Assembly: GCA_002793855.1 (NCBI GenBank)
Contig: PFET01000012.1
Span: 6,222 to 70,221 of the forward strand
Origin: Candidatus Uhrbacteria bacterium CG10_big_fil_rev_8_21_14_0_10_48_11
GTDB taxonomy: Bacteria; Patescibacteriota; Patescibacteriia; GWA2-46-9
Direction: 5' to 3'
Length of the DNA: 64,000 nucleotides
In this document: piece after piece, positions 1 through 64,000 of the stretch
How the letters are laid out: each line of letters begins with the position of its first letter
How positions within the stretch are numbered: the first letter of the stretch is position 1
Made by a program: the position numbers and the translations under genes
Notes under the pieces: model-generated
The model's database searches: none
What the model saw: only the letters and a program-made list of their open reading frames with translations
Told to the model about the DNA's origin: nothing

Positions 1-391
1 AAGGCCGCCAAGTGTTCAGGATTACTATGCGGACTTTCTGCGGTAGACAACAACCCCATCAAATGCAGCCGACCACCATTTTCTTGCGCGTGCTTGGCCG
101 CAACGTGCAATGCTTCGTTTTTAAAAAAAGTACCGTTTTGAATGTCGCTCGTAATGCGCCGCACCTGCTGCTCGACCACACGTCCAGCGCCAAGATTCAT
201 ATGACCAGCTTCGGAGTTGCCAGCTTCTCCGTCCAAAAGCCCAACCGCCGCGCCGGAAGCGTTAAGCTCTGTCGCAACTCCAGCGGCAGTAATTACTTCT
301 AGATTACTCATCTTCGCTTGAGCAACAACGTTACCGTCGTAAGTGGACGCTATGCCAAAGCCATCCAAGATTGCAATGACAAGCGGACGAC
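1..391 (-). CDS. gpmI: 2,3-bisphosphoglycerate-independent phosphoglycerate mutase, N-terminal part (gene continues upstream of window)
   Basis: Minus-strand translation from the ATG at 391 gives MSRPLVIAILDGFGIASTYDG...HMNLGAGRVVEQQ, the conserved iPGM N-terminus. It is open to the window edge and is preferred over the 12..302 plus-strand ORF. Confidence 0.65.
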
Positions 392-1561
392 TCATAGCTC
401 GTGACGATTGGCCAGTTCGAGCAGTCGATTGTACTTGGCAACATGTCCTCCACTTCCGAAACCACCTAGCTCTACATACTCTGCGCCGGTAGCAAAAGCA
501 AAATCAATGAGAAAATCATCGAGCGTTTCTTTTGCGGAGGTACGCAAAATGCGAGGCACGTTCATACCCCTTGCTTTCACTGCATAGGCAAGCGCATCGC
601 CAATCGTTCGAAAATGCCACAAGTCAATGGCAGCCGCGCCAACCGCATGATTGGTGACTGCTTCGGTAAGTGCTCCGGCGTCTCTGTTGGCAACGTCGTT
701 GCGAAGAAAAAGCACTTGGTCTCCATACGTACCCTGCGCGCGCACCAGCGTTTGCTCGTCACGAAACGAATTCTCTACCATACCAATCGGGTAGCGCCGA
801 ATTAGCATATGGCAAAGATGAAGCATTCCTGCTTCGTCGTCTGACGTATCGGCCTCTTGCTCTTGCTGCAATGTCCGACCAAAATCTATGCCGATACGCA
901 CATCGTTACGGCGCAAACCGGCAGCATGGGTACTCTGTAATAATTGTGTAAGGGTATTATTAAGACCATCAACCGTTATCACTTCGTCGCTATTTTGTAG
1001 CGGTGCATTTGCTGACGCGGTAAACGCAGCGAGTGTCTTTCTGGCAAGATTCAGCAACGTTCTTATAGAGCGACGAGGACCACGAGAGGCTCGGGGATTT
1101 ATCGCCATGCGAACAGACCGAAACGCTCCAGTGTCATCTGTATGCACCAAAATAATAGGCACCGGCATTGCCCACCCCGGTCCAGAAAAAGGAGCAAACT
1201 CTCGCAAGTGTTCATACAGCTCACGGCCTGAAGCGCTAGCACCAACGCGAGCTACTGCCATTGAAAGTGCCCGAGCAAAAGGCGCCCAAGAATCTTGGTC
1301 GTCAAATTGCTCACACAACAAATTGATTTTTCGATCCACATCTGCCTGCTCAACCGCATCAAGACCGCGCAATGCTTTGAGTGTTTTTTCGTTTGCAAAG
1401 GTCATCGCCTCGGCAAATTGCTTGTCATTCATCTCGGCACAAGAAGCAACTGCCTCAGCTCGCTGTCCGGCAATAGTACGCACCCACGCTGTGATCGCTC
1501 GTCCTCCGTGGGCATCAAATACCTCACGAAAAGTTACGCTGTGTATCGCCGTTACTCTCAT
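392..1561 (-). CDS. Enolase-like paralog with substituted catalytic residues
   Basis: Collinear with the true enolase at 41562..42761: REVFDAHGGRAITAWV vs RKIFDSRGEPTIEVVA, MPVPIILVHTDD vs MPVP..NGGEHA, LRTSAKETLDD vs SHRSGETDD, VAKYNRLLEL vs INKYNELIRL. The GGEH Glu, the IIKP Lys, the SHRS His and the VKIG Lys are all replaced. Confidence 0.6.
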   Translation of the reverse strand: MRVTAIHSVTFREVFDAHGGRAITAWVRTIAGQRAEAVASCAEMNDKQFAEAMTFANEKTLKALRGLDAVEQADVDRKINLLCEQFDDQDSWAPFARALSMAVARVGASASGRELYEHLREFAPFSGPGWAMPVPIILVHTDDTGAFRSVRMAINPRASRGPRRSIRTLLNLARKTLAAFTASANAPLQNSDEVITVDGLNNTLTQLLQSTHAAGLRRNDVRIGIDFGRTLQQEQEADTSDDEAGMLHLCHMLIRRYPIGMVENSFRDEQTLVRAQGTYGDQVLFLRNDVANRDAGALTEAVTNHAVGAAAIDLWHFRTIGDALAYAVKARGMNVPRILRTSAKETLDDFLIDFAFATGAEYVELGGFGSGGHVAKYNRLLELANRHEL

Positions 1562-1563
1562 AG

Positions 1564-2805
1564 CTACTGCTTGCGATAAAGCGGCGGCACGGCGGCCAGT
1601 TCTTTTCCGGCAAGCAAGGTTGTCATGGCGCCTCCTCCGGTTGAACGATAGTCGACGTACGACTCCATTCCCGTACTCTTCAATACTTCAAGTGTATCGC
1701 CGCCACCGACAACACCAAACGCCGGCCCCTCAGAACGGGCAGCAATAAGCCAACCAAGCGACCGACTGCCTTGCGCGAACACTGGTTTTTCAAACATACC
1801 AACCGGCCCATTCCAAACAATCGTCGCTGCCGCCTTAATGATAGTTGCGTACTCGAGAACTGTCTTTGGCCCAATGTCGTAAATAATTTCTCCGGCTTTT
1901 ACTTTTTCACCATTTTCTAAATCAACTAAGCGAGGCATTGCTGTTGGACTTTTGGCTACCACTACATCTTTTGGTAAATGAATCAGCGCCTTCATCCCGC
2001 GACCAAAAAAGCGTCGCTGCTCTTTCAACAGTTTACGCAGTAGCACCTTCGATACTTTTTCTCCGACCGCTGATTTCCCAACCGGTATTTTTTGAATTTG
2101 TAAAAAAGTATTCGCCAACCCACCGCCAAGAAGAATGGCGCTTGTGTGCGGTGCCAGATTGGTAAGCACGGGAAGCTTATCCATTTTGATACCACCCATA
2201 AGAAGCACAAATGGTTTTTTGGGGTGAGAACGAACGTCTTCAAGTACCTTCAGTTCTCGAGCAAGTTGCCAGCCAGCGTAAGCAGGCAGCAGCTTAGCTA
2301 CGCCAAGCATCGAGGCGTGCGCACGATGTGAATTAGAAAAGCACTCGTTGACATAAACGTCACCAAGCGACGCAAGTTGTTTTGCAAATGCCGGATTGTT
2401 TGCCTCTTCTCCCGAAAAGAACCGCAAATTTTCTAATGCCAAAATATGCCCCAGCTCAATTTTTTTTGACCGCTTAGCAAGCAACCCAAAGTCATGAAGT
2501 AGCGAAAACGAAATATCCCCCACCTCGGGTGGCAGTAGCTGCTGTAGGCGCGAGATAACCGGTCGAAGCGATAGACTGGCAACGCGGCGACCGTGTGGCC
2601 GCCCGATATGGCCAACCAGTACAATTCTTGCTCTGGCCTTTGCTAAACGAACAATAGTGGACACCAACTGTTGCAGGCGAAAGTCATCTGCTACGAGCAA
2701 ACCGCCACGAGCTGTTTTTTCTAGCGGCACGTCAAGCGCGCCACGAAGGAGTACTCGCTTACCTGCCAGCTTTGCGTCGTCAGTAATTGTACGAAGTGTA
2801 CCCAT
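1564..2805 (-). CDS. pgk: Phosphoglycerate kinase
   Basis: 413 aa with the VLLRxDLDVP N-terminus and a GGGD..L C-terminal motif, in the gap-pgk operon. Confidence 0.93.
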   Translation of the reverse strand: MGTLRTITDDAKLAGKRVLLRGALDVPLEKTARGGLLVADDFRLQQLVSTIVRLAKARARIVLVGHIGRPHGRRVASLSLRPVISRLQQLLPPEVGDISFSLLHDFGLLAKRSKKIELGHILALENLRFFSGEEANNPAFAKQLASLGDVYVNECFSNSHRAHASMLGVAKLLPAYAGWQLARELKVLEDVRSHPKKPFVLLMGGIKMDKLPVLTNLAPHTSAILLGGGLANTFLQIQKIPVGKSAVGEKVSKVLLRKLLKEQRRFFGRGMKALIHLPKDVVVAKSPTAMPRLVDLENGEKVKAGEIIYDIGPKTVLEYATIIKAAATIVWNGPVGMFEKPVFAQGSRSLGWLIAARSEGPAFGVVGGGDTLEVLKSTGMESYVDYRSTGGGAMTTLLAGKELAAVPPLYRKQ

Positions 2806-2892
2806 GCTGCTAAAGAGTGTAGCACTTTTCTCTCCTGCTCGTCAGCGCAACTTACCAAAATAACGTACCCGCTTTTGGCGGGTACGGAAGTC

Positions 2893-3906
2893 TTAAATTG
2901 TTTTACCTACCAATTCTGCCATTTCTACCAGTCTATTGGCATAGCCCCACTCGTTGTCATACCAAGCCATTAGTTTCACAAGGTCACCATCAACGACTTT
3001 TGTTAGGCCAAGATCAACTATGGCAGAGTGGCTGTTGCCAATAATATCGTGGGATACTAACGGTTCGTCAGTAACGTCAAGAATCCCCTTCCAGCGCTTT
3101 TCCGCGGCCGCTTTTCGAAAGAGTTCATTAACGGCTTCAACCGTGGTTGGTTTTTTTACCACAAAGGTAAAGTCGGTAAGTGAGCCAACTGGGGTAGGAA
3201 CCCGAACCGAAAGTCCGTCAAATTTGTCGGTCAGTTCAGGAATTGTCTTGGTGGTAGCCACGGCAGCCCCCGTTGTTGTCGGCACGATATTGACAGCGGC
3301 AGCGCGTGCACGGCGCAAATCTTTATGCAGTGGTGGCGTCGGCCCATCAACCAAATTTTGTTCTGCAGTGTAGGAGTGAATAGTGGTGATAGCGCCCTTG
3401 CTAATACCCAACGCTTCTTCGAGGACCGCGGTTACCGGACCAACGCAGTTTGTTGTACAGGAGGCGTTCGAAACCATGGCGTCACTATCGTACTGACCAT
3501 GATTAACACCAAGCAGATAAGTTTTTGTTTCGCCGCCTTTGGTTGGCGCCGAGACAACGACACGCTTTGCGCCAGCTGTCAGGTGCGCGTTTGCAGCGTC
3601 ATCCCGAGTAAAACGACCGGTGCACTCTAGCACCACATCAACTTCATGCTTTCCCCATGGCAAAGTTGCCGGATCTTTCTCGGCAAAAACCTGGTACGAA
3701 ATACCGTCGACAATCAACTCGTGTTCGCTGTGGGTGATAGAGAAGGGCGCTCTTCCGTACACTGAGTCGTATTTTAAGAGTTGCGCCAAGGTTTCTGTGT
3801 CAGTTAAATCGTTGATAGCGACAATCTTAATAGCTGGATTGTTGAGCGCGATTTTAAATGCCGCCCGCCCGATTCTACCAAAACCGTTAATGGCAACCTT
3901 CAACAT
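2893..3906 (-). CDS. gap: Glyceraldehyde-3-phosphate dehydrogenase
   Basis: NGFGRIGR Rossmann motif, ASCTTNC active-site motif, 337 aa. Confidence 0.95.
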   Translation of the reverse strand: MLKVAINGFGRIGRAAFKIALNNPAIKIVAINDLTDTETLAQLLKYDSVYGRAPFSITHSEHELIVDGISYQVFAEKDPATLPWGKHEVDVVLECTGRFTRDDAANAHLTAGAKRVVVSAPTKGGETKTYLLGVNHGQYDSDAMVSNASCTTNCVGPVTAVLEEALGISKGAITTIHSYTAEQNLVDGPTPPLHKDLRRARAAAVNIVPTTTGAAVATTKTIPELTDKFDGLSVRVPTPVGSLTDFTFVVKKPTTVEAVNELFRKAAAEKRWKGILDVTDEPLVSHDIIGNSHSAIVDLGLTKVVDGDLVKLMAWYDNEWGYANRLVEMAELVGKTI

Positions 3907-3925
3907 AACGTTAACCTTGGGGTGA

Positions 3926-4525
3926 TTACTGTCCTATTTCGTAGCGCGTGAAGCGCTTGATTTGTACATTCTCCCCCACTTTTGCCGTTATAGCAACCAG
4001 AAGGTCTTTTATTGTCTGCGATTCTTCTTTGATAGAGGACTGAGCAAGAAGCGCTTCTGCTTCTACAAACTTAGCAAAACTTCCCTCTAAAATCTTATCA
4101 ATAATTGTGGCATCTTTGCCGGCCAACTTACCCTCCTCCTCAAGACGCTCTTTTGCCAAACTAAGTTCTTTTGCTTTCACCTCTTCGGGAATGTCCTCGA
4201 CTGATAGGTAACGTGGATTTGTTGCGGCTACCTGCAAAGCAATGTCATGTACAAACGACTGAAAGTCTTCGTTGCGAGCGACAAAGTCGGTTTCGCAAGC
4301 AACTTCAATCAACACGCCAACACGTCCGTTCCCGTGAACGTAGGCGTGTACGATGCCCTCACTGGTCTCTCTGTCTTGCTTCTTCAATGCTTTGGCTTGT
4401 CCTCGTTTCTTCAAAAGCTCAAGCGCTTTTGCCTGGTCACCACCAGCTTCTTCGAGTGCTTTATGAATGTCGGAAATGCCCGCACCGGTTTCTCGGCGCA
4501 AGGCAACAATGGTTTCTTTTGTCAT
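3926..4525 (-). CDS. tsf: Elongation factor Ts (short form)
   Basis: N-terminal UBA-like LRxxTGAGxxDxKKAL motif, 199 aa, directly downstream of rpsB. Confidence 0.88.
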   Translation of the reverse strand: MTKETIVALRRETGAGISDIHKALEEAGGDQAKALELLKKRGQAKALKKQDRETSEGIVHAYVHGNGRVGVLIEVACETDFVARNEDFQSFVHDIALQVAATNPRYLSVEDIPEEVKAKELSLAKERLEEEGKLAGKDATIIDKILEGSFAKFVEAEALLAQSSIKEESQTIKDLLVAITAKVGENVQIKRFTRYEIGQ

Positions 4526-4576
4526 AGTACTAACGCTATTAAAATAAATCCCCCCTGACTTCGTGCCGCGCGGGCA

Positions 4577-5365
4577 CTAGACGCTTGCCTTAGTCGCCGC
4601 TGGTGGAACCGACGGACTACTAACGCGTCGGGCAGTGCCACGCTTTACGGCGGCGGCGGCTTCGTCAATCATAAGTTTTAGCGAACCAACGGCATCGTCG
4701 TTTCCCGCAATTGGATACTGAACCAGATCCGGATTGGTATTCGTGTCACAAACAGCAACAATCGGAACGCCAACTTTGTTTGCTTCACCAACGGCAGTGC
4801 GCTCTCGACGTACGTCGATAAGGAAAATTGCTTCCGGCATACGTTCTAGCTTTGCGATACCACCAATGACGCCTTCCAGTCTATTGTACTCTCGCTCCCG
4901 CTCTAGCCGCTCTTTCTTTGTCATATTTTCAAATGACTTCTGTTCAATCATCCGGCCAAGTTCTTTATGGCGTGCAATCATTTTACCGATAACCGCAAAG
5001 TTCGTAAGCATCCCACCAATCCACCGATCGTGTACGTAAGGCATAGCAACCGCCTCCGCGCTACTCTTCACGTAGTTCTGAATTTGTTTCTTGGTGCCTA
5101 CAAAAAGCACATTTCCACCCTTTACAACAATGTCCTCAATAAACTTCATTGCCTTATCCATCTGCTGCCGAGTCACTTCCAGATTGATGATGTGTATCCC
5201 TTGTCTTGCAGTAAAGATAAAAGGTCGCATTTTTGGATGCCACTTAGAAGTCAAATGTCCGAAATGAACACCCGCTTTTAGCATCTCTAAAATGCTCGGC
5301 GAGGAGTTCGCCTGCTTTTCTTTATCGGCAGTGGTGACGGGACTTGTTGCTGTAGGTTCAATCAT
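4577..5365 (-). CDS. rpsB: 30S ribosomal protein S2
   Basis: MPYVHDRWIGGMLTNF motif; rpsB-tsf synteny. Confidence 0.95.
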   Translation of the reverse strand: MIEPTATSPVTTADKEKQANSSPSILEMLKAGVHFGHLTSKWHPKMRPFIFTARQGIHIINLEVTRQQMDKAMKFIEDIVVKGGNVLFVGTKKQIQNYVKSSAEAVAMPYVHDRWIGGMLTNFAVIGKMIARHKELGRMIEQKSFENMTKKERLEREREYNRLEGVIGGIAKLERMPEAIFLIDVRRERTAVGEANKVGVPIVAVCDTNTNPDLVQYPIAGNDDAVGSLKLMIDEAAAAVKRGTARRVSSPSVPPAATKASV

Positions 5366-5463
5366 ACGTAAGATAATCCACGCTTAACGGCGTAGGGTAA
5401 GGAAAAATGCTCTAAAAATAGCAAACGCTCTCGCAATACATACGAGAGGAAAGAGCCTGAATG

Positions 5464-5492
5464 AGTATAACAGCTAGCAGAAATATTGGCAA
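5464..5492 (-). promoter_or_regulatory. Sigma70-like promoter for rpsB (TTGCCA-17-TATACT) followed by a roughly 100-nt structured leader
   Basis: Hexamers read on the minus strand. The leader contains a ctctcg..cgagag hairpin. Confidence 0.4.
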
Positions 5493-5526
5493 GCCATTCA
5501 AAAACTCTTACGCGGAACCCGTAGCC

Positions 5527-5555
5527 TTGCCAAACAGCAATGGCTTTGCTACTAT
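5527..5555 (+). promoter_or_regulatory. Promoter for rpmE (TTGCCA-17-TACTAT), giving a 5'UTR of about 9 nt
   Basis: Exact 17-nt spacer. The -10 ends 9 nt before the ATG at 5565. Confidence 0.45.
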
Positions 5556-5564
5556 CCTCACACT

Positions 5565-5891
5565 ATGAAAACAGCTATCCACCCAACCTATCACCCAAAG
5601 GCAACGGTTGTCTGCGCTTGCGGCAATACGTTTACTGTCGGTGCCACCGAACCTGAATTGCAGGTTGAACTTTGCAGTAATTGTCACCCCTTCTATACCG
5701 GCAAACAAAAACTTGTTGACACCGCACGAAGAGTTGATAAGTTTCAAAAACGTATTGAAGCACAAACAACCGCAGCAGAAGGTAAGCGCGGAAAAAAGGC
5801 AAAGCGAACGCTTCGCGCCTCTAAGCGTACACGAAAAGTTGACGAGTCGGCTAAAGTAACCGGCAAGAAACGTCCGCAAGCCGCAGCCTAG
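5565..5891 (+). CDS. rpmE: 50S ribosomal protein L31
   Basis: [10 protein letters not shown]...[13 protein letters not shown] zinc-ribbon L31 signature. Confidence 0.9.
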
Positions 5892-5930
5892 CTGCAACGG
5901 GGCGTCTTTGCCTGGTGGCAGACGATACCT

Positions 5931-7007
5931 GTGGTATCTCACATTGACCAGAAAAAGCTGAAAGAGCAAGTGCTTGCGCTTGAAGATCGGTTGGCTGCTT
6001 TGGGTGCTTCGCACGACCAAGCGGCATTTCGTCGTGTCTCCAAAGAATACCGAGAACAAAAAGAGCTCCTCGAGATGATGGAAGAGCATGATCAGTTGAC
6101 CACCGAACGAGACGGGGCAAAGCTCATGGCTCAACACGAAAAAGACGAAACACTACGAGCGCTTGCCGAAGAAGAGCTTACGTCGCTCAGTGAAAAAATA
6201 ATGACACTTGAACAGTCGCTGGATGAACTGCTACATCCTGCCGATCCGCTCGACAAAAAAAACATCATTATTGAAATTAGGGCCGCAGCCGGTGGTGACG
6301 AGGCAGCCCTTTTCGCCGCGCAGCTCTTTCGTATGTACGCACGCTATGCCGAAGATCATAAATGGAAAACCACGCTCATTAGCCAAAACAGAACCGGCAT
6401 TGGGGGCTACAAAGAAGTCATTTTTTCGATTGAGGGAGATAGAGTCTACAGTCGATTGCGCTACGAAAGTGGCGTTCACCGTGTACAACGTGTTCCGGAA
6501 ACCGAGAAGAGCGGTCGTGTTCATACCTCAACAGCAACCGTTGCCGTACTCCCTGAGGCGGATGAAGTTGATATTAAAATCGACCCGAAAGATTTGGATG
6601 TTAAAGCCTCTACCGCCGGCGGGCATGGTGGGCAGTCGGTAAACACTACTTACTCAGCTATTCGAATCGTACACCTACCTACCGGCATGGTGGTGCAGTG
6701 TCAGGACGAACGCAGTTTTCAGCAAAATAAGCTAAAAGCAATGGAAGTATTGCGCGCACGACTTCTGGCGATGGAACAAGAAAAACAAACCGCCTCAGAG
6801 GCAAGCAACCGCAAAGCGCAGGTAGGAAGCGGCGAACGGTCTGAAAAAATACGCACCTATAACATCCCACAAGATCGCGTTACCGATCACCGGCTGACAG
6901 AAAATTTCCACGATGTCCCGCACATTCTAGGCGGTAATCTTGACCCCATTATTGATAAACTTAAAACAGTTGAGCGTAGTAACCATGACCGTTCGGCAGC
7001 TCTGTAA
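5931..7007 (+). CDS. prfA: Peptide chain release factor 1 (GTG start)
   Basis: GGQ motif ([12 protein letters not shown]) and RF1-type PxT region; 358 aa. Confidence 0.93.
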
Positions 7008-7830
7008 CGAAAGCAAGCTAAGCTACCAAGACGCAGAATATCTACTGGCACACGTCCTTGGTCTACCAAGAGAAACACTGCTTACCCATCCGGAACAAAA
7101 AGTAGGCGTACTGCGAACAATGCTTTTTAAATGGCTTACAAAAAGACGTCGACGCCATACCCCTTTGACATACCTTACGCACAAATGCTACTTTTACAAT
7201 CACCAGTTCTTGGTCAATCGACACGTTCTTATCCCACGACACACTACCGAAATACTTGTTGAAAAAGCGCTCGCTATTATTAAAAAAGAGGGATCAATTC
7301 GGACGGTTGTCGATATTGGCACTGGAAGCGGGGCAATCATTATTTCGGTAGCGCTTGGCCTTAGCCGCGACGAGCAACAGCGTGTTAGCTTCCATGCCTC
7401 TGACCTCCACCGTACCGCGCTGCGGGTAGCCAAAAAAAATGCGCTGCGCCTAGGCATTAGCAATATTCACTGGCACTACGGTGATCTACTGCGGCCACTC
7501 CTCCCGACATTGCAGAAAGCTAGCGGCACAACACTGCTTACCGCTAACCTCCCCTATCTCGGAGATAGTGACTTTACAAGCACGAAGCCAGAAGTACAAA
7601 ATTTTGAGCCCGCAACCTCGCTGCGTAGCGGTTCCCTTGGTCTCGATCACAACCAGCGTCTTATCAACGAGCTTTCTTTGCTGCCTTCGCCACGACCAAA
7701 ACTACTCTTCGAAATGGACCCTTGTCACCAAGACGAGCTGGTAAAATACATCACCACGCGACTACCCAATGCGGCAATTGAAGTTATTGACGACGAAGCG
7801 AAGCACCCGCGTTTTATCTTTGTTTGCTAA
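6985..7830 (+). CDS. prmC: Release factor glutamine N5-methyltransferase (HemK/PrmC)
   Basis: [12 protein letters not shown] motif and NLPY (TANLPYL) motif. The start was chosen at MTVRQLCNE, overlapping the prfA stop; the track ORF begins at 6940. Confidence 0.85.
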
Positions 7831-7844
7831 CGGCTGGTAAAAAC

Positions 7845-7873
7845 AAAAAACCCGCCGCAGCGGGTTTTTTTTT
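7845..7873. terminator. Bidirectional intrinsic terminator between prmC(+) and rplY(-)
   Basis: aaaaaa-CCCGC-cgca-GCGGG-ttttttttt, with A-run and T-run flanks. Confidence 0.85.
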
Positions 7874-7887
7874 GACCAAAAAAGTTA

Positions 7888-8577
7888 TTATTTGTCTTCG
7901 GTCTTCTTTGTGTCTGCGTCTGACTTCTCTTCTCCTTCTGCGTCTTCAGTTTTGCCTTTCTTTTCAACCTCAACCTCTGACACATCAGCAGCCACAACAG
8001 GAGTTTCCTCTTCTTCCTTACGGGGTGGGTGTACGGCAACCACAACCGTTTCAGGATCATTAGTAATAGCAACACCATTTGGGGTTGGGACATCTTTTAC
8101 GTGCAGTGCGTCGTCGATATTCGCAAGCACCCCTAAATCAACGGTAAGCTCGTGAACCAGGTCAGAAGGCAGACATTCAATTTCAACGTGATCAAGCGCT
8201 TTTACTAGCACACCACCTTGTTCTTTGACTGCTGGTGATTCACCAGAAAATGCCAAAGCAACCGTAGCGGTAAGCGTTTTCTTCATGTTAACCCTATAGA
8301 AATCAACGTGCTCAATGTCACCAGTCACCGGTTGTCGCTGCACATCATGGATGAGCACGACAAAAGGGGCAGCGTCACCAACACTTAAATCAACAAGGCT
8401 GCTTTCTCCTGCTGCGTTGAAAAGCTTTTGAAACTGACCAAGAGTAATCGCTACATCTATATTTTTTTTACCCTGCCCATAGACAACGCCAGGAATGATC
8501 CCCTCGCTTCGCAACCCTTTATTCTTCTTACCAAAAACCGTCCGCTGTTGGACGGCCAAACTAAACTTTTGTGCCAT
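7888..8577 (-). CDS. rplY: 50S ribosomal protein L25 / general stress protein Ctc, with an acidic C-terminal tail
   Basis: L25 beta-barrel N-terminus (MAQKFSLAVQQRTVFGKKNKGLR...). Start placed at the internal Met so it does not overlap the upstream gene. Confidence 0.85.
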   Translation of the reverse strand: MAQKFSLAVQQRTVFGKKNKGLRSEGIIPGVVYGQGKKNIDVAITLGQFQKLFNAAGESSLVDLSVGDAAPFVVLIHDVQRQPVTGDIEHVDFYRVNMKKTLTATVALAFSGESPAVKEQGGVLVKALDHVEIECLPSDLVHELTVDLGVLANIDDALHVKDVPTPNGVAITNDPETVVVAVHPPRKEEEETPVVAADVSEVEVEKKGKTEDAEGEEKSDADTKKTEDK

Positions 8578-8587
8578 CTCGATTAAG

Positions 8588-8917
8588 TTATATGATCGTA
8601 AATGAACCGTCGGCAATCGCCTCGTGAAGGGCAAGTACGTCATCAGCCGTTACTGGCTGGCGCTCTTTAGCAAGTACTTCGTCACTTGCTAAATCGGTCA
8701 ATATCCCAACTGAGTTCACGCCGAACATGTTTGCAAAGATGAGCGCCACTACAGCGCTCTTGCACTTTACGCAGGGCACGTGCAAAAGGTACGCATCTTC
8801 CTTTTCAGCAATCACCTTGGCGGCGCTGGGCTGATACCGTGTCTGGCACAGCGGGCAGCGAGCCATAAGGCGAAAGCCTTCTTGGAAAAACGACCGATCC
8901 AAATCATGCATTGCCAT
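8588..8917 (-). CDS. Hypothetical CxxC..CxxC zinc-ribbon protein (about 109 aa)
   Basis: CPLCQ...CVKCKS motifs. A TTGACA-17-TATAGT promoter lies inside the longer track ORF, so the start was moved to MAMHDLDR. Confidence 0.45.
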   Translation of the reverse strand: MAMHDLDRSFFQEGFRLMARCPLCQTRYQPSAAKVIAEKEDAYLLHVPCVKCKSAVVALIFANMFGVNSVGILTDLASDEVLAKERQPVTADDVLALHEAIADGSFTII

Positions 8918-8933
8918 AATAAAGTACGGGCGA

Positions 8934-8962
8934 ACTATATCAGGTGAGAGAACAAGTGTCAA
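8934..8962 (-). promoter_or_regulatory. Promoter TTGACA-17-TATAGT driving the zinc-ribbon gene and rplY
   Basis: Near-consensus hexamers on the minus strand, with the 5'UTR running from about 8927 to 8918. Confidence 0.5.
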
Positions 8963-8967
8963 GAAAA

Positions 8968-9040
8968 TGAAATCGGGGCGGCCAGCTTGTAAGCCGTCCG
9001 CCCCGACAGTCTTTCCACTCCGTCCTCCTGAGGGAGTGGC
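8968..9040 (-). terminator. Two stem-loops downstream of leuA (putative terminator)
   Basis: ggggcgg..ccgcccc and ccactcc..ggagtgg inverted repeats immediately 3' of the leuA stop. Confidence 0.4.
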
Positions 9041-9046
9041 CGCTCT

Positions 9047-10618
9047 TCAGGGCACAGGATCGTTTGATCGTCGGTTCTTGGTCGTGACCAATCGCACAAG
9101 CTCAAGACGGTTTATGGCGTCAACGTAGGCCAACGCCGACGCCATTACCACATCGGTGTGATTACCCCTTCCGCGGACAGCAATCTCACCCGTCCGGATC
9201 AGTACACTGACCTCGCCAAGTGCATCGGTGCCGCCAGTCAATCCTTTCGCCTGATAGCCCTCCAGCACCGAATAAACATAAGTACTTTTTTTGATGGCCT
9301 CGTAGCAGGCGTCAATGAGGCCATCGCCCGTCGCTGTGGCAGACTGCGATTTACCATCAATACTAATGGTCACCGCTACCTCAGGGTCTCCGTGGAGGCT
9401 TGCGACAACCCGTACATCCTCCAGCACGAACCGCTGACTGGCATCGGACTCATCACCAATCGCCACCACAATCAGATCTTCCGAAAAGATCTGGCCCTTT
9501 TTGTCAGCCAGCAACTTAAAGCGAGTAAATGCATCGCTAAAGTTGATAACCCTGGGATCAAATCCCAACTCGCGCAATGCCTTACTAAAGGCATGTCGGC
9601 CGGAATGCTTACCAAGCACCAGCGTGTTGCTGATCCGACCGACATCTTCAGGCCGCATGATCTCGTAGGTCCTGACGTTCTTGAGCACGCCATCCTGATG
9701 AATGCCCGCCTCGTGCGCGAACGCATTCGCGCCAACGATTGGTTTCGTCGGTGCAATCGTCATCCCGATCATTTTCGAAAGTGTCTGACTCGCCAGATAG
9801 ATCTGCTTCGCATTGACACGGGTGTTAATGACAAAGTGATCGTATCGAGTATTGAGCGCCATCACCACCTCTTCCAGCGCGGTATTGCCGGCTCGCTCAC
9901 CGATCCCATTGATGGTGCACTCAACCTGCCGCGCTCCGCCCTCGACCGCGGCCAAGGAATTGGCAACCGCCAGCCCCAGGTCGTTGTGACAGTGCGTGCT
10001 CCAGATGACCTGATCCGCGCTCTCCGTGCGCGCACGCAGGGTCTCGAACATCTGCCGAATTTTATCAGGTACTCCGTAGCCCGTGGTGTCGGGAACGTTG
10101 CAGACGCGGGCGCCAGCACGAATTACCTCGCCAAAGACCTGGCACAGGTAGTCGGTGTCGCTGCGCGACGCGTCCTCTGCCGAGAACTCAATGTAATCGA
10201 CGTACCTGCTGGCACGCTCGACCGCCCAAGCCGCGGCGTCAATGACCTCCTGCCGGCTCATCCCCAGCTTGTACCGCAAATGGATGTCCGAGGTCGCGAT
10301 AAAGACATGGATCCCTGGGGACTTGGCGCCATCCACTGCTCTCAACGCCGTCTCGATATCGGCCTCGCGAGTGCGAGCCAAGCTCAAGACTACGGGCCCG
10401 TCGACGGCACGAGCTACCGCCTTCACAGACTCTAAATCCCCCGGAGACGCAGCCGCAAAGCCAGCTTCTATGACGTCGACTCCGAGCGCCTCAAGCTGCC
10501 GCGCAACGGCGAGCTTCTCATCAACGTTCATCGTGCAGCCCGGCGACTGCTCTCCGTCACGTAGGGTCGTATCGAAGATCCGAACCCAGTCATTACTTCC
10601 GTCCCTGTATTTTCCCAT
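9047..10618 (-). CDS. leuA: 2-isopropylmalate synthase (LeuA family, with C-terminal regulatory domain); GC about 58-60%
   Basis: [30 protein letters not shown], and a C-terminal GDGLIDA LeuA_dimer domain; 523 aa. GC and GC3 are clearly higher than in the flanking genes. Confidence 0.85.
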
Positions 10619-10856
10619 TTTCTTTCCTCGCCTCTAGCCGCCCAAAGGACGGGTTGTTCAGTTGTAAAGAACAAACAAAAAAGCTCACCACCTGTGGTGG
10701 AGAGCTTTCGTACGAGTATCTTAAAATAAGCTACGCGCGAGACAACTCTCCACCCCTGGTCGGGGTGAGCAACGGAAGAAGAAGGGAGATTGTACTCTGG
10801 TAGAACTTCATAACTAAAAATAGACTAACGCCAGCCATAATACCTGTCAAGTACTG
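10619..10856 (-). promoter_or_regulatory. Leucine leader-peptide transcription attenuator: leaderless 26-aa ORF (10731..10811) MKFYQSTISLLLPLLTPTRGGELSRA, then an antiterminator/terminator pair
   Basis: Five Leu codons in six (CTT CTT CTT CCG TTG CTC). The 1:2 hairpin is CTCACCCC/GGGGTGGAG. The 2:3 antiterminator pairs GGTGGAGAG with CTCTCCACC. The 3:4 terminator GCTC-T-CCACC-aca-GGTGG-T-GAGC plus T6 sits at about 10675..10710, and the leader stop codon lies just past region 2. Confidence 0.65.
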
Positions 10857-11990
10857 TTAGACGGTGGCCACTTTCGAAACTTGGTAACCACGCGAACCTT
10901 CCGAGCGAGCGATGTTCTGCACAATACCCAGAAGCGCTAGGTGAACCAACAGCGAACTGCCACCCGCCGAAACCAAAGGGAAAGGAATACCAACAACCGG
11001 CACCAAACCCATCGACATACCAGCATTTACAAAAATCTCCACCGAAAACAATATAATGCTGCCAAGAATAAGAAAAGCAGCAAACCAATCCTGACAACGA
11101 TTGAGCAGTATAAACATTCGCACGTACATAATACCAAAAACACCCAACAGCACGACGATACCCGCAAAACCTAACTGTTCGGCAATGACGGCAAAAATAA
11201 AATCTGTTTCCGCTTCTGGTAAAAAACGAAGCTGACTCTGTGAACCTTCACCCAGTCCCCTCCCAACAAGCTGTCCGGCACCAACGGCAATGGTTGCTTG
11301 TCGCACATTATACGTAGCTGAGGTGACTGCTGTCGGCGAGAAAAAAGTTGCAATGCGTTCTTTTTGGTACGGCTTAAATAAGAAAAACCAAGCAACGGCA
11401 AAAAGGACAACAGCGGTAATCGTCGCCACAATAAAATATTTTCGCTTTACGCCAATAACGAGAACTAAACCTGCCCACAACGCCAGCAGAAGCGCTGCCG
11501 AGCCAAAGTCTGGCTGAAAAAAAACGAGTGCTGCCAAAAAAGCGGCAACAAAAAAACTCTGTGCTAAATTGCTAAGAAGATCCAGTTCTCGCGAGCGCCT
11601 CGCAAAATAAGAAGCAAGCACAATAACACCAACTAGCTTTGCAAGCTCCACCGGCTGAAAACGAAGTGAACCTACACCAATCCATCCGCGCGTACCGTTT
11701 ACCACCTGTCCAAACACCAAGGTTACGGCAAGTAGCGCAAGCATCGCCACGTACAACCAACGGCTCATCGACTGCCAGCTATGAAAGTCAATAAAACTTA
11801 ACCCTAGGTAAAGAACAAAACCGACCGCTGCAATAATGAGCTGTTTCTGAAACGTGTAGAGGTCTCCCCCGCCTCGACCAATGGCAACACTGTAAAGCGT
11901 AACGAGGCCAATGCCGGATACCAAAACAGTACCGGCGAATAAAGGCCAGTCGAAGCGTCCGACAAAATCTCTGATCCGCCGTGCGGTCAT
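10857..11990 (-). CDS. SEDS-family cell-wall polymerase (FtsW/RodA)
   Basis: 377 aa polytopic membrane protein with FtsW/RodA-like composition; an mrdA-mreDCB cluster lies elsewhere in the window. Confidence 0.75.
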   Translation of the reverse strand: MTARRIRDFVGRFDWPLFAGTVLVSGIGLVTLYSVAIGRGGGDLYTFQKQLIIAAVGFVLYLGLSFIDFHSWQSMSRWLYVAMLALLAVTLVFGQVVNGTRGWIGVGSLRFQPVELAKLVGVIVLASYFARRSRELDLLSNLAQSFFVAAFLAALVFFQPDFGSAALLLALWAGLVLVIGVKRKYFIVATITAVVLFAVAWFFLFKPYQKERIATFFSPTAVTSATYNVRQATIAVGAGQLVGRGLGEGSQSQLRFLPEAETDFIFAVIAEQLGFAGIVVLLGVFGIMYVRMFILLNRCQDWFAAFLILGSIILFSVEIFVNAGMSMGLVPVVGIPFPLVSAGGSSLLVHLALLGIVQNIARSEGSRGYQVSKVATV

Positions 11991-12000
11991 CTAAAGACGA

Positions 12001-12879
12001 CTAAAAACGAATCTGGTCGGCTTGTCCTCGCATGAAGTTGTCAGCGTTGACGATGTCGACATTCGGCACTACTAAAACATCAGTCACTCCTAAAATGGTA
12101 TTGTAGAGATTTATAGTAACGGGGCGTTGCTCCCCCGCCTTTAATTGGTCAAGAGCAAGGGCTTGAGCAGCTACAGCACGTGACCCCTGCAGAAGTACCA
12201 CCGTAAAACCGGTCGACCAAAATCCATTAGCGCTCTCGTTTGCTACGGTAAATGACACCTGCCCGGGCAAACTCAAACCGGCACTATCAACCCCCCGACC
12301 AGAGGTAAATGAAACACCGCTAACTACAAAGTGCGGCTTCAAGGCGTTGAAAGCGTCAGGAATATGCAATCGCTGCCACTTGATGTTGTTTATACGAATC
12401 GGCAAATTCGCACTCGGTGAAGTAGCGGCACCAACGCTAACCGCAAATCGCTCCTCGTTGTTTAATACCAAAACCGTATCACTACCATTACTACCATCGC
12501 CAACCTGATACGTTACCCACGCTACCCAATTTGGATTTGGATTAAAAAATTTAACCAACGCGTCATATTTGCCATTGCGACCACTGCCTGCCAGTACCGT
12601 GCCGGTTGAAGTACTGATGGGATGCGGTGAAATAATACGATGCCAGTTCGCCGTATCAACACTGGTTGAGAGCGCGTACAGCACCTGTTGGTCTGCGACG
12701 CGAGAAAATACGTACAAATTAAGGAGCTGATAACCAGAATACAACAACACAACCGCTTCAACCGCCACCACAATACCGATGACCATAAGGCGAAATCGAC
12801 TATGATTCGTTATCCAAAATTGAGCCCAACGAAACCACGAGTCGTTCAGTACCGGGTTTACGTTTTCAGTGTCACGCAT
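12001..12879 (-). CDS. Hypothetical protein with N-terminal TM anchor and extracytoplasmic domain
   Basis: Single N-terminal hydrophobic helix (MVIGIVVAVEAVVLLY); no recognisable motif. Confidence 0.45.
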   Translation of the reverse strand: MRDTENVNPVLNDSWFRWAQFWITNHSRFRLMVIGIVVAVEAVVLLYSGYQLLNLYVFSRVADQQVLYALSTSVDTANWHRIISPHPISTSTGTVLAGSGRNGKYDALVKFFNPNPNWVAWVTYQVGDGSNGSDTVLVLNNEERFAVSVGAATSPSANLPIRINNIKWQRLHIPDAFNALKPHFVVSGVSFTSGRGVDSAGLSLPGQVSFTVANESANGFWSTGFTVVLLQGSRAVAAQALALDQLKAGEQRPVTINLYNTILGVTDVLVVPNVDIVNADNFMRGQADQIRF

Positions 12880-12938
12880 ATAGATTTTAGTGTAGCATAT
12901 CTGTAATAAAACCGTAGCGTGGCAAACCCTAAAAGACG

Positions 12939-12967
12939 TTTACCGCTAACCACATTCGTGCTACACT
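12939..12967 (+). promoter_or_regulatory. Promoter for gyrB (TTTACC-17-TACACT)
   Basis: 17-nt spacer; located 32 nt upstream of the gyrB ATG. Confidence 0.4.
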
Positions 12968-12998
12968 AAGCCCAGATTTTACCGACTAACCCACATCC

Positions 12999-15047
12999 AT
13001 GGCGAAAGAAAAATCGCAAGCAGCAAAGAAAGCTCAGGGAGCAAACGACTACACCGCAAAACAAATTACCGTCCTAGAAGGTCTCGACCCGGTCCGCAAA
13101 CGACCGGGTATGTATATCGGCAACACAGCCTCTGAAGGGCTACATCACCTTATCTGGGAAGTCGTCGATAACGGCATTGACGAGGCCATGGCCGGTTTTG
13201 CCACCGAGGTAACCGTGCGACTACTCCCCGGCAACGAGGTAGAGGTTACAGACAACGGCCGCGGTATTCCGGTTGATATTCATAAGCAGACAAAAAAATC
13301 GGCACTAGAAACAGTGCTTACTACTTTACACGCCGGTGGTAAATTCGGCGATGGTGGTTATAAGGTATCTGGTGGGCTGCACGGTGTTGGTGTCTCGGTG
13401 GTGAATGCCCTCTCTGTTCACCTGCGGGCCGAGGTAAAACGTGATGGCAAAGTGTACGCTCAAGAATACGAACGCGGCAAAGCAACCGGAAAAGTAAAAG
13501 AAGTAGGCAAAACCTCAAAACAGGACACTGGTACTGTCATTCGCTTTCGTCCGGACGATACTATTTTTACGGTTACCGAATTTTCTCTAAAAGAAGTTAT
13601 CAGTCACCTCCGGCAGCAAGCATATCTCACCAAGGGGGTGATGATTACAATCATTGATGATCGCTCGCCAGCAAACAAACAAGAAGACCCCTGCGCGCGT
13701 ACCTACCGCTTCTACTTTGAAGGTGGTGTCGCCTCCTACGTCCGGCACCTCAACCACCTCAAAAACCCAAAGCACGAAAACATTTTCTATATTGAAAAAG
13801 AAGAAGAAGAAGAAGTTCGTGTTGAGGTTGGGCTTCAATACAACGAAGAGTACCAGGAGACATTATTCGCTTTTGCTAACAACATTCATAACCCCGAAGG
13901 CGGTACGCACCTTGCCGGCTTTCGAACGGCACTGACCCGCACACTCAACGCCTACGCGCGTCGCAAGGGGTTGCTCAAAGAAAAAGACGAAAACCTAACG
14001 GGCGACGATGTGCGCGAAGGACTGACAGCGGTTATTAGTGTAAAGGTAAAGGAACCGCAGTTTGAAGGACAGACCAAGGCAAAACTTGGAAACGCTGAAG
14101 TGCGCTCTATTGTCGATACGGTTTTTGGTGACGCCTTCTCGGCGTTTCTCGAAGAACACCCACGGGATGCCGAGGCTATCATCAGTAAGGTTGCACTAGC
14201 TGCCCAAGCACGTCTGGCCGCACGCGCCGCGAGGGCATCTGTGCTGCGCAAAGGCGCACTCGAAGGCTTTATGCTTCCTGGTAAACTTGCCGACTGTTCC
14301 AGTAAAGACTCCTCACGGTCAGAGATATTTATCGTCGAGGGTGATAGTGCTGGCGGCAGTGCCAAGCAAGGTCGCAATCGAGAGTTCCAAGCTATCTTGC
14401 CACTACGTGGAAAAATTTTGAACGTTGAAAAAGCACGCCTTGACAAAATGCTCGCCAACAATGAAATTAAATCGCTTATCATTGCGCTAGGTACCAACGT
14501 CGGCGAACAGTTCGATATCGAAAAACTTCGCTACGACCGCATTGTTATTATGACCGATGCCGATGTCGACGGCGCGCACATTCGTACTTTGCTCCTCACG
14601 CTCTTCTACCGCTACTTCCCCGAGCTGGTACGGCAAGGTCACGTCTACATTGCGCAACCGCCACTTTATAAAATTAGTAAAGGGAAAGAATCTTACTACG
14701 CTTACAGTGATACTGAGCTTGATAACATTCGCAAAGAATTAAACGCTGAAAGTGTAGCCAAAAAATCTGCTAAAAAGCAAACGAAGAAAAAAGGTTCAGA
14801 TGACGAGGCGACGGAGGAAACTGAAATTAACCTTAACATTCAGCGCTACAAAGGTTTGGGTGAAATGAATGCCGATCAGCTCTGGGAAACAACCATGGAT
14901 CCCGACCGACGTATATTGAAAAAAGTTGCGGTAGACGATGCCGAAAAAGCGGATGCTACCTTTACCGTCTTGATGGGCAGCGAGGTTGCCCCGCGTAAAC
15001 ACTTCATTCAAACACACGCAAAAGCCGTAAAGAATTTGGACGTTTAA
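12999..15047 (+). CDS. gyrB: DNA gyrase subunit B
   Basis: GHKL ATPase (LHAGGKFGDGGYKVSGGLHGVGVSVVNALS), Toprim EGDSAGG, PLRGKILNVEKA; 682 aa. Confidence 0.95.
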   Translation: MAKEKSQAAKKAQGANDYTAKQITVLEGLDPVRKRPGMYIGNTASEGLHHLIWEVVDNGIDEAMAGFATEVTVRLLPGNEVEVTDNGRGIPVDIHKQTKKSALETVLTTLHAGGKFGDGGYKVSGGLHGVGVSVVNALSVHLRAEVKRDGKVYAQEYERGKATGKVKEVGKTSKQDTGTVIRFRPDDTIFTVTEFSLKEVISHLRQQAYLTKGVMITIIDDRSPANKQEDPCARTYRFYFEGGVASYVRHLNHLKNPKHENIFYIEKEEEEEVRVEVGLQYNEEYQETLFAFANNIHNPEGGTHLAGFRTALTRTLNAYARRKGLLKEKDENLTGDDVREGLTAVISVKVKEPQFEGQTKAKLGNAEVRSIVDTVFGDAFSAFLEEHPRDAEAIISKVALAAQARLAARAARASVLRKGALEGFMLPGKLADCSSKDSSRSEIFIVEGDSAGGSAKQGRNREFQAILPLRGKILNVEKARLDKMLANNEIKSLIIALGTNVGEQFDIEKLRYDRIVIMTDADVDGAHIRTLLLTLFYRYFPELVRQGHVYIAQPPLYKISKGKESYYAYSDTELDNIRKELNAESVAKKSAKKQTKKKGSDDEATEETEINLNIQRYKGLGEMNADQLWETTMDPDRRILKKVAVDDAEKADATFTVLMGSEVAPRKHFIQTHAKAVKNLDV

Positions 15048-15054
15048 GGTAAGG

Positions 15055-15287
15055 TAGCGCCTCCTCCGGTGGGGTGAAGGAGGCGCCGTGCGGTCGTTGT
15101 GCGCAGTCGATTCGGGTACGGCGATAGGGCCACCCATCACCGCAGCTAGTTAGCATCCGGTCTGCATACCGGACCCCGCAACGCACCATGCTCTTCCTCT
15201 TGTCGTGGCGTTGCGCCACGGCGGTTGAGGGAGAGCAAACAAACGCCCTGCAGTTTTAGCACAAGAATGTAGGCAAAACAAGTAGCC
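15055..15287 (+). other. GC-rich highly structured intergenic segment (candidate ncRNA or long leader), identity unresolved
   Basis: gcgcctcc..ggaggcgc, ccggt..accgg and cgtggcg-ttg-cgccacg hairpins; the CCCCGCAACG motif is repeated at about 15174 and 15330; no ORF. Confidence 0.25.
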
Positions 15288-15288
15288 C

Positions 15289-15317
15289 TTGCCAAATCAA
15301 ACCTAGTCTGGTAGGAT
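15289..15317 (+). promoter_or_regulatory. Promoter for secE (TTGCCA-17-TAGGAT) followed by a 5' stem-loop CCCCCG-caa-CGGGGG
   Basis: 17-nt spacer. The hairpin at 15330..15349 is followed by only four T, so it is more likely a 5'-stabilising hairpin than a terminator. Confidence 0.4.
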
Positions 15318-15363
15318 AGAGCCGTAAATCCCCCGCAACGGGGGCTTTTAAAATCCATGAATT

Positions 15364-15558
15364 ATGACGCTGACGAACAACCCCATAGCTAACTACCTTA
15401 AAACCTCCTACGAGGAGCTAAAGAAAGTAACCTGGCCAACAAGAGTTGAGGCAACCAAGCACTCGCTCTGGGTAATTGCCCTGAGTCTTCTAGTGGCAGC
15501 CTTTTTTGGTATTATCGACTTTTTCCTCTCCCGAGGACTTGAGTTATTACTGCGCTAA
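15364..15558 (+). CDS. secE: Preprotein translocase subunit SecE
   Basis: KKVTWPTRxE motif plus a single C-terminal TM segment; secE-nusG-rplK-rplA synteny. Confidence 0.85.
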   Translation: MTLTNNPIANYLKTSYEELKKVTWPTRVEATKHSLWVIALSLLVAAFFGIIDFFLSRGLELLLR

Positions 15559-15561
15559 GGT

Positions 15562-16107
15562 ATGCCTAAGCAGATTGGCGACCAGGGCCGACGCTGGTAT
15601 GTACTGCACACGTACTCTGGATATGAAGAAAATGTTGAACGCAACCTCAAGCAGCGCGTGGAAACACTTGGCATTGAAGACAAAATTTTCAATGTGCTTA
15701 TCCCGACCGAAAAAAAGATTAAAATTAGAAATGGTCGTCGTCGGGTCGTTACCGAAAAAATCTTCCCAGGCTACGTAATGATTGAAATGGTCGTAACCGA
15801 CGACTCTTGGTACGTTGTCCGCAACACACCAAACGTTACCGGCTTTATTGGCACGGGTACGACACCGACAGCACTTTCCGAAGATGAGGTAAAGCAGATA
15901 CAGAAACGGATGGGTATCGAAGAACCCAAGTACACCATTGACGTTACGCCAGATACGCCGGTCAAAATTGTTGACGGACCGTTCAAAGACTTTGAGGGTA
16001 AGGTGGCAAGCGTTGACGAGGTACGCGGCAAAGTTAAAGTATTAGTTTCTATGTTTGGGCGGGAAACTCCCGTAGAGCTCGACTTCTTACAAATCCAAAA
16101 AGCGTAA
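15562..16107 (+). CDS. nusG: Transcription termination/antitermination factor NusG
   Basis: NGN domain (WYVLHTYSGYE) and KOW motif (GPFKDFEGKV). Confidence 0.95.
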   Translation: MPKQIGDQGRRWYVLHTYSGYEENVERNLKQRVETLGIEDKIFNVLIPTEKKIKIRNGRRRVVTEKIFPGYVMIEMVVTDDSWYVVRNTPNVTGFIGTGTTPTALSEDEVKQIQKRMGIEEPKYTIDVTPDTPVKIVDGPFKDFEGKVASVDEVRGKVKVLVSMFGRETPVELDFLQIQKA

Positions 16108-16123
16108 CCGCTAGTTCAACCAT

Positions 16124-16546
16124 ATGGCAAAGAAAGTAAAGGCACTTATTAAACTTCAGATTCCTGCAGGCAAAGCCACTCCGGCGCAGCCTGTCGGGCC
16201 GGCGCTTGGTCAGCACGGACTTAACATTCAAGAGTTCTGCACAAAGTTTAATGCCGCAACCAAAGATCGCGGTGACGACATCACGCCGGTCATTATTACC
16301 GCCTATGAAGATCGCACCTACGATTTTATACTGAAAACCCCACCAGCATCAGTGCTCATCAAAAAGGCGGCTGGCATTGAAAAGGGTTCTGGTAAGCCCC
16401 TACAAGAGAAGGTCGGCAGCATCACCCGAGCTCAACTCAAAGAAATTGCCGAAAAGAAAATGCCCGACCTCAACGCAAACGATATTGAGGCAGCAATGAA
16501 CATTGTTGAAGGGACGGCAAAAAACATGGGTATCACTATTTCGTAA
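16124..16546 (+). CDS. rplK: 50S ribosomal protein L11
   Basis: [35 protein letters not shown]. Confidence 0.95.
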
Positions 16547-16605
16547 TTATTGTTTATTCTGTGGGACCTTCACCAGAAGGGCTAGTACCACGTAATGAAA
16601 AAGGC

Positions 16606-17289
16606 ATGCAAAAATTAGGCAAACGACACGCGACCAATATGGCCAAAATTGAAAAACGTATCTACGAGCCAAGCGAGGCCATCGCGACGCTGAAAGATCT
16701 CAAGCACGCGAAGTTTACCGAATCGGTAGAAATTCATCTTCGGCTCGGCATCGACCCAAAGCAGGGCGACCAGCAGGTACGAGGCACGGTTACCCTACCC
16801 CATGGCACCGGTCAGACAAAACTGGTCGCTGTATTTGCTGAGGGCGAGGCGGAAATCGAGGCAAAGAAAGCCGGCGCCGACCTCGTTGGTGGTAAGGAAT
16901 TGATAGACAAAATAAAAACTTCTGGTAAATGTGAGTTCGACGTTGCCGTAGCAACACCGGACATGATGGCGAGTCTAGCTAGCATTGCAAAAATCCTTGG
17001 TCCTCGCGGGCTGATGCCGTCTCCTAAAAACGAAACGGTAACTAAAAATGTTGGCGAAGCAGTTACTGAGCTCAAAAAGGGAAAGATTGCCTTTAAGAAT
17101 GACGACACGGCAAACCTACATCAGATAATTGGTAAGGTTGATCAAACTCCCGAACAACTGCTTGAAAACTTACAAGCCTTTATGGACGCTATTCGGCGCG
17201 CCAAACCTGCCTCAGCTAAGGGTATCTACATCAAAGGGGCAACATTAACGACCACCATGGGGCCTGGCCTTTTGGTTGGCGTAAACTAG
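16606..17289 (+). CDS. rplA: 50S ribosomal protein L1
   Basis: TLPHGTGQ and GPRGLMPSPK motifs. The start is uncertain; MQKLGKRH was chosen from length alignment to E. coli L1. Confidence 0.88.
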   Translation: MQKLGKRHATNMAKIEKRIYEPSEAIATLKDLKHAKFTESVEIHLRLGIDPKQGDQQVRGTVTLPHGTGQTKLVAVFAEGEAEIEAKKAGADLVGGKELIDKIKTSGKCEFDVAVATPDMMASLASIAKILGPRGLMPSPKNETVTKNVGEAVTELKKGKIAFKNDDTANLHQIIGKVDQTPEQLLENLQAFMDAIRRAKPASAKGIYIKGATLTTTMGPGLLVGVN

Positions 17290-17312
17290 CGTACCGAAAA
17301 ACGATTAGATGC

Positions 17313-17341
17313 TTTGTCTCAGCCGGCTGATTTGCTACAAT
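17313..17341 (+). promoter_or_regulatory. Promoter TTTGTC-17-TACAAT giving an essentially leaderless mRNA for the 17350 gene
   Basis: The -10 ends 8 nt before the ATG. Confidence 0.4.
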
Positions 17342-17349
17342 AGCAGTCT

Positions 17350-17940
17350 ATGGCGAGGCAATCACAAAAAAAAGTTATCGGACTTACTGGTCCAAAAGGC
17401 AGCGGCAAAGGGACCATTGCGAACTATCTTGCCGAACACTACGGCGCAACGGTTATCGCCGTCTCTACAATACTTAACGAAATATTGACACTCATTGGCG
17501 TTAAACGTGAGCGAGTCAATCAAATCGCTTTAGCGCAGGCTCTTCGCGCCACCTTTGGCAAAGAGGCAATGGGTCACGCTGTCGATGCTGCCCTTAATCG
17601 ACTGCCACCCACAAAGCAACGTCTAGTAGTTGTTGACGGCGTCCGTCCGCTTGCCGATTGGGATCCGTGGCGAAACAACAAAAACGCAACTCTTGTCGCC
17701 GTTACCGCTAGCGCAGAAATTCGTTACCAGCGTATTCGTAAACGCGGTAAGACAGCAGAAGAAAAGACCCTTACCCTTAAAAGGTTCAGGGCTGAAGAAA
17801 AAATGCCGACCGAGACAAAGACAATTGGCGAAACTAGTCGTCACGCGCGATTCACCATTGACACCAGCGACTCAAAAGCAGCTGTTTATCGTCAGGTAGA
17901 TTATGTCGCCGATAAACTCAACCTTAAACGCAAGCGGTAA
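17350..17940 (+). CDS. P-loop kinase, dephospho-CoA-kinase/NMP-kinase-like
   Basis: GLTGPKGSGKGT Walker A motif; VVDGV...SAEIRYQRIRKR resembles the CoaE lid region; 196 aa. Confidence 0.45.
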   Translation: MARQSQKKVIGLTGPKGSGKGTIANYLAEHYGATVIAVSTILNEILTLIGVKRERVNQIALAQALRATFGKEAMGHAVDAALNRLPPTKQRLVVVDGVRPLADWDPWRNNKNATLVAVTASAEIRYQRIRKRGKTAEEKTLTLKRFRAEEKMPTETKTIGETSRHARFTIDTSDSKAAVYRQVDYVADKLNLKRKR

Positions 17941-17941
17941 G

Positions 17942-19051
17942 ATGGCACTTCCCTACCAACAAATTAAACGTCTTGTCGAAAACGGAGGTATTCAAACTAC
18001 TGCTGAAATTACTGAAGCGCAGCTGCAACCAGCATCAATAGACTGTACGCTTGGACAAAAAGTGTACCGTATTTCTTCCGGTTTTCTGCCAAAAGAAAAC
18101 GAGACGGTCGCCGAACTTTTACGAGAGCGTACCCTTTACGAATTTGAACTTGAGCCCGGCACCATTCTTGAAACAAATACCCCCTACATTATACCGCTGA
18201 GGGAATCGCTTAACCTGCCGGCAACCCTAATCGCTATAGCCAGCCCCAAGAGTTCAATTGGCCGCGTTGATGTGTTTGTACGCGTCATGACCGATCACAA
18301 CCCGCAGTACGACGCTATCCCTGCCGGTTATCAAGGACCCTTATATCTCGAAATTATCCCGCTGACGTTTGCCGTACGGATTTCGCCAGCGCTGGCGATG
18401 ACACAGCTAAGGTTTAGAGATGAGCAAGAATGTTTTCCAACTACTGACGAGATGCGCACTATTCACGGCAGCGATCCGCTTATCTTGACCACTTCGGGCG
18501 AAGCGCTTCCCACAAAGGGTCTACGCTTAAAAGAGAACATCCTCTCCTTCACGGTTGATTTAACCGGTTCTGAAATTGTCGGCTATCGCGCGCGACACTA
18601 CGTGAACAAACTGCTGGATCTCACAAAAATAAACGCGCATGATCCCGCGCTTTTTTGGCACCCAATACCACGGCAAGCAAATGGTGAACTCATTCTTGAG
18701 CCAAACTCCTTTTACATCATTGCCACCAAAGAACGGGTACGTATACCCTCGCAGATGGCGGCAGAAATTATGCCCTACGACCCCTCAACGGGAGAACTGC
18801 GCTCCCACTATGCGGGGTTTTTCGACCCAGGCTTTGGCTGCGGCAATGACGAGAATATGCATGGTAACATTGTAGTACTTGAAGTCCGTGCCCACAGTGC
18901 CCCTTTCCGGCTGACAGATGGACAGGTAATATGTAAGATGATGTTTGAAAGACTAACGGAGGTACCCGAAAAAACCTACGGCGCAAACGTTGGCTCCACC
19001 TACACCGATCCTACTATTCGCTTAAGTAAATACTTTTCTTCGCATGTCTAA
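17942..19051 (+). CDS. Tandem dCTP-deaminase/dUTPase-fold protein (DCD family, about 370 aa)
   Basis: Two dUTPase-like halves: SIDCTLG resembles the Dcd SIDLRLG motif, and GFFDPGFGCGND resembles the Dcd GxxDPGF motif. Confidence 0.55.
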   Translation: MALPYQQIKRLVENGGIQTTAEITEAQLQPASIDCTLGQKVYRISSGFLPKENETVAELLRERTLYEFELEPGTILETNTPYIIPLRESLNLPATLIAIASPKSSIGRVDVFVRVMTDHNPQYDAIPAGYQGPLYLEIIPLTFAVRISPALAMTQLRFRDEQECFPTTDEMRTIHGSDPLILTTSGEALPTKGLRLKENILSFTVDLTGSEIVGYRARHYVNKLLDLTKINAHDPALFWHPIPRQANGELILEPNSFYIIATKERVRIPSQMAAEIMPYDPSTGELRSHYAGFFDPGFGCGNDENMHGNIVVLEVRAHSAPFRLTDGQVICKMMFERLTEVPEKTYGANVGSTYTDPTIRLSKYFSSHV

Positions 19052-20573
19052 TGCCGTAAAACCAGACGTCTTTGCTATTACCGGTTTACCGCCAGAGGTA
19101 CTGGCGGTCGCCATGGCAAAGTACAGCCGCTCAAAAAACCCAATTCGAGAAACGATTGATGAATTGACCGAGGAAAAATCCGCTGAGTTCCATGAAAAAT
19201 GGGTGCTTGGTTATGGTGACGCCTCTGTTGCCGATATGGCTATCATTGCGATTGCCTGCGAAAATGTTTCGATTATTGCCTCTAAAGCTATCGAAGACAC
19301 TCGGCTGGCTTCGTTTCAAGAAAAATCTACCCGCTACGTCGATTTCGACACTTCTAAATACTTTCGCCCACGTTCGGTTATGGAAAATAATGCCGAGCAA
19401 TATGAAAAAACCATCAATACCCTTTTTGAAAGCTATACCGGACTACTGGATAAAACCATTGCCTACCTGCGCCGGCGCTTGTCGCGTCCAGAAAAGTTAA
19501 GCAATAAGCTCTATGAAGCAAAGCTTAAGGCACGCTCGCTTGATGCGGTGCGCTACTTTTTGCCAGTTGCAACACTAACGAACTTTGGCATGATTATGAG
19601 CGCTCGCTCACTTCGCCACCTCATTGCAAAGTTAAAAGACAACCCCTACACGGAAGTTCGCGAACTCGCTGAAGCAATTCAAAATGCCGCACTTGAGCCG
19701 GCCTATAATCCTCAGGCAAAAAAAATTGAGGAACTTCTCGCCAGCCTTCGTGCTATGGGAGGCGAAGCCAACGAGTTAGCTGATCAGGTTGCCGCAACCG
19801 CAACACTGCAAATAAAAGGCGCGCCAACGTTGATTAAACACACTGAACCTTCACCCTACCAAAAACACACAAACGAGTATCTCTCTACATTTGAGGCAGA
19901 TCTACTTAAAAATGCACCAATTGCCGACGCGCCGCGTGTCGATTATCTTGAAAATCATTCGTACGAAGATGAACTGGTGACAACGTTACTCTATGGGGTT
20001 TCAATATTCTCCTACCGACAAATCTTGACTGCCGTTCAAGCGCTGGCGCCAGAAAAAAAACAGGTACTACTTCAAACGGTTGCTAGTTTCCGTGGTGACC
20101 ACGACCAACCGAGACGTGAATACGAGGCTGGAGGTCAGTTCGTCTTTGACGTTCTTATGGATTACGGCGCGTTCCGTGATCTTCAGCGTCACCGTATGTG
20201 CACGCAAATTAACCAACCACTGACGACCGTACATGGCTACGAGGTACCGTTCGAGCTACGGGATGCCGGCCTCGAACAAGAATTTAGAGCAATCATTGAT
20301 ACGACACTCGCCACTCATACAAAACTGAAAAAAGTGGTCGGCGCTGACGCTGACTATCTGATTCCGCTTGCCTGCAAAAAGAGAACACTCTTTAAGATGA
20401 ATCTGCGCGAGCTTTACCATATGGTAGAGTTACGATCTAAACCAGGTGGACATATGTCTTACCGTACGATTGTCACCGATATGTACGCCGCAGTTAAAGG
20501 CCGCCATCCGCTACTCGTAGAATCATTGCGCATTACGCCACTCGATTATGACAAAGATTTCTTCAAGCGTTAA
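19044..20573 (+). CDS. thyX: Flavin-dependent thymidylate synthase ThyX, tandem-domain form (509 aa)
   Basis: Second half carries RHRM and the ThyX C-terminal helices. First half is a ThyX-like domain (AMAKYSRSK, RYFLPVATLTNFGMIMSARSLRHL) with a degenerate RHR motif. Confidence 0.8.
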   Translation: MSNAVKPDVFAITGLPPEVLAVAMAKYSRSKNPIRETIDELTEEKSAEFHEKWVLGYGDASVADMAIIAIACENVSIIASKAIEDTRLASFQEKSTRYVDFDTSKYFRPRSVMENNAEQYEKTINTLFESYTGLLDKTIAYLRRRLSRPEKLSNKLYEAKLKARSLDAVRYFLPVATLTNFGMIMSARSLRHLIAKLKDNPYTEVRELAEAIQNAALEPAYNPQAKKIEELLASLRAMGGEANELADQVAATATLQIKGAPTLIKHTEPSPYQKHTNEYLSTFEADLLKNAPIADAPRVDYLENHSYEDELVTTLLYGVSIFSYRQILTAVQALAPEKKQVLLQTVASFRGDHDQPRREYEAGGQFVFDVLMDYGAFRDLQRHRMCTQINQPLTTVHGYEVPFELRDAGLEQEFRAIIDTTLATHTKLKKVVGADADYLIPLACKKRTLFKMNLRELYHMVELRSKPGGHMSYRTIVTDMYAAVKGRHPLLVESLRITPLDYDKDFFKR

Positions 20574-21261
20574 ACTTAAAAAAAAGAGAGCCGGCCGGCT
20601 CATCGTCATTGACGGAACAGACGGCACCGGCAAGGCAACACAAACAGCACTGTTGGTGAAAAAGTTACGTGCTGAAGGTAAAAAGGTTGCCATTGCAGAT
20701 TTTCCCCGTTACGGGCTTCCCTCCGCTTACTTTGTCGAGCAGTACCTTAACGGGCGCTACGGGAGCGCAAAAGACATTCCTCCACAAGCTGCCTCGCTCT
20801 TTTACGCCTTAGACCGTTTCGACGCAAAACAAAAAATGATTGATCAGTTGAACGATGGCTATATCATTGTGTCAAATCGTTTTGTTACGGCCAATATGGG
20901 GCACCAAGGTGGAAAAATTATCTCGCTTGCCGAACGTAAAAAATTTTTTTCTTGGCTAGACTGGCTAGAGCATGACTTACTAGGACTCCCCCGCCCCGAC
21001 CTTACCATTCTTCTTCACGTGCCTGCTGCACTTGCGCAACGTTTAATTGACCGCAAAGGGAGACGAGCGTACATTCAAGGAAAACGCGATCTTCACGAAG
21101 ATGATTTAGGGCACCTGAAAGCTGCCGAAAAAACGTACTTAGAAATTGCCAACTTGTTTCCAAAGTTTATTCTCGTCGAATGTCTTCGCAACAAATCACT
21201 GCTCAGCCCTGATGAGATACACCAAGCGATTTGGAAGAAAATTGAACGCTTAGTCTCCTAA
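20548..21261 (+). CDS. tmk: Thymidylate kinase
   Basis: LIVIDGTDGTGKATQ P-loop and the DRF/DxxQ motif. Confidence 0.9.
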   Translation: MTKISSSVKLKKKRAGRLIVIDGTDGTGKATQTALLVKKLRAEGKKVAIADFPRYGLPSAYFVEQYLNGRYGSAKDIPPQAASLFYALDRFDAKQKMIDQLNDGYIIVSNRFVTANMGHQGGKIISLAERKKFFSWLDWLEHDLLGLPRPDLTILLHVPAALAQRLIDRKGRRAYIQGKRDLHEDDLGHLKAAEKTYLEIANLFPKFILVECLRNKSLLSPDEIHQAIWKKIERLVS

Positions 21262-21269
21262 AAAATTTC

Positions 21270-22817
21270 ATGGCCAGCACAAAATACATTCCGGTTATCG
21301 GCATGGAGGTACATGCAGAACTTAAAACAACATCAAAAATGTTTTGTCGCTGCGTGAACGACTTTGGCCTTGAAGAAAGACCAAATGTCAACGTCTGTCC
21401 AGTTTGTTTGGGTCACCCAGGGGCTCTACCAACCGCTAACGTAGAAGCGATAAAAATGGTCATTAAGGTTGGGCTGGCGCTTGGCGCTGACATTGCACGC
21501 ATTTCAAAATTTGACCGCAAAAACTACTTCTACCCCGATCTCCCAAAAGGTTATCAGATTAGCCAATACGACCAGCCACTGACGGAGCACGGCAGTCTTG
21601 AAGCTAATGGTAAGCCTATCGCCATTACTCGTGTTCATCTCGAAGAAGACACAGGAAAACTTCAGCATCCAGAAGACGCACCCTACTCCCTTGTTGATTT
21701 TAACCGCTCTGGCGTCCCGTTGATGGAGCTCGTAACTGAACCTGACATCACCTCGTCAGTTGAGGCAAAAAAATTCTGCCAAGAATTGCAGCTTTTGCTT
21801 CGCACTCTTGATGTATCGGGAACGGATATGGAAAAAGGACAGATGCGTTGCGAGGCAAATATTTCACTAATGCAGGCTGACAAAGAACGTAAAGCGGAAA
21901 ACTACGGCACCAAAGTTGAGGTAAAAAACCTTAACTCGTTTAAGGCGGTTGAGCGTGCAATTGAGTACGAAATTAGTAGGCAAGAATCCTTGCTAGAAGC
22001 CGGAGAACCCGTGTTGCAAGAAACGCGAGGCTGGAATGATGCTCAGCAAAAAACATACGCCCAGCGCAGCAAAGAATCAGCGCACGACTACCGCTACTTC
22101 CCAGAGCCTGACTTGCCTCCACTCGTACTCGGAAGTCTTAACGAAGACAGCCCCAAGGGTGCGGTTGCTATTTCTGTCGATGCCATACGCGAAACGTTGC
22201 CGGAATTGCCGCAGCAGCGACGAGCACGCTTTATGGAAGAATTTTCGCTAAGTAACGAAGATGCGTACTTACTCACCGCCGACCCGGCACTCGCCTCTTT
22301 TACCGAGAGCGTATTTGCTGAAATGAAAGAGTGGGTAACAACGCTGGATAGTGTTGAGGGTAGCGCGGAAGAAATTTGGGGGCATGAAATTAAAAAGATA
22401 AGTAAACTCGTTGGTGGGTGGTTAACGAGTGAGCTCTTCAAGCTGATGAAAGAATCTAAAACGACGATAAGTGGGGTACAAATTACAGCCAGTAGTTTTG
22501 CGAACTTTTTAAAGCTTGTATATGAACGCCGCGCTAACAGTTCTGCTGCTCAAATTATACTGCGAGAAATGTTTTCAACTGGTAAGGATGCGCAAACTGT
22601 TCTTGAAGAAAAAGACCTTGGGCAGGTTGACGACAACGAGTCGCTCGACGCTGTTATTGAAAAAATTATTACTGCCAACCCCGATCCGGTTAAAGACTAC
22701 ATGAACGGAAAAGAGAATGCGCTTCAATATCTTGTTGGCCAAGGAATGAAACAGACAAAAGGAAAGGCAAACCCTGAAAAGCTCAGAGAACTCTTTAAGA
22801 AAAGGCTTTCGAGCTAA
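21270..22817 (+). CDS. gatB: Asp/Glu-tRNA amidotransferase subunit B
   Basis: VIGMEVHAEL N-terminus and C-terminal GatB/YqeY domain; 515 aa. Confidence 0.95.
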   Translation: MASTKYIPVIGMEVHAELKTTSKMFCRCVNDFGLEERPNVNVCPVCLGHPGALPTANVEAIKMVIKVGLALGADIARISKFDRKNYFYPDLPKGYQISQYDQPLTEHGSLEANGKPIAITRVHLEEDTGKLQHPEDAPYSLVDFNRSGVPLMELVTEPDITSSVEAKKFCQELQLLLRTLDVSGTDMEKGQMRCEANISLMQADKERKAENYGTKVEVKNLNSFKAVERAIEYEISRQESLLEAGEPVLQETRGWNDAQQKTYAQRSKESAHDYRYFPEPDLPPLVLGSLNEDSPKGAVAISVDAIRETLPELPQQRRARFMEEFSLSNEDAYLLTADPALASFTESVFAEMKEWVTTLDSVEGSAEEIWGHEIKKISKLVGGWLTSELFKLMKESKTTISGVQITASSFANFLKLVYERRANSSAAQIILREMFSTGKDAQTVLEEKDLGQVDDNESLDAVIEKIITANPDPVKDYMNGKENALQYLVGQGMKQTKGKANPEKLRELFKKRLSS

Positions 22818-22852
22818 CCGTAAATCAGCAATAATCTCCCTTTTTTTAAAGG

Positions 22853-22881
22853 TTGACCGCTCTAGTGCAAGCTGATAACAT
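22853..22881 (+). promoter_or_regulatory. Promoter TTGACC-17-TAACAT
   Basis: 17-nt spacer. It drives a roughly 80-nt hairpin-containing leader that ends at a terminator. Confidence 0.4.
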
Positions 22882-22944
22882 ACTTAAAGGTATGCCTATA
22901 CCAACGAATCAATTCGACGACATCAGCAGGGTTTAAAACGAGTC

Positions 22945-22964
22945 CCCTTCGGGGGCTTTTTTTT
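22945..22964 (+). terminator. Intrinsic terminator CCCC-ttcg-GGGG plus T8, 30 nt upstream of a strong SD
   Basis: GC stem with a UUCG loop and a U8 tract. Confidence 0.7.
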
Positions 22965-22995
22965 ACGCCCAAAATGGGAAAAGGAGGAAATCCTA

Positions 22996-23592
22996 ATGGC
23001 ACATTTACAAAATAATACTGAAACGCTCAACCCCTATGGAGCCTGCTCGGCTTATATTATAGGGTTTGCTATTGCCTGTAAGCATCTCTCTCTAAATTCT
23101 GCGGCAAAAATCTTCTGGTTTCTCGCAGAACACAAGCAGGAGCTCGACGAGGCACTTCCTTCAACGATGGAGGCAATAGAGCTTGGACGTACGTGTGAGC
23201 AAATCAACGCGTTTTTGGAGATCCAAGAGAGCCTCGGCGGAATGGTTCGGCACTCTATCGCGATACAGACACCATGGTGCGACACTATCGAGGAACTATG
23301 TACAAGGCTCTGCGAAGTGAGTGCCCCCCTCGTCTTCTGGGACGAATATCGCGCGCAGGCAATAATCGACCTGCTCCAACTCATCGCAAACTTGCCTGAG
23401 GGTAAAGCCCTACAGGCAATCCTTCGTCTTTACGAAGACGGAAGTCCATCATATTCGGATATTATCCGATACGGCTGGCTTGGAATGGAATCTGAAGCTG
23501 CGAGATCTGCTCTTGATGGTGTACTTGCCAGCGAAAAGTCCTTTCATCGTAATTATCAGACAACGCTTGTCACCGAGGCCGGTCAAACATGA
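22996..23592 (+). CDS. Hypothetical all-alpha protein (198 aa), monocistronic unit
   Basis: Strong AAGGAGG Shine-Dalgarno sequence 8 nt upstream; no recognisable motif; terminators on both sides. Confidence 0.55.
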   Translation: MAHLQNNTETLNPYGACSAYIIGFAIACKHLSLNSAAKIFWFLAEHKQELDEALPSTMEAIELGRTCEQINAFLEIQESLGGMVRHSIAIQTPWCDTIEELCTRLCEVSAPLVFWDEYRAQAIIDLLQLIANLPEGKALQAILRLYEDGSPSYSDIIRYGWLGMESEAARSALDGVLASEKSFHRNYQTTLVTEAGQT

Positions 23593-23608
23593 CCGGCCTC
23601 CCTCTTTT
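23575..23608. terminator. Bidirectional terminator with an 11-bp stem (GAGGCCGGTCA-aaca-TGACCGGCCTC)
   Basis: Perfect inverted repeat with T-rich flanks, between convergent genes. Confidence 0.8.
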
Positions 23609-24514
23609 CTAATTTGCAACCCATTTTTTTATGAAACGTTCGGCCTCATCTTTACCCTTAACCCAAATAATTTCTTTGTCTTTTTTCCACCACGTCATCT
23701 GTCGCTTGCTATACTGATACGTATGCGAAACAACTTTTTCTATACACTCTTGTTTTGTCAATGTACCCTTAAGGTATTCACTAACCTCCGGATACCCAAT
23801 ACCGCTCATTGAGGGTCGTGACGAAGGATACTTACTGAGTAGCTTTTTTGTTTCATCAACCAAACCGCTTTGAAACATTTTTTCAACTCGTTTTTTCATT
23901 CTTTCCCGTAGTATCTCTGTGTCTACAGTAATACCAATCTTTAAACTATCGTAATGCGTACGACCTTTTTTTCTTGCCTGCAGAAACCAGTTTCCAATTG
24001 CGCTTGCCACTTCAATAGCACGAATGACACGCCGAGCATTTTTTACATCGATACCTGCAACCGCCAGTGGGTCTAGTTTTTCTAACTGCTTAACCAAAAA
24101 CGGCAACCCCCGTTTTTGTAAATCTGCCGTAAGCTGTTTTCGCAATGTTTCATTTGGCGGCACTTCTGGTAATTTCCAATTTTGGACAACTGCATAAATA
24201 AAAAGAGCAGTTCCACCAACCAGTATAGGCAGCTTCCCTCGCGCATGAGCGCTCGTAATGGCTTCGCGAGCATCAAGCTTAAACTGCTGAACAGAATAAA
24301 GTTCATCCGGATTAACAACATCAACTAAATGCTGACGAATAGGTGCTGGCGGATAAAGTTTTGCGGTAGCGACGTCCATTCCGCGATAAACCTGACGAGA
24401 GTCTGCAGAAACAAGCTCTCCATCAAACATACGCGCAAGATGAACGGCAAGATCAGACTTTCCGGATGCTGTCGGGCCAACAATGGTCAACAGCAGTGGT
24501 AAACGTTTACTCAT
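23609..24514 (-). CDS. miaA: tRNA dimethylallyltransferase
   Basis: GPTASGKS P-loop and the DSRQVYRGMDVATAK motif. Confidence 0.92.
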   Translation of the reverse strand: MSKRLPLLLTIVGPTASGKSDLAVHLARMFDGELVSADSRQVYRGMDVATAKLYPPAPIRQHLVDVVNPDELYSVQQFKLDAREAITSAHARGKLPILVGGTALFIYAVVQNWKLPEVPPNETLRKQLTADLQKRGLPFLVKQLEKLDPLAVAGIDVKNARRVIRAIEVASAIGNWFLQARKKGRTHYDSLKIGITVDTEILRERMKKRVEKMFQSGLVDETKKLLSKYPSSRPSMSGIGYPEVSEYLKGTLTKQECIEKVVSHTYQYSKRQMTWWKKDKEIIWVKGKDEAERFIKKWVAN

Positions 24515-24540
24515 TCGGTCATTCTACCCTACTTCAAGAC

Positions 24541-24566
24541 AAACAAAAAAGGTGCCCTTGGGCACC
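24541..24566 (-). terminator. Intrinsic terminator (GGTGCCC-ttg-GGCACC plus T6 on the minus strand)
   Basis: Hairpin followed by TTTTTTGTTTG on the minus strand; it ends the small transcript at 24587..24742. Confidence 0.6.
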
Positions 24567-24586
24567 TAGAGGTTAACGGTAACGTA

Positions 24587-24742
24587 TTATATATTTGCCC
24601 AGAGAACCAATGATACAAATAACGTTGCGGCGCTCGCTAGAACCATCAAATGATCATCAATAAACTCTAGCCAGTTTTGTACGCCAGTTGTTTTTAAAAC
24701 AGGAACAAAAACGCCAAACGTGCTTGCAAGAAGCTCTCGCAT
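24587..24742 (-). CDS. Small hydrophobic protein, 51 aa (MRELLASTFGVFVPVLKTTGVQNWLEFIDDHLMVLASAATLFVSLVLWANI), absent from the ORF track
   Basis: Bracketed by its own promoter (24778..24806) and terminator (24541..24566); two hydrophobic segments. Confidence 0.4.
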   Translation of the reverse strand: MRELLASTFGVFVPVLKTTGVQNWLEFIDDHLMVLASAATLFVSLVLWANI

Positions 24743-24777
24743 ACTTTTATTTTTTTTTATTTTACAAACTTTACTGT

Positions 24778-24806
24778 AGTATAGCGTATTTCTATCAAAA
24801 AATCAA
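24778..24806 (-). promoter_or_regulatory. Promoter TTGATT-17-TATACT for the small ORF
   Basis: Exact 17-nt spacer on the minus strand. Confidence 0.45.
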
Positions 24807-24822
24807 GTTCGTAAATTGGAAC

Positions 24823-24853
24823 GGCGCGCGAGATCCTCCTTATCTCGCGCGCC
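24823..24853 (-). terminator. Perfect 12-bp inverted repeat (GGCGCGCGAGAT-cctcctt-ATCTCGCGCGCC) just 3' of the 24865 gene
   Basis: Located 10 nt downstream of the stop codon. Confidence 0.65.
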
Positions 24854-24864
24854 ACATACTAACC

Positions 24865-25422
24865 TCATTCAATCCGCTCCCCTGCAAGGTGCGCAAATTC
24901 GTAGGCATCTACCATGGCTAGCCAGCTTGCCTCAGTGACGCTTCTCGCTGTCGCCACGGTTCGGAAGTCCCAGCCATGGAACGTCCAGTCCACGACAACC
25001 TTGACCCGTGCCGCAGAGCCGCCACTACCAACCTTAAAAACGTGGTAATCACCGAGCTCCAAGCCCAAAGCTTTGACTTCAGCAACTTTGTTCATTGCGT
25101 TATCAAGCGCATTGATGGGCCCGTCTCCACGACCGGCCACATGGTCTTCTTGCCCTGTTTCCAGACGAAGCATGATTGTTGCTTCGGCAGGCTCTGCAGT
25201 TCCATCATCACCGCTTCGATGTAATTCACATACTCGGTACCACTCGACAAAAACAAAGGAGCAATTTGATCCATTCTCTCGAAACTGCGCCATTGCAATC
25301 GAAACAGCCTCCTCGCGTACGTATTCGCCATTCATTAAAAAAACCGCGATACGTACACCCCTTTCTCCGCTAAGATCCAAAAGACCCAACTCGCTGAGTT
25401 TCGCGAAATCAATTTTTTTCAT
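24865..25422 (-). CDS. Stand-alone LeuA regulatory (LeuA_dimer-like) domain protein, 185 aa
   Basis: GRGDGPINALDNAMNKV and VGSGGSAARVKVVVD...VTEASWLAMVDAYEF align with the C-terminal R-domain of the leuA product in this window ([15 protein letters not shown]...[11 protein letters not shown]...[13 protein letters not shown]). Strong GGGGAGGAAGGG Shine-Dalgarno sequence. Confidence 0.55.
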   Translation of the reverse strand: MKKIDFAKLSELGLLDLSGERGVRIAVFLMNGEYVREEAVSIAMAQFRENGSNCSFVFVEWYRVCELHRSGDDGTAEPAEATIMLRLETGQEDHVAGRGDGPINALDNAMNKVAEVKALGLELGDYHVFKVGSGGSAARVKVVVDWTFHGWDFRTVATARSVTEASWLAMVDAYEFAHLAGERIE

Positions 25423-25515
25423 TTCCCTTCCTCCCCACTCGTTGGTGGTGTGTCATGAAGTTGTCAAAGAGCGGGTTGCCCCCTTCTCGAGTCGATATCC
25501 GTTTCTCGACGGATA

Positions 25516-25546
25516 GAAAACGCCAGCCCCGATGAAGGGCTGGCGT
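25516..25546 (-). terminator. Hairpin ACGCCAGCCC-cgatgaa-GGGCTGGCGT followed by TTTCT
   Basis: 10-bp stem, 140 nt downstream of the disrupted gene's stop. Confidence 0.5.
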
Positions 25547-25681
25547 TGAAACTCAAGAGATACTTTAGCTACAACGTAAACCTTCCACCGCAAGTGGGCT
25601 GGCTAATAATGCTAATAATCTGAATTGCGCGAAGGTCCATATCGCTAAAATAGTAACAAGGCAGCTATTCCCGGTCAAGTC

Positions 25682-26910
25682 CTAGTGCGTCGGTCCAGCT
25701 GGTGTAAACAAATCCGTTTCGAAACGAGCTACTTCTGTACCCGTAGGATAATTATCAGCTGTAGGATCAACCTGTTTAACTAGGTAGTGGGTACTAAAAT
25801 TATTTTCCTTAAAACCTTCTTTGGTAAGTAATCGTTTTTCTCCATTCATAATAAGGTAACGTTCGTTCGATTTCTTGTACTGGATAATAGTACCGTCCGG
25901 ATGTACGTCGCTTGACGTAATAGGCGCCCCGACAGAAAAGGAAACAAAGTACCCATCTGGGATTGTTATTGCATTTTTTCCCAGTGCTTACCATAGAGTG
26001 CCTCACCAATTTCGTTCGTTGTAATTTCTCGAAGGTAACCATTGGGCGTTACTGCGTAAATTTTTGAATCGTTCTCAATTTTTACCAACGTTGTACCGGG
26101 ACGAATAAGCACATTGCCAGCAGTCGGCAATGAAGCAATAAAATCAAATGACACATCTACAACGTTCGACTGGTTTGGGTACCAGGTACGAAAAATATCT
26201 TTGTACAAAACGTCCTTACCTTTGGCGTCGTCATGCAGCGCAAAAAACGCATAGCGCTTGAGGTCGTTTCCAATATAGTAGTAAAGCTCATTACCTGAAT
26301 GGTCAGTATAACGAATAACCGAACCAGCCCCGATTACTGGACGCTGTTTGGTAACAGCGTGTCGTACGTTTACGGACTATTTAGCTCCGGCATTGGTAAC
26401 AGTAAGGTCAGTGAGGTGAGCCCGCAGTGTCGCTTTGATAGGCACAGTGTCCAAAATTGTTCCATAAACAGAAAGAGTTGTAGTGCTACCAGATGAAACC
26501 AAGAAAGGGCTCGGCATCGTAAAATCAACGATACGAACATTATTATTTTCTTTGACTACTGCTATGTCGCTTGCTGATGTCGTCGTACAGTTACTTTCAA
26601 TACACGTTCTGATTACAACATATACATTGTCACCGACAGCAGTGACACCATTATTTCGATCATCTATTTTTACTGTTCCCTTTATTGTTTCAATCTCCCC
26701 ATTTATTGGTGCGTGGACGTAAAAACTAGCAATTTCCAGATTGGCACCCGGCGCTAGCTCGTTGGGCTGAGGCGCCGCCTCTCCTAACCCTACGCCTACA
26801 ATTATCGTATTAGCCTTGCGCGCATAACTTACCGTAGGCAGCAACGTTAGTGCCAAAACAATTGAAAAAACGGTAATAATGGTTCGATTTCGCATAGAAA
26901 ATAACGGCAA
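25682..26910 (-). pseudogene. Disrupted secreted repeat protein (about 409 codons): signal peptide, in-frame TAG at 26377..26379, and a +1 shift needed in the A6 tract at 25974..25979
   Basis: A non-random protein frame continues straight through the TAG for 136 codons. Adding one A to GGGAAAAAATG restores the frame into IPDGYFVSF...PTH. The C-terminal repeats resemble those of the 974-aa protein. Confidence 0.55.
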
Positions 26911-26984
26911 TAATTAAGAGGCAAACCTTAACCCCTAAGGCCGTTTTTGTCAACCAAAACGCCTCCCTACCCTCTGTCACTACG

Positions 26985-28793
26985 TTAGTTCTGGCGAGTA
27001 GCAATTTGTGCTTGTACTCGAGAAATAAAATCAGCCAAGGTAATTTGCAATAACTCTTTTTCTCCGCGAACCCGCACAGAGAGTTGTGTACCGTCATCCC
27101 ATTTTCCCTCTTTAGGCGCCTCTTTGTCGCCAATCACCAATGCGTACGGCAGTTTCTCCGAAGCTGTTCGCCGTATCTTATTACCAACCGTGTCACCACT
27201 TTGATCAATGCTTACTCGTATACCTTCCGCTTCAAATTTTTCTGCAAGCATCAAGACGGCATCAAGATGCCCTTCGCCAACTGGCACCAAGCCAACCTGC
27301 ACCGGTGAAAGCCAAACCGGAAATGCTCCGGCAAAGTGCTCGATGATAATACCAATGAAGCGCTCCATTGAGCCGTAAATAACTCGATGGATGGCAACCG
27401 GCGTTTGTTTTTTTCCCTCTGCGTCAGTGTAATGCAAGTTAAAACGGCGCGGTTGCTGGAAGTCTAACTGAATGGTGCCCATCTGCCACTCCCTACCAAG
27501 GATGTCGCGCATAAGAATATCCACCTTCGGCCCATAGAAGGCACCATCACCATCAAGGACGGTAAATGCCTTACCACTCTTCAGTAGTATTTCTTTTAGT
27601 GTTCCCTCAGCACGATCCCACGTCTCACTATCTCCCATAAACTTTTCCGGCCGCGTTCCCATTCGGTACGAGTACTTGAGTCCAAAAATAGAGTAGAAGC
27701 GATCGACAATTTCAAAGACCCTAGCGTACTCATCACCGATCATATCCTCAGAAACAAAAATATGCGCATCGTCTTGGCGAAATTCACGAACCCTAAACAA
27801 CCCATTTAACGTACCCGAAAGTTCATTGCGATGAATCGGATCAGTGTCCGAAAAACGTAGTGGTAAATCACGATAGCTTCTTCCGCGCGAACCAAACACC
27901 ACCATGGCGTTTGGACAGTTCATGGCTTTAACCCCATACTCTTCCTCTTCGTCGGTTTTTGCCACAAACATATCCCCCCAATAATGTTCGCAATGACCAG
28001 AAGTGATGTAGAGTTCACGCTTATTAAGAAGCGGAGAAACAATTTCTTGGTAGCCGCGACGTCGATGCTCATCTCGCCAAAACTGGATAAGTTCGTTGTA
28101 GAGAACAACTCCCTTCGGTAGCCAGTACGGCATCCCAGGGGCGGTTTCGTGAAACATAAATAAATCAAGCTCTTGACCAAGTTTCCGGTGGTCACGCTTC
28201 TTTGCCTCTTCTATCATTGCAAGATGTTGAGAAAGGTCGCGTTCGGTTTCAAAAGCTACCCCATAGACACGTTGCAGCATTTTGTTCTTTTCGCTTCCTC
28301 TCCAGTACGCACCGGCAAGCTTAGTCAACTTGAACGCGCCTATTGCTTCGGTGCTTTTTACATGAGGTCCTCGACACAAATCGACAAAAGCCCCCGTTTC
28401 GTAAACTGAGGTAATCTCCTTTGCAGCCGGATCGATATCAAAAGACTCATCGGCCTCTACTTTTGTTGTCCCTTTATCGCGCAGCGCCTCTAATAGCTCA
28501 ACCTTATAGGGCTGCTTTTTCTCCTTAAAAAAGGCAATTGCTTCTCCAATTGGCATTTCTCTACGAACAAACGCTTCGTTTCGTTTTTTAATCTCCTCCA
28601 TTTTTTCTTCAATAGTCGACAGATTGTCGACCGAAAGCGACACGGGAAGATCAACGTCGTAGTAAAAACCATTTTCTACAACGGGACCGACACCAAATTG
28701 CGCGGTCGGGTAAAGCTCTTGCAATGCGGCGGCAAGTAGGTGCGCTGCTGAGTGGCGCATTGTTTCGACGGCTGAAAGTTTTGGTTCATTCAT
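26985..28793 (-). CDS. thrS: Threonyl-tRNA synthetase
   Basis: Class II motifs and anticodon-binding domain; 602 aa. Confidence 0.95.
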   Translation of the reverse strand: MNEPKLSAVETMRHSAAHLLAAALQELYPTAQFGVGPVVENGFYYDVDLPVSLSVDNLSTIEEKMEEIKKRNEAFVRREMPIGEAIAFFKEKKQPYKVELLEALRDKGTTKVEADESFDIDPAAKEITSVYETGAFVDLCRGPHVKSTEAIGAFKLTKLAGAYWRGSEKNKMLQRVYGVAFETERDLSQHLAMIEEAKKRDHRKLGQELDLFMFHETAPGMPYWLPKGVVLYNELIQFWRDEHRRRGYQEIVSPLLNKRELYITSGHCEHYWGDMFVAKTDEEEEYGVKAMNCPNAMVVFGSRGRSYRDLPLRFSDTDPIHRNELSGTLNGLFRVREFRQDDAHIFVSEDMIGDEYARVFEIVDRFYSIFGLKYSYRMGTRPEKFMGDSETWDRAEGTLKEILLKSGKAFTVLDGDGAFYGPKVDILMRDILGREWQMGTIQLDFQQPRRFNLHYTDAEGKKQTPVAIHRVIYGSMERFIGIIIEHFAGAFPVWLSPVQVGLVPVGEGHLDAVLMLAEKFEAEGIRVSIDQSGDTVGNKIRRTASEKLPYALVIGDKEAPKEGKWDDGTQLSVRVRGEKELLQITLADFISRVQAQIATRQN

Positions 28794-28803
28794 AGCGTAA
28801 AAT

Positions 28804-28965
28804 TAAAAAAACCCAAAATCACAAATCGTGATTTTGGGACTTCGGTAAAATACCAAAGCGGTTCCACCCAAATTCCCCAACTGGGGCACTCATACAAACA
28901 GGCTTAGTCCTAGCGGAACGCATATACTGCGTACGGCGTTGGTAGCGCCGTCAGTTACCTGACTA
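28804..28965 (-). promoter_or_regulatory. T-box riboswitch leader (Thr specifier ACC) with antiterminator and terminator
   Basis: The T-box sequence AATTTGGGTGGAACCGC resembles the AAUUAGGGUGGUACCGCG consensus. The specifier hairpin ACGGCG-cuACCAa-CGCCGU carries an ACC codon followed by A. Antiterminator helices are UUUGGG/CCCAAA and GCUUUGG/CCGAAGU. The terminator CCCAAAATCAC-gattt-GTGATTTTGGG plus U7 shares CCCAAA with the antiterminator. Confidence 0.7.
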
Positions 28966-28966
28966 C

Positions 28967-28995
28967 ACTATACGCCATCACCAATGCAGCGTCAA
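28967..28995 (-). promoter_or_regulatory. Promoter TTGACG-17-TATAGT for the thrS leader
   Basis: Near-consensus hexamers with a 17-nt spacer. Confidence 0.55.
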
Positions 28996-28996
28996 G

Positions 28997-30124
28997 CTAC
29001 TGAAAGCGCAGCTCTATTTTGCTCGGCAGCCTTGGTAAATGCTGCTGCCAGTAAGGAATAAGCTGCACCTCAACACTATCTATGCCTTCAAAGTGCGACA
29101 AAAATTGCTTGACCTCTGTCGGTGTCGCGCCTACAAAGTTGATTGGTGAGAAAACTGAGCTTGTGGTATCAAGCGCTGCGCCTACGGTAGCGATACCGCT
29201 AATGAGCGCTGTCCGCGCAATGGGATCATAGTCAGCGATAGTGTACTGCCAGTTATTCCCAACCATGCTCACTTGTCCACCGGCAGCATTTTTTACCACA
29301 TCGTTTAGCGCCTCTTTGCTAAAGGCGACTGCAATAACCCTTACGCGTAGTGTAGCCGTCAACGCCGCAGCACTATCCCCTGTCTTGCTCGAATAGTCTT
29401 CACTTAACGCGGTCGTAATAAAATCTGCATCGGTAAGATCACCACTAGCAACATGCGCACCGTCCGTACGCTTAACCGCATCAAGGGCACGACGCAACAA
29501 CGTCTGTTTAGCATTCTCAATGTCTTGATCGGTAACCTCGCGCACTACCGCACCACCGCGCACCATAGCAACCGAAGAGGTGGCGTAGATGTCCTTTTGT
29601 AAATTTGGCGACAAGCCTGGTATCGTAAAGTGGCTCGGCCCGACGAGGTAGCTATCTTCTGAACCGTCCGCTTCGACAACCGCACTAACCTGCCCACCGG
29701 CGGGAACCCGGACAGCTTGTGTCAAACGGAACAGGATATTGTCGGGTGTCAGCAATCGCGTTGTTTCAACCAATGGCTGCGCACGGTCACTAGTATTAAT
29801 AATAGTTACGATACCTCCAGCTTTCGCGGTTGGCTCAGGATTTTGCTGTAATAAAAACGTGTCTGATTCGTCCTTTGTGGTTTCTAAAAAGGTCGCAGAA
29901 ATGGCACCGTCTGGCAGCGTCTTTCCTATTGTTTCTTCTGCTAGCGTTGCCTTGTACGAAACATCCCGTTCAACCGGATGACGATGCACAACAATAACCG
30001 CTCGTGAAAGCGTTGTGTACGCAATAAACCCAAGCAAAATAACTGTTAACACCACGAAAGAAATCGCAATGTTTCTTAGTAGTTTCGCTTTCGTTGGTAG
30101 TAGTTCTAAATCCCCCATAGACAT
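28997..30124 (-). CDS. Hypothetical membrane-anchored protein with extracytoplasmic domain (375 aa)
   Basis: N-terminal TM helix (IAISFVVLTVILLGFIAYTTL); no motif recognised. Confidence 0.45.
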   Translation of the reverse strand: MSMGDLELLPTKAKLLRNIAISFVVLTVILLGFIAYTTLSRAVIVVHRHPVERDVSYKATLAEETIGKTLPDGAISATFLETTKDESDTFLLQQNPEPTAKAGGIVTIINTSDRAQPLVETTRLLTPDNILFRLTQAVRVPAGGQVSAVVEADGSEDSYLVGPSHFTIPGLSPNLQKDIYATSSVAMVRGGAVVREVTDQDIENAKQTLLRRALDAVKRTDGAHVASGDLTDADFITTALSEDYSSKTGDSAAALTATLRVRVIAVAFSKEALNDVVKNAAGGQVSMVGNNWQYTIADYDPIARTALISGIATVGAALDTTSSVFSPINFVGATPTEVKQFLSHFEGIDSVEVQLIPYWQQHLPRLPSKIELRFQ

Positions 30125-30150
30125 AGCATAGCAAACTGTTAGAAAAGGTA

Positions 30151-33100
30151 CTAGACAAGCGACTCTTCTTCGTTTGACTCGGTGGTTGGTTCTGGCTCAC
30201 GGCGCTGAAAACGTAGCCGCTCCCATCGTTTGACGGTATCAGGAAACTGCTCCATCTCAAGAACCTCAACCGCGTCCGCAATAATTTGCACTTCGCCTTC
30301 GTGCCTTGCCACCTTTCCAGCTACCAGTACGATGTTGTCAGGCTCCCAGACCGTTGGTGACTTTTGGTACGTACTCGGAAACACGATAATCTCGGCACTA
30401 GCTGTAGCGTCAGACACTTTCACAAAACACATTAAGTCACCCTTCTTTGTAGTAATGCGCCGTACCGTATCAATAACCGCGCCCACACCAATAACGTCAT
30501 CGCTGCGATAAAACGGAAGATGGCCGACAGGAATGGTGAAAGGAGCAATACCGGAGGCAAATGCCTGAAGCGGGTGCTCTGTTACGTAAAGCCCAAGCAA
30601 CTCCCGCTCCCAGGTAAGACATTGCTTTGTATCCGCTGGCGGGACCTCTTCTAGTATTAATGGTAGGGGTGCGTTCATTGCTTCGCCAAACAGGGTCGCC
30701 TGTCGGCTCGCCGCGGCGGTTGCGGCCGCTCGATTGTAACGCAACATAGCTTCCGTCCCATTAAGTAATTGCTGCCGCTCTCCCCACTCGTCAAGACAGC
30801 CTGACTTAATTGCGCTCTCAAGAAACCGCTTGTTAAAATTCTTCGTCTGCATTCGTAAAAGAAAATCTTCTAACGAGGCGAACGGACCATTCTCTTTGCG
30901 CTCTTCAATAAGCGCGCGCGCTACATCCTCGCCAACGTTTTTAATAGCCAAAAGACCAAAGCGAATGTGCTGCTCGTCAAGCCAGGTAAAATGTTCGTAA
31001 CTCTCGTTGACGTTAGGCGGCAATACTTCGATACCCATGCGGCGACATTCGGCAACAATTTCCCCAACCTTATCTAGGTTGTGACTCTCGGCACGCAGGA
31101 CCGCCGTCATATACGCGCAAGGGTAGTTTGCTTTAAGGTACGCGGTTTGGTAGGCAACAATGCCGTAGCTGGCGGCGTGGCTCTTGTTGAACCCATAGGC
31201 GGCAAACGGCTCAATCAGTTTCCAAAGCTCTTCCGCTTTGGGACCGGTAAGTTTACTGGTGTTCATACAGCCACTAATAAAGCGCTCTTTTTCTGCCGCC
31301 ATCACTGCCGGAATTTTTTTACCCATCGCTCTACGCAGCGTGTCGGCCTCCTCCCAACTATAGCCAGCAATCTCAATCGCAATTAACAGTACGTCATCCT
31401 GATAGGTAACAATACCGTACGACCGCTCTAGGATAGACTTTAACCGCGGGTCAAGGTAGGTAATTTTGCGCGCATTGTGTTTGCGCTCAATATACTGAGG
31501 AATGTTACTCATCGGCCCCGGACGAAAAAGTGCAACCATGGCCATAATATCGTGAATGGTTGTTGGTCGTAGCTCTTTAAGATACCGAGTCATACCAGAA
31601 CCTGACAGCTGGAAAAGACCTATGGTTTCACCTCTGGCCAAAAGCTCATACGTTTTTTTGTCGTCTAGAGGTAAGTCGTTAATATTAATCTCAACGTTGT
31701 ATATCTTTTTGATGAGTTTGACCGCGCCCCCCAAAATAGCCAAGTTGCGAATACCAAGAAAATCCATTTTCAGTATGCCAATATCTTCTACGGCGTGCAT
31801 TTCATATTGAGTGATTACTTTTTCACCGCCGGCTTCCCGCTGTAATGGCATAAAATCAACCAATGGACCGGGAGTAATAACAACTCCGGCGGCATGCACC
31901 GACGCGTGGCGAACACACCCCTCAACCTTACGCGCCAAATCAAGCAGCCTGCCAACTTCCGGATCGGTTTCGTACCTCCTTCTTAGCTCCGGCTCAATCT
32001 CAAGAGCTTTATCAATCGACATTGGAAAACCCTGTGAACCAACGGGTATCGTTTTTGCTACCTTGTCGCAAAGAGCGTAAGGGTAGCCAAGCACGCGGCC
32101 GATATCTCGAACGGCGGCTCTTGCTTGCATTGTTCCGAAGGTAACAATTTGTGCTACCCGATCTTCGCCATACTTCTCTTTGACGTGGGCGATAACTTCG
32201 TCTCGCCGATCATCGGCAAAATCCATATCGATATCCGGCGGCGTCGGACGCCACTCGTTCAAAAATCGTTCGAAAGGAAGCCGATAGATTAACGGGTCTA
32301 CCGTGGTAATGCCCAGACTAAAAGCTACTAGTGAACCTGCGGCCGAACCTCTAGTGGTTGCCACAATACCTTCAGCTCTTGTCCAGTTTGCAAAATCGGC
32401 GACCACCAAAAAATAGGTCGCGTAACCTTTCTTCTTAATGATGCCAAGCTCATAGCGTAAGCGCTCTTCGGTCTCCGGAGCAATAGTGCCAAAATGATTT
32501 GTGAGACCTTGGTGCGCTAACGCATCAAGGTATTCATCTGCAGTCTTCCCTGTTGGTATGGCAAAGTCTGGAAAAATCCAGGTACCAAGTTTTAGCTCGA
32601 CATTGCAGCGGTCAGCAATCTCAGCAGACCGCTCAACTGCGGCAAGGTCATCAGGAAAGGCGGCGACCATTTCTTCCGGACTTGCAAAATGCAAATCGGT
32701 TGCGGTCATGCGCAGTCGATTGGTATCGCTAATTAACTTCCCTGTCTGCACGCAGAGCAATGCATCCTGCGCCTCGGCGTCCTCCTTATCTAAATAGTGA
32801 CTGTCTTTGGTAGCCACAAGAGAGATACCCGTTTCTTCAGCTAAACGATGCAGTCCACTGTTTGTTTTTACCTGTTCAGTAAGCGAAGGGTGACTCTGAA
32901 TTTCAAAATAAAAATTTTGCTCACCAAAGATAGAACGATAGACCAGCGCCACCTTACGCGCCGCTTCGTAGTCGTCTGCTAGCAATGCCTGTGCAACCTC
33001 TCCGCCAAGACAACCAGAAAGCGCGATGAGACCGCCAGAGTAACGGCGCAATACCTCGTGGTCAACCCTCGGCTTATAGTAAAACCCCTCAAGATGCGCC

Positions 33101-33423
33101 AAGGTAACTAATTTTAGTAGGTTGTGGTAACCCTCCTGATTTTCGGCGAGCAAGGTTAGATGATAGCTGCTGTCGTCAATCCGCGCACGTTTATCGGTTA
33201 AACGATTTGTGGCAACATAGGCCTCTACACCAATGATAGGCTTAATCCCCGCCTTCTTTGCCGCCTTGTAAAATTCAACCACTCCGTAGAGAACGCCATG
33301 GTCAGTAATTGCTAACGCTTCCATACCACGTTTTTTGGTCGCCGCTACCAGCTGGGGAATCTTCGGAAGCCCATCAAGCAAACTATAATGACTGTGCGTA
33401 TGCAGATGAACAAATCTTGCCAT
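30151..33423 (-). CDS. dnaE: DNA polymerase III alpha subunit
   Basis: PHP domain (HLHTHSHYSLLDG) and polymerase core; 1090 aa. Confidence 0.95.
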   Translation of the reverse strand: MARFVHLHTHSHYSLLDGLPKIPQLVAATKKRGMEALAITDHGVLYGVVEFYKAAKKAGIKPIIGVEAYVATNRLTDKRARIDDSSYHLTLLAENQEGYHNLLKLVTLAHLEGFYYKPRVDHEVLRRYSGGLIALSGCLGGEVAQALLADDYEAARKVALVYRSIFGEQNFYFEIQSHPSLTEQVKTNSGLHRLAEETGISLVATKDSHYLDKEDAEAQDALLCVQTGKLISDTNRLRMTATDLHFASPEEMVAAFPDDLAAVERSAEIADRCNVELKLGTWIFPDFAIPTGKTADEYLDALAHQGLTNHFGTIAPETEERLRYELGIIKKKGYATYFLVVADFANWTRAEGIVATTRGSAAGSLVAFSLGITTVDPLIYRLPFERFLNEWRPTPPDIDMDFADDRRDEVIAHVKEKYGEDRVAQIVTFGTMQARAAVRDIGRVLGYPYALCDKVAKTIPVGSQGFPMSIDKALEIEPELRRRYETDPEVGRLLDLARKVEGCVRHASVHAAGVVITPGPLVDFMPLQREAGGEKVITQYEMHAVEDIGILKMDFLGIRNLAILGGAVKLIKKIYNVEININDLPLDDKKTYELLARGETIGLFQLSGSGMTRYLKELRPTTIHDIMAMVALFRPGPMSNIPQYIERKHNARKITYLDPRLKSILERSYGIVTYQDDVLLIAIEIAGYSWEEADTLRRAMGKKIPAVMAAEKERFISGCMNTSKLTGPKAEELWKLIEPFAAYGFNKSHAASYGIVAYQTAYLKANYPCAYMTAVLRAESHNLDKVGEIVAECRRMGIEVLPPNVNESYEHFTWLDEQHIRFGLLAIKNVGEDVARALIEERKENGPFASLEDFLLRMQTKNFNKRFLESAIKSGCLDEWGERQQLLNGTEAMLRYNRAAATAAASRQATLFGEAMNAPLPLILEEVPPADTKQCLTWERELLGLYVTEHPLQAFASGIAPFTIPVGHLPFYRSDDVIGVGAVIDTVRRITTKKGDLMCFVKVSDATASAEIIVFPSTYQKSPTVWEPDNIVLVAGKVARHEGEVQIIADAVEVLEMEQFPDTVKRWERLRFQRREPEPTTESNEEESLV

Positions 33424-33495
33424 ATTACTCTACCAAGAGACGAAAGCCCCGACGAGCGGGGCAATAGATAACAACACCGTGGCTTGGCGAAACGT

Positions 33496-33807
33496 TCATG
33501 TCGCAGAATTTCGTTTACGTTTTGCACTGCTACGTGGTCGTTCGGCCTTTCGCCCAATAAAAAAGGTTGCCACTCTGGTCACCCCTTCAACGAGCAGCTG
33601 CAATGAGGTGGATGCGTGCTCTGCTTTTTCGCTTACCAATGAAATAAAGCGATCAATTACTGCCAACCGCTCACGAAGTTCGGTAAACGTTCGATGGGCA
33701 TCACGAAGTAACATCACGACGTAGTACAGCATCCAGGCAATAAATACCGTTAGCCAAAGCGTGCAGAACGCAAGAATGAAATTAAGAATATCGTGGCTTG
33801 TATACAT
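33496..33807 (-). CDS. Hypothetical small membrane protein (103 aa)
   Basis: One TM segment plus a basic C-terminal tail. Confidence 0.35.
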   Translation of the reverse strand: MYTSHDILNFILAFCTLWLTVFIAWMLYYVVMLLRDAHRTFTELRERLAVIDRFISLVSEKAEHASTSLQLLVEGVTRVATFFIGRKAERPRSSAKRKRNSAT

Positions 33808-33816
33808 AGTTGAATG

Positions 33817-36192
33817 TTAGCGAATACGAATCTGCTGCTTATTTAGTGCCTTCTCAATTTTCTTCTCCACCTCGGCAACCTCTTCGGTGGTTAGCGTCCT
33901 GTCGTTACTGCGCAACGTGAAGTGCAAACTATAGCTGTACTCTCCTGCCTTTAGTCGGTCACCCTTGTAAATATCAAAAAGCTCTATCTCGGTAACCAAT
34001 GGAGAAACGCTACGAATACTATCCACCATATCACTATAGCTAATGTTGCCCCCCATCACAAGGCTCATATCTCGTTTAACTGCAGGAAATTTTGGAACCG
34101 CCTGAAAAGGCATTTGCCCCTTTCTTGCTGTAATGTCGTCAAGTTTTAAATCAAACGCCGCAGCTGACAGTGAAACGCCAAGTGCTTTCAAAAAAGGTGG
34201 CAACAAAATACCCAAGGTACCAATTTGTTTTCCTGCGGCCACGACTCGAACTGCGGCACCGGGCGCAAAAGGATACGGTGCATCTGCTAAAAAGGACGGT
34301 TCTATTCCTCGCTGGCGCAATACTGTTTCCACTGTTCCTTTCGCTATTTGATAGAGGCGTTCAGTGCTCGCTCCTGATTCTGAAACAAGCCCTGAGAGGT
34401 GCACTTCTTCTGTACGGTAACGATCAATTGCCTCTTTCCCTTTGCCGCCCGGAACGTACACTTTCGCCATTTCAAAAATGTTAACGGTGTCATAGGCGCT
34501 CATATTTTTTTCAACGACATCTACCAGAGAAGCAAGAAGGCTCGGGCGCATAACTGCAAGGTCGTTATTGAGCGGGTTAGCAACTCGCAGTGAAGAAGCC
34601 TCGTTTATATTGAGCGCGCTAAGCATTTTTTTGCTAATGAGCGAGTAGCTGTATGTTTCGGTAAACCCCATTGCGCGTAATTCCTCCTTTATTTCTGCCT
34701 CGTTACTAAACCGCAGGTCAGAAAAATCTCTGCCAATCGATGAGCTCGGCGGCAAAAGACCGGCAATGTTGTGGTAACCGTACAAGCGAGCCACTTCTTC
34801 GACCACGTCTTCGGACGCTACAACATCTTGATCACGCCAGTAAGGAACGCTTACCTTTACCACCGAACCGCTACCGCTAACCCCAAAACCCAAGCGCTGA
34901 AGTAGCTGGCGGACACGGGAGGTAGGAATGTGCACACCAAGAAGTCGAACCAAGTCGACAACGGGGAAATGGATAGCTACCTGTTTCTGTTTCTGCTTTC
35001 CCCACACATCAACAACCGCACCTCGCTGATCCCCTCCACACAAGGTACGACACAAGGCGACAGCTCGAGCAAGGGCCTCTTCAGGCGCCACCGGAGAAAG
35101 CCCTTTTTTAAACAACCGTGACGCGTCGGAATCAAGCTGCAACTTACGGCTTGTTTTTCGAACATCGACGGCATCCCATGTTGCCGCTTCAAAAAGTATG
35201 TTCTTCGTTTTTGTCGTAACACCTGACAGCTCGCCACCCATAATGCCGGCAATATCAACAGGACCATCATCGTCTGCGTTCACCAGCTCACCTCCAGCCA
35301 AACTATGGGTTCTGCCATCCAAGGTTAAGATTTTTTCTCCTTTCTCTGCCGGACGAATAACCAAAGCACCCTTTAGCTTATCGGCATCGAACGCATGTAA
35401 TGGTTGTCCATACTCGAGCATGACATAGTTGGTAATATCGACAATGGTATTAATAGGTCGAACACCAGAGCGAATCAATCGTTCTTGCATCCATAGGGGC
35501 GCATTGCCAACACTAATCCCTTCAACGTAGGTCGCCATAAAACGACGACAGCGTACGCGATCTTGAACGTGAATTGATAACGGTAACTTGCTACGACCAG
35601 TGCTGCGAGCAGTCTTCGGCAACCTTAGGGGCTTACCAGTAATGGCGCTAAGTTCTCGCGCAACACCAATGACCGAAGCGATGTCCGGACGATTGGTTGT
35701 CGGTTCAACCTCTAAAAGATCGTCTTCCTCTTTACCCTCAGAAACGATTGACGCTCCTAAAATGGCAGACGGATGGAGCACTAAAATAAGATTATCGTGT
35801 TCACGAAGGCCAAGCTCACTTGAAGCGCAGAGCATCCCCTCTGACTGAACACCGCGAACACTTCTAGCTTCAATAGTGAGCCCGTTCGGCAATACTGCTC
35901 CGGGTAGCGCTAAGGGTACTTTTTGACCAACGGCAATGTTAGGGGCGCCACAAACAATAGTTTTCACTTTGCCTGTTCCTGTTTGCACTTTTGCAATTTG
36001 CAACTTGTCGGCGTTTGGATGCGGTTCGACGCTTACTATTTGCGCAACCACTACATTGCTAAACTCGTAACGAGCATGTTCGATTCGGTCAATGGTCACC
36101 CCGTGCAAAGACAGCAAGGAAGCCGCCTCTTTTGGGTCTTTGGGGACGTCAAGGTAATCGCTAAGCCAGTGGTAAGGTAGAGTAAACTGCAT
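33817..36192 (-). CDS. pheT: Phenylalanyl-tRNA synthetase beta subunit
   Basis: tRNA-binding N-terminal domain, B3/B4 and B5 domains; 791 aa; downstream of pheS. Confidence 0.93.
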   Translation of the reverse strand: MQFTLPYHWLSDYLDVPKDPKEAASLLSLHGVTIDRIEHARYEFSNVVVAQIVSVEPHPNADKLQIAKVQTGTGKVKTIVCGAPNIAVGQKVPLALPGAVLPNGLTIEARSVRGVQSEGMLCASSELGLREHDNLILVLHPSAILGASIVSEGKEEDDLLEVEPTTNRPDIASVIGVARELSAITGKPLRLPKTARSTGRSKLPLSIHVQDRVRCRRFMATYVEGISVGNAPLWMQERLIRSGVRPINTIVDITNYVMLEYGQPLHAFDADKLKGALVIRPAEKGEKILTLDGRTHSLAGGELVNADDDGPVDIAGIMGGELSGVTTKTKNILFEAATWDAVDVRKTSRKLQLDSDASRLFKKGLSPVAPEEALARAVALCRTLCGGDQRGAVVDVWGKQKQKQVAIHFPVVDLVRLLGVHIPTSRVRQLLQRLGFGVSGSGSVVKVSVPYWRDQDVVASEDVVEEVARLYGYHNIAGLLPPSSSIGRDFSDLRFSNEAEIKEELRAMGFTETYSYSLISKKMLSALNINEASSLRVANPLNNDLAVMRPSLLASLVDVVEKNMSAYDTVNIFEMAKVYVPGGKGKEAIDRYRTEEVHLSGLVSESGASTERLYQIAKGTVETVLRQRGIEPSFLADAPYPFAPGAAVRVVAAGKQIGTLGILLPPFLKALGVSLSAAAFDLKLDDITARKGQMPFQAVPKFPAVKRDMSLVMGGNISYSDMVDSIRSVSPLVTEIELFDIYKGDRLKAGEYSYSLHFTLRSNDRTLTTEEVAEVEKKIEKALNKQQIRIR

Positions 36193-36202
36193 ATCGCAAA
36201 AC

Positions 36203-37219
36203 TTAGAATTGCTGAAGGAAACGCATATCGTTTTCGTAGAGTATGCGTATATCTGGAATGCTAAGACCGCTACGCATAAGCATGGTTCGCTCTACGCCCC
36301 AACCAAAAGCGAGGCCGGAAATTTTTTTCGGATTTAGCTTGGCGGCCTTAAGCACATTTGGATGCAGCATACCGGCGCCGCCAAGCTCCACCCAACCTTG
36401 TTTACAGAGTCGGCAGCCCTTCCCGTTGCAGACCCCACAGCTAATATCAACCTCAAAACTCGGTTCGGTAAAACGAAAATGGTAGGGTCGGAGGCGAACC
36501 TCACGTTCTGTGCCAAAGTAAGCTTTTACGAAAAACTCGAGAACACCTTTGAGGTGTTGAAACGTAACACCCTCGGCGGCATAGACCCCGTCAAACTGGT
36601 GAAAGACGGGTGTGTGTGACGCATCTGATTGGCGTCGGTAGCATTTTTGTATATTGATGGAGCGGACCGGTAGGGGCAGCGTCGCCAGCGACCGTGCTGT
36701 TCCTGAGGTACCATGCGGCGTAAGCATAAAACGATAGTCACCACTTGGTTTCGCGTCCATAAAGAATGTCTCCCACTCATCTCGGGCAGGATGGTCTGCC
36801 GGCATATTAAGCGCTTCAAAAGGAAACCATTCGGTTTCAATATCAGGATGGCGAACCCGCGTAAACCCAATCTGTTTAAAAATAGCGGCAATTTCTTCTA
36901 TCGCTTTGGTTACCAAATGAAGATGTCCGGTCTCGGGAGAAATGCCGGGTAACGTCGTATCGATGGCAATTTCGCCGCCTTCGATACGGTCTACCGCGTC
37001 GCTTAACAACTGTTCTATTTCTTGGCGCGCACTATTGGCCGCACCACCAACCTGTGGTCGCTCCCTAACTGGTAACTCTTTCACGCCACGCAGAAGTGTT
37101 GTCAATTTTCCTTGCCTGCCAAGATACTCAAGACGAATCGACTCTATGACATTACTGGTTTTTGCTTCTTGGATTGCTAAGCGTGCTTCCGACAAAAGCG
37201 TGTCAATTTGCTTTATCAT
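36203..37219 (-). CDS. pheS: Phenylalanyl-tRNA synthetase alpha subunit
   Basis: Class II core motifs; 338 aa. Confidence 0.95.
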   Translation of the reverse strand: MIKQIDTLLSEARLAIQEAKTSNVIESIRLEYLGRQGKLTTLLRGVKELPVRERPQVGGAANSARQEIEQLLSDAVDRIEGGEIAIDTTLPGISPETGHLHLVTKAIEEIAAIFKQIGFTRVRHPDIETEWFPFEALNMPADHPARDEWETFFMDAKPSGDYRFMLTPHGTSGTARSLATLPLPVRSINIQKCYRRQSDASHTPVFHQFDGVYAAEGVTFQHLKGVLEFFVKAYFGTEREVRLRPYHFRFTEPSFEVDISCGVCNGKGCRLCKQGWVELGGAGMLHPNVLKAAKLNPKKISGLAFGWGVERTMLMRSGLSIPDIRILYENDMRFLQQF

Positions 37220-37605
37220 ACGTTCCGTCCTCGTCCTTGATAAGCAATCACCGCAAATTCAAGAAACGTAAGCGCGGCAATCAAGAAAAACATATTCCAC
37301 CAAGTCAATAATTGCTTGCTTTGCAAAAAAAGAGCGGCAATGACTAAAAAAGAAAAGGAGAAAGCCTGCCGAAAAGAAATAGTGACCTGCCGATATACCA
37401 GTTCGTTTTTAAAAAAAAGACGACGCAATAATAACCCCAGTAGAGAAAACGTGCCAGTCAGCGCCAAGTAAAGTGCAAGGTAGAAGACACTAAATCCTAA
37501 CCAACCAGCGGTCAATGGATCTAAAAAAAGAACAACTAAAATCCAGGCCGCCCAAGTCAGAACCGTACCAATGAACATTAACGTTGCGTATTGTTTCAGT
37601 GCCAT
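37216..37605 (-). CDS. Hypothetical polytopic membrane protein (129 aa)
   Basis: Four hydrophobic segments. Confidence 0.4.
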   Translation of the reverse strand: MALKQYATLMFIGTVLTWAAWILVVLFLDPLTAGWLGFSVFYLALYLALTGTFSLLGLLLRRLFFKNELVYRQVTISFRQAFSFSFLVIAALFLQSKQLLTWWNMFFLIAALTFLEFAVIAYQGRGRNV

Positions 37606-37665
37606 AAAGCAAAGTAATCTGTATACACACGATACCAGAATTTCTCCCGTTACTCAACGCATCTA

Positions 37666-37992
37666 TTACTCCGGTTGTGGATAGCGTCCCCTGTTAGCGG
37701 TCGGACGAACTCGCAAGCGCTTAATCCCCTGCTTCGGAAAGGTTGACCTGAGCGCTTCAAGCAGCGCATCAGCGCGTAACTTTAACTCTTGTCCTACTGC
37801 AGTATTTGCCGCGCCTATCGTTATTGTTCCGTGCGCAAATGACACCACCGAAAGGTCGGCTGGATGTAAGTCAGGAAGCATCTGTCGAATAATCAGTTCG
37901 GCATTTTCTACCACGACCGCGGCACTGACTGCTCGATCTGCTCCGGTTCGGTTAAGCGCTCCTTGTAGATAATCTCCTATTGATTTCAGCAT
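37666..37992 (-). CDS. DUF721-like small protein (108 aa)
   Basis: Size and composition typical of DUF721 proteins found next to replication/repair genes; weak call. Confidence 0.35.
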   Translation of the reverse strand: MLKSIGDYLQGALNRTGADRAVSAAVVVENAELIIRQMLPDLHPADLSVVSFAHGTITIGAANTAVGQELKLRADALLEALRSTFPKQGIKRLRVRPTANRGRYPQPE

Positions 37993-37996
37993 ACGG

Positions 37997-40954
37997 TTAG
38001 GCTTGCGAGAACGGACATATAGCTTTAAAGTCGCAATGTCCGCAGGTGTGCTTTGACGGTTTGGGCGGGAACTTGCCGTTATGAATAGTGGCTATGGTCT
38101 CGGTCACTTTTTGCTCAAGTTTATTTAAATCCGCTTCACTCCCTTTGAATGAAAGCGGTTTATTCTCGTTAAGATAATAAAACGTCAGCTGCAACGGTTC
38201 ATCGTGCCAAACTTTCTTAGCGGCGAGCTGGTAGATGAGAAGCTGATCTTTATCGACCTCAGCAAGGCTTGCCGGCACCCTTCCTGTTTTGTAGTCAATA
38301 ATTTCTATGCCACCCTCCACTGCATCAATGCGATCTATTTTTCCGCGTAACGTATAGGGGCCAATTTTTAACACAAAACCTTTTTCTACTGCTGTAGTGT
38401 CAGGCCAGTTACCATCGTGCAGTTTATAAAATGTTTTAAGCGACTGCTTGCCTTTCGCATAATACTCGTCATGCATTTTTCTGCTTGGGTACCATTCGTC
38501 TATCCACGCTTCATCAAAAAAGGCGATAAGATCCGTTAGCGTCGGCATCCCCTCTTGTTTCACCACTTGCTTTTCGTCGGAGAACAACCCTTCTTGCTTC
38601 TTTGCTTTGGCAGCAATGACCCGTTCAAAAAAACGTTCAAGGGCAAGGTGCATCGACTGACCAAAGCTGAAGGTGTGCCGTCCCCAGACCGGTACTTTCA
38701 AAACGTGAGCGTAGCGATACTGTAGCGGGCAGGTGGTAAATGCTTTTAGCGCCGTGTAGCTAAAGTGTTCTGGAATTGGTTCGGGAAATACCACCGGCCA
38801 CATTTCCGGCGCCGTTGCCATCGGAAAGGCGCGGGCACCGTCAGAGCTTAGCGGTGGAGAAAGCGGGATACCGAGCTCTACTAAAAAACGAGAAAGTTTT
38901 TTCTTGCGTACCCCGCCGTAATCTTCCGCTGAGGTAAAATAGAGTCCTTGTTTGGCACGGGTCATCGCCACGTAAAAAAGCCGTCGCTCTTCTTCGAGAT
39001 GAATGTCACCTTCTGGCAAAATTTCTTTCAATAACTCATCAGGCAACACAATGGGTTCGCTTCTCTCGGTCGACGGAAACCTGCGATCGACCAGCCCAAC
39101 AATAAACACATAAGGAAACTCGAGGCCTTTAGCCGCGTGCACGGTCATTAGCTTGACGACATCGGGACCTAGCTCTGGGTCAACAGTAATTGCTCCTGTT
39201 TCTCCTGACTCCATCTCAAAGGCAATCGTCTCCAAAAAATCTCGCAGGCGCGGGTCGTCCTGAGTTACCTCCCACTGCCGAATGCGCTGATAAAACTGGT
39301 TGAGATAACTAAAAGCAACCCGAGCATACTCATCTCCCGCTGCCTCAACCATTTTGGTATAGCCGATATCGGTAAGCGCACTCACTAACAATTCGCTAGG
39401 CGGACGGGAACTAGCCGCTTCGGTGTGTCGCCTGAGCTGCGCAAGCAGCTCATCAATGCTTTTCAACGTCGCCGTTGTCAGGTTCGGTACGACACGAGCA
39501 GAAGTGAGCGCCTGATAAAGCGATAGCGATTTCCGTTTTGCATAATGGCTAAGCTGAATAGCATCCTCTCCAGAAACATTCACTGCTGGGATGCTCAGTA
39601 CCCGCCACAGACTTGGACTCTCGTGGTAGTTATCAAGCAGCCGAAAGTATGACAACACATCAACAATGACCGGCGTTCGATAGAGTCCCCGATTGGAAAA
39701 TGAATGATGCGGAATCCCAGCTCGAACTAGTGCGGAGCTAAACTCGTTAGCCTGATCGTTCGACCGCGAGAGTATGGCAATATCTCCCCAATTCACTTTC
39801 TCTTTCTTGCGAAGCTCGGCAATCTTTTTAACAATGAGCGCCTGCTCATCAGCCAAACTAACGCCATTAAAATGCATTATTTCCCCTTTTGTTTTATTGG
39901 CCGCCCGCAACTTTTTACTTAGCGTCATACCATTAAGCAGGCTAAGCTGATCCTCTAATCTATTTGGATTATTTTGACAGATAAACGTATACGCAAGATC
40001 AAGAATTGATTGAGCAGAACGATAGTTTGTTACCAAAACAACGCTTTTTGCTTTTGGAAAATCTTTTTTGAATTGTAAAATATTACTCATTGACGCTCCG
40101 CGGAAGCGATAAATTGCTTGGTCATCGTCCCCCACAACGGTCAAGTTAGCTCGCTCGCCCGCTAACAATTTAACGAGTTCATACTGCGCCGAGTTAGTGT
40201 CTTGAAACTCATCAACTAATAAATAGCGGAACTGTCGGCGGTAGGTTTCGAGAGTGTCAGGGTGTGCTCTAAATAATCGCAGGGCGTAAACAATGAGATC
40301 GCCAAAATCAAGGGCGCTATGCTCCAGCAAGAGCTGCTGGTACGTATGGTAGGCGCCTGCCACTTCTTCAAGCCGCGCAGATTCGTCTTCTTCGGTATTT
40401 TTTTTGCGCTTGGCCTTTTTTGTGCGCTCGGTATCCTCAGCTAAGCGTTTCTCCTCCGCAAAAGACAGGTACGCTTCCGGATAAATCTCTTCATCTTTGG
40501 CGCGAGAGAAATGACGAACGAGCGCGTGTATAAATTTTGTCGGGTTGCCTAACGGTCGGTAGTAGTTAAGCGTAAAGCGATCCAAATTTTTTCGAACAAG
40601 CAGCCACTGCTCAGTTTCGGTAAGCACTTTGAAATCATACGGTACACCAATAGCTAAAGCGTGTCGCTCGAGTATGCGCTGACAAAAAGAGTGGAAGGTC
40701 GATACCCAAAGATCGGTATAGCCATAGGGAAGGAGTTTATCAACGCGCTCTTCTATTTCTCCTGCAGCTTTATCGGTAAAAGTCAGAGCCAAAATTTCGT
40801 CCGGCTTAGCCAATTTTTTATTAATGAGCCAGGCAAGGCGCTTGGTAATAACGGTGGTCTTCCCAGTGCCCGCGCCGGCAACAATCAGAAGTGGTCCGTC
40901 TCCGTGCGTTACCGCTTGCTCCTGTTCGGTATTTAAATCCTTTAATAACTCCAT
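37997..40954 (-). CDS. UvrD/PcrA-family helicase fused to a C-terminal PD-(D/E)XK nuclease carrying a Cys cluster (AddA/AddB-like in one chain)
   Basis: AGAGTGKT Walker A and UvrD motifs. The C-terminus has GKIDRIDAVEGGIEIIDYKTG and CPLQY...CGHCDFKAIC (RecB/Cas4-like Fe-S nuclease). Confidence 0.8.
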   Translation of the reverse strand: MELLKDLNTEQEQAVTHGDGPLLIVAGAGTGKTTVITKRLAWLINKKLAKPDEILALTFTDKAAGEIEERVDKLLPYGYTDLWVSTFHSFCQRILERHALAIGVPYDFKVLTETEQWLLVRKNLDRFTLNYYRPLGNPTKFIHALVRHFSRAKDEEIYPEAYLSFAEEKRLAEDTERTKKAKRKKNTEEDESARLEEVAGAYHTYQQLLLEHSALDFGDLIVYALRLFRAHPDTLETYRRQFRYLLVDEFQDTNSAQYELVKLLAGERANLTVVGDDDQAIYRFRGASMSNILQFKKDFPKAKSVVLVTNYRSAQSILDLAYTFICQNNPNRLEDQLSLLNGMTLSKKLRAANKTKGEIMHFNGVSLADEQALIVKKIAELRKKEKVNWGDIAILSRSNDQANEFSSALVRAGIPHHSFSNRGLYRTPVIVDVLSYFRLLDNYHESPSLWRVLSIPAVNVSGEDAIQLSHYAKRKSLSLYQALTSARVVPNLTTATLKSIDELLAQLRRHTEAASSRPPSELLVSALTDIGYTKMVEAAGDEYARVAFSYLNQFYQRIRQWEVTQDDPRLRDFLETIAFEMESGETGAITVDPELGPDVVKLMTVHAAKGLEFPYVFIVGLVDRRFPSTERSEPIVLPDELLKEILPEGDIHLEEERRLFYVAMTRAKQGLYFTSAEDYGGVRKKKLSRFLVELGIPLSPPLSSDGARAFPMATAPEMWPVVFPEPIPEHFSYTALKAFTTCPLQYRYAHVLKVPVWGRHTFSFGQSMHLALERFFERVIAAKAKKQEGLFSDEKQVVKQEGMPTLTDLIAFFDEAWIDEWYPSRKMHDEYYAKGKQSLKTFYKLHDGNWPDTTAVEKGFVLKIGPYTLRGKIDRIDAVEGGIEIIDYKTGRVPASLAEVDKDQLLIYQLAAKKVWHDEPLQLTFYYLNENKPLSFKGSEADLNKLEQKVTETIATIHNGKFPPKPSKHTCGHCDFKAICPFSQA

Positions 40955-40969
40955 ATTTTAATTATAGCA
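40955..40969 (-). promoter_or_regulatory. Extended -10 promoter (TGcTATAAT) 6 nt upstream of the helicase ATG, giving a leaderless mRNA
   Basis: Consensus TATAAT with an upstream TG; no -35 element. Confidence 0.45.
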
Positions 40970-40974
40970 CGCTC

Positions 40975-41013
40975 AAAAAAGGAGCCCGGCGTCGCTGGTA
41001 GCGAACGCCGGGC
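40975..41013 (-). terminator. Strong intrinsic terminator (GCCCGGCG..CGCCGGGC with nested TCGC/GCGA, then T6) ending the 41000-41560 transcript
   Basis: On the minus strand the hairpin is followed by CTTTTTTG. Confidence 0.7.
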
Positions 41014-41222
41014 ACTGTGTGCGGATACAACCGTAACATCGCCTAGTCGTAGGCGATAAATTTGATCCGCGCGATTATCTGGGAAAGACGAGCAATAGTC
41101 GCTATGCCCCGTGTTCCCTGCCGCTTACGCAGCTCCTCCTCAAGCTGCAGCACAGCAGAACGAAGCGCATGCGGCTAAAAACCTGCTCTTTCGACGTGGT
41201 GTGTACCCTCCTTGACTACCCC

Positions 41223-41366
41223 CTAGTCGGAGTAGTCATCGGGATCCATGCTTTGGTAATAATCCTCCTTTGCCTTTCTGTCCTCGCACGGGAGGACAAA
41301 ATGCCACGGGCGGATCTCTTCTCGAACTCCCTCCGCCACCTCTAACTCTTCAGTTTCCATTCGCAT
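41223..41366 (-). CDS. Candidate small acidic protein, 47 aa (MRMETEELEVAEGVREEIRPWHFVLPCEDRKAKEDYYQSMDPDDYSD)
   Basis: AGGAGAAGG Shine-Dalgarno sequence 6 nt upstream, and a TTGACG-16-TATGAT promoter at 41531..41558. It is followed by about 210 nt of GC-rich structured RNA and the 40975..41013 terminator. Confidence 0.3.
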   Translation of the reverse strand: MRMETEELEVAEGVREEIRPWHFVLPCEDRKAKEDYYQSMDPDDYSD

Positions 41367-41561
41367 ATCCTTCTCCTATGACAAACAACCCCGACGTATG
41401 CCGGGGTGGTTTGGTCTCTATGAATGAACTAGGACCTCAAACTACCCCGTCGTCGACGACGACAATACCACCGACAAGCTTAATGCCGGTAAAATTAAAA
41501 TAGTTTGAGGTAATGCATTGCATTGCTAAAATCATAGCACCAATATAAAACCCGTCAAGGG

Positions 41562-42761
41562 CTATTCGTCGTAGAGACGAATGAGCTCGTTGTACTTGTT
41601 GATTCTCTCGTTTCTCGGAGCCCCAATTTTAACCGCATCCGCGCTGCCGGCCTTTGCTAGCTCGATAATAAAGGGATCATCCGTCTCTCCTGAACGATGA
41701 GAGACAATAGTGGTGAGTTTATGCTGGCGAGCGATTTCTAGCGCCCTACACGACTCACTTACCGTTCCTACCTGATTCGGCTTAATGATAACCCCGCTAA
41801 TGCAAGCACGCTCGGCAAACCCCTCAATACGCTTTGGGTTTGTTACCGTAAGATCGTCACCAACAACCGAAAGATTAGGCAATGCCTCCAAAAGAGCGGC
41901 AAACCCCTCAGCGTCATCTTCAGCAAAAGGATCCTCGATACTAATAAGCCTAGGGATTTCGGTAGTAAATTTCTTGTACACTTCAACCATTTCCCCCGCA
42001 TTTATTGTTTTGCCACCAAATCGGTAACTCCCGTCATGATAAAAACTAGAAGCTGCGGCATCAAGCGCCAAGGATAAGCGATCCGAAAGCGACGACTCTT
42101 CTATGAGCGAGCTAAGTATTTTTAATGGTTCTTCATTGTTTTTAAAATCTACACAGTAGCCAGCTTCGTCACCAACCGGCAGTGCTTCCAGCTTACGGGA
42201 AGTGCGGAGCTGTTCCCCCAAAGTTCGGTAGAGAGCCACCAGTTCTTGTGTTAGTTCGGCGTAGGATATTTTTGGAGCAGCCACGAGCATATACTCTTGA
42301 ATAGCAAGATTGTTAGCAGCATGCTCGCCACCATTAATGACATTACTGTAAATGCGCGGACGAACGGCACCACTAACGTGGGCAAAAAACTCTTCGTGCA
42401 GTACCTCTGAAAGTTGCCTTGACTGTTCGGCGGCTAACGCGCGAGAGAGGGCAACAGAAATCGCAAGCGTAATGTTGCCGCCAAGTATAGCCTTGGTATC
42501 TGTTGTATCAATCCCTAGCAGTAGCTCGTCAACTTCATGAACGGAGCCGTACTCTCTGCCGAGCATTGCCTTTCGAAGCGCCTCAATTGACTGTTCGGCT
42601 TCATGGTACGAAAACACTTTTGCCTCTGCACTACCACGACTTTTACCTGAGGGCACCGCAGCACGATGAGAAACACGAGCGCCGTCGAGTGCTACAACTT
42701 CGATGGTCGGCTCACCACGAGAGTCAAAAATTTTTCTGACGCGTAGATCGTCTAACTTCAT
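41562..42761 (-). CDS. eno: Enolase
   Basis: SHRSGETDD, IIKPNQVGT and NGGEHA motifs; 399 aa. Confidence 0.95.
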   Translation of the reverse strand: MKLDDLRVRKIFDSRGEPTIEVVALDGARVSHRAAVPSGKSRGSAEAKVFSYHEAEQSIEALRKAMLGREYGSVHEVDELLLGIDTTDTKAILGGNITLAISVALSRALAAEQSRQLSEVLHEEFFAHVSGAVRPRIYSNVINGGEHAANNLAIQEYMLVAAPKISYAELTQELVALYRTLGEQLRTSRKLEALPVGDEAGYCVDFKNNEEPLKILSSLIEESSLSDRLSLALDAAASSFYHDGSYRFGGKTINAGEMVEVYKKFTTEIPRLISIEDPFAEDDAEGFAALLEALPNLSVVGDDLTVTNPKRIEGFAERACISGVIIKPNQVGTVSESCRALEIARQHKLTTIVSHRSGETDDPFIIELAKAGSADAVKIGAPRNERINKYNELIRLYDE

Positions 42762-43774
42762 TGCTGTGGTACTACATGCTCCGGCTTACCTGCTAAAAAA
42801 GCACGAAGATTGCCATAGGTAACGTCCATAATTCTTTCCATTGCCTCTTGGCTGTTAAACGCATTGTGTGGACTTACCAGAACGTTTGGCATTGTAATAA
42901 GCACCCTATTTTCTAGCGCGAGTTTTACTGCTTCTGGATCAGCGTCAGCGTGGCGCAAGAGCGCCGTTTCGTCACCGATTTCGCCTTCCCCTTCAAGCAC
43001 GTCAAGCGCCGCGCCGGCAACCGTACCGTCTTGTAATGCCGTTACTAACGCATCGGTTTCGATAAGCCCACCGCGCGCTGTGTTTACAATAAATACCCCG
43101 CGTTTAATCTGCTTGAGATTTTTTGCATTCAACAAATGATGCGTCGCCTCACTGTACGGTGCATGCAAGGTGACTACATCAGAGTTAGCCAAAAGTTCGT
43201 CCAGACTAACATAGCGGTAACCAAGCTCCGCTGCCGTTTCTTCTTTCGGATAAGGGTCGTAAGCTAGTACCCGCATATCGAACCCGAGAGCTATGTTGAC
43301 GGATACCATCCCGATACGACCGGTACCAATAATACCAATTGTTTTTCCACTAAGATCAGTACCGCGTAGTTCTTCGGGAGAAAATGGACCAGATTCTTTA
43401 ATACGATCTAGCGCCGTGTATACTTTGCGGGTAAGACTAAGCAGTAATCCAAACGCATACTCGGCAACCGTATGGTCGCCGTACCCAGGGACATAAGAAA
43501 CAATAATTCCGCGCTCTTTACATGCCGCAAGCGCCAGATGATCAAAACCCGTTGAACGGGTCGAAATGAACTTGAGCGCCGGCATCTTAAGCAACTCTTC
43601 CTTGGTCACTTTGGAACTAACAAAAACAGATAGCACCTCTAGCTTTGCCTTGTCTTCGTCGCTGATTTCGGCGAGTGATTTTTTTGCCAAAAACAGCTCC
43701 TCGTCAGGAAATTCTTTTCTAATCCGTTCTTCTTCCCACCCCTCGAGATCGATAAATCCAACAGTGTGCGCCAT
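42758..43774 (-). CDS. D-isomer-specific 2-hydroxyacid (D-lactate) dehydrogenase
   Basis: GIIGTGRIG NAD-binding motif and a catalytic R..E..H triad; 338 aa. Confidence 0.8.
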   Translation of the reverse strand: MAHTVGFIDLEGWEEERIRKEFPDEELFLAKKSLAEISDEDKAKLEVLSVFVSSKVTKEELLKMPALKFISTRSTGFDHLALAACKERGIIVSYVPGYGDHTVAEYAFGLLLSLTRKVYTALDRIKESGPFSPEELRGTDLSGKTIGIIGTGRIGMVSVNIALGFDMRVLAYDPYPKEETAAELGYRYVSLDELLANSDVVTLHAPYSEATHHLLNAKNLKQIKRGVFIVNTARGGLIETDALVTALQDGTVAGAALDVLEGEGEIGDETALLRHADADPEAVKLALENRVLITMPNVLVSPHNAFNSQEAMERIMDVTYGNLRAFLAGKPEHVVPQQ

Positions 43775-43780
43775 ACGAAT

Positions 43781-46222
43781 TTACCGTTTCTTTTTACTGA
43801 CCTTCTCAACCGTCTTCTTTCCGAAAGCGAGCAACATAGGAATGACGGCGTCAGGATTAAGTGAGATACTCTCAATACCTTTACTGATTAAGAACTTGCC
43901 AAAGTCTAGATAGTCAGACGGCGCCTGCCCACAAATACCGATATACTTTTTGCGTCGAAGACAAGCGGCAATTGCCATAGCAACCATTTGCTTCAAGGCT
44001 GGCTCGCGCTCGTTAGCGACGTGCGCAACGATACCGCTATCCCTATCAAGACCAAGCGTGAGCTGCGTAAGGTCATTCGAACCAATTGACATACCATCAA
44101 ACACATCCAGAAAGGCATCTGCCTCCATAACGTTTGAAGGTATTTCGCACATAACGTATACCTTCAATTTTTTATCATTGGCGCGATCCAGCTTGTGTTG
44201 TGCCATTACCGCCCGAACCTTACGGCCCTCATCTGGTGTTCGACAAAACGGCACCATCGGCACAACATTAACCATCCCTAGTTTGGTTCGGACACGGCGC
44301 ATTGCCTCGCACTCTAAGCCAAATGCTTTCGTAAACTTTTCGTCGTAGTAGCGTGACGCACCGCGCCACCCAAGCATCGGGTTTTCTTCTACTGGCTCGT
44401 ACCGCTCGCCACCAAGCAATGTTCGATACTCGTTCGTTTTGAAATCAGAAAAACGAATAATGACATCGTGCGGCCAAAAGGTCGCCGCAATTTTTGCGAT
44501 GCCTTCAGTAAGCTTCGCGACGTAGTATTCTCGCTTGTCGCTGTACCCAACGGTTAACTGGTCAATGGCCGCCACTAATTTTTCTGTCTTTTTGTTGTGT
44601 TGCGCCTCTTTTTGTAATTTCGCGTAGTCGATAAGCGCGTTTGGATGAACACCAACGTGTCCGGCAATAATAAACTCAAGCCGTCCAAGACCGACACCCT
44701 CCACCGGAAGCGCATGTAGACGAAACACGTCATCTGGCGAACCAATGTTTACCATAATGTGCGTCTTCATCTTTGGTAGCTTAGGCAAAGAATGACGTTT
44801 GACCACAAACGGTACCTTACCTGCATAGATGTTACCGACTTCTCCTGATGAGCAATCGATGGTAATGAGCTGTCCATTTTTAAGCACTGTTGTTGCTTGA
44901 CTTGTACCGACAATACACGGAATACCAAGTTCTCTTGATACAATTGCCGCATGGCTTGTCCTGCCACCCTTGTCCGTGATAATCGCCGAAGCTATTTTCA
45001 TAATTGGCTCCCAGTCTGGATCGGTTATTTGCGTAACCAGCACTTCTCCTTTTTTGAAACTTCCCATCTGTGAGGCAGATTGAATAGCACGAACCTTCCC
45101 GCTACCAATCGTAGACCAAACGGCAACTCCGCTAAGTAGCGTCTTTCCTTGACCCTTAAGCGCGTACTCGGTGTAGACCGTTTTGTCCGTTAGCGCCTGC
45201 ACGGTTTCTGGTCTGGCCTGAACAATATAGAGCGTGTTGGTCTTGCCGTCTTTTGCCCATTCGATATCCATTGGCTGGTAGTGCCCATGTTTTTTTGAAA
45301 AGTAGCGCTCTATCTCTACGCACCATCGAGCAAGCGTTGTCACTTCTTTGTCGGTTAGGCAGTAAACCGTTTCGTCCTCTTTTTTTACCGAAACCTGCCG
45401 AATGCCAGTTTTTGCATAAATCATTTTTTGCTTTTTCTTACCTAGCGTCCGTTCGATAATTGCCTGCTTGCCAGCCGCCAACGTCGGTTTAAAAACAATA
45501 AACTCATCAGGAATAACTTTACCCTGCACAATCATCTCGCCCAAACCGTACGAACCGGTAACCACGACAACATTTGAAAAGCCGGTTTCGGTGTGTACGG
45601 TAAACACCACCCCGCTTGTCGCGAGGTCAGAACGAACCATAATTTGAACACCAACCGAGAGAGCGACCTTCGTGTGAGAAAAGCCCTTATCGGCCCGGTA
45701 CGAAATGGCACGATCGGTAAAGAGAGAAGCAAAGCAGCGACGAGTCGCGTCAAGAACTGCCTCAGCCCCTTCGATATTAAGAAACGTTTCTTGCTGTCCG
45801 GCAAATGATGCCCCTGGCAAATCCTCTGCCGTCGCGGACGAGCGAACCGCGACCCCAATGCGCTTCCCAAAACGTTTTTCAAGCTCCCCGTAAGAGCGCA
45901 CTATTTCCCTCTCCATGTCCGCAGGAAATGCTGTTTTCAAAAAAAGGTCCCGTACCTGCTTTCCTCGACGTTGTAAATCAGCAACCTTTTTTGTTTTCAA
46001 CACCTTTAAAATACTGGCAATTTTCTTATCAATGGCGTTGTGCGTCACAAACTCTCGGTAGGCATGCGCAGTAATCGCATAACCGTCCGGTACGTTAATA
46101 CCTTTCCGGACGAGTACCTGAAAAAGCTCCCCTAGCGCCGCGTTCTTTCCGCCAACCAGCGGCACGTCTTCAATGTGTAGTTCCCGAAAAGGGATAGTCA
46201 GGCGGTCGGTCTTCTTTGCCAT
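43781..46222 (-). CDS. ppsA: Phosphoenolpyruvate synthase / PEP-utilising dikinase
   Basis: N-terminal LVGGKNAALGE ATP-grasp domain, central phospho-His domain and C-terminal PEP-utilising TIM barrel; 813 aa. Confidence 0.8.
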   Translation of the reverse strand: MAKKTDRLTIPFRELHIEDVPLVGGKNAALGELFQVLVRKGINVPDGYAITAHAYREFVTHNAIDKKIASILKVLKTKKVADLQRRGKQVRDLFLKTAFPADMEREIVRSYGELEKRFGKRIGVAVRSSATAEDLPGASFAGQQETFLNIEGAEAVLDATRRCFASLFTDRAISYRADKGFSHTKVALSVGVQIMVRSDLATSGVVFTVHTETGFSNVVVVTGSYGLGEMIVQGKVIPDEFIVFKPTLAAGKQAIIERTLGKKKQKMIYAKTGIRQVSVKKEDETVYCLTDKEVTTLARWCVEIERYFSKKHGHYQPMDIEWAKDGKTNTLYIVQARPETVQALTDKTVYTEYALKGQGKTLLSGVAVWSTIGSGKVRAIQSASQMGSFKKGEVLVTQITDPDWEPIMKIASAIITDKGGRTSHAAIVSRELGIPCIVGTSQATTVLKNGQLITIDCSSGEVGNIYAGKVPFVVKRHSLPKLPKMKTHIMVNIGSPDDVFRLHALPVEGVGLGRLEFIIAGHVGVHPNALIDYAKLQKEAQHNKKTEKLVAAIDQLTVGYSDKREYYVAKLTEGIAKIAATFWPHDVIIRFSDFKTNEYRTLLGGERYEPVEENPMLGWRGASRYYDEKFTKAFGLECEAMRRVRTKLGMVNVVPMVPFCRTPDEGRKVRAVMAQHKLDRANDKKLKVYVMCEIPSNVMEADAFLDVFDGMSIGSNDLTQLTLGLDRDSGIVAHVANEREPALKQMVAMAIAACLRRKKYIGICGQAPSDYLDFGKFLISKGIESISLNPDAVIPMLLAFGKKTVEKVSKKKR

Positions 46223-46284
46223 AAAATAGTTTTGCTAGTAGTGAATGAGTATAGTATAGCAAACGAAAGTGCTGAAACGAAATG

Positions 46285-47139
46285 TTACGCTTCAATGCCA
46301 AATAGTCGTTTAGCGTTTTTTGCCGTGATACTGCCAACTTCGTCGAATGAGAGTCCTTTAATTTTTGCGAGGTGCGCTGCGGTGTAGGCAACATAGGCCG
46401 GTTCGTTACGTTTTCCACGATGGGGCACCGGTGTCAAATAGGGGCAGTCGGTTTCTACCAGCAATCGCTCAAGCGGTGTACGACGAATGAAGGCGTCCCA
46501 CTGTCCAGAAAAGGTAATGATACCCGAAAAAGAAATTGAAAAACCTAAACTTAGATGCTTTTCAGCTTCTGCTTCGGTACCGGTAAAGCAGTGAATAACC
46601 CCTCGAACGCGATCACCGCGTCTCTGCTGGGCACTTTTGAGCATACGATACACATCGTCATGCGCATCCCGACAATGAATACATAACGGTAAATTAAGAT
46701 CGGCTGCCAGTTCAATCTGCTGCTGAAAAACTTCCTGCTGCTTCTCTCGTACCGCCGTTTGTTCGCTTGGGCTGCCTTCTAACCGATAATAATCAAGGCC
46801 GACTTCACCAATGGCGACTACTTTATCTGATGCTGCCGCAATTGCGCGATAGCGGTCAGAGTCAAAATGTTCTGCTCGGCGCTGAAAACCATCTCCAGAC
46901 GGCGCTCCATTCTCTTCGTTTGGGTCAAAGTATCCGAGAGTGGTATGGATTGGATGAAGACCTATTGCCGCCCAGACGCCAGCGTAGCGCTCAGCAGTTG
47001 TAGCAGCGGCACTACTGGTATCCAGCTGGGTACCAACAAGTAACATCTCAACCTTAGCGGCCAGCGAACGCTTAATCACTTCGTCGCTGTCATGGCGAAA
47101 GGCATTAAAATGGGCGTGAGCGTGAGAATCGAAAAGCAT
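46285..47139 (-). CDS. tatD: TatD-family metal-dependent hydrolase
   Basis: MLFDSHAHAHF N-terminus and His/Asp/Glu metal ligands. Confidence 0.8.
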   Translation of the reverse strand: MLFDSHAHAHFNAFRHDSDEVIKRSLAAKVEMLLVGTQLDTSSAAATTAERYAGVWAAIGLHPIHTTLGYFDPNEENGAPSGDGFQRRAEHFDSDRYRAIAAASDKVVAIGEVGLDYYRLEGSPSEQTAVREKQQEVFQQQIELAADLNLPLCIHCRDAHDDVYRMLKSAQQRRGDRVRGVIHCFTGTEAEAEKHLSLGFSISFSGIITFSGQWDAFIRRTPLERLLVETDCPYLTPVPHRGKRNEPAYVAYTAAHLAKIKGLSFDEVGSITAKNAKRLFGIEA

Positions 47140-47666
47140 TAGAAATACGATTGCAGTTGACGAAGCGCTTCAGGGAACAGTGGACGCAATATGCTTGATG
47201 CGGATAGTAAATACTGGGCAAGTTGTGAGGCAATAACAGCATCGTTAAAGCCAGTCCATATTGAATACTTACCAGCAATGTAGAGCAATGTACCAAGAAC
47301 AAGTACGCCAAGAATTAAACCAAAAAGAGCGCCGGCAAGATGATTGATACTTTTAAGAAACGGGAGAAAAGCCAAAAAATCAAAAGCCCGTTCAGCAATG
47401 AGCACCACGAAACCAAATAGTCGCCCAACAAGTAAAAAGAGGAGAGCGAAAGAAGCGATGCGTGCTACGCCCTGAAAAGGACCAAATACCCTACCAACAA
47501 GGTCAGCCAATGGCAAATAAAAATGCCCAGCGACAAAGGCAGCAATAATAATGCCGACGATGCCGCCGACGGCCCGAATAAAACCATTGCCAAATCCCCA
47601 AGCCGCAAACCCTAAGAGGAAAATCAGTAAAATAATGTCGAGCGTAAAAAAATGGAAAAGCTCCAT
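47139..47666 (-). CDS. cvpA: CvpA-family membrane protein
   Basis: Four TM segments; 175 aa; CvpA-like N-terminus. Confidence 0.6.
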   Translation of the reverse strand: MELFHFFTLDIILLIFLLGFAAWGFGNGFIRAVGGIVGIIIAAFVAGHFYLPLADLVGRVFGPFQGVARIASFALLFLLVGRLFGFVVLIAERAFDFLAFLPFLKSINHLAGALFGLILGVLVLGTLLYIAGKYSIWTGFNDAVIASQLAQYLLSASSILRPLFPEALRQLQSYF

Positions 47667-47669
47667 ACG

Positions 47670-49175
47670 CTAGGCGGTTAATCGGGGGAAAAGTGGGTCA
47701 GTAGTGGCGACCACTGGTCCGTGCGTTTGTGCACCCCAAACGCTCGCCTCCGTAAGCGAACGTTTAAGCTCATCTTGCCACCCGAGAGAAGTAAAGATTT
47801 TCATTGCCGTTTCCGGCATAAATGGCGTTAAGAGCCAAGCGAGCTGACGCAGGCTTTCAATAAGCGTCCCCAATACAACAGCCAACTCATCCGTTTTCTC
47901 GGCATCTTTCTTCAGTGCCCAAGGAGCACATTCGTCAATGTAACGATCTCCTTCCTTTAACACCTGCCAAATTACCTCAAGGACTCGCCCAGGTTCATTT
48001 GCCGCAAAATGCCGATGGTACGATTTCCATGTTTCGTCGAAGACCACCTTTAAATCGTTGCCAACGGTCAGCATCTCTACACCCTTAGTCAAAGCTAGGA
48101 TGCGGCTCACGTAGTTTCCGAGACCGCTCGCAAGGTCGCTGTCATAGCGCCCGGCCAATCGTTCAATAGAAAAATCACCATCGCCTCCAAACGGAATTTC
48201 ACGCAGCAAAAAGTAACGCAAAGCATCTACGCCGTACGTTTCCACAAGATCGCGCGGATCAATTGCGTTACCGAGTGACTTAGAAATTTTTTCTTCTGAA
48301 ATAGTAAAAAAACCATGGGCAAATACCTGCGCTGGTAACGGTAAACCGGCGGAAAGCAACATTGCCGGCCATAAGGCGCAGTGAAACTTGATAATATCTT
48401 TGCCAACCAGATGCATATCCGCTGGCCACCACTTCGCGAATGTTTCGTCGTCCGTGCCATAACCGACCGCAGTAAGATAGTTAATGAGTGCATCAAACCA
48501 AACATAGATGACCTGCGAGGCGTCCCCCGGAACCGGTATCCCCCACCCTTTGGCTGTTCTCGAAATGCTGACGTCTTCTAGATGATCGGTAATGTAGCGC
48601 AACACCTCTTGACGTCGCGAGGCGGGCGCAGCAAAAGTCGGATGCTCGTTGTGATAACGAAGCAGGGCATCTTTATACTTTGAAACTCGGAAGAAATAAT
48701 TTTCTTCTTTTACCAGTTCAGGTTTCCGTTTGTGGAGTGGGCAGAGTCCTTCGGGAGTTAAATCGCTCTCTCGATAAAAAGCCTCGCAGCCAATACAATA
48801 CAACCCTTCATACTGCCCTTTGTAAATATCTCCCGACTGTTCTACTGCCTGCCAAAATTTTTCGACGCCTCGCAGGTGCCGCTCTTCGGTGGTTCGAATA
48901 AAGTCATCATTAGAGATACCAAGCTCATCCCACGTTACCTGCCACAATGCAGACATACGGTCAATGTAGTGCTGCACGTCCGTTTCTCCGGCGGCAGTTG
49001 CTGACTCAACATTTTTTTCCGCATTCTCGTCGGTACCAGTAAGAAACATTGTCGGCTCCCCGATAAGCCGATGATAGCGAGCAATAGTGTCCGCGGAAAA
49101 AGTCGCGTAAGCGTGACCAATGTGCGGACGATCGTTTACGTAATAGATTGGGGTCGTGATATAAAACTTTCTCAT
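47670..49175 (-). CDS. metG: Methionyl-tRNA synthetase
   Basis: HIGH (PHIGHAY) and KMSKS (KISKS) motifs; 501 aa. Confidence 0.95.
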   Translation of the reverse strand: MRKFYITTPIYYVNDRPHIGHAYATFSADTIARYHRLIGEPTMFLTGTDENAEKNVESATAAGETDVQHYIDRMSALWQVTWDELGISNDDFIRTTEERHLRGVEKFWQAVEQSGDIYKGQYEGLYCIGCEAFYRESDLTPEGLCPLHKRKPELVKEENYFFRVSKYKDALLRYHNEHPTFAAPASRRQEVLRYITDHLEDVSISRTAKGWGIPVPGDASQVIYVWFDALINYLTAVGYGTDDETFAKWWPADMHLVGKDIIKFHCALWPAMLLSAGLPLPAQVFAHGFFTISEEKISKSLGNAIDPRDLVETYGVDALRYFLLREIPFGGDGDFSIERLAGRYDSDLASGLGNYVSRILALTKGVEMLTVGNDLKVVFDETWKSYHRHFAANEPGRVLEVIWQVLKEGDRYIDECAPWALKKDAEKTDELAVVLGTLIESLRQLAWLLTPFMPETAMKIFTSLGWQDELKRSLTEASVWGAQTHGPVVATTDPLFPRLTA

Positions 49176-49225
49176 AGTAGTACTGAAATCCTAGCGCGAC
49201 CAAAGCATTTGGTAAAGGCGAGACA

Positions 49226-49263
49226 AATTAACGAACAAAAAGAAAACCACTTCGACGTGGTAC
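49226..49263 (-). terminator. Intrinsic terminator (CCACTTCGACG-tggta-CGTCGAAGTGG plus T-run) after hup
   Basis: 11-bp stem; TTTTCTTTTT follows on the minus strand. Confidence 0.75.
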
Positions 49264-49293
49264 GTCGAAGTGGTTTTCGCCAAAAAACTAGCT

Positions 49294-49575
49294 TTAAAGG
49301 ACAGCGTCCTTCGCGGCTTTAGCGACGCGGAACTTGACTACCGTCTTTGCCGGAATCTGAATTTCCTCGCCGGTTGCCGGGTTGCGCCCCATACGGGCGT
49401 TCCGGTGAACCTTTACCAGCTTCCCGATGCCAGGCACCAGGAACTCTCCGTTGACCTTAACTTCGCGGTACGCGAGGTCAGTGTAGGCCTCTACGAACGC
49501 AACGACCTCTTTCTTGCTCATACCGGTCTTCTCGGCGAGCGCCTGGAGGACTTGCGATTTTGTCATCTTCGCCAT
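49294..49575 (-). CDS. hup: DNA-binding protein HU
   Basis: 93 aa; the RNPxTG arm motif (GRNPATGEEIQIPA). Confidence 0.92.
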   Translation of the reverse strand: MAKMTKSQVLQALAEKTGMSKKEVVAFVEAYTDLAYREVKVNGEFLVPGIGKLVKVHRNARMGRNPATGEEIQIPAKTVVKFRVAKAAKDAVL

Positions 49576-49710
49576 AGGCGATAATGGTTAGTTAGTAAAT
49601 GAACAAAGGTATCGGTTGGGCGTAATCTGCTTGGGTGCAAAATTACCTTTCCCCAACTTGAAAACAGTATACAGTAAAGCAAAATAGCCCGCAAATACTA
49701 GCAACCCCAC

Positions 49711-50385
49711 CTAGCGCTCTGGACCAACGACGACCGTGTACTCTCCTCTTGGCGATTCCTCCTTGGCTGCTGCCAATATTTCCGAAGCAGCACCTCGTCT
49801 AATCGTTTCAAATTGCTTTGTCAGCTCTCGACAAATCACTAACTGCCTGTTAGGGCAGCGTTCGGCTAACGAAACGAGCGCCTTTAAAATACGATGCGGG
49901 GCTTCGTAAAAAATAACTGAATCTTTGCTGTCAGCAACGCGATCGAAGAACGTTTTTCTCCCTTTCTTGTGTGGCGGATAGCCCAAAAAAAGAAACGAAT
50001 CCATAGGAAAACCACAGACTGATGCCGCCGCCGCCATGGCGCTCGGTCCGGGAATCGGCGTAATTGAAATAGTGGAGCCAAATCGTGCAAATGCTTCGGC
50101 AACAAACAAGCCACCAGGATCACTAATGCCTGGGGTGCCAGCGTCGGTAACTAGCGCCACGTCACCGTTCGCGAGATACTCAAGCAATCGTTCTCTTTTT
50201 TGTTTTACCGTATGCTGATGGTACGAAATAACGGTTGGATTTGCGCCAATGTGTTGCAATAAAATCCTTGTCCGGCGGGTGTCTTCTGCGAGTACAACTG
50301 GAACCGTGCTGAGAACGAAACGCGCGCGACCGGTAAGATCGTCCAGGTTGCCAATAGGCGTCGCAACGACAAACAGCGTACTCAT
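49711..50385 (-). CDS. rsmI: 16S rRNA (cytidine1402-2'-O)-methyltransferase
   Basis: VATPIGNLDD N-terminus; tetrapyrrole-methylase fold. Confidence 0.88.
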   Translation of the reverse strand: MSTLFVVATPIGNLDDLTGRARFVLSTVPVVLAEDTRRTRILLQHIGANPTVISYHQHTVKQKRERLLEYLANGDVALVTDAGTPGISDPGGLFVAEAFARFGSTISITPIPGPSAMAAAASVCGFPMDSFLFLGYPPHKKGRKTFFDRVADSKDSVIFYEAPHRILKALVSLAERCPNRQLVICRELTKQFETIRRGAASEILAAAKEESPRGEYTVVVGPER

Positions 50386-51305
50386 GCCGCAACCTCTTCA
50401 AGATACTCTTCCGCTTGCATTGCCGCCTTGCAACCCATACCTGCAGCAGTAACCGCCTGGCGATAGGTTCTATCATGTACATCTCCAGCAACAAACACAC
50501 CCTCGACAGAAGTATGAACTCCATCTTTACTCTCAATGTAGCCTTGATCGTCGAGGGCAAGACTGCCAACAAACGGCTTCGTGTTCGGTATATGCCCAAT
50601 GGCAACAAAAAGTCCGGCAACCGCTAGCTTTTCCGCATCTCCCGCCTCAGCAGGAGCTAACCGTAGACCAGAAACCACCATTTCACCAAGCACCTCTTCT
50701 ACTGCCCAGCCAAGTTTTAACGTAATGTTTTCTGCTGACCGTAAACGATCCTGTAGTATCTTTTGAGCGCGTAGTTCTGTACGACGGTGAATAAGCGTAA
50801 CGTGACTGGCAAGTTTAGCAAGGTAGAGCGCCTCCTTGGCAGCACTATCCCCACCCCCCACAATGGCAACGTCTTTACCCTTAAAAAAATAACCGTCGCA
50901 CACCGCACAGCTTGACACCCCTTTGCCGATGAGACGTTGCTCAGAAGGCAAATCTAGCCAACGGGCGCTAGCCCCCGTAGCAACGATAATACTTCTTGCG
51001 CTATATTCTGTACTGCCAGCCATCATGGTAAATGGTCGATTGGCAACATTAATACTAGCAACGGATGCACTGAGAAATTCTGCACCAAACCGTTCTGCCT
51101 GTGCCCGCATTTTTTCCATCAAGTCCTGACCTAACACCCCTTCCGGAAAACCAGGATAATCCTCAACCTCAGAAGTTAGGGTAAGTTGTCCCCCTGGCTC
51201 TGGCCCGCTAATCACAAGTGGTGAAAGCGAAGCACGACTGGCATAAATGGCTGCCGTCAAACCTGCCGGACCAGAACCGATGATGATAAGATTGCGTTTA
51301 TTCAT
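50382..51305 (-). CDS. trxB: Thioredoxin reductase
   Basis: GSGPAG FAD motif and CAVCDG redox centre. Confidence 0.92.
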   Translation of the reverse strand: MNKRNLIIIGSGPAGLTAAIYASRASLSPLVISGPEPGGQLTLTSEVEDYPGFPEGVLGQDLMEKMRAQAERFGAEFLSASVASINVANRPFTMMAGSTEYSARSIIVATGASARWLDLPSEQRLIGKGVSSCAVCDGYFFKGKDVAIVGGGDSAAKEALYLAKLASHVTLIHRRTELRAQKILQDRLRSAENITLKLGWAVEEVLGEMVVSGLRLAPAEAGDAEKLAVAGLFVAIGHIPNTKPFVGSLALDDQGYIESKDGVHTSVEGVFVAGDVHDRTYRQAVTAAGMGCKAAMQAEEYLEEVAA

Positions 51306-51352
51306 AATGATACCGATAGATGACTAAACTAACGCTAGTGTACCTCGCTACC

Positions 51353-52363
51353 CTACTGCCGTAAACCGCTTCGTATAAACGATGGGTCGATGATATCACG
51401 CACCACCTGTCCTATAGGCTTAGTCAAGTACCCAGCCCTAAAATCAATAAACTCCTGACTGCTGCGATAAAGAGAGAGTAAATCGTCAGTATAGGTAAAA
51501 GCAATTGCATTATCGTTAAAATTGTACAGCTTAATACTGGTGAGAGAACGCTCAACATCGGTTATCGTAGTACCACCCACAACGGCAATTACCGCCAACA
51601 TCTCGCGCCTCGAATGACTGTCTTTTTTTAGTTCAGCAATACCATCAAACCATGCGCCAAGAAAGGTCTGCACTGCCGAACGATTATTTTCAATGGCATC
51701 CTCCCGAAAGGCAATAACATCTGGTATGAATCCGGGGAGCGAGGCAGAAGAAAAAAGTACGGTACTCTCTGGTCTTCGCAAGGCCTGATCGAGAAAGGGT
51801 TGAAAACTTACGACCGCATCCACCTCTCCCTTTAGAAATGCCTGTGGTACCGCCTCAGCCATTGTTGGAACACTGATAACGTCAGCAATGCTAAGGTTAT
51901 TTTCCTGTAACACCTCGCGCAATAAAAGCTCATCGTAACTCCCCGCCTCATAGGCTACCCGTTTCCCTTTTAAGTCCGCCACTGAAATGATACCCGATGC
52001 CGCGACAATGCCATCTGCTCCTGATGAATAGTCCACACCAGCAACCACGCGCATTGGAAACCCACTAAGCGTTAGTTTAATGGGTGCTGAAAGCGGAAAC
52101 ACTCCCCCGTCTGCCTCTCCGGTTTGCACGGCACGTAATGCAGCTTCGTAATCTTCACCTACGTTTATAATTTTCACATTCAATCCGCGACCAGCAAAAA
52201 AATTACGCGAAGCTACCGCCGAGACTAATTGCGCTGTCGTCCAGGAGGTTACAACGAATTTCAAGGCTACCGGTTGACGATACTGTTGGTATGATTGCCA
52301 ACCAAAAACGGCAAGCAAGCCAACAATCACCAGTGTGGCAAAACTGCCAACAAGTCGCATCAT
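51353..52363 (-). CDS. Membrane-anchored NMT1/SsuA-like substrate-binding protein
   Basis: N-terminal TM anchor followed by a periplasmic-binding-protein type-2 fold; no adjacent ABC permease or ATPase. Confidence 0.5.
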   Translation of the reverse strand: MMRLVGSFATLVIVGLLAVFGWQSYQQYRQPVALKFVVTSWTTAQLVSAVASRNFFAGRGLNVKIINVGEDYEAALRAVQTGEADGGVFPLSAPIKLTLSGFPMRVVAGVDYSSGADGIVAASGIISVADLKGKRVAYEAGSYDELLLREVLQENNLSIADVISVPTMAEAVPQAFLKGEVDAVVSFQPFLDQALRRPESTVLFSSASLPGFIPDVIAFREDAIENNRSAVQTFLGAWFDGIAELKKDSHSRREMLAVIAVVGGTTITDVERSLTSIKLYNFNDNAIAFTYTDDLLSLYRSSQEFIDFRAGYLTKPIGQVVRDIIDPSFIRSGLRQ

Positions 52364-52368
52364 AGTAG

Positions 52369-54009
52369 CTACACAATATCTTCCCGTTTTTCACGGAAGA
52401 AACCAAGTACGTCCTCAGATACTAACAAAAAAGCTTTGATAGGAGCTTCGAGAAAATAATCAAAAAAGTAGAGAAACACATTAAAGCGGGAGGAAGTAAG
52501 GGCAATCCACCGCCCCACTTTCAAAATAGGTAATGACAATAAATCAACAAGCGACGTAAGAAAAGTGTCTCGCCGTCGTTCCACAAACAAATCACGGACA
52601 GGCTGACGAATGCGAAGGGCAAAGAAAGAAACGATACTAAGAAAGAAAAGAAAAAAGAGAACACCCACCAAAGTGAAGCCGAAGGTGCTGAGTGTTGCGG
52701 TAATAAAACCAAACGTCAAAGCAAAAGCGATACTATAGATAAAGGTCAGTGCTCCCGTCGATACCGCAGAGGCGCGCCGAGGCGCCCGTAATTCGGGGAA
52801 AATTCTTCCGGCACCCCCGTATTTTATTGTCTCTGAAAGTCGGAGAACGACTTCGGTATTCTTTTCCTGAGGGAATCGCATCGTCAACGTCAATAGAAAC
52901 ATAAGAATTGGAGGAAATGACAAGTTCGTAATGAGTGGTGTCGTTGCTATTGCCCCATAAAGTAATGCCTCGATAGGTGCTTCCAGAAGAAGTGCTACCA
53001 AAATTTTTGTAAGAAAAATATATATTATGGCGCGCAAAGCGCTAGTATAAAGTCGTCCACGGGCCGCGCGATAATAACGCGTACAAATCTCCCTAACGGT
53101 TGTTTCAAATCGATTAGTATCACTAAGTAATAATTCGGCGCTAGAGAGATCATCCTTGATGACATCGTAGAGTGCATGGAAAATAAGTGATCGACGCCGA
53201 AGAGCACGATAAAACCGATCACTCGCTGGGTGAGTAATGGCTCGCTCAATTTCTTTGTGATGATGAAGCAATTCGGGAACGATACGCTCTGCGTCTGCAG
53301 GGGAAAATTGATGCCAGTTTTTCATGCGACGCCGTAGCAAAAGAAATCTAATTTTTGGCAAATCAAGTGAAAAGAGCGCCCGATAGGCAGCAACATATTC
53401 TAACGTTGCTCTGTCTTCGTCGCTGAGTCGCCACGCTGCCAAAGGACGGTCTCGGTCAAGTGAAGCACGGACAAGATTTACCAATGCTTCCTCTTCTGGT
53501 GTCGGCACCAAAAAAGCATCGAGTTCTGCTGCTGCCACGCCGGTCAACCACTGTAAAATTTCAGCACAATTATTGATCGGCGTTTGATTGATGACAGCAA
53601 ACAACGATGCGTAGCGGTCAAGAATAATCTGCACCCTAGGAATTACTGATTCTGAAACTGCATCGTTCTTTAAGTACTGAGCATGCACGAATTCAACCAA
53701 CAACGATCTTGCTGACCCATTAATTTCGCCGGAAGAAAACCGACGACGTAATATGCGCTGAAAAGCGTGCCGACGAAGAAGGTGCTCCTCGTGGTAGTCA
53801 ACACTGTAACGAAGTCGTTCGTAAAAATGTGCCGCGTGAGACACTGCGCTCGAAACATGTATAACCGGCTCACCTTCCGTTACTTCGTAAGGTGCCTTTC
53901 CTTGCCGCAAGGTTTGTATAAAATCCTGAACCGGCCGCGCTAACTGGCGGTCAGAAAATGGCTCTTCGTTTGGCGTCTCGCCCTTCTTGGTAAACGCTGA
54001 GATAGGCAT
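52369..54009 (-). CDS. Hypothetical protein: about 320-aa cytoplasmic helical domain plus 5-6 C-terminal TM helices (546 aa)
   Basis: Hydrophobic segments in the C-terminal third; no catalytic motif recognised. Confidence 0.45.
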   Translation of the reverse strand: MPISAFTKKGETPNEEPFSDRQLARPVQDFIQTLRQGKAPYEVTEGEPVIHVSSAVSHAAHFYERLRYSVDYHEEHLLRRHAFQRILRRRFSSGEINGSARSLLVEFVHAQYLKNDAVSESVIPRVQIILDRYASLFAVINQTPINNCAEILQWLTGVAAAELDAFLVPTPEEEALVNLVRASLDRDRPLAAWRLSDEDRATLEYVAAYRALFSLDLPKIRFLLLRRRMKNWHQFSPADAERIVPELLHHHKEIERAITHPASDRFYRALRRRSLIFHALYDVIKDDLSSAELLLSDTNRFETTVREICTRYYRAARGRLYTSALRAIIYIFLTKILVALLLEAPIEALLYGAIATTPLITNLSFPPILMFLLTLTMRFPQEKNTEVVLRLSETIKYGGAGRIFPELRAPRRASAVSTGALTFIYSIAFALTFGFITATLSTFGFTLVGVLFFLFFLSIVSFFALRIRQPVRDLFVERRRDTFLTSLVDLLSLPILKVGRWIALTSSRFNVFLYFFDYFLEAPIKAFLLVSEDVLGFFREKREDIV

Positions 54010-54048
54010 AACTACAGTATACGTGAATATGGCTTCTGAAGAAACTGA

Positions 54049-55956
54049 CTAAGTTTCATATCGATTTTCTGCCCACCAATTAATAATATCATGCGCCACT
54101 GGCACAGCGTAGGTGCTACCTTCACCAGCCTCTTCCAGCAACACAACGACGACAATTTGCGGCTTGTCGTAAGGAGCAAACCCGGTAAACCACGCATGCG
54201 GCTTATGGTCACCTCCGAGTTCAGCCGTTCCAGTTTTTCCGGCAACCGCTACTGGCAAACTATTTAGGTAGCGCGCGCTACCACTGGTAACCGCTGCCCG
54301 CAATCCGCCACGTACGGCTGCGATGGTTGCCGCCGAAACAACATTCTCGGCAACTTTTGGGTCAGGAAATGCTACAGGATTAGGTCCAGCGCTATCGAGT
54401 AACAGATGGGGACGATAAAGAGTGCCTCCATTTGCAAGCACAGAAAGTGCCGCCGCCATTTCAATAGGAGTGACGAGAATATCTCCCTGTCCAATCGCCG
54501 CGTGGTATGTGTCACCGATGTACCACCGCTCGCCCTTCACTGACTGTTTCCATGCTGGATCAGGTATCAAACCAGAAACTTCACCTGGTAAATCAATACC
54601 AGTCGGCGACCCGAGTCCAAATTTACGAGCGTACTCGCCAATTTTTTCAATGCCGAGTCCTGTAAAATCTTGATAACCACCACCGATAATATAGAAAAAA
54701 GTATTCACGGAATCGGCCAACGCCTTGGTGACGTTCGTAATGCCATGACCTCCCGCCTTCCAATCGGGAAAGAACCACTGCCCGACTCGAATACCACCCG
54801 TACTGAGGAAACTCGTCTTTGGAGTAATGATGCCTTCCTCGAGTGCGCCAGCGGCTATAACCGGCTTAATAATAGAACCCGATGGGTAGCGACCCTGAAT
54901 GGCTCTATTAAACAATGGGCGGTCGGGATTGGTTAAGAGATCTTGGTACGCCGTCGGCGATAAACCAAGGGTGAACTGATCAGCATCAAACGATGGCTCA
55001 CTAACCATAGTCAGCACCTGACCGTTGCGTGGGTCGAGAACAATCACTGCGCCCTTCGTTACCTTGGCACGCGCCAAACCTTTTTTAAATGAAGCCTCCG
55101 CTACGTTCTGTAAATCGGTATCAATTGTTAACCAGCTATTCGTTCCCGGTGTTGGTTCTACTTGTGCAAATTTTTTCTGCTCTGCTCCAAGCGCGTCCAC
55201 TTCAACCTCCTTGTACCCGTCGCTACCGCGAAGCGTCTCATCGTAAACAGCTTCAATACCACTCTTACCGATAACGTCTTCAATGGCATAACGACCGGTT
55301 GTCAAATCTTTGTCAGTTACATCCGCAACGTAGCCAACGACGTGACTCAAGCTCACCGCCGAACCGTCATCGTTTGGATACGCTCGACGCGGCGTTGTAA
55401 GTACCCGTACCCCCGGTAGCGAGCGCGTTACGAGGTCTATCGTCTGCCCTTCTTCGGTTGGCACATTTGCGCGAATAATAACTGGCTCGATGCCATTCTT
55501 CTTGGCCGTAGAGAGCTGCCCCCAAGAAGTCTCTAGTGCGTCGGCGCTCTGCTGCGCGGGACCGGCAATTTTTTCAAATAGCGCGCGCCGTTCTGTGCCG
55601 TCACGTGGTACATCAAAAGGAATGAGCGCTAGAGATAGCTGCGGCACGTTTTGCGTTAACAATCTTCCGTAGCGATCATGGACGATGCCGCGTGGCGCCG
55701 GAAGCGTGTAATGCCGAATACGGTTGCCCTCAGCCAGCGCTAAGTAGTGACTACCATTGAGAATCTGTAGGGTGCCCGCTCGAAACAGCAGTGCTAGCAA
55801 GCTAACAAAAACAGCAACAACAGCGATGGTCAGCTGTCGTTTATTTAGTGGCCGACCTACGTAATGCGCTAAAGACGGCCGATCAACGTAGTCAACCCAC
55901 GAGACCTTCCGTCGTTCAACGGGGATGCCAGAATCAAAGTCAGGAAAAGGATTCAT
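54049..55956 (-). CDS. mrdA: Penicillin-binding protein 2 (elongasome transpeptidase)
   Basis: N-terminal TM, SIIK (SxxK) motif and transpeptidase motifs; adjacent to mreBCD. Confidence 0.85.
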   Translation of the reverse strand: MNPFPDFDSGIPVERRKVSWVDYVDRPSLAHYVGRPLNKRQLTIAVVAVFVSLLALLFRAGTLQILNGSHYLALAEGNRIRHYTLPAPRGIVHDRYGRLLTQNVPQLSLALIPFDVPRDGTERRALFEKIAGPAQQSADALETSWGQLSTAKKNGIEPVIIRANVPTEEGQTIDLVTRSLPGVRVLTTPRRAYPNDDGSAVSLSHVVGYVADVTDKDLTTGRYAIEDVIGKSGIEAVYDETLRGSDGYKEVEVDALGAEQKKFAQVEPTPGTNSWLTIDTDLQNVAEASFKKGLARAKVTKGAVIVLDPRNGQVLTMVSEPSFDADQFTLGLSPTAYQDLLTNPDRPLFNRAIQGRYPSGSIIKPVIAAGALEEGIITPKTSFLSTGGIRVGQWFFPDWKAGGHGITNVTKALADSVNTFFYIIGGGYQDFTGLGIEKIGEYARKFGLGSPTGIDLPGEVSGLIPDPAWKQSVKGERWYIGDTYHAAIGQGDILVTPIEMAAALSVLANGGTLYRPHLLLDSAGPNPVAFPDPKVAENVVSAATIAAVRGGLRAAVTSGSARYLNSLPVAVAGKTGTAELGGDHKPHAWFTGFAPYDKPQIVVVVLLEEAGEGSTYAVPVAHDIINWWAENRYET

Positions 55957-56456
55957 AGAAGACGAAAAGGAAATGAAAGTTGGTGCGGGTGCGGTCGCCG
56001 TCTAATAAAACCAGCGAACAATGCGGCGACTAGCATACCCAGTAGCCAATTTAGCAAACTCATCGAATACGTAATTTCTGCTGGATTTAATTGCGCCATC
56101 AAGTTGCTTACCAAGAGTACGGTACCAATATAGGCCGCGTAGGCAAGACTACCGGAAACCACATCTACAATCAACGAACGGTTTGTTAAAAAAAAGAGTA
56201 GACCACCATAAAGAAGTGCAAAAATAAAAGAGGCGGAGAGTGAGGACAGAACTGGGGCGAGTAGCACGCTGTCGTGCCACATACCACCCAGCAAGGTAAT
56301 GACGGCTCCCTGCCACCAAGGAAAAACACTAAACACCAGCAGAAGAACCAGCGGATAGAACGCAATCGAGGCAACTGATGAGGGAAACATACCAAGCACC
56401 GCCGACTCAAAATACGGCGTCAATAGCACCAGTGCGATAGTGAGACTACGCTCCAT
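55953..56456 (-). CDS. mreD: Rod shape-determining protein MreD
   Basis: 167-aa polytopic membrane protein between mreC and mrdA. Confidence 0.6.
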   Translation of the reverse strand: MERSLTIALVLLTPYFESAVLGMFPSSVASIAFYPLVLLLVFSVFPWWQGAVITLLGGMWHDSVLLAPVLSSLSASFIFALLYGGLLFFLTNRSLIVDVVSGSLAYAAYIGTVLLVSNLMAQLNPAEITYSMSLLNWLLGMLVAALFAGFIRRRPHPHQLSFPFRLL

Positions 56457-57264
56457 CGTTAAGCACGATTACGCTAACAATATCCGGCGCTCCGCTTGTT
56501 GCAAATGGTTGCAGCGTTGCTTTTTGCCATAATTCTTCGGGCGTCGAACGAACCGAACTGATACTGCCAATCGGAATATTTGGGGCTAAGCCTGGAAAAC
56601 CAATACCGGTAACAACGACATCCCCTTCGGTAACGGTAGCCGTCTTTGGAATTTGCTGCACCGTAAGCGACAACCCCTCTGGGCTCGCCAATATGCCAAA
56701 GGCTCCATCATGTGCTGGTACTCTAGCCGGAATTTGCAGGTCGGAACCGCTCAATAAACGAAAGACGCTGCTCTGCTCTCCAACGTCGGCAATCACCCCA
56801 ATCAAATTACCATTGATAGTAACAACAGCAGAACCTTCTGCAATTCCCCGCTGACGTCCACCGTCCAAGCGCAACAAATCTTTAGGCGCGCGCGGATCAA
56901 AACCAATCACCTGCAATGGCACCACCGTACCGAGAATGGTTGACTGGAAACCAGTAATCGAGCGTAGTTCGTCGTTCTCTGCCGTTAGTTGCTCGAATCG
57001 TGCTCTATCAATAGCCAAGCGCGCTACCTCCCCTTCAAGGCTAGCTATCTTATCTGCTACCTCACCACCAACGAGCAAATGGTAGAATGTACCTCGCACG
57101 GTTGAGCTCATAACGTAAAGTCCCCGTTCAATTGGCTGCGTCAACCCGACAACGCGTGCGCTCATCTGTTTCCCCACGGGCGTCAGCTCAATAGCCACCA
57201 GTAAGACACAAAGGAGGAGGAAAAGTGCCATTCGCTGTCGCAGTCGAAACCGCATAGAAGGCAA
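56446..57264 (-). CDS. mreC: Rod shape-determining protein MreC
   Basis: N-terminal TM, coiled coil and beta domains; synteny. Confidence 0.8.
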   Translation of the reverse strand: MPSMRFRLRQRMALFLLLCVLLVAIELTPVGKQMSARVVGLTQPIERGLYVMSSTVRGTFYHLLVGGEVADKIASLEGEVARLAIDRARFEQLTAENDELRSITGFQSTILGTVVPLQVIGFDPRAPKDLLRLDGGRQRGIAEGSAVVTINGNLIGVIADVGEQSSVFRLLSGSDLQIPARVPAHDGAFGILASPEGLSLTVQQIPKTATVTEGDVVVTGIGFPGLAPNIPIGSISSVRSTPEELWQKATLQPFATSGAPDIVSVIVLNDGA

Positions 57265-58326
57265 CTACGAACCGTACGGTAATTCTTGCGCTGAAGGAAT
57301 GGCAACTTCTTCTAAAAGTTCTATGCTGTCGAGCAAAATACCGGTTCCGCGCACCACGCAGGTTAACGGGTCATCGGCAACCCGCACTGGAATTTGGGTA
57401 GCATCTGAAATAGCGCGGTCAAGATTGCGCAGTAATGCTCCGCCACCAAGCAATACAATACCGCGCTCGTAAATATCGGCAACGAGTTCGGGTGGAGTTA
57501 TCTCGAGAATGCCCCGAATGTGTTCAATAATCGTTTTTACTGACCGGGCCATGGCTTGCCTGACCTGCGTATCATTGACGGTCACTTCTTTTGGTAAACC
57601 GCTCACCAAATCACGGCCCCGCATACTGGTCTCTAGCGGCTCCTCAAGTGGCGCTGCTGAACCAACGGCAATTTTAATGTCCTCAGCAATACGCTCGCCG
57701 AGCAGCAGATTAAACTGATCTCTAGCAAACTGAATAATATTTTTGTTAAGTTCGTCACCGGCCAATCGAAGCGATTTTGCCGTCACAATGCCCCCAAGTG
57801 AAATAACGGCAATTTCCGTTGTGCCCCCGCCAATGTCAACCACCATGTTTGCAGTCGGCTCTTGCACAGCAAGACGCGTACCAATAGCTCCCGCCATAGG
57901 CTCTTCGATGAGGTAGACCGCCCGAGCGCCGCTCGCCCGAACCACATCCTCTACTGCTTTGCGTTCGACCTCGGTTACCTCGGTCGGGATAGAAATAACG
58001 ACCCGTGGACGATTTAAAAGGGAAAAGCTTTCTTGCTGCACCTTATCCATAAAGTAGCGCAGCATTTTCTCGGTTACCTCGTAGTCAGAAATAATCCCGT
58101 CCACAAGCGGTCTCGTTGCTACGATGTGTGCCGGCGTTTTACCTACCATGCGCTCTGCTTCGTGCCCAACGGCAACAATCTGATCGGTGCGAAGATTAAC
58201 TGCGACAACCGACGGCTCATTAATGACAATGCCACGATCTTTCACATACACAAGGGTATTCGCGGTACCAAGATCGATACCGATATCTTTCGTTAGTCGA
58301 CCAAGTGCTCGTCCAAAAATGGTCAT
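57265..58326 (-). CDS. mreB: Rod shape-determining protein MreB
   Basis: Actin-fold motifs (IGIDLGTANT, DIGGGTTE). Confidence 0.95.
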   Translation of the reverse strand: MTIFGRALGRLTKDIGIDLGTANTLVYVKDRGIVINEPSVVAVNLRTDQIVAVGHEAERMVGKTPAHIVATRPLVDGIISDYEVTEKMLRYFMDKVQQESFSLLNRPRVVISIPTEVTEVERKAVEDVVRASGARAVYLIEEPMAGAIGTRLAVQEPTANMVVDIGGGTTEIAVISLGGIVTAKSLRLAGDELNKNIIQFARDQFNLLLGERIAEDIKIAVGSAAPLEEPLETSMRGRDLVSGLPKEVTVNDTQVRQAMARSVKTIIEHIRGILEITPPELVADIYERGIVLLGGGALLRNLDRAISDATQIPVRVADDPLTCVVRGTGILLDSIELLEEVAIPSAQELPYGS

Positions 58327-59570
58327 AAGTACTGTGCTACTAGTGCTTCAAGGCCATCAACCAAGTTCGATTCTTCTTCGATCCTACGCTTAACTTCAAT
58401 CTTCCCTGCACTCATTGTTTTTTCGCTAACCACTACCCGCAGCGGCAGACCGATTAAGTCAGCATCTTTCAATTTGATACCAGCAGAAAGATCGCGATCG
58501 TCGTAGAGAGGGCTCACGTTCTTTTTTCGCAAGTCGGCGTAAAGTGTGTCGGCGGCAGCAACGACAGAAGGTGAATCACCAAGTCGCACCACATGAACAT
58601 CGTAAGGAGCAATTGCTTTAGGCCACGCGATACCCCGATCGTCATGGTGCACTTCAACAACGGTCCCCATAACTCTCCCGAGTCCGATACCGTAGCAACC
58701 CATGAGGACGGGCATTTCCGTTCCACTTTCATCCTTGAAGGTAAGGCCGAACGGCGCTGAGTATTTTGTTTTCAAAGAAAAAATGTTACCAACCTCTATC
58801 GCTTTTTGTTCTATAAGCTTTCCTCGATCCGCCTTGCACTGCGGACAGTTTGGTTGCTCGGCAATAATTTCATCATTGATAGCAATTCGGCAGGTAGGAC
58901 AGAGGTAGATAGTATCTTCGCCAGCGGCAGTAAGCGTCTGAAACTCGTGCGAGTACTTAGCAAACGAACCGCCAGAAGCAAAAGTGAGAACGGTCTCTTC
59001 ACCAATGCCACAGCGTTTAAAAATTTTTACATAGGCCTCTTTGACGACGTCGTAGTAACGCGCTAGGTCAGCCTCATCACGATGAAACGAGTACAAATCT
59101 TTCATAATAAACTCACGCCCTCTAAGCATACCGGACTTGGCACGGAGCTCTGCTCTAAACTTTGTCTGAAACTGATAGAGCGCAAGCGGCAAATCTCGAT
59201 ACGAATGTACGTCGCGCTTAACGAGCGGCGTAATAATTTCCTCGTGGGTAGAGCCAAGGGCATAGGCGTGACCACTTTCATCTTCAAGTTTGTACAACGG
59301 GTCGGGACCATCCCAGCGACCAGTAACCATCCAGTTCTCTTTTGGATGAAGCGCTGGCAACAGCAATTCTTGTCCTCCAATCTCAGTGAGCTCTTCTCGA
59401 ATAATATGTTCAATGTTCTTTAGTACCCGATACCCAAGGGGTAGATACGAGTAAACACCCGCCATCAACTTATCAACGTAGCCTGCCTGCTGCAGCAACT
59501 GAGCATTCGTGCTCTGGTCATCGCGAGGCGGCTCTCGGAGAGTTTTACCAAATAAAGTAGATTGCAGCAT
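58323..59570 (-). CDS. proS: Prolyl-tRNA synthetase, short form (415 aa)
   Basis: Class II motifs and a ProRS-type N-terminus (AGYVDKLMAGVYSYLPLGYRVL); lacks the bacterial INS editing domain. Confidence 0.8.
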   Translation of the reverse strand: MLQSTLFGKTLREPPRDDQSTNAQLLQQAGYVDKLMAGVYSYLPLGYRVLKNIEHIIREELTEIGGQELLLPALHPKENWMVTGRWDGPDPLYKLEDESGHAYALGSTHEEIITPLVKRDVHSYRDLPLALYQFQTKFRAELRAKSGMLRGREFIMKDLYSFHRDEADLARYYDVVKEAYVKIFKRCGIGEETVLTFASGGSFAKYSHEFQTLTAAGEDTIYLCPTCRIAINDEIIAEQPNCPQCKADRGKLIEQKAIEVGNIFSLKTKYSAPFGLTFKDESGTEMPVLMGCYGIGLGRVMGTVVEVHHDDRGIAWPKAIAPYDVHVVRLGDSPSVVAAADTLYADLRKKNVSPLYDDRDLSAGIKLKDADLIGLPLRVVVSEKTMSAGKIEVKRRIEEESNLVDGLEALVAQYL

Positions 59571-59597
59571 AGTCGTAAAGTTGTCTTATTGTACGAG

Positions 59598-59626
59598 AAA
59601 AAAAGACCGTCGTCAAAGCGGCGGTC
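59598..59626 (-). terminator. Terminator (GACCG..CGGTC plus T7) after the 974-aa gene
   Basis: On the minus strand the hairpin is followed by TTTTTTT. Confidence 0.6.
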
Positions 59627-59646
59627 AAAAGCCAATGACAAGCTGA

Positions 59647-62571
59647 TTAGAAGGTCACGCTGCCTGTTGCTAGTGGTACTCCGGCAACCTCGGCTGCAAT
59701 TCGAGAATCACGACCAATGGTTTCGACACTTAAGAGCTGGAGCGCAATGGTATCCCCAGTAACACCGTCCGTTGTATTAACGTAAACCCGCAAGCGCATG
59801 ACTTGACCAGGCGCAAGGGTCGGTCCGGTTACTCGATTACCACCGCTACCGCTTACGGGTGAACTTATGGTTGAGCCACGTGTGTACCCAGTTGTCGCAT
59901 CCACTAACCGCATACTCGCATAGCCACGGGTGACCGATAGGCCACTCGAACCTGGTGCATCAATAAAGGTAAGTCCGCTTAACTGAATATCCTCGGCGCC
60001 AGAGGCAGTAACGGTAAAGCCGGCAACTGGCACATTTCTTCCGGTGGTTGCCGTGCCGCCAGTGAAAGTTGTGTCGGGTGAAACCGTAAGCACACTTCGC
60101 TCTACTACCACCGCTGTTGTTTGTTCATTTCCATAAGTCACACTGATGAGCGCGCCCGATGTTTTGCCGTGCGCGGTAATGCCGCCAATCGTAAACTGTG
60201 CCACCGAACCGTCGCTGGCAAACGAGGAATCAACCAGCAGGTCGTACCCGTACTCGCGATTAGCGGGAATAGTCACGCTCAATGGAAAACGATAGGATCC
60301 ACCACTTGGTGAGACAATGGTTACATTGCCAAGTTTCAAATTAGAAAAGCCGTGGCTGTAAATAACCGGAGACGAACCGATAGGCTCCAGCACCACTTCG
60401 TCTATTTTGATATCCTCTCCCGGGCTTGCTTTCAAGAGCAATCGTCCAATTTTCGCTCTCACTTTACCGGCCGGTATTGAGGCGGCAGTGAACCGCGGGT
60501 CGTTTCTGACAAAGAGAGAAATTTCCTGTGTTGCACGAACAGGTCCAGCAACAACCGTTGCAAAAGTAACCGTGTTTGTCTCTCCGCTTACGGTAAAATG
60601 AAAATTAGAAAAATTAACTTGATACGAGTCGCTTGCCTGGACGGCATCGCTTAGGCTCCCTACTAATTCATACGTATAGGTTTTACCGTTTACTAATATG
60701 GGCGCTGTCGATAGATAGGTGGTAACTGAATGGTCGGTCACCGTATCGGCATCAACGGTGGCTATGCGATCTCCTCCTTTTAGTCGCAAAGAAAGCGAGC
60801 CAAGAAATTTTGTGTGTGGTGCAGTTGTTGCAACTTCGATAGTCAATCGATCCCAGCGCAGGTTTTGTCCACTTGGTCGAATATCGATACTAGCAAGTAC
60901 GGTGTCGCTTGCCCCCTTTGTTAATGGACCACTCGGACTATTGGTAGACAGCGCCACAACAACACTTCCGCCAATAATATGCAGGGCATTAACGCCCGTC
61001 AGTAAGGTACTACCGACGGGAAAACTGCCGCCAATACCCGCAGACACAGCAGAAACTGCATAACCGAAACTGTTTCCCACGGCATAGATATCATAGTCGT
61101 TTTCAATAATAAACTGTGCCTGACGGTCGTTACCCGATATAATATCGCCGCGTAAAATAAATTCCTGACTCTGTCCGGCACTTATACTGTACGGCGAAGT
61201 AAACCGAAGAGCGACCGTGTTACCACTCGTTGAACCAGCTACAGCGACTGACCTACTGCTGCTATCAACCAGTTTCAGATGTGCAAAATCATCAATTGAC
61301 CCATTGCCAACCATCGTCAGCACAAGCCGTTCAACGCTTACGGACTCTCGTCCAGTCTGCACGGTAAACTTAAAACGGTTGAGGTCTTGGTTGATTTCGC
61401 CTACACGAATATCGCGTGCACCACTGGAGAGCTGCACAACGGAAACCTGCAGCGAACCTATAAGTGCCGTGCTATTCAACACGGTGTAGGTCCTACTGAG
61501 AAGCGGAAAGGAACCCGTTATGGTTCCTCCGGTCGACTCTATATCAGCCGCGTTCTCTAATGAAAATGTAACCGTACTTTGACTACCGGTTGCTAACGTT
61601 GTGGCAAAGTTTGCCGTTAGGGTCAGTGACTGTGTTTGGTTGGCGGCAACCGAAACTGGTTTTAGAAAAGTAAAATGCACAGCTCCGTTCACAAATTGCT
61701 GCGGTCGGGTGAGCGCAAAGCCGCTCTCGTCAAACACGAGTAAGCTGGTAACGTCCCGATCTTGCAGGAAACCACGTCTGGTAATAGTGATAGCCTCCAC
61801 ACTAGCCGTACTGTCTCCTCCGTGGAGCACAATCTTTGCTACCTCATTTCTGGTTGTTCCAGAGGGTACCGCTACGGGAAGGCTAGTCACCGCGAGGCTG
61901 ACAGATAACGCAGCGCTTGGTGGTGCTGTCGGTGGTTCGGGTGGTGCAGGCAAGGTGTCTAAACTTAACGGATCGATTTGCTGATAGCCGTCAAGCAGTG
62001 GCTGGGGAACAGTAAGAACGTCAGACCAACGAAAGCCCGCTGCAGTAAAAAGATCGGGGGACGGAATAAGCGCTCTCGTCTGTGCGGTGTAATCCAGATA
62101 ATAAATGTTTGGATCGTCTGCTATTTTCACCAGCCGACCATTTCGTAATGTTCGACTATCGTCTCCACTTATATGCACTATATCCTTCCACTGCTCTCCA
62201 GAATCAAGGAAGCTTTTTTCTGTCGGAAACCAGACCTTCTGTCCACTTAACTGGTCTAAAAGATAAACGCGAGGACCCAACGATGACTTAATAAGTCGTA
62301 AAGGAGTAAACGCTTGCAACGTCGAACTACTGACGTCTTTAATATGAATGAACCGATAGGCATAAGACTGCAATACATCGAAATTTGGAATATAATGCCG
62401 AATCCCGTCAATTACCGCATAAATCTTTTTTGTACTTTGGTCGCGCAAAAGCTGAACGTCTGCATCAAAATAAGAAGTTGCGTGCGCCTGTGATGCACCA
62501 AACAAACACACTAGAGTAAAGAGTGCCGAGAAAAGTATTTTGCTCTGTTTTTTAGGCGTCATTCGCTTCAA
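59647..62571 (-). CDS. Large secreted Thr/Ser/Val-rich beta-repeat protein (974 aa) with N-terminal YxxxDGxRxxIP repeats
   Basis: Signal peptide MKRMTPKKQSKILFSALFTLVCLFGASQAHA. The repeats KIYAVIDGIRHYIPNFDVL and NIYYLDYTAQTRALIPSPDLF are also present in the disrupted gene at 25682..26910. Confidence 0.7.
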   Translation of the reverse strand: MKRMTPKKQSKILFSALFTLVCLFGASQAHATSYFDADVQLLRDQSTKKIYAVIDGIRHYIPNFDVLQSYAYRFIHIKDVSSSTLQAFTPLRLIKSSLGPRVYLLDQLSGQKVWFPTEKSFLDSGEQWKDIVHISGDDSRTLRNGRLVKIADDPNIYYLDYTAQTRALIPSPDLFTAAGFRWSDVLTVPQPLLDGYQQIDPLSLDTLPAPPEPPTAPPSAALSVSLAVTSLPVAVPSGTTRNEVAKIVLHGGDSTASVEAITITRRGFLQDRDVTSLLVFDESGFALTRPQQFVNGAVHFTFLKPVSVAANQTQSLTLTANFATTLATGSQSTVTFSLENAADIESTGGTITGSFPLLSRTYTVLNSTALIGSLQVSVVQLSSGARDIRVGEINQDLNRFKFTVQTGRESVSVERLVLTMVGNGSIDDFAHLKLVDSSSRSVAVAGSTSGNTVALRFTSPYSISAGQSQEFILRGDIISGNDRQAQFIIENDYDIYAVGNSFGYAVSAVSAGIGGSFPVGSTLLTGVNALHIIGGSVVVALSTNSPSGPLTKGASDTVLASIDIRPSGQNLRWDRLTIEVATTAPHTKFLGSLSLRLKGGDRIATVDADTVTDHSVTTYLSTAPILVNGKTYTYELVGSLSDAVQASDSYQVNFSNFHFTVSGETNTVTFATVVAGPVRATQEISLFVRNDPRFTAASIPAGKVRAKIGRLLLKASPGEDIKIDEVVLEPIGSSPVIYSHGFSNLKLGNVTIVSPSGGSYRFPLSVTIPANREYGYDLLVDSSFASDGSVAQFTIGGITAHGKTSGALISVTYGNEQTTAVVVERSVLTVSPDTTFTGGTATTGRNVPVAGFTVTASGAEDIQLSGLTFIDAPGSSGLSVTRGYASMRLVDATTGYTRGSTISSPVSGSGGNRVTGPTLAPGQVMRLRVYVNTTDGVTGDTIALQLLSVETIGRDSRIAAEVAGVPLATGSVTF

Positions 62572-62603
62572 GTATAGGGAAGAGTACGCCTAAACTCAAC
62601 CAC

Positions 62604-63704
62604 CTACCACAAATGAGGAACCGCAAGGTGTAAGCGAGAAATATCAAAAAAGGTCACCACTAAGACCAAGAGAAGTAGAAATGAAAACCCAATCTGATGA
62701 ATTCTCGATTCAACGTGCGACGGAACCGGCTTTCTACGAACTGCCTCAATAAGGATAAAGAGTAGCCGTCCACCATCGAGCGCCGGCAACGGCAAAAGGT
62801 TTACGAACGAAAGGTTGATAGACAAAAGCGCAACAAATTGCAAAAGGTACAAAAAACCAAGATGCACCACGTTGCCGGTTACCACTGCAATGCCGACTGG
62901 TCCGGCAATATCGATGCCAGCGGGTGATCCGCGGACGAGATTACCAAGGGCATTACCTAGGGTAGTTACAATAAGCACAAAACTTTCGCCAGTCATCTTT
63001 AACCCCTCCACGGGTGCTTGATACCAAGGGTAACGCACAATACCGATAGTGCTAAGCTGCACGCCAAAACCAATAACCGGTTCAGCTGTACCTTCTATTG
63101 CTAAAGCGGTTGGTGTCAGTGTCACTGTTCGCTGGGTTCCTTCTTTACTAATCGTTACGGCAACTGGCTGGTCTGCATGTGCGCGTACATAGCCCTGCAA
63201 ATCTTGCAGACTGGAAAAAGTATGCCCGTCCAGTGCTACCATGCTGTCACCATCAGCAATAACACCATCTGCTGGGGCATCTGGCACTACCGCCATAACT
63301 CGGTGCGTCGCGCTCGTAACAGTCGTTGCTGCTGGCGCGCCATCCGTAATGTCTTGCGGCATGCCAATACCAAAACCAATACTGAATAGTGCGACGGCAA
63401 CCAGTGCATTCATGATAACTCCAGCAGCGATAATGAGTGCGCGTTTGTACACAGGCTGAACAGAAAAACTGTCAGGAGAACGATCGTTCTCGTCTTCACC
63501 CTTAATACGAACGAATCCTCCTAGCGGAATCCAGTTTAAAGAAATTACTGTTTTTCCTTTGGCCCAACGAGCAATAGCTGGTGGAAAACCGATACCAAAC
63601 TCTTCAACCCCCACCTTAAAGAAACGAGCGGTCGCGTAATGACCGTACTCGTGTACAAGTACCAAAAGAAACAAGGTTAAAATAAAAACCAGTACGCCTA
63701 ACAT
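62604..63704 (-). CDS. rseP: RseP-like site-2 protease (M50)
   Basis: HEYGHY zinc motif in TM1, PDZ domain and LDGG motif. Confidence 0.85.
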   Translation of the reverse strand: MLGVLVFILTLFLLVLVHEYGHYATARFFKVGVEEFGIGFPPAIARWAKGKTVISLNWIPLGGFVRIKGEDENDRSPDSFSVQPVYKRALIIAAGVIMNALVAVALFSIGFGIGMPQDITDGAPAATTVTSATHRVMAVVPDAPADGVIADGDSMVALDGHTFSSLQDLQGYVRAHADQPVAVTISKEGTQRTVTLTPTALAIEGTAEPVIGFGVQLSTIGIVRYPWYQAPVEGLKMTGESFVLIVTTLGNALGNLVRGSPAGIDIAGPVGIAVVTGNVVHLGFLYLLQFVALLSINLSFVNLLPLPALDGGRLLFILIEAVRRKPVPSHVESRIHQIGFSFLLLLVLVVTFFDISRLHLAVPHLW

Positions 63705-64000
63705 TAAATGGTATTAATTTCTTTCTCCTTACGATTACCTATATCTTCTATTTTCCCAAGATACTGACGGGTTAACTCGTCGAGCTCCTTAATGGCATCA
63801 AACCGATCGTCTTCAGTTATTTCCTTTGCCTTTTCTGCCCGCTGAATTGATTCTTTGATTCGTTCGCGCACTTGACGAACCTGCACCCTTCCCTGCTCCA
63901 GCTTTTGGCCTAATACCTTCAAAAGATTCATCCTCGTTTCCTGGGTCAACGATGGCAACGTCAAATGAAGAAGCTGACCATCATTTTTAATGCCAACATT
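63704..64000 (-). CDS. frr: Ribosome recycling factor, C-terminal part (start lies beyond window end)
   Basis: RRF C-terminus pattern VRQVRERIKE...ITEDD...DELTRQY; frr-rseP synteny. Confidence 0.75.
   Translation of the reverse strand, partial: NVGIKNDGQLLHLTLPSLTQETRMNLLKVLGQKLEQGRVQVRQVRERIKESIQRAEKAKEITEDDRFDAIKELDELTRQYLGKIEDIGNRKEKEINTI

Follow-up and report, generated by a model that had tools for sequence, protein, structure and literature searches.

A stand-alone regulatory domain in an Uhrbacteria genome, apparently a citramalate synthase remnant with an isoleucine attenuator-like leader

A gene in the 64,000-nucleotide stretch of Uhrbacteria DNA analyzed here (the window) encodes a 185-aa protein that appears to be the surviving tail of a citramalate synthase. 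The gene, an ATG open reading frame at 24865..25422 on the minus strand, is predicted to be a remnant of cimA covering part of accessory subdomain II and the regulatory domain; comparison with a full-length relative indicates that it is cimA minus ~340 N-terminal codons, with the 5' control region retained. This region, a promoter, leader, terminator, and predicted antiterminator shared between truncated and full-length loci, looks like a classic isoleucine transcription attenuator. Comparisons among the loci argue that selection has preserved both the 185-aa tail and the isoleucine-codon leader switch, and the tail therefore probably retains some role of its own. We favor, as the probable history of this locus, a deletion that removed the catalytic half of cimA and left a regulatory tail and a putative isoleucine attenuator, both of which may still work.

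The original prediction described a free-standing LeuA_dimer protein without a TIM barrel, and this description holds. In a Pfam search, residues 74-175 aligned to positions 32-128 of the 131-position PF08502 profile (E = 1.3e-17; 64.4 bits versus a gathering score of 24.9), no HMGL-like barrel (PF00682) was detected, and the fold of the predicted model agrees. Its first ~50 residues are what is left of accessory subdomain II, and a whole LeuA_dimer regulatory domain follows; having neither a catalytic barrel nor subdomain I, the protein cannot be an enzyme. Its deposited record reads hypothetical. A word-index homology search with the 185-aa protein returned only the protein itself, phmmer found nothing among PDB sequences, and a three-sequence profile gave only weak PDB matches (E = 0.04-0.12).

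An AlphaFold2 model built on a 45-sequence alignment (pLDDT 81, pTM 0.75; the single-sequence model was poor, with a pLDDT of 52) opens with three helices at the N terminus, after which come two beta-beta-beta-alpha units. Foldseek matched this predicted model to the M. tuberculosis LeuA regulatory domain (3hps/3fig/1sr9; E = 5e-9) and to the isolated, isoleucine-bound regulatory domain of Leptospira citramalate synthase (3f6h/3f6g; E = 5e-7; target-normalized TM 0.73). The effector-loop motif G99-D-G-P-I-N-A105 is present and is invariant across the three orthologs and the family; G99-D-G-P-I103 aligns to G426-D-G-G-Y430 of LiCMS and to G531-N-G-P-L535 (then A536) of MtLeuA. L123, Y126, and V140 align to LiCMS L451, Y454, and V468, which Zhang et al. 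2009 reportedly assigned to the pocket. The pocket whose conservation the original prediction proposed to check is kept at the loop and at these three aligned positions. Several near-invariant family residues are nevertheless substituted, and a nine-residue CimA motif of subdomain II, GWQFEGAEG, is deleted in 3/3 truncated forms.

Which member of the family the domain came from is indicated by profile and pairwise comparisons. The best full-family match was the citramalate synthase model TIGR00977, at 44.7 bits against a cut-off of 450 and over profile positions 388-516 of 526 only, versus at most 32.5 bits for LeuA models (the best of these has a cut-off of 598.7). In a fourth, related genome, L013, the same slot, between thrS and a 51-aa ORF followed by miaA, holds a 536-aa CimA that scores 689.6 bits on TIGR00977, and this locus has the same leader, terminator, and downstream genes as the window. 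We take these shared features as positional orthology to cimA. The C terminus of the L013 CimA is 36% identical to the 185-aa protein (E = 8e-15), and the truncation point falls at about residue 340 of that CimA. No barrel remnant was found in any frame near the gene, whether in the window or in the two other truncated loci, L001 and L004.

The window also encodes a full-length 2-isopropylmalate synthase (LeuA; 9047..10618, minus strand), with HMGL-like, HCS_D2, and LeuA_dimer domains in Pfam and a score of 689 bits on NF002086 (cut-off 532). The motifs that the original prediction had aligned between this LeuA and the 185-aa protein were chosen correctly, but the pairwise similarity is weak by itself (BLASTP, 27% identity, E = 0.04). 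Set against the 36% identity to the syntenic CimA, it points to a domain derived from CimA and not from LeuA, that is, to a paralog of the LeuA regulatory domain and not a copy of it. The proposed leucine link fares no better: nothing points to leucine, the best family model is that of citramalate synthase, and the upstream leader carries Ile codons. On this evidence, the annotation should read CimA-derived and isoleucine-linked rather than leucine-linked.

LeuA is the sole other member of the LeuA/CimA enzyme family within the window, which makes it a candidate partner of the 185-aa protein; no further branched-chain amino acid biosynthesis genes were found in the window. A leuA gene is present in every related genome with a readable syntenic site (L004 is not among them). 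We also considered whether leuA was a horizontally acquired singleton missing from relatives, and rejected this, since it stands at the syntenic site in L013/L014 and L015.

Upstream of the gene, a promoter scan identified a sigma-70-like promoter at 25650..25678 on the minus strand (TTGACC, a 17-nt spacer with an extended -10 TG, and TACTAT), 10 nt before the ATG of a 23-codon leader ORF with five Ile codons (25569..25640, minus strand; MDLRAIQIISIISQPTCGGRFTL, then a stop codon). The TTGAC, TG, and TAnnnT positions are invariant in a four-locus alignment. Homologous in-frame leader ORFs occur in L001, L004, and L013; in 4/4 loci they have 23-25 codons, 5-6 of them Ile, and share the pattern IISII(I)SQP..GRFxL followed by a stop. 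Among 427 small ATG ORFs in the window, this is the only one with at least five Ile in seven residues. No Shine-Dalgarno was found before it, and its ATG lies 10-13 nt past the -10 box, so translation of the leader would be leaderless or nearly so.

The leader RNA is predicted to have competing structures. Region 1 (GCCAGCCC; 25596..25603, minus strand) adjoins the Ile codons and exactly repeats part of the 5' arm of the terminator. Two pairing partners are open to it: the 3' arm of the terminator (GGGCUGGC; positions 12-19 with 88-95 in RNAalifold) and the GGUGG of region 2. A region 2:3 hairpin, GGUGGAAGGUUUACGUUGUAGCU...UUCAACGCCAGCCCUUCAUC (25531..25589, minus strand; -19.7 kcal/mol), is the predicted antiterminator: it would sequester the terminator 5' arm, in an architecture common to all loci, and its 5' strand contains the UAG stop codon of the leader ORF. 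The intrinsic terminator (25513..25547, minus strand) consists of AACGCCAGCCC, the loop UUCAUCG, and GGGCUGGCGUU, then UUCU, with a stem of -22.4 kcal/mol. It is nearly invariant in the four loci, where a stem of 11-12 bp is followed by UUUUCU or UUUUGU; energies across loci range from -20.5 to -22.4 kcal/mol for the terminator and from -19.7 to -22.7 kcal/mol for the 2:3 hairpin. A simple terminator scan missed it, probably because the maximal stem absorbs two U residues. Between terminator and gene lies a 5'-UTR spacer (25423..25512, minus strand) with a conserved small hairpin, CCGUCGAGAAACGG, and, directly before the ATG, the strong Shine-Dalgarno GGGGAGGAAGGGAA (25436..25423) noted in the original prediction. 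The spacer is 84-100 nt long, similar in truncated and full-length loci, and the promoter scan found no promoter-like site in it.

From the Ile run to the U-tract, DNA identity is 83%, versus ~40% in the flanks. RNAalifold returned the same structure for the loci with two compensatory pairs (2/30 pairs); covariation is thin because there are only four independent leader sequences and these are very similar. Equilibrium folds favor the terminator even with region 1 masked (-27.3 versus -21.4 kcal/mol in the window), and hence antitermination would have to be kinetic. The element lies directly upstream of cimA or its remnant in every case, whatever lies further upstream, and in L013 it thereby precedes an isoleucine-pathway enzyme gene. 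No Rfam family was found in 24300..27100 at E up to 1, and the window has no tRNA or tmRNA genes. Neither this leader switch nor the truncated origin of the gene figured in the original prediction, and we regard them as the most informative features of the locus.

Beyond the gene, 12 nt past its stop codon, is a 12-bp hairpin with the loop AAGGAGG (24823..24853, minus strand; -27.2 kcal/mol, z = -4.2), which had been proposed as an inverted-repeat terminator. The hairpin is real, but no U-run follows it directly in the window, and it is absent from the terminator-scan list. Hairpins with differing stem sequences stand at the equivalent place in L001, L004, and L013, and the one in L013 alone is directly followed by a U-run. 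It is probably a terminator or transcript-stabilizing hairpin inherited from cimA.

The truncated form is rare. A set of 1.84 billion representative proteins contained just two further relatives of full length, P0002 and P0004, both in Patescibacteria genomes with identical gene order (thrS ... gene, 51-aa ORF, miaA). Two further candidates for free-standing LeuA_dimer proteins, P0158 and P0153, were set aside because they stem from a contig end and a frameshift. Scanning genome contigs for GGTGGAAGGTTTNCGNTGTAG turned up a single genuine locus, in the P0004 MAG, plus three matches due to chance, so among species representatives the leader is confined to this clade. In an unrooted quartet tree, a single truncation event requires the root to lie on the L013 branch. 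Targeted literature searching found no prior account of stand-alone LeuA_dimer proteins, nor any earlier report of cimA leader peptides or attenuators in Patescibacteria.

We suggest the following history and mechanism. The locus would originally have been a cimA, whose product opens the pyruvate route to isoleucine. A single internal deletion in an ancestor of three Uhrbacteria-like lineages probably removed ~340 codons, comprising the TIM barrel and most of the accessory domain, and left in place the native promoter, the leader peptide and the terminator/antiterminator that goes with it, the Shine-Dalgarno and the rest of the 5'-UTR, and the C-terminal part, whose product would since have been kept as a separate 185-aa protein. 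Transcription would start at the conserved promoter, and the leader ORF would be translated. When Ile-tRNA is plentiful, the ribosome would reach the stop codon in region 2, the 3:4 terminator would form, and transcription would stop before the gene. When it is scarce, a ribosome stalled on the IISII codons would cover region 1, allowing regions 2 and 3 to pair and the gene to be transcribed. The protein would then fold as a LeuA/CimA regulatory domain, dimerize, and use the dimer interface to bind isoleucine or some other branched-chain amino acid. Induction on isoleucine shortage, dimerization, and isoleucine binding are properties that we infer for this protein; for an isolated CimA regulatory domain, folding, assembly into dimers and tetramers, and specific binding of isoleucine are on record (PMC13381585). 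The most concrete output would be an effect on the co-resident isopropylmalate synthase, through regulatory-domain contacts or barrel docking. A more specific proposal, which we hold only tentatively and think improbable, is a separate, isoleucine-responsive regulatory subunit, induced by Ile-tRNA shortage through the inherited attenuator, that binds isopropylmalate synthase or another partner and alters its activity, feedback, or substrate choice. If so, LeuA could, for example, supply citramalate for isoleucine. No LeuA/CimA-type allosteric domain would have been shown to act in trans before this one, which would be comparable to IlvH for acetohydroxyacid synthase and would document the survival of an allosteric domain beyond the loss of its enzyme.

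Other readings of the locus were weighed against a working cimA remnant. According to the original prediction, the protein could be a sensor of leucine or branched-chain amino acids that acts in trans, or a dominant regulator of LeuA; mixed regulatory-domain dimers with LeuA or docking on its barrel would then alter LeuA feedback control. The full-length isopropylmalate synthase gene is 14 kb away and holds its site in L013/L014 and L015, and part of subdomain II is retained in the 185-aa protein. Enzymes of the family pack the regulatory and accessory domains of one chain against the partner chain's barrel, with the effector site in the regulatory domain (PMC9860122), and such cross-chain packing counts in favor of trans action on LeuA. 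We still think this reading unlikely: the domain descends from CimA and is only 27% identical to the regulatory domain of the window LeuA, its control element contains Ile codons and not Leu codons, LeuA already has a regulatory domain of its own, and GWQFEGAEG is missing from the retained part of subdomain II in all three truncated forms. A different concern is that the short gene is an artifact of assembly or gene calling, in which a contig end, a frameshift, or a chimera has cut cimA short, as happened with most other short LeuA_dimer proteins in the databases. That this should be so is scarcely credible here, given that the gene is interior to a 105-kb contig, that no barrel-coding remnant lies nearby in any frame, and that the same architecture recurs in independent assemblies from different samples (JGI 3300014205, 3300037067, and 3300037810; Logan SRR6484325 and SRR18595301).

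The gene might also be a real but decaying fragment, transcribed from the old promoter and without any role. Its catalytic half is lost, it is known from three metagenome-assembled lineages only, and its amino-acid change is accelerated two- to five-fold (dN 0.50-0.74, versus 0.14-0.29 for housekeeping genes). The window protein and its L004 counterpart are 37-40% identical despite 77% identity between housekeeping proteins of the same pair (68-77% across the three lineages), and the truncated forms have drifted from the family consensus, with 34-36% identity to 172 family regulatory domains versus 47% for the full-length CimA C terminus. This fast change, the motif loss, and the replaced residues fit relaxed constraint as well as they fit a new role. 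Against decay, an open frame of 185-188 codons, beginning at the same start and preceded by a Shine-Dalgarno, persists in all three lineages although dS is saturated, whereas 185 random codons would stay open by chance with a probability of ~1e-4 per lineage. Omega, where computable, was about 0.28-0.36, a rough upper bound because saturation often left NG86 dS undefined and YN00 seldom yielded an estimate, and the family-invariant motif and aligned pocket positions are kept. Furthermore, the 83% DNA identity of the leader in truncated loci would make little sense if the downstream product were useless, and we consider a role-less leftover very unlikely. We are equally skeptical that the upstream ORF is an independent hydrophobic micro-protein, or the region a small RNA, with the gene expressed from a separate, unrecognized promoter and no attenuation. 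CPR promoters are poorly known, no Shine-Dalgarno precedes the leader, most masked states still fold into the terminator at equilibrium, and conservation of the peptide is as good over its C-terminal part (SQP..G(G)RFxL) as over the Ile run. Yet what is conserved is the nucleotide sequence, beyond the stop codon and on through the terminator; the strands of the alternative helices coincide exactly with the conserved C-terminal codons; a UAG-to-UAA change in L013 preserves a base pair; the poorly conserved 96-nt spacer contains no promoter-like site; and the element always stands directly 5' of cimA or its remnant.

Retention of a regulatory tail together with its attenuator bears on how such domains evolve. 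Allosteric domains are usually seen as accessories of their enzymes; here an accessory domain and an amino-acid-sensing transcription switch would have been kept over long evolutionary time after the enzyme was deleted. The host lineage belongs to the reduced-genome CPR group, in which little is understood about amino-acid metabolism or gene regulation. The leader peptide with its terminator is apparently the first element in Patescibacteria to be put forward as a candidate amino-acid attenuator, and it offers a directly testable handle on how amino-acid supply is sensed there. If isoleucine binding persists, the protein would be a natural minimal isoleucine sensor and a test case for trans-acting roles of regulatory domains.

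Among known systems, CimA/LiCMS (TIGR00977, PDB 3F6G/3F6H) is the closest in both protein and locus: the C-terminal domains are homologous, with two beta-beta-beta-alpha units and a G-D/N-G-P loop, and the slot and 5' control region are common to L013 cimA, but the 185-aa protein is without the HMGL-like barrel, subdomain I, and the nine-residue motif, and it drifts faster. The LeuA regulatory domain (PF08502; MtLeuA 1SR9/3FIG) is the same domain with the same fold and gave the best Foldseek E-values, whereas the window LeuA is 27% identical. LeuA responds to leucine, in contrast to the isoleucine codons of the control element here.

Leader-peptide attenuators are well established in the ilvGMEDA, ilvBN, thr, leu, and trp operons of E. 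coli. The element described here resembles them in its short ORF with a run of cognate codons, a stop in region 2, 2:3 and 3:4 hairpins predicted to exclude each other, and a terminator that is rich in G+C, ends in a U-tract, and stands directly 5' of a gene from that amino acid's pathway. It differs in its CPR/Patescibacteria host, in its near-leaderless leader without a Shine-Dalgarno, in a region 1 that duplicates the terminator 5' arm and makes a long 1:4 + 2:3 helix possible, and in that the window element precedes only a regulatory domain and not an enzyme. IlvH/IlvN of acetohydroxyacid synthase, likewise small, separately encoded, effector-binding proteins, provide a functional analogy only; IlvH was used as a separate regulatory subunit in PMC13381585. 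Their ACT fold is unrelated to LeuA_dimer, and the catalytic partner is known for IlvH. Some LeuA-family enzymes are without the regulatory domain, for example plant methylthioalkylmalate synthases and Leptospira LeuA2-type isopropylmalate synthases (NF042434). They use the same domain boundary and show that the catalytic and regulatory halves are separable; the window would present the reciprocal event, in which the regulatory half survives.

Immediately upstream of the 185-codon, ATG-initiated ORF at 24865..25422 (-) lies GGGGAGGAAGGGAA, the Shine-Dalgarno sequence that the original prediction had described. Searched against Pfam, the encoded protein matched PF08502 (LeuA_dimer) with an E value of 1.3e-17 (64.4 bits; gathering score 24.9), and no catalytic HMGL-like domain was found in it. 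An AlphaFold2 model built from a 45-sequence alignment (pLDDT 81, pTM 0.75) has three helices at the N terminus and then two beta-beta-beta-alpha units. In a Foldseek search of the PDB, this model superposed on the M. tuberculosis LeuA (MtLeuA) regulatory domain (E 5e-9) and matched the isolated, Ile-bound regulatory domain of Leptospira citramalate synthase (LiCMS; 3f6h/3f6g; E 5e-7, target-normalised TM 0.73). Profile search and modelling alike thus bear out a free-standing LeuA_dimer protein without a catalytic barrel. The alignment to the window LeuA, on which the domain had first been recognised, is weak taken alone (27% identity, E 0.04), though the domain call itself stands. Among NCBIfam models, citramalate synthase TIGR00977 scored best (44.7 bits; residues 51-177 on profile positions 388-516 of 526), and LeuA models reached at most 32.5 bits.

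We recovered syntenic regions of relatives by a metagenome scan with the window dcd gene and 10-kb flanks, and the tblastn search of these regions with the window proteins was decisive for the origin of the gene. In one related locus (L013; Ga0172368_10000161), a 536-aa gene between thrS and the 51-aa ORF/miaA encodes a bona fide citramalate synthase (CimA; 689.6 bits on TIGR00977, cut-off 450). This cimA is preceded by the same promoter, leader and terminator, with a spacer similar in length; downstream of it come a hairpin and, again conserved, the promoter of the 51-aa ORF. The C terminus of this CimA and the window protein share 36% identity (E 8e-15), the start of the latter aligning at approximately residue 340, and no trace of the barrel is left in the window or in two related loci with a truncated gene (L001 and L004). 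Hence, the window gene is a cimA from which an internal deletion removed the catalytic part, leaving the 5' control region entire. The spacer has kept its length, so the original Shine-Dalgarno sequence and start codon were probably retained and joined in frame to what remains of the gene. Of the proposed LeuA-like leucine sensor, the LeuA_dimer observation remains; the leucine reading gives way to the best match to TIGR00977 and the cimA-derived locus.

In an intergenic DNA comparison, the ~110 nt upstream of the gene proved far more conserved than the proteins; no Rfam match was found at this element. A conserved promoter (TTGAC, a 17-nt spacer with TG, and TAnnnT) lies 10-13 nt before the ATG of a small leader ORF that has no Shine-Dalgarno sequence. 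The leader, closed by a stop codon in each case, reads MDLRAIQIISIISQPTCGGRFTL in the window (25640..25569 (-)), MQYQSSSYIISIIISQPEEGGRFAL in L001 and MKRVIFAQIISIIISQPLWGGRFTL in L004, all three in frame, and MILRISAQIISIIISQPLSGRFTL upstream of the full-length cimA of L013. Among 427 small ATG ORFs of the window, only this one has at least five Ile in seven residues; across the window's long genes, the Ile share of residues is 5.7%. A G+C-rich hairpin and U-run follow the leader (window 25547..25513 (-)), and then, in the window, L001 and L004, come 84-96 nt, a Shine-Dalgarno sequence and the gene's ATG. Over the stretch that begins with the Ile run and ends at the U-tract, truncated and full-length loci share 83% DNA identity, versus ~40% in the flanks.

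RNAalifold, run on three and later four loci, gave a consistent picture of alternative structures. Region 1 (GCCAGCCC), directly after the Ile codons, can pair with the 3' arm of the terminator, and region 2 (GGUGGAAGGUU...CGUUG), which holds the leader stop codon, pairs with region 3, the 5' arm and loop of the terminator. The energy of the 2:3 hairpin alone is -19.7 to -22.7 kcal/mol, and that of the terminator -20.5 to -22.4 kcal/mol. Two pairs show compensatory changes, with little covariation among four similar sequences, and a UAG-to-UAA change in L013 preserves a base pair. Judged from sequence, the element is arranged like a classical attenuator. Stalling of a ribosome at the Ile codons would hide region 1 and leave region 2 free to trap region 3, and a ribosome at the leader stop codon would hide region 2, so that the terminator forms. 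Equilibrium folds still favour the terminator with region 1 masked; the switch would therefore need to be kinetic.

All three truncated forms share an identical junction and the same nine-residue deletion (CimA motif GWQFEGAEG), which argues for one single truncation event. All 500 bootstraps of a concatenated quartet of 2,990 columns without an outgroup gave ((W,L004),L013,L001), where W is the window lineage; the inner branch is very short. This topology allows a single event provided that the root is placed on the branch leading to L013. Selection on the remnant has been purifying but relaxed. Although synonymous sites are saturated in every gene pair, three lineages with 68-77% identity among their housekeeping proteins all retain an open ORF of equal length with a Shine-Dalgarno sequence before it. 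Omega, where computable, is 0.28-0.36; dN of the truncated gene is 0.50-0.74, versus 0.14-0.29 in thrS, gatB and tmk and 0.33-0.51 in miaA. Compared with 172 regulatory domains of the family, the truncated proteins are 34-36% identical and the full-length L013 C terminus 47%. That the switch has been kept at 83% DNA identity argues that the product under its control still matters.

Of 382 hits in an exhaustive HMMER search covering 1.84 billion representative proteins, only two are full-length relatives. One is P0002, with 185 aa and 48% identity; the other is P0004, called at 213 aa but 188 aa long if counted from the ATG that a Shine-Dalgarno sequence precedes. A profile search of a 5.8-billion-cluster set returned the same three proteins, window copy included, all from Patescibacteria. 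The window and both relatives share the gene order thrS, variable insert, gene, conserved 51-aa ORF, miaA, hypothetical gene, gatB, tmk, thyX, dcd, ... L1, L11, nusG, secE. Other short LeuA_dimer proteins that we checked were artefacts, one at a contig start and one that a frameshift had separated from its barrel in an assembly with many errors. On an unrelated metagenome contig (L007; ERZ25039512 contig_74368, 4088..5651), a LeuA/CimA-type gene appears to be divided between an HMGL-like ORF and another with HCS_D2 + LeuA_dimer. Its neighbours (pantoate transferase, DHQ synthase) are fragmented too, so this split is most likely a sequencing error, and it illustrates how spurious free-standing LeuA_dimer proteins enter databases.

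The predicted 12-bp inverted repeat after the stop codon is real (24823..24853; -27.2 kcal/mol, z -4.2). Its stem sequence differs per genome (L001 ~10585, L004 ~10675, L013 ~15775), and in every case its loop (window 24835..24841) has, on the mRNA strand, a purine run resembling a Shine-Dalgarno sequence (AAGGAGG, AAAGGGGA, AUCAAGGAGGA or CACGAGGAC). The 51-aa ORF (MRELLASTFGVFVPVLKTTGVQNWLEFIDDHLMVLASAATLFVSLVLWANI; 24587..24742 (-)), with a hydrophobic C terminus and no NCBIfam match, has exactly 51 codons in four of four related loci (55-76% identity), always between cimA or its remnant and miaA. Its own promoter (24806..24778 (-), TTGATT-N17-TATACT) is strongly conserved, and its leader is A-rich without a Shine-Dalgarno sequence. 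The thrS-to-leader slot is a variable region: empty in L001, it holds a 1,427-aa S8 peptidase with FG-GAP repeats in L004 and, in the window (25682..26910 (-)), short ORFs of 177, 80, 77 and 55 aa in different frames without Pfam matches, apparently a single surface-protein-like gene that frameshifts have broken up (e.g., at an A-run near 25975). A hypothetical 198-aa gene between gatB and miaA (22996..23592 (+)) is 20-22% identical to its L001 and L004 counterparts, themselves 44% identical, and is either very fast-evolving or replaced in the window lineage. Farther away, the window has two enolase-like genes (392..1561 (-) and 41562..42761 (-)), one typical (Enolase_C E 1e-63) and the other very divergent (Enolase_N E 3e-8, Enolase_C E 4e-7) and adjoining pgk and gap.

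The window LeuA (9047..10618 (-); HMGL-like + HCS_D2 + LeuA_dimer in Pfam) is a genuine isopropylmalate synthase (689 bits on NF002086, cut-off 532). Its gene is flanked by the L25 gene and ftsW in the window, L013/L014 and L015, and leuA co-occurs wherever the site is readable, synteny being broken there in L004. No other branched-chain amino acid biosynthesis genes, including leuBCD/ilv, were found in the 64-kb window. The closest relatives of this leuA (72-73% identity) come from Binatia, Limnocylindrales and Deltaproteobacteria MAGs, and copies of related Patescibacteria are 68% (L014) and 49% (L015) identical, which suggests exchange or replacement by horizontal transfer within the clade. 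A trans effect of the window protein on LeuA is conceivable.

Profile alignment to PDB sequences placed window G99-D-G-P-I103-N-A on LiCMS G426-D-G-G-Y430-D-A and MtLeuA G531-N-G-P-L535-A-A, and window L123, Y126 and V140 on LiCMS L451, Y454 and V468. The LiCMS pocket for the Ile side chain is reportedly formed by Y430, L451, Y454, I458 and V468. Three of these five positions are identical in the window protein (L123, Y126 and V140), and the fifth is uncertain. The Y430 position is Ile or Val here, as in most TIGR00977-type enzymes by alignment consensus. An isolated CimA domain reportedly folds, forms dimers and tetramers, and binds isoleucine, not leucine or valine (PMC13381585), which makes isoleucine binding by the window protein plausible; we infer that it also dimerises. 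The upstream element would place a known regulatory principle, attenuation, in a phylum for which the literature searched holds no report of it. The protein, for whose stand-alone state we found no prior report in that literature, presents a known domain, LeuA_dimer, in a new and evolutionarily documented stand-alone state.

Follow-up and report, generated by a model that had tools for sequence, protein, structure and literature searches.

Three adjacent stretches of open reading frame on the minus strand of a Candidatus Uhrbacteria genome, from an uncultured CPR bacterium of groundwater, are the remnants of one gene for a secreted protein of about 404 residues, and this gene has very probably been inactivated and is now a pseudogene, or no more than a truncated gene; we infer that the inactivation was recent. 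The gene is interrupted twice, once by an in-frame amber codon and once by a frameshift at a short run of A residues. Its surviving and dead parts, the two lesions and the associated features are listed below, with coordinates counted along the window, by which we mean the entire 64,000-nucleotide stretch of DNA that was analysed.

26377..26895, minus strand: piece 1, the surviving 5′ part, with a 172-aa product made up of a signal peptide and a complete Ig-like beta-sandwich; TTG 26910 is an alternative start.
26377..26379, minus strand: lesion 1, an in-frame TAG seen in the sequence at codon 173, in the inter-domain linker.
25969..26376, minus strand: piece 2, dead, 136 codons in the frame of piece 1, covering linker, repeat 1 and most of repeat 2.
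25974..25979, minus strand: lesion 2, an A6 run inside repeat 2 (GAA AAA ATG), one base short of A7 (GAA AAA AAT).
25682..25973, minus strand: piece 3, dead, 97 codons in the −1 frame relative to piece 2, covering the end of repeat 2 and the whole of repeat 3.
25682-25849: a leftover 55-aa ORF call inside piece 3, ending at the piece 3 stop.
25519..25545, minus strand: an intrinsic terminator hairpin, CGCCAGCCC-loop-GGGCUGGCG then UUUUCU, downstream of piece 3.
26181, minus strand: a strain SNP in piece 2, TAC (Tyr239) to CAC (His) in assembly ERZ27293414.

As read directly from the window, the minus-strand ORF begins at ATG 26895 or TTG 26910, encodes 172 aa from the ATG, and stops at the TAG (26379-26377), after which the same frame is open for a further 136 codons (SVNVRH...HWEKMQ) up to a TAA at 25968-25966. 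On the minus strand the A-run reads GGGAAAAAATG, corresponding to T6 at plus-strand positions 25974-25979, and the addition of a single A changes ...HWEKMQ-stop to ...HWEKNAITIPDGYF... (...LYGKHWEK/NAITIPDGYF..., with the junction at the slash) and gives a frame that ends at a TAG (25684-25682) 97 codons past the junction. A previous interpretation of this DNA, the sequence-only reading, had described the in-frame TAG with its 136 open codons and had proposed that one extra A at the A6 run fuses the frames down to 25682, and both descriptions are confirmed. The frame it described beyond the junction is also present, but is 97 codons long from that point and not the approximately 94 that were given, while the joined protein of roughly 409 aa is reproduced when the fusion is counted from the TTG (404 aa from the ATG). 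Gene callers place leftover ORFs of 80 or 62 aa in piece 2; neither piece 2 nor piece 3 has a signal peptide, and the earliest in-frame start past the TAG is a TTG 56 codons downstream.

The only strong terminator is the one that follows piece 3, and its region is predicted to fold with −26.6 kcal/mol over 76 nt (z −3.9), a value equalled by 0 of 200 shuffled sequences. Because this strong terminator sits after piece 3, the arrangement fits a single ancestral transcription unit ending there. A consensus scan for promoters and terminators gave weak matches only, and the terminator at 25519..25545 was not among them; Rfam gave no match at the locus (E≤1) and none in the whole 64-kb window at gathering thresholds. 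We note separately that the window contains no tRNA and no Rfam family even around its secE-nusG-rplK-rplA cluster.

The unity of the three pieces is evident from comparison with intact homologues. A word-indexed search of 5.8 billion proteins returned one relative, P0001 (416 aa), which is colinear with fusion residues 47 to 402 and extends over both lesions (33% identity, E 6e-67). This search did not list the fragments of the window itself and so has no bearing on variants. An exhaustive HMMER search run with a two-sequence profile gave 4,187 clusters at E≤1e-3, of which 3,182 have E≤1e-10. The full-length architecture is found additionally in P0003 (411 aa), whose cluster includes P0158 (415 aa, MFA5954180.1, Patescibacteria), and these proteins likewise cover both lesion positions unbroken. 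Among the 150 matches listed, nearly all cover the C-terminal module (profile positions ~214-410) in one or two stretches, and in most of these a single stretch of ~190 residues runs through the frameshift position. The module in these listed matches is located either directly after a signal peptide or at the extreme C-terminus, in proteins of up to 2,248 aa. The earlier proposal that the pieces form one secreted protein is therefore well founded, the fusion being colinear with intact P0001 and with P0003/P0158 and the module being modelled as one fold.

The alignments are particularly informative at the frameshift. The region LYGxxW...PD..F..Y (L300 to Y320) is gap-free in 34 of 34 sequences, only when the reconstruction carries the additional A, and the fusion is also gap-free across the junction in an alignment of 50 members, 49 of them other homologues. 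Two residues before the junction, G302 and W305, are invariant, and three after it, D314, F317 and Y320, are conserved to nearly invariant; the reconstruction keeps all of the invariant and nearly invariant residues of the family. The three pieces differ in their identity to P0001, the N-terminal piece having 24%, piece 2 40% and piece 3 47%, so the 'dead' parts are the best-conserved parts of the family. At the TAG position, two full-length homologues have Leu within the motif 'GKL', encoded by CTC or CTG. Since P0001 and P0158 sit in unrelated genomic contexts, they are homologues of the same architecture rather than positional orthologues; no close orthologue was found at the same position with a matching N-terminal domain, and a scan of genome contigs with the two-sequence alignment recovered one distant Patescibacteria locus only (L008), which is cut by the contig end. 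Metagenome contigs gave no match either to the protein or to a DNA pattern allowing 4 to 9 nucleotides in place of the A-run, but that collection evidently does not include the contigs of this locus, and the result has no bearing on tract variants.

The sequence-only reading had further suggested that the repeats are shared with a 974-aa surface protein encoded elsewhere in the window (59647-62571, minus strand). The pairwise similarity is weak (E 0.1), but the relationship holds at the profile level, where hhalign aligns residues 41-188 of this protein with a probability of 94.9% and E 4e-8; at this level its N-terminus is a divergent copy of the module. As a side observation, the contig that carries P0158 (L010) encodes a CARDB-domain protein about 1.1 kb away (1939-4863, minus strand) that is also 974 aa, exactly as long as the surface protein in the window.

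The N-terminus of the reconstructed protein reads as a Sec-like signal peptide, MRNRTIITVFSIVLALTLLPTVSYA followed by RK, with a helix at residues 8-18 in the structural model. In the AlphaFold2 prediction for the fusion, the N-domain is a beta-sandwich spanning residues ~50-168 at moderate confidence (pLDDT 70-83), the linker containing the TAG position (residue 173) is less confident, and the C-terminal module is predicted with pLDDT of 85-97, piece 3 being above 90. A signal peptide and an Ig-like region had both been proposed previously, and these correspond to the Sec-type N-terminus seen by sequence and the beta-sandwich seen by model. When the module is modelled alone (AlphaFold2, 50 sequences) it forms a single compact fold with a pLDDT of 93.2 and a pTM of 0.87, and the frameshift position falls in the middle of this modelled fold.

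Scans of the fused protein and its homologues against Pfam and NCBIfam identified no family for either domain, and a PDB sequence search with the profile returned no match. With the whole model as query, fold searches gave mainly generic beta-sandwich matches to the N-domain; a search with the module alone gave informative but weak matches. The modelled repeat unit may resemble the fold of PlyCB, the EccB-repeat and endolysin cell-wall-binding domains. The module probably acts as a putative tether of surface proteins to the cell envelope, which we offer as a lead and not as proof, and its location at protein termini is suggestive of the same putative envelope binding. This Pfam-less, three-repeat module of ~190 aa, found in over 4,000 protein clusters and terminally placed in very large secreted proteins, is a candidate for a general envelope-anchoring module of the Patescibacteria and a more valuable outcome of the analysis than the pseudogene.

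The ancestral gene, lying between thrS and a small LeuA_dimer-domain gene, would have encoded a ~404-aa Sec-secreted protein composed of a signal peptide, an Ig-like beta-sandwich of the adhesin/pilin kind, a short linker and the ~190-aa C-terminal module with its three repeats. One substitution would have created the TAG at codon 173 in the inter-domain linker and, in an independent event, one A would have been lost from an A7 at codons 306-308, shifting the frame in the middle of repeat 2. Translation from ATG 26895 would at present halt at the TAG, giving at best a 172-aa secreted beta-sandwich without the anchoring module, and the 0.7 kb from the TAG to the terminator would be an untranslated remnant in which the 80/62-aa and 55-aa ORF calls would be meaningless. 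The remnant carries no stop or indel beyond the two lesions. Recent inactivation predicts such a pristine remnant, yet continued selection would look alike. Simple decay was one of the readings offered previously, and among these it is the one supported by the data, with two fixed lesions and no signature of switching or recoding.

Both lesions can be followed through other assemblies. Records of exactly the 172-aa product exist for 7 contigs, and five other assemblies (ENA ERZ27293412 and ERZ27293413, JGI 3300025142 and 3300004208, and Logan SRR6240789) agree with the window at 100% identity in whatever part of positions 25600-26990 they cover, the TAG included. Four of these five reach the A-run and all have A6, the contig of ERZ27293413 ending before the tract. 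A sixth assembly, ERZ27293414, has both lesions together with one SNP in 2,023 bp, and overall the TAG is present in 6 of 6 other assemblies and A6 in 5 of the 5 that cover the tract. The six assemblies represent at least four samples and several assemblers (MEGAHIT-style k141 contigs, judged by their names, JGI and Logan, beside the NCBI MAG). The SNP (26181 T>C) is non-synonymous (Tyr239His) and lies inside piece 2, at a residue where 33 of 34 family members have Tyr or Phe and none has His. This single SNP distinguishes the ERZ27293414 contig, which therefore comes from a separate strain sharing both lesions, and although one SNP is anecdotal, Tyr239His fits a relaxation of constraint on piece 2. 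The assemblies probably share one aquifer (the record names suggest Crystal Geyser), in which case they sample one population lineage and not independent lineages.

The remnants have also been recorded as proteins, with 8 contigs having leftover products that end ...HWEKMQ and 6 having the 55-aa remnant; the latter is the sole member of its 90% protein cluster. In the NCBI record for this Candidatus Uhrbacteria MAG, the 172-aa product (PJE75652.1) and the 80-aa product (PJE75651.1) are entered as separate hypothetical proteins. The annotation warrants correction, as these two entries and the unannotated 55-aa ORF all derive, as fragments, from a single gene.

The location of the TAG bears on a second and less likely reading, in which the truncation is functional and the TAG allele is kept for a useful, anchor-less 172-aa beta-sandwich, with only the C-terminal part dead. 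In the structural model, codon 173 is in the linker just past the last N-domain strand (156-168), and because the stop lies at a domain boundary, the 172-aa product keeps its signal peptide and a complete domain and could be functional; the TAG is also fixed in all sampled populations. The predicted 172-aa fragment may still be made. No homologue consisting of the N-domain only was seen, however, the sole 172-aa match in the profile search being this protein itself, and the N-domain model, at pLDDT 70-83, is itself only moderately confident. We consider that a functional truncation is a tentative explanation with perhaps a minority share of the probability, and that the gene as a whole is better described as recently inactivated.

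A more elaborate proposal combines a rare A7 subpopulation (or a −1 slip on G-GAA-AAA-A) with low-level read-through of the TAG, and in a milder form the TAG would be an adaptive conversion of an envelope-anchored adhesin to a released 172-aa Ig-like protein. Taken jointly, these have a slender chance of being correct. If the former were true, small amounts of full-length anchored protein would be produced, and the locus would be a stochastic switch with a double gate, acting on a surface protein of a CPR episymbiont.

Slipped-strand phase variation, with the surface protein toggling between A6 (OFF) and A7 (ON) as at a contingency locus, was a possibility raised by the sequence-only reading, and it has some attraction, since the frameshift is in a homopolymer where a single additional A brings the frame back exactly, the product belongs with the secreted or surface proteins, the class that is usually phase-variable, and the remnant is otherwise intact. 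The TAG, however, which all assemblies have, is 134 codons upstream of the A-run, and there is therefore no tract length that yields an intact ORF. The tract is also just 6 nt and unremarkable in the window, in which 100 A/T runs are of exactly 6 nt and 150 are of 6 or more, the longest in the 64 kb being 9 nt; in Neisseria, most of the homopolymers that vary have 8 nt or more, and A/T tracts for the most part make weak candidates (PMC5084427). Tract length does not vary in the five other covering assemblies, and a set of about 15 billion proteins includes none of the hypothetical A7 products. Moreover, the DNA of the homologues, that of the sister genome included, has no A-run at the frameshift site, and the tract lies about three quarters of the way into the gene, away from the 5′ end, and is not kept in the homologues. 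A run this short, invariant across assemblies, not conserved and blocked by an upstream TAG makes a phase-variable locus highly improbable.

It is similarly improbable that the lesions are artefacts and that the true genome has a sense codon and an A7 in an intact gene. Homopolymer indels are a classic sequencing error and a MAG consensus may contain errors, and one protein in the public sets (P0154, 309 aa) seems to have a 'Q' where the TAG lies; the DNA of its contig nonetheless reads TAG, both lesions are identical across several samples and different assemblers, and both are found again in the SNP-marked strain ERZ27293414. At the assembly level, A6 and TAG are thus unambiguous and without heterogeneity. 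No further broken genes are present in the 64-kb window, and the dense, clean coding of its remainder shows that the assembly is not error-prone in general; the 954-bp stretch at this locus is the largest ORF-free gap. Recurrence of the two lesions over samples, assemblers and the SNP-marked strain renders assembly error very unlikely, and this alternative, also raised from sequence, can be set aside.

P0154 (ENA) was considered as an amber-repaired allele and was rejected, the TAG being present in its contig (L009) and the gene caller having used a code in which TAG is Gln. The call extends over 145-1074 of this short contig (ENA ERZ27293414 k141_280163) under the alternative genetic code, and the resulting artefact joins unrelated fragments in one 90% protein cluster. 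Users of public protein sets should be cautious of such a spurious 309-aa 'read-through' version arising from TAG=Gln gene calling.

Programmed recoding, through read-through or reassignment of the TAG together with a −1 frameshift (or transcriptional slippage) on the A-run, is the least credible of the alternatives and can be virtually discounted: a −1 shift on G-GAA-AAA-A would give exactly the homologous ...WEKNAITIPD... and the downstream frames are perfectly preserved, but two different rare events would be needed in one mRNA, and every homologue examined is contiguous at the site and lacks the A-run. TAG ends 17 of the 46 long ORFs in the window and is therefore a normal stop here, and no tRNA gene, suppressor included, was found by ARAGORN in the 64 kb. 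The zero frame reads TGG GAA AAA ATG, in which the heptamer G GAA AAA is not of the X XXY YYZ form, and no significant stimulatory RNA structure was detected in a 106-nt stretch from just before the tract to about 95 nt beyond it (z −1.3, with 20 of 200 shuffles folding as well). Transcriptional slippage is known for A/T runs of about 9 or more, as in Thermus dnaX and endosymbiont poly(A) tracts, and A6 is shorter. A full-length product would span NAGAK-x-SVNVR at the TAG site and HWEKNAITIPDG at the frameshift site.

The inactivated gene occupies a variable position in an otherwise conserved gene order, consisting of dnaE, a gene for a 375-aa protein, thrS, the variable slot, the LeuA_dimer-domain gene, a gene for a 51-aa protein and miaA. 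The slot between thrS and the LeuA_dimer gene has the following extents.

25423-26984: the slot in the window.
6810-11692: the slot in the sister genome (contig L011).
6810-7643: the slot in a further relative (contig L012).

In the sister genome, which is the closest among the relatives found (ThrRS 81% identical), the slot contains a gene for a 1,427-aa Peptidase_S8/FG-GAP protein. The last ~200 residues of this protein form an intact copy of the module, with 41% identity to the reconstruction; its C-terminal motif is LFAPGG, as compared to LFTPAGP in the reconstruction from the window. The further relative (ThrRS 72% identical) has a slot of ~800 bp with no credible ORF. The slot is hypervariable among related genomes and is a site of surface-protein turnover, of which the window is one stage of loss. 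Surface-protein genes are gained, swapped and lost here among close Uhrbacteria, which fits rapid turnover of the CPR cell surface. The finding itself matters little, being one more young pseudogene.

We also note a pattern in the gene immediately downstream of the slot. In the window this gene (24865-25422, minus strand) encodes a stand-alone LeuA allosteric/dimerisation domain of 185 aa (PF08502, E 1e-17), and a short version occurs in the sister genome as well (L011 11693-11809, 213 aa). At the same position in the relative with a 72% identical ThrRS (L012 7644/7722-9332) there is a full-length HMGL-like/HCS_D2/LeuA_dimer synthase of 536-562 aa. With the gene short in the window and the sister genome and full-length in L012, the catalytic part seems to have been lost in the lineage of the window and the regulatory domain kept as a separate gene.

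Comparison with known systems places the locus among pseudogenes. Like the contingency loci of Neisseria, Haemophilus, Campylobacter and Helicobacter, it has its frameshift in a mononucleotide run within a gene for a secreted or surface protein, but differs from them in that the tract is an A6 that is neither conserved nor over-represented and shows no length polymorphism across assemblies, and in that it is late in the gene, behind an independent upstream stop, with no length that corresponds to an ON state. Similarly, dnaX (A AAA AAG) and the transposases of IS elements have an A-run at a frame junction where a −1 slip gives the homologous protein, whereas here there is no canonical zero-frame heptamer and no stimulatory structure, the shift is absent in homologues, and a genuine stop codon precedes the site. 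The module, for its part, has no detectable sequence similarity to the PlyCB, EccB-repeat and enterococcal endolysin domains (PDB 4f87, 3x3m, 6ist, 7d55) and, unlike them, has three repeats packed in one compact module.

The closest parallel is with ordinary bacterial pseudogenes that carry a nonsense mutation and a homopolymer indel, and which in many reduced or host-associated genomes have single-nucleotide lesions, one of them at a short homopolymer. As at this locus, their split ORF fragments are colinear with intact homologues, lack starts and signal peptides of their own, are cut through a folded domain, and are annotated as separate 'hypothetical proteins'. Nothing essential differs between these and the gene described here, which is young, with two lesions, and resides in a CPR/Patescibacteria genome, and in which the stop is at a domain boundary and a truncated product may persist.

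Follow-up and report, generated by a model that had tools for sequence, protein, structure and literature searches.

A predicted compact T-box-type attenuator of thrS in Patescibacteria, with a four-way-junction decoding module

The thrS locus and its leader

The window examined here, a 64,000-nucleotide stretch of DNA, carries thrS on its minus strand, preceded by a leader element that spans minus-strand positions 28995..28805. The ORF of the encoded ligase scores 628.7 bits against TIGR00418 (cut-off 383.65). Its start codon lies at 28793, the AUG falling only 12 nt past the U-tract, and no ORF of 60 aa or more overlaps the leader on either strand. Between dnaE and the leader sits a 375-aa ORF (28997-30124, minus strand) that has no NCBIfam or Pfam match and that is kept at the dnaE/thrS position in the related loci L201, L202, L204, L206, and L208. 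The parts of the leader, and the gene that it precedes, are as follows.

28990..28995, minus strand: -35 box TTGACG (consensus scan)
28967..28972, minus strand: -10 box TATAGT (consensus scan), with a 17-nt spacer to the -35 box
28957..28961, minus strand: P0 5' strand CAGGU, which closes the decoding module and pairs with GCCUG at 28903-28899
28952..28956, minus strand: joiner AACUG (consensus RAYUG); A8, U10, and G11 invariant in eight leaders
28933..28951, minus strand: P1 specifier hairpin ACGGCG-CUACCAA-CGCCGU, 6 bp and a 7-nt loop
28943-28941, minus strand: specifier ACC in the P1 loop, followed by a conserved A at 28940
28918..28932, minus strand: P2 hairpin ACGCA-GUAUA-UGCGU, abutting P1 with no spacer
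28908..28917, minus strand: P3 hairpin UCC-GCUA-GGA, abutting P2 with no spacer
28904..28907, minus strand: joiner CUAA, invariant in eight leaders
28899..28903, minus strand: P0 3' strand GCCUG, covarying with the 5' strand
28891-28887 and 28874-28873, minus strand: purines flanking Stem III, GAGUG and AA (RRRxG...AA motif)
28886-28875, minus strand: Stem III CCCC-AGUU-GGGG (RF00230 alignment)
28874-28858, minus strand: T-box sequence AAUUUGGGUGGAACCGC (RF00230 alignment of the 3' half)
28833..28872, minus strand: antiterminator (RF00230 alignment and our model R1)
within 28833..28872, minus strand: antiterminator helix A1, UUUGGG/CCCAAA
28866-28860, minus strand: T-box bulge UGGAACC, 7 nt, between A1 and A2
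minus strand: antiterminator helix A2, GCUUUGGU/ACCGAAGU, with a G-U pair at the helix base
28838-28812, minus strand: terminator stem CCCAAAAUCACG/UGUGAUUUUGGG, 12 bp (terminator scan)
28811-28805, minus strand: U7 tract, directly after the terminator stem
26985..28793, minus strand: thrS, threonine--tRNA ligase, 602 aa (TIGR00418)

Much of this had been read from the sequence beforehand. The original prediction placed here a promoter TTGACG-17-TATAGT (28995-28967, sigma-70-like and recovered by consensus scan), a hairpin whose 7-nt loop CUACCAA shows the Thr codon ACC followed by A (28951-28933), and a T-box sequence with a UGGA bulge, and each of these is present. The antiterminator and terminator that it described as sharing CCCAAA, with a U7 tract, were also borne out, save that the terminator has 12 pairs and not 11. 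That description did not mention Stem III or the GAGUG and AA on either side of it.

Three promoter-like sites occur in 28000-30000, of which this one is the best, matching the consensus at 10/12 positions. The stop codon of the 375-aa ORF lies 2 nt upstream of it, and a TTGAC(G/C/T) box occupies the same relative place in L201, L202, L204, and L205. The P0 5' strand begins ~6 nt past the -10 box, both the promoter and the transcription start being predicted, and since P0 thus lies at the predicted start, its outer pairs are uncertain.

Several neighboring genes merit a record of their own. Downstream of thrS, the ORF at 24865-25422 (minus strand) matches only the C-terminal LeuA_dimer part (24877-25257). 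At the same position L202 has a 536-aa HMGL/LeuA-like gene (12722-14332), and L201, like the window, has a LeuA_dimer-only protein, of 213 aa; a separate full-length leuA-like gene lies at 9047-10618 of the window. There are also two enolase-like genes, both on the minus strand: that at 41562-42761 is a clear enolase, while that at 392-1561 matches enolase domains weakly (~30-34 bits) and is therefore taken as a divergent paralogue.

Lineage and related leaders

That the lineage might be Patescibacteria-like had been raised beforehand as a possibility, and the threonyl-tRNA synthetase (ThrRS) bears this out. Among GTDB species representatives its closest relatives are Patescibacteria (Saccharibacteria, Nomurabacteria, Doudnabacteria, and others), at 54-61% identity, followed by Clostridia at ~50%. 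In a set of 5.8 billion clustered proteins the nearest ThrRS is 81% identical and labelled 'Patescibacteria group bacterium'; that set contains no exact copy, so the window's lineage itself lies outside the public sets searched. The gene content is typical for such genomes: glycolysis genes, rpsB-tsf, gyrB, nusG-rplKA, thyX, gatB, pheST, metG, mreB, and a PBP.

Leaders fetched by way of the ThrRS protein alone (L036, L201, L202, L204, L205, L206, L209, and L210) show how the element is conserved. All nine leaders, the window and these eight, carry the apical ACC-A loop and the UGGAACC bulge, and a terminator with a U-tract stands directly upstream of thrS in 8/8 of the relatives. The central proposal of the original prediction, a compact, ACC-specific, transcription-attenuating T-box on thrS, is supported by this conservation. 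The five closest relatives, whose ThrRS identity to the window runs from 81% (L201) through 72% (L202) and 68% (L204) to 67% (L205 and L206), share the window's leader and its gene order: dnaE, a hypothetical gene of ~375 aa, the leader, and thrS. Their apical loops read UUACCAC in L201, CUACCAA in L202 and L206, and CCACCAA in L204 and L205, and each of the five carries AAUUUGGGUGGAACC and a terminator with a U-run. L207 and L208 (ThrRS 64% and 63% identical, respectively) have no T-box upstream of thrS.

A second group, with the synteny dnaE-leader-thrS, comprises L036 (a Saccharibacteria GTDB representative), L209 (a 964-kb contig of GCA_037200925.1), and L210. Here a 4-bp stem carries the loop, and a K-turn-like internal loop lies below that stem. 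MAGs in which such leaders occur include GCA_037200925.1 (contig JBBCGO010000001.1), JGI Ga0376277_0000866, Ga0172368_10000161, and CAYQEU010000001.1. In these three and in L002, an H-type pseudoknot resembling Stem IIA/B follows Stem I, with a GCGUUA-like F-box in 3/4 of the pseudoknots, L036 and L209 included. The K-turn-like loop recurs more widely (L036, L209, L210, L001, L002, L006, and L010), for example as GAGAAC-GCA-GA...GGA-GUUCUC. All of these compact Patescibacteria leaders share with the window the regulated gene, the ACC-A loop, and the terminator logic, and most share the UGGAACC bulge, but they differ in having the K-turn-like loop below the specifier hairpin, and some lack Stem III.

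Two features of this wider set deserve separate mention. In L036 (3800-3945), L209 (9850-9990), L210 (4840-4990), and L096 (1640-1810), a purine-rich linker leads to A1 and leaves no room for Stem III, an element called indispensable in a 2020 review. In L001 (~3900-3960), L006 (3818-3863), and L010 (3657-3706), a variant bulge, CUGGG-ACGGAAAC-GUC, replaces GGG-UGGAACC-G, which puts C where the partner of tRNA A76 is expected and turns ACC into AAC; these leaders still have Stem I with its K-turn, an apical loop with ACC, and the overlap with the terminator. The ACGGAAAC bulge may hold the tRNA 3' end in a manner of its own.

In all, 32 Patescibacteria thrS loci (30 genome loci plus L207 and L208) were screened with a hairpin filter and with a covariance model built on the discriminator. 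At least 7/32 have compact leaders: L001, L002, L006, L010, L016, L036, and L041. A metagenome scan with the pattern CTACCAA N{45,75} GGTGGNACC proved too loose: at least 120 loci matched, and among those listed only L096 and L165 (ThrRS 45% identical) were real leaders. The comparative set is small, at 17 leaders, and five of these were found with sequence filters, namely L096 and L165 (pattern CTACCAA plus GGTGGNACC) and L001, L010, and L041 (ACC-loop hairpin filter). ACC-A is invariant in 16 leaders, 9/16 of which, the window included, were obtained without a filter on leader sequence.

Discriminator, switch, and decoding module

The 3' half of the leader is that of a familiar T-box, although database thresholds do not reveal it. 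Across the whole 64-kb window no Rfam family matches at gathering thresholds. The search with RF00230 that the original prediction had proposed thus yielded nothing at the gathering score, an outcome that the prediction had itself named as refuting; in E-value mode (601 nt), it returned a sub-threshold match at 28972..28832 on the minus strand, with 26.9 bits against a cut-off of 93 and an E-value of 4.8e-4. The alignment places Stem III, the T-box sequence, and the antiterminator at high posterior probability, including the predicted UGGA-bulged discriminator half, and it replaces 87 Stem I positions of the model by 3 nt, in line with the earlier remark that Stem I has no obvious distal platform. 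The match stays below threshold because the Stem I and Stem II positions of the model are absent from the leader, and this pattern, a discriminator half that aligns and a Stem I that is deleted, therefore indicates that the discriminator domain is canonical and that the decoding domain attached to it is not. The thrS leader would escape standard RNA annotation, and its relatives fare no better: on nine related compact leaders RF00230 reports 2/9, at 22-30 bits, and leaves 7/9 unreported at E <= 1.

The T-box core alone is weak evidence, because 0.83 chance matches to its 12-mer are expected in the window when one mismatch is allowed. The case therefore rests on the combination of elements and on their conservation in relatives. 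The flanks GAGUG...AA fit the RRRxG-Stem III-AA motif described for T-boxes (PMC7583486). Our own model R1 gives the window's antiterminator 53.4 bits, a score to be read in the knowledge that the window belongs to the R1 seed. Across 49 thrS leaders, drawn from Patescibacteria and from the canonical leaders of Clostridia, 89% of cells in A1 and A2 are paired and 14/14 pairs change on both sides; this alignment was fitted to the model and therefore leans toward the structure. The specifier, in turn, matches the regulated gene: the P1 loop shows ACC-A and the gene downstream is thrS, whence codon and gene agree.

The element appears to be confined to thrS within the window. Neither a regular expression nor model R1 finds another T-box in the 64 kb, and only 1/4 aminoacyl-tRNA synthetase loci has one, namely thrS as against pheST, metG, and a class II synthetase. 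Upstream of metG there is no T-box-type leader structure, only an HU-like gene and a terminator; the former is an HU/IHF-like gene of 93 aa (49294-49575, minus strand) between rsmI and metG, and the latter a strong terminator hairpin beside it (49226-49272). ARAGORN finds no tRNA gene in the window and no tRNA-Thr of the relatives in the fetched loci, the only hit being an unrelated tRNA-Thr(UGU) in L193; likewise tuf, often a neighbor of tRNA-Thr, has no tblastn match in any fetched locus.

The leader has two mutually exclusive folds, as A1 and the terminator share CCCAAA. When the decoding module and Stem III are kept fixed, the full leader reaches -54.0 kcal/mol in the terminator fold and -44.2 kcal/mol in the antiterminator fold. 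The terminator fold is thus ~10 kcal/mol more stable, whence the default state should be 'off' and the antiterminator should need an external stabilizer, as in characterized T-boxes. Alternatively, the RNA might work chiefly at the level of translation or mRNA stability. Every short-Stem-I T-box described so far is translational, and the thrS AUG follows just 12 nt after the U-tract. However, the 12-bp, GC-anchored stem with U7 is a textbook intrinsic terminator that recurs, with its U-run, in the relatives, and the alternative helix sequesters no Shine-Dalgarno-like sequence. A purely translational role is highly improbable because terminator and U-run are found in all members. Leader-peptide attenuation was considered and rejected, the sole AUG-started frame in the leader having a single Thr codon.

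The decoding half departs from all of this familiarity. The 179-nt leader folds better than its shuffles (z = -5.17, with 0/200 shuffles as good), and for the 63-nt decoding module the minimum-energy structure is a four-way junction of P0, P1, P2, and P3, at -22.4 kcal/mol and 49% of the ensemble. The original prediction had described a short Stem I only; it was right that there is no Stem II, and it missed P0 and the P2 and P3 hairpins that complete the junction. Covariation of P0 and P1 was assessed on 40-nt segments from eight leaders, anchored on the ACC loop and on the first CUAA after P2/P3. In P1, 100% of cells are paired and 6/6 pairs change on both sides; in P0 the figures are 85% and 4/5, with variants such as CAGGU/GCCUG, UUGGGU/GCCCAG, UUGGU/ACCAA, UAGC/GCUA, and UCAGA/UCUGA. 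None of 500 shuffles reaches the observed scores, and slid segments pair at 22-44% versus 93%.

P2 and P3 are plain hairpins with loops that are not conserved, and they were assessed through per-sequence folds with shuffles. RNAalifold, run on an unsupervised MAFFT alignment of decoding modules, recovered P1 alone because P2 and P3 vary in length. P2 is present at the same place in 9/9 leaders of the window's type, with stem sequences that are all different. RNAfold predicts P3 in 7/9 of them, with stems that include UCCU/AGGA, GUCCGC/GCGGAC, ACCCAG/CUGGGU, and GCC/GGC, and the same fraction, 7/9, has two hairpins between P1 and CUAA that abut each other and P1. In the window a stable hairpin, GUCAG-GUAA-CUGAC (28950-28963, minus strand; -7.1 kcal/mol), overlaps the P0 5' strand and the joiner and competes with P0; it is not conserved in relatives, and the competition could take place while the nascent RNA folds.

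Two further readings of the junction were rejected. As a K-turn or k-junction it would place the putative second sheared A in a covarying Watson-Crick pair (A-U in seven leaders, U-A in one). A pseudoknot of the P3 loop with the segment after CUAA fits only L205, while the P0 5'-end partner fits at least five sequences.

Could a long Stem I and platform have escaped notice, or be encoded further upstream, so that this is in truth an ordinary T-box of class I or class II? Its T-box core, its Stem III, and its antiterminator are canonical, after all, and Clostridia, with ThrRS ~50% identical, have canonical thrS T-boxes with the same UGGA bulge. Against this, the leader has neither a long Stem I carrying a distal double T-loop platform nor the room for one. 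Between the predicted start and A1 there are no more than ~88 nt, all of them taken up by four short helices; the 375-aa ORF reaches to 28997, 2 nt short of the -35 box; and the promoter position is conserved in relatives. The leader has no AGAGA / UGxRA T-loop pair and no GAA/AGUA S-turn internal loop, and where a canonical K-turn (GA motif) would be expected at the base of Stem I there are the joiners AACUG and CUAA instead. The deletion of the 87 Stem I positions by RF00230 points the same way. We regard a hidden canonical Stem I as barely credible, excluded in effect by the want of space and by the conserved promoter position.

The same missing parts invite a second doubt, namely that the leader is a decaying relic in which hairpin and U7 serve as a constitutive or leaky terminator and tRNA sensing has been lost. 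Parts regarded as essential are indeed missing, the genomes are reduced, and the closest T-box-free relatives, L207 and L208 (ThrRS 63-64%), have lost the leader altogether. Yet compensatory changes keep P0, P1, A1, and A2 paired across ThrRS identities of 45-81%, ACC-A and UGGAACC stay invariant amid drifting surroundings, and, absent an anti-termination signal, a constitutive 12-bp terminator would do harm in front of the sole copy of thrS seen. With ACC and UGGA invariant and the helices maintained by compensatory change, a relic is very unlikely.

Proposed mechanism and place among T-box RNAs

Sequence elements, mutually exclusive folds with their energies, covariation in P0, P1, A1, and A2, and conservation of ACC and UGGA are direct computational results, and the thrS leader is, by analogy with the characterized family, a genuine T-box-type attenuator in its predicted function. 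Very probably it is a tRNA-sensing transcription attenuator for thrS with a reduced architecture. From characterized T-boxes we infer the tRNA binding, the charge sensing, the transcription start, and the existence of some replacement for the elbow platform and the S-turn. The most likely mechanism, on the model of that family (PMC7583486), is anti-termination dependent on tRNA-Thr(GGU). Transcription would start at ~28960 from the TTGACG-17-TATAGT promoter, and the first ~63 nt would fold into the four-helix junction P0/P1/P2/P3, showing ACC in the apical 7-nt loop of P1. The anticodon of tRNA-Thr(GGU) would pair with ACC in a loop-loop contact. If the tRNA is uncharged, its 3' end, predicted to be UCCA, would pair with UGGA of the T-box bulge, a contact that the Stem III purines may buttress; helix A1 (UUUGGG/CCCAAA) would then be held and RNA polymerase would read into thrS. 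If the tRNA is charged, and so excluded, or absent, the 12-bp terminator would form and transcription would stop at U7. As speculation, the place of the elbow platform and the S-turn may be taken by the P2 and P3 hairpins and the conserved joiners.

In E. coli, too, thrS is under feedback control by an RNA hairpin that resembles an anticodon loop, the translational operator (PMC9976931), and a ThrRS-binding operator that mimics the anticodon arm has to be weighed here, the gene being thrS and the 7-nt P1 loop being shaped like an anticodon loop. The E. coli operator, however, mimics the anticodon and binds ThrRS, whereas the leader shows a codon together with a T-box for the tRNA 3' end. Its loop presents ACC and not a Thr anticodon (GGU/UGU/CGU), of which ThrRS reads G35 and U36; the hairpin lies ~150 nt from the AUG and not beside the ribosome-binding site; and the conserved T-box bulge and the antiterminator/terminator pair would be left unexplained. 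That the loop shows a codon excludes such an operator to the point of making it hardly conceivable.

Taken as a T-box-type attenuator, the leader is best understood against the RNAs already described. With canonical T-boxes (RF00230; B. subtilis tyrS in class I and glyQS in class II), it has in common the UGGN bulge, A1 and A2, the RRRxG...AA purines of Stem III, a competing intrinsic terminator with U-tract, and a gene-matching specifier with 'C' at its third position and a purine after it. Like glyQS, it is without the Stem II S-turn. Unlike them, it has no long Stem I, no elbow platform of AG bulge and distal loop, and no canonical K-turn, and its specifier lies in an apical 7-nt loop in place of the canonical internal loop. 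The class III ileS T-boxes of Actinobacteria (N. farcinica, M. tuberculosis; PMC7583486, PMC10482949) share the short, platform-less Stem I and the apical specifier. They differ in being translational, through Shine-Dalgarno sequestration, and isoleucine-specific with 5-6-nt loops, where the leader has a terminator, ACC, and 7 nt; they also require a Stem II S-turn and a IIA/B pseudoknot, whereas the leader has no S-turn, and leaders of the window's type have a four-way junction in place of the class III K-turn and pseudoknot.

Four classes have been published (PMC10482949). Class I combines Stem II with a long, platform-bearing Stem I; class II is glycine-specific, with a long Stem I and without Stem II; class III has a short Stem I with a 5-6-nt apical specifier loop and requires Stem II; and class IV has a Stem I of intermediate length. 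The thrS leader fits none of them: it combines an apical loop like that of class III, the absence of Stem II seen in class II, and a transcriptional platform. According to the 2020 review, transcriptional T-boxes generally require the elbow platform and short-Stem-I T-boxes are translational. The TBDB paper agrees on Stem I length, its short-Stem-I sequences having been gathered only from Actinobacteria. None of these papers mentions the phylum to which the leader belongs. In the searchable library, which leaves subscription journals outside, we found no paper that links T-boxes with Patescibacteria, CPR, Saccharibacteria, or TM7.

On balance, the arguments for and against a fifth architectural class in Patescibacteria are about equally weighted. 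Such a class would be transcriptional and would sense tRNA-Thr through a 7-nt apical loop and the discriminator domain, with neither platform nor S-turn and, in the window's lineage, on a four-way-junction scaffold. On the current picture, a transcriptional T-box needs a long Stem I whose elbow-binding platform captures the tRNA quickly, and one with a short Stem I is translational and depends on the Stem II S-turn (PMC7583486, PMC10482949). If the proposed class is real and works unaided, neither platform nor S-turn would be needed for co-transcriptional tRNA sensing. A covarying family with a short Stem I, no S-turn, and an intrinsic terminator makes the current rule testable with a ~155-nt RNA and one tRNA. 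Measured from start to U-tract, ~155 nt would also make this the smallest natural transcriptional T-box, and a natural T-box this minimal would lend itself to structural studies and to use as a compact sensor of tRNA charge. As Rfam-based annotation is blind to the element, the distribution of T-boxes across bacteria is likely under-counted. For the organisms themselves, the leader would mean that tRNA-sensing riboregulation persists in the ultra-small, host-dependent Patescibacteria.

Follow-up and report, generated by a model that had tools for sequence, protein, structure and literature searches.

We consider it moderately probable that the segment between eno and a downstream helicase gene in Candidatus Uhrbacteria (Patescibacteria/CPR) is an unannotated, lineage-specific small-gene operon, not an RNA gene, and that its 5′ module attenuates transcription in a ribosome-dependent manner. 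The segment, hereafter the cassette, lies on the minus strand between the eno stop codon (41562) and the helicase start codon (ATG at 40954) of the window, i.e., the whole 64,000-nt stretch of DNA that was analyzed; features described below are on this strand unless stated otherwise. The transcript, the leaderless translation and the termination of the cassette are predictions made from the DNA sequence.

Annotation of CPR/Patescibacteria genomes is almost wholly homology-based, so that next to nothing is known of their regulatory RNAs and micro-proteins. If confirmed, the cassette would be a case from the CPR radiation in which ribosomes mediate attenuation on a leaderless mRNA and would imply that these reduced genomes retain conditional control of tiny accessory genes. 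To our knowledge, ribosome-mediated leaderless attenuation has not been described from CPR bacteria.

For comparison, nine relatives with a helicase 57–62% identical to that of the window were used. The gene order tatD/eno, cassette, helicase, DciA, membrane protein, PheS, PheT is common to the window and the relatives, and the gene content of the slot 5′ of the UvrD/PD-(D/E)XK helicase gene, which encodes a UvrD/PcrA-type helicase-nuclease, varies between the relatives. The cassette is absent from L093, and L097 and L098 carry a different version. Seven loci are comparable, namely the window, L088, L090, L091, L094, L095, and L096, and these are too diverged for alignment: when the intergenic regions were compared with each other by blastn and tblastx, a terminator hairpin alone was detectable. 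The 607 nt are 100% identical across seven contigs from five samples, which leaves no polymorphism for testing selection. The population is present in the samples SRR6240789, JGI 3300004208 and 3300025142, and ERZ27293412 and ERZ27293414. A scan of GTDB genomes with the enolase gave a closest enolase that was 51% identical and not syntenic.

Promoter and leaderless micro-ORF

The promoter that the original prediction had placed immediately after the eno stop codon was recovered at 41531–41558. It is a sigma-70-type promoter (TTGACG-16-TATGAT) that begins 4 nt past the eno stop codon, matches the consensus at 10 of 12 positions and has an upstream TG forming an extended -10 region (TGc). Promoter-like sites are not enriched in the stretch (two observed versus 1.7 expected), and the same layout of -35 region, 16-nt spacer, and -10 region after the upstream gene is found in all six relatives with a comparable locus. 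Over 31 nt the promoter region resembled a part of L012 inside the ppsA coding sequence, which was discarded as a chance match.

Two elements escaped the original prediction, a micro-ORF and an internal terminator (41379–41415). The micro-ORF (41437–41523; 28 codons plus stop, MQCITSNYFNFTGIKLVGGIVVVDDGVV) has its ATG 7 nt past the -10 box, so that it forms the first 87 nt of the predicted leaderless mRNA, and encodes a hydrophobic peptide of 28 aa (micro-ORF/cassette peptide sequence MQCITSNYFNFTGIK). The helicase gene and other genes of this genome, in which Shine–Dalgarno (SD) sequences are rare, likewise combine this -10/ATG spacing with the absence of an SD sequence. Hydrophobic micro-ORFs of 26–36 codons begin 6–10 nt past the -10 box in the seven comparable loci; their peptides have GRAVY values of 0.76–1.24, and their stop codons are located 14–23 nt 5′ of a terminator stem in each case. 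Frame 0 of this region is open in seven of seven loci, frames 1 and 2 contain stop codons in nearly all of them, and the similarity of the seven peptides exceeds that of shuffled sequences with z = 5. The pairwise similarity of the region was, at 23.5, as high in frame 2 as in frame 0 (23.3), and conservation of the micro-ORF may therefore be partly at the RNA level (AAGnnnGTCG). In codons 3–12 no residue is common to the seven loci. Codons rich in Val and Ile are found at positions 14–28, where a stalled ribosome would cover the segment that is termed segment 2 below, and the peptide of the window contains a single Cys residue. Searches with the micro-ORF peptides gave no match to a known family or to an NCBIfam leader-peptide model.

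Alternative pairings in the leader RNA

In MFE folds of the leader, segment 1 (ACCUCAAACUA; 41501–41511), which represents the 5′ strand of a helix P1, is base-paired to the region around the micro-ORF stop codon. Such a start-to-stop helix over the micro-ORF is part of the MFE structure of the window, L090, L091, L094, and L095; the leaders of L088 and L096 close otherwise. The z-score of the leader is -6.5 in the window and ranges from -0.75 to -7.4 over the seven loci, with values below -2 in five of them. Segment 2 (ACGGGGUAGUUUGAGGUCC; 41432–41450) comprises the last micro-ORF codons and the UGA stop codon and would serve both as the 3′ strand of P1 and as the antiterminator, since it is complementary to the 5′ arm of the internal terminator (duplex -20.2 kcal/mol versus -12.8 ± 2.6 for shuffles). 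In all seven loci it is the last codons and the stop codon of the micro-ORF that give the leader its best duplex with the terminator 5′ arm. The fractions of shuffles giving an equally good duplex were 0.01, 0, 0.10, 0.03, 0, 0.16, and 0.13 for the individual loci, and the antiterminator z-scores are weak in three of them. When the first 30 nt are masked and the 3′ arm is left out, all seven loci adopt the antiterminator as their MFE structure; with these nucleotides unmasked, P1 is preferred in three loci and the antiterminator already in four, and in the window the two unmasked alternatives are a few kcal/mol apart.

The internal intrinsic terminator at 41379–41415 is formed by segments 3 and 4 (GACCAAACCACCCCGGC-AUAC-GUCGGGGUUGUUUGUC; stem listed at 41388–41407) and has a U-rich tail. 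It stops 1 nt short of the SD sequence of a 47-aa ORF, so that there is no space for a further promoter between them. This terminator is the sole stretch of the cassette with nucleotide-level similarity to the relatives: its arm sequence is common to L088, L090, L091, and L095, and the loop-side part of the stem varies by locus and still pairs, as judged by inspection rather than by a formal count. A plainer hairpin with a GC stem and a U-run takes its place in L094 and L096. The terminator-arm sequence is of a generic type present in many unrelated metagenome contigs. A metagenome scan with the pattern AAACMACCCCG-N4-24-CGRRGTKGT matched such generic terminators, among the matches listed none with a helicase, enolase or TatD homolog, and the arm sequence is thus not specific to the cassette. 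Covariation in relatives, to which the original prediction had pointed as a check, did not appear: RNAalifold, applied to the seven leaders aligned with MAFFT, returned zero consensus pairs. We therefore claim no covariation, and the support for the 1:2 and 2:3 pairings is purely statistical.

In its predicted geometry the leader resembles an attenuator, as the end of the micro-ORF is complementary to the 5′ arm of a terminator that precedes the SD sequence. It combines a short ORF at the 5′ end, a terminator before the next gene, and an antiterminator that excludes both the terminator and the pairing with an upstream segment. Codons for a regulated amino acid at the stall site and downstream genes of the same pathway were not found. 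Under the proposed mechanism, transcription from the cassette promoter would yield a leaderless mRNA in which the start of the micro-ORF pairs with its end (1:2) and in which this end together with the stop codon (segment 2) can alternatively pair with the 5′ arm of the terminator (segment 3). With no ribosome, or with a ribosome at the stop codon, segment 3 would be free, the 3:4 terminator would form, and transcription would stop to give a transcript of about 145 nt. A ribosome held on the first third of the micro-ORF would instead cover segment 1 and leave segment 2 free for segment 3, and the resulting 2:3 pairing would allow RNA polymerase to read through into the acidic-protein gene. The strong terminator at the 3′ end of the cassette would insulate the leaderless helicase gene. 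With respect to the signal, a ribosome stalled at the Val-rich tract would sit on segment 2, a poor fit to a Val-sensing attenuator, and the downstream genes are not biosynthetic and offer no physiological rationale. A stalling agent, or the general state of translation, is a more plausible signal than a single amino acid.

The 28-aa peptide might instead be a functional product in its own right, encoded by a small gene that has a leaky terminator of its own and whose start-to-stop helix serves only to stabilize the short mRNA, with the acidic gene expressed by constitutive, unregulated read-through that sets the stoichiometry. Several of the properties described above would fit such a role, namely the K-x-V...G pattern and the hydrophobicity of the peptides from the seven loci, the restriction of the open frame to a single one, the leaderless layout shared with bona fide genes of the genome, and the terminator immediately 3′ of the micro-ORF. 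We nevertheless regard this explanation as unlikely, as it leaves unexplained why in seven of seven loci the 3′ end and stop codon of the ORF are complementary, at the same position, to the terminator 5′ arm, and because the peptides match no known family, differ in length (26–36 aa), and are only weakly similar to each other.

Equal similarity in a non-coding frame and the conservation of ACCGGCA...AAGnnnGTCGG at the nucleotide level, third codon positions included, could also indicate that the leader is a ligand- or protein-binding riboregulator built on a P1/antiterminator/terminator platform, in which the micro-ORF is incidental or secondary. In OFF-riboswitches the 3′ strand of P1 usually overlaps the antiterminator. 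The leader shows the same overlap, and it folds strongly, closed by a helix and with AAG in the loop of an internal hairpin. On the other hand, no Rfam family was found even at E = 10, conserved nucleotides in junctions or loops could not be aligned, and the internal branching varies between loci. Moreover, an ATG at the predicted start followed by an open frame in seven of seven loci is an unlikely coincidence, and we hold a riboregulator to be rather improbable.

The acidic micro-protein and the 3′ part of the cassette

Downstream of the internal terminator, the SD-led and highly acidic 47-aa ORF of the original prediction is present at 41223–41366 (SD AGGAGAAGG, pI 4.31). The idea of a small-protein locus gained support from the relatives, five of which contain a positional homolog that is acidic and has the C-terminus [FY][GAS]D; the ORF of the window ends with YSD, those of the relatives with FGD or FAD. 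Among 1517 six-frame ORFs of at least 30 aa from the window and 10 relatives, six have this C-terminus, and all six are located at the cassette position and have a pI of 4.05–4.93. We define this small-protein family by the C-terminus, a length of 38–75 aa, a pI below 5, the strand of the helicase gene, and the slot directly 5′ of it, and the ORF of the window has all these traits. Pairwise identity within the family is 13–23%. The 47-aa gene has a strong SD sequence although the genome seldom uses one. These sequence features mark the 47-aa ORF as a real gene of a fast-evolving acidic family.

This family escapes word-based and profile searches and was found by synteny and the C-terminal motif only, a caution for small-ORF annotation, in which a fast-evolving acidic family is missed by sequence search. 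A word-indexed search with the 47-aa protein, and subsequently with the six-member alignment, returned the query proteins only, and a profile search of 1.84 billion representatives returned only the four input proteins and one weak match to a protein of 218 aa (E = 7e-5). None of the small ORFs matched Pfam, PHROGs, PADLOC, or NCBIfam at the curated thresholds. The AF2 (AlphaFold2) model of the 47-aa protein is mostly coil with a pLDDT of 60.6, which makes it unfit for a fold search. The weak match to the 218-aa protein was made up of four separate stretches.

The part of the cassette behind the 47-aa ORF had been described as about 210 nt of structured RNA. By comparison with L095, most of it is what remains of a second small gene truncated at its 5′ end, after which come one hairpin and a terminator. 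An orphan SD sequence (AAGGAGGG; 41207–41214) has no ATG, GTG, or TTG at a working distance and an ACG 9 nt later, which is consistent with a decayed gene start. The remnant itself (41043–41183) is homologous to residues 27–71 of L095 ORF2, which has 82 aa. In the remnant the ~26 codons for the N-terminus are missing; it has an in-frame TAG at 41175–41177 and includes a 36-codon GTG ORF without SD at 41043–41153. The Smith–Waterman score of the tail against L095 ORF2 was 65 (z 7.6, 0 of 300 shuffles as good), and BLASTP gave E = 9e-5 over 31 aa in an alignment that spans the stop codon. A match of MRFVLL to MKRFLL at the start of L095 ORF2 was rejected because its position conflicts with the significant alignment.

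The nested helices of the original prediction were confirmed as a hairpin of GCGGAU...AUCCGC around AUCGCCUA...UAGGCGAU at about 41020–41076 (z = -4.3), which overlaps the end of the remnant ORF and has no counterpart in the relatives compared. The long terminator predicted ahead of the helicase promoter also stands. It is located at 40975–41013 and consists of a 13-bp GC stem with one bulge, followed by UCCUUUUUU (U6), with z = -6.1; its absence from the list of a simple terminator scan is attributed to the bulge. GC-rich terminators before the helicase promoter are likewise present in L088, L091, L094, L095, L096, and L097. The helicase has its own promoter, as proposed (40954–40969; extended -10 region TGCTATAAT at 40961–40969). 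The ATG follows after 6 nt, suggesting a leaderless mRNA, and the layout is alike in the relatives.

Over the whole region the minus strand folds with -236 kcal/mol (z = -7.45) and the plus strand with -199.9 kcal/mol (z = -5.3). The excess of structure is found mainly in the 5′ leader, with a z-score of -6.5, in the terminator, with -6.1, and in the nested hairpin, with -4.3. The 47-aa ORF (z -2.1) and most of the tail (z -1.8) are less strongly folded; the background for coding sequence is -0.07 ± 0.84. The structured and conserved RNA of the cassette is the 5′ leader, at the opposite end from the 210 nt that had been singled out. The description of the region as GC-rich holds as a mild excess only (0.51 overall, peak 0.56, nearby 0.44–0.53). 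Rfam 15, searched for families such as RNase P, tmRNA, 6S, SRP, riboswitches, and T-box, gave no match at gathering thresholds in the whole window and none in L088, L090, and L091; at E ≤ 10, the best scores in the region 40800–41700 were 10–18 bits compared to thresholds of 40–60, which is chance level. ARAGORN found neither a tRNA nor a tmRNA, and the earlier failure to match RNase P, tmRNA, SRP, or 6S RNA by eye agrees with these searches.

A structured non-coding or dual-function sRNA gene, chiefly in the last ~210 nt, could be argued from the overall minus-strand z-score and from the nested hairpin and strong terminator at the 3′ end. Short transcripts derived from attenuators are able to act in trans elsewhere in bacteria, as reported for rnTrpL (PMC6614838). 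We judge such an sRNA very unlikely, since no Rfam family matched, the tail is homologous to the L095 ORF at the protein level, its folding is near background outside one hairpin, and its nucleotide sequence is conserved in none of the relatives compared. A repeat search also detected no second copy of the region in the window. A candidate novel structured RNA can therefore be struck off, the stretch being in all likelihood mostly a decayed gene.

Comparison with known systems

The trpL, ilvL/ivbL, hisL, and pheM attenuators resemble the cassette in having a promoter-proximal short ORF and four segments, with a 1:2 helix, a 2:3 antiterminator, a 3:4 terminator directly before the first structural gene, and the leader stop codon at segment 2. 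In contrast to these SD-led leaders, the mRNA of the cassette is predicted to be leaderless and has no run of a single codon placed such that stalling frees segment 2. Moreover, the trpL-type leaders control biosynthetic enzymes in enterobacterial hosts, whereas the cassette precedes genes for tiny acidic proteins in an auxotrophic CPR bacterium. In the mycobacterial Cys "ribulon", leaderless short ORFs with polycysteine tracts unmask a sequestered ribosome-binding site; as in the cassette, the transcript is polycistronic and opens with an unannotated, leaderless short ORF, and the position of the ribosome is proposed to remodel the downstream RNA and thereby control the next gene (Canestrari et al., bioRxiv 10.1101/834739). 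The cassette differs from these systems by the lack of a Cys tract, by an SD sequence that lies outside hairpins, and by its intrinsic-terminator platform. The leaders of erm, cat, and ABC-F genes are ribosome-stalling attenuators upstream of antibiotic-resistance genes; they share with the cassette a short upstream ORF with terminator and antiterminator, and they sense general stalling of the ribosome and not how much of a single amino acid is available. Unlike in these cases, the genes downstream in the cassette resemble no known resistance determinant, and no known arrest motif was identified in the leader.

A type I toxin-antitoxin or addiction module, in which the hydrophobic micropeptide would be the toxin and either an antisense RNA or the acidic protein its antidote, is extremely unlikely: the small hydrophobic peptide, the structured mRNA with its start region sequestered by pairing, the variable gene content of the slot, and a weak plus-strand promoter-like site at 41505–41532 would suit it, but the peptide of the window has no uninterrupted hydrophobic stretch of at least 18 residues and no hydrophobic helix of 18–20 residues, includes K, D, and G residues, and seems inclined to beta structure, the only antisense site agrees with the consensus at 9 of 12 positions, which in this stretch occurs at chance frequency, and neither PADLOC, Pfam, and NCBIfam nor blastn against phage and plasmid records gave a match to the region.

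Small acidic proteins with functional aromatic/acidic C-terminal tails are known, as exemplified by phage T7 gp2.5 and by the C-terminal tip of SSB. The 47-aa protein is similarly acidic, probably disordered, and has a conserved C-terminal aromatic residue, and its gene is located near those for a helicase-nuclease and DciA. It differs from SSB and gp2.5 in having neither an OB fold nor sequence similarity, and its D-x-[FY]-[GAS]-D differs from D-D-D-I-P-F, so that the comparison is an analogy only. As a speculation to which we give little credence, the [FY][GAS]D micro-proteins might work specifically with the adjacent helicase-nuclease, or with DciA-dependent replication, as partners or regulators, perhaps by mimicking DNA or the SSB tail. 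Their production would then depend on a leaderless-peptide attenuator of a new class, one that signals the translational status in ultra-small CPR bacteria.

Without any relation being claimed, the micro-ORF peptide is by eye similar to SpoVM, to SHP pheromones, and to ErmBL.

The small-protein operon between the enolase and helicase genes

On the minus strand of this Candidatus Uhrbacteria genome (Patescibacteria/CPR), which originates from a groundwater-type metagenome, the enolase gene ends at 41562, and position 40954 is the start of a helicase gene. Its 985-aa product is of the UvrD/PcrA type, carries a PD-(D/E)XK nuclease domain at the C-terminus, and is identical to an NCBI protein of "Candidatus Uhrbacteria bacterium CG10_big_fil_rev". 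All elements named in the original prediction fall inside the 607-nt gap between the two genes: a TTGACG-16-TATGAT promoter with TG upstream, AGGAGAAGG followed by a 47-codon acidic ORF, a hairpin with nested helices (GCGGAT/ATCCGC), a long, GC-rich terminator followed by U6 and, at the end of the gap, the TGCTATAAT box of the helicase gene. Since all of them were present and the minus strand folded with a z of -7.45 compared to shuffles (the plus strand folds less well), this observation was confirmed. The description as GC-rich applies only mildly (GC 0.51 overall, peak 0.56).

The region was found on seven contigs from five samples, and because the 607 nt were 100% identical in all of them, they offered no polymorphism for analysis. 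No helicase homolog in the protein collection searched fell between 62% and 100% identity, and the comparison set consisted of nine relatives with 57-62% helicase identity. Their common backbone comprises MetRS, CvpA, TatD, a variable slot, the helicase, DciA, a membrane protein, PheS, and PheT, and is kept in the window, including the DciA-like gene. In the window and in L095, the one relative with the same enolase-cassette-helicase synteny, TatD and the slot are separated by a ppsA/2-hydroxyacid dehydrogenase/enolase block (42758-46222 in the window). This block is missing from that position in the other close relatives, L088, L090, and L094 among them, and in L012, another Uhrbacteria locus, the same trio is followed by a different neighbor.

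The variable slot ahead of the helicase gene holds a small-protein operon whose predicted leaderless mRNA begins with an attenuator-like leader; this anatomy is well supported. In the relative L093 the slot is empty and only 48 nt separate tatD from the helicase gene (L093 1307-1356), so the whole cassette, i.e., the leader plus the small genes, is dispensable. Elsewhere the slot spans 500-1650 nt and harbors differing sets of small ORFs, none of which scored above threshold against Pfam, PHROG, PADLOC, or NCBIfam. At the nucleotide level, a single hairpin of about 50 nt was all that could be aligned between the window and its relatives. Neither a second copy across the window nor similarity to phage and plasmid records was found for the region.

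Some slots contain further elements. In L090 (about 2520-2680), some 150-200 nt between tatD and the cassette promoter are poor in G and rich in C and A (CCACCCAACAAAAAC..., CAACCAACTCAAACC...), with a promoter-like site of their own (TTGACA...TAAACT) upstream. In L091 (about 3800-3960), the ORF ending in FAD is followed by a first terminator and a long inverted repeat (ATCCCGTTAGAAAT...ATTTCTAACGGGAT) that encloses two GC hairpins and has no counterpart in the window. In the slot of L098 (1281-1445), a promoter and a hairpin are followed by a 3-codon ORF (MGP) with its SD, by U-rich sequence, and then by an SD with an unrelated 87-aa ORF; this different leader may represent an analogous regulatory leader with other content.

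A predicted leaderless micro-ORF and a proposed switch in its RNA

Seven loci (the window, L088, L090, L091, L094, L095, and L096) were read side by side. In each, a promoter with a 16-nt spacer between -35 and -10 box is located immediately 3' of the upstream gene, and 6-10 nt past the -10 box an ATG opens a hydrophobic ORF of 26-36 codons (GRAVY 0.76-1.24), whose stop codon lies 14-23 nt upstream of a hairpin that is rich in GC and runs into a U-rich tail. Next comes an SD with between one and three small ORFs, and a strong terminator then precedes the helicase promoter. The micro-ORF, which in the window has 28 codons (41437..41523, minus strand), was not part of the original prediction. 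The helicase gene and several further operon-first genes have a matching -10/ATG spacing, and an SD-like motif precedes only about 7 of the 48 large genes of the window, which makes a leaderless mRNA the natural interpretation. Several operon-first genes have TGCTAnAnT 6-10 nt before the ATG (e.g., 40954-40969, 2805-2830, 12879-12900, 17325-17350), and these sequence features suggest that leaderless mRNAs are widespread in this genome. A plus-strand promoter-like site (TTGAGG-16-TAAAAT, 9/12; 41505-41532), antisense to the micro-ORF start, belongs to a type occurring at chance frequency in this stretch.

Across the seven loci, frame 0 is the only frame of the micro-ORF that is open throughout. 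A loose K-x-V...G pattern is common to the peptides, and their mean pairwise score exceeded that of all 500 shuffles (z = 5). A stop-containing frame scored as high as frame 0, and therefore part of the conservation may reside at the RNA level.

In the window, the micro-ORF RNA is predicted to form a closed fold: its codons 5-8 (ACCUCAAACUA) are base-paired to its last codons, stop codon included (UAGUUUGAGGU). An analogous start-to-stop helix of other sequence appeared in independent folds of L090, L091, L094, and L095; the leaders of L088 and L096 close differently. Folding z values of the ORF region were -5.2, -2.5, -4.6, -2.3, -7.4, -1.5, and -0.75 in the seven loci. The best leader duplex with the terminator 5' arm was formed by the same segment, the last codons plus stop codon, in 7/7 loci, and was matched by a fraction of 0.01, 0, 0.10, 0.03, 0, 0.16, and 0.13 of the shuffles, respectively. 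When the transcript was folded as before synthesis of the terminator 3' arm, masking of the first 30 nt made the antiterminator the MFE structure in all seven loci; in the unmasked transcript the start-to-stop helix wins in three loci, and the two states of the window are close in energy. Only 1 nt separates the end of the predicted internal terminator (41379..41415, minus strand) from the SD of the 47-aa ORF; transcription of this gene would therefore have to read through the terminator.

The leader thus follows the 1:2/2:3/3:4 logic of leader-peptide attenuation; we infer this mechanism by reasoning and consider it about equally likely to be right or wrong. Covariation, proposed as a check in the original prediction, did not emerge: RNAalifold gave no consensus when run on the aligned sequences of the seven leaders, and the support for the switch is therefore positional and statistical. 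The terminator arm sequence is of a generic type that also occurs in unrelated metagenome contigs. A classical amino-acid attenuator fits poorly, as a ribosome stalled at the Val/Ile-rich codons would lie over the antiterminator, the early codons contain no residue common to the loci, and the downstream genes are not biosynthetic. For the leaderless aspect, the closest described analogs are the mycobacterial Cys-responsive leaderless short ORFs, which have polycysteine tracts and act on RBS access (10.1101/834739); the leader in the window shares neither property.

The acidic protein family and the tail of the operon

Direct searches with the 47-aa protein gave no homolog. ORFs at the matching position in L088, L091, L095, L096, and L097 encode 38-75 aa with FGD or FAD at the C-terminus, compared with YSD in the window protein, and the pI of the family is 4.05-4.93. 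A six-frame survey of the window and ten relatives gave 1517 ORFs of 30 codons or more; an [FY][GAS]D ending occurred in six, all of them cassette ORFs. The proposed small-protein locus was thus borne out as an operon whose 47-aa ORF recurs in position, acidity, and C-terminus in five relatives, and judged by these sequence features the ORF is a real gene. The AlphaFold2 model (pLDDT 60.6, low; one short helix, rest coil) is consistent with a disordered acidic protein. With helicase and DciA genes as neighbors, the conserved aromatic/acidic C-terminus brings to mind, purely by analogy, a tail that might bind a partner. The locus defines an uncharacterized micro-protein family, and its leader would be a variant of a known regulatory kind.

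The 210 nt of structured RNA postulated downstream of this ORF gained no support. L095 has a second ORF of 82 aa, and most of this tail, read in the frame of a 36-codon GTG ORF, can be aligned to residues 27-71 of that product (Smith-Waterman score 65, z 7.6, 0/300 shuffles as good; BLASTP E = 9e-5, about 3e-3 allowing for 33 frame-by-protein comparisons). The alignment spans an in-frame TAG (41175-41177), the window has no room for a counterpart of the N-terminal ~26 codons, and an SD without start codon (AAGGAGGG) is located at 41214-41207 on the minus strand. Most of the tail folds near background (z -1.8); only two parts depart from it, the nested hairpin at z -4.3 and the terminator at z -6.1. 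The simplest reading of the sequence is that the tail is probably what is left of a gene after decay, with a hairpin and the operon terminator behind it; a 36-aa product might conceivably persist.

A housekeeping or novel large RNA was rejected in view of this alignment and of Rfam 15, in which no family matched at gathering thresholds in the whole 64 kb and the region itself gave chance-level matches only; the suggested Rfam check thus left no known housekeeping RNA to account for it. ARAGORN found neither tRNA nor tmRNA, and positions 1-64000 hold no tRNA gene or Rfam family. Two further long "intergenic" gaps on the minus strand, 49293-49575 and 33496-33806, contain ordinary small genes rather than RNA elements, encoding an HU-like DNA-binding protein and a small hydrophobic protein.
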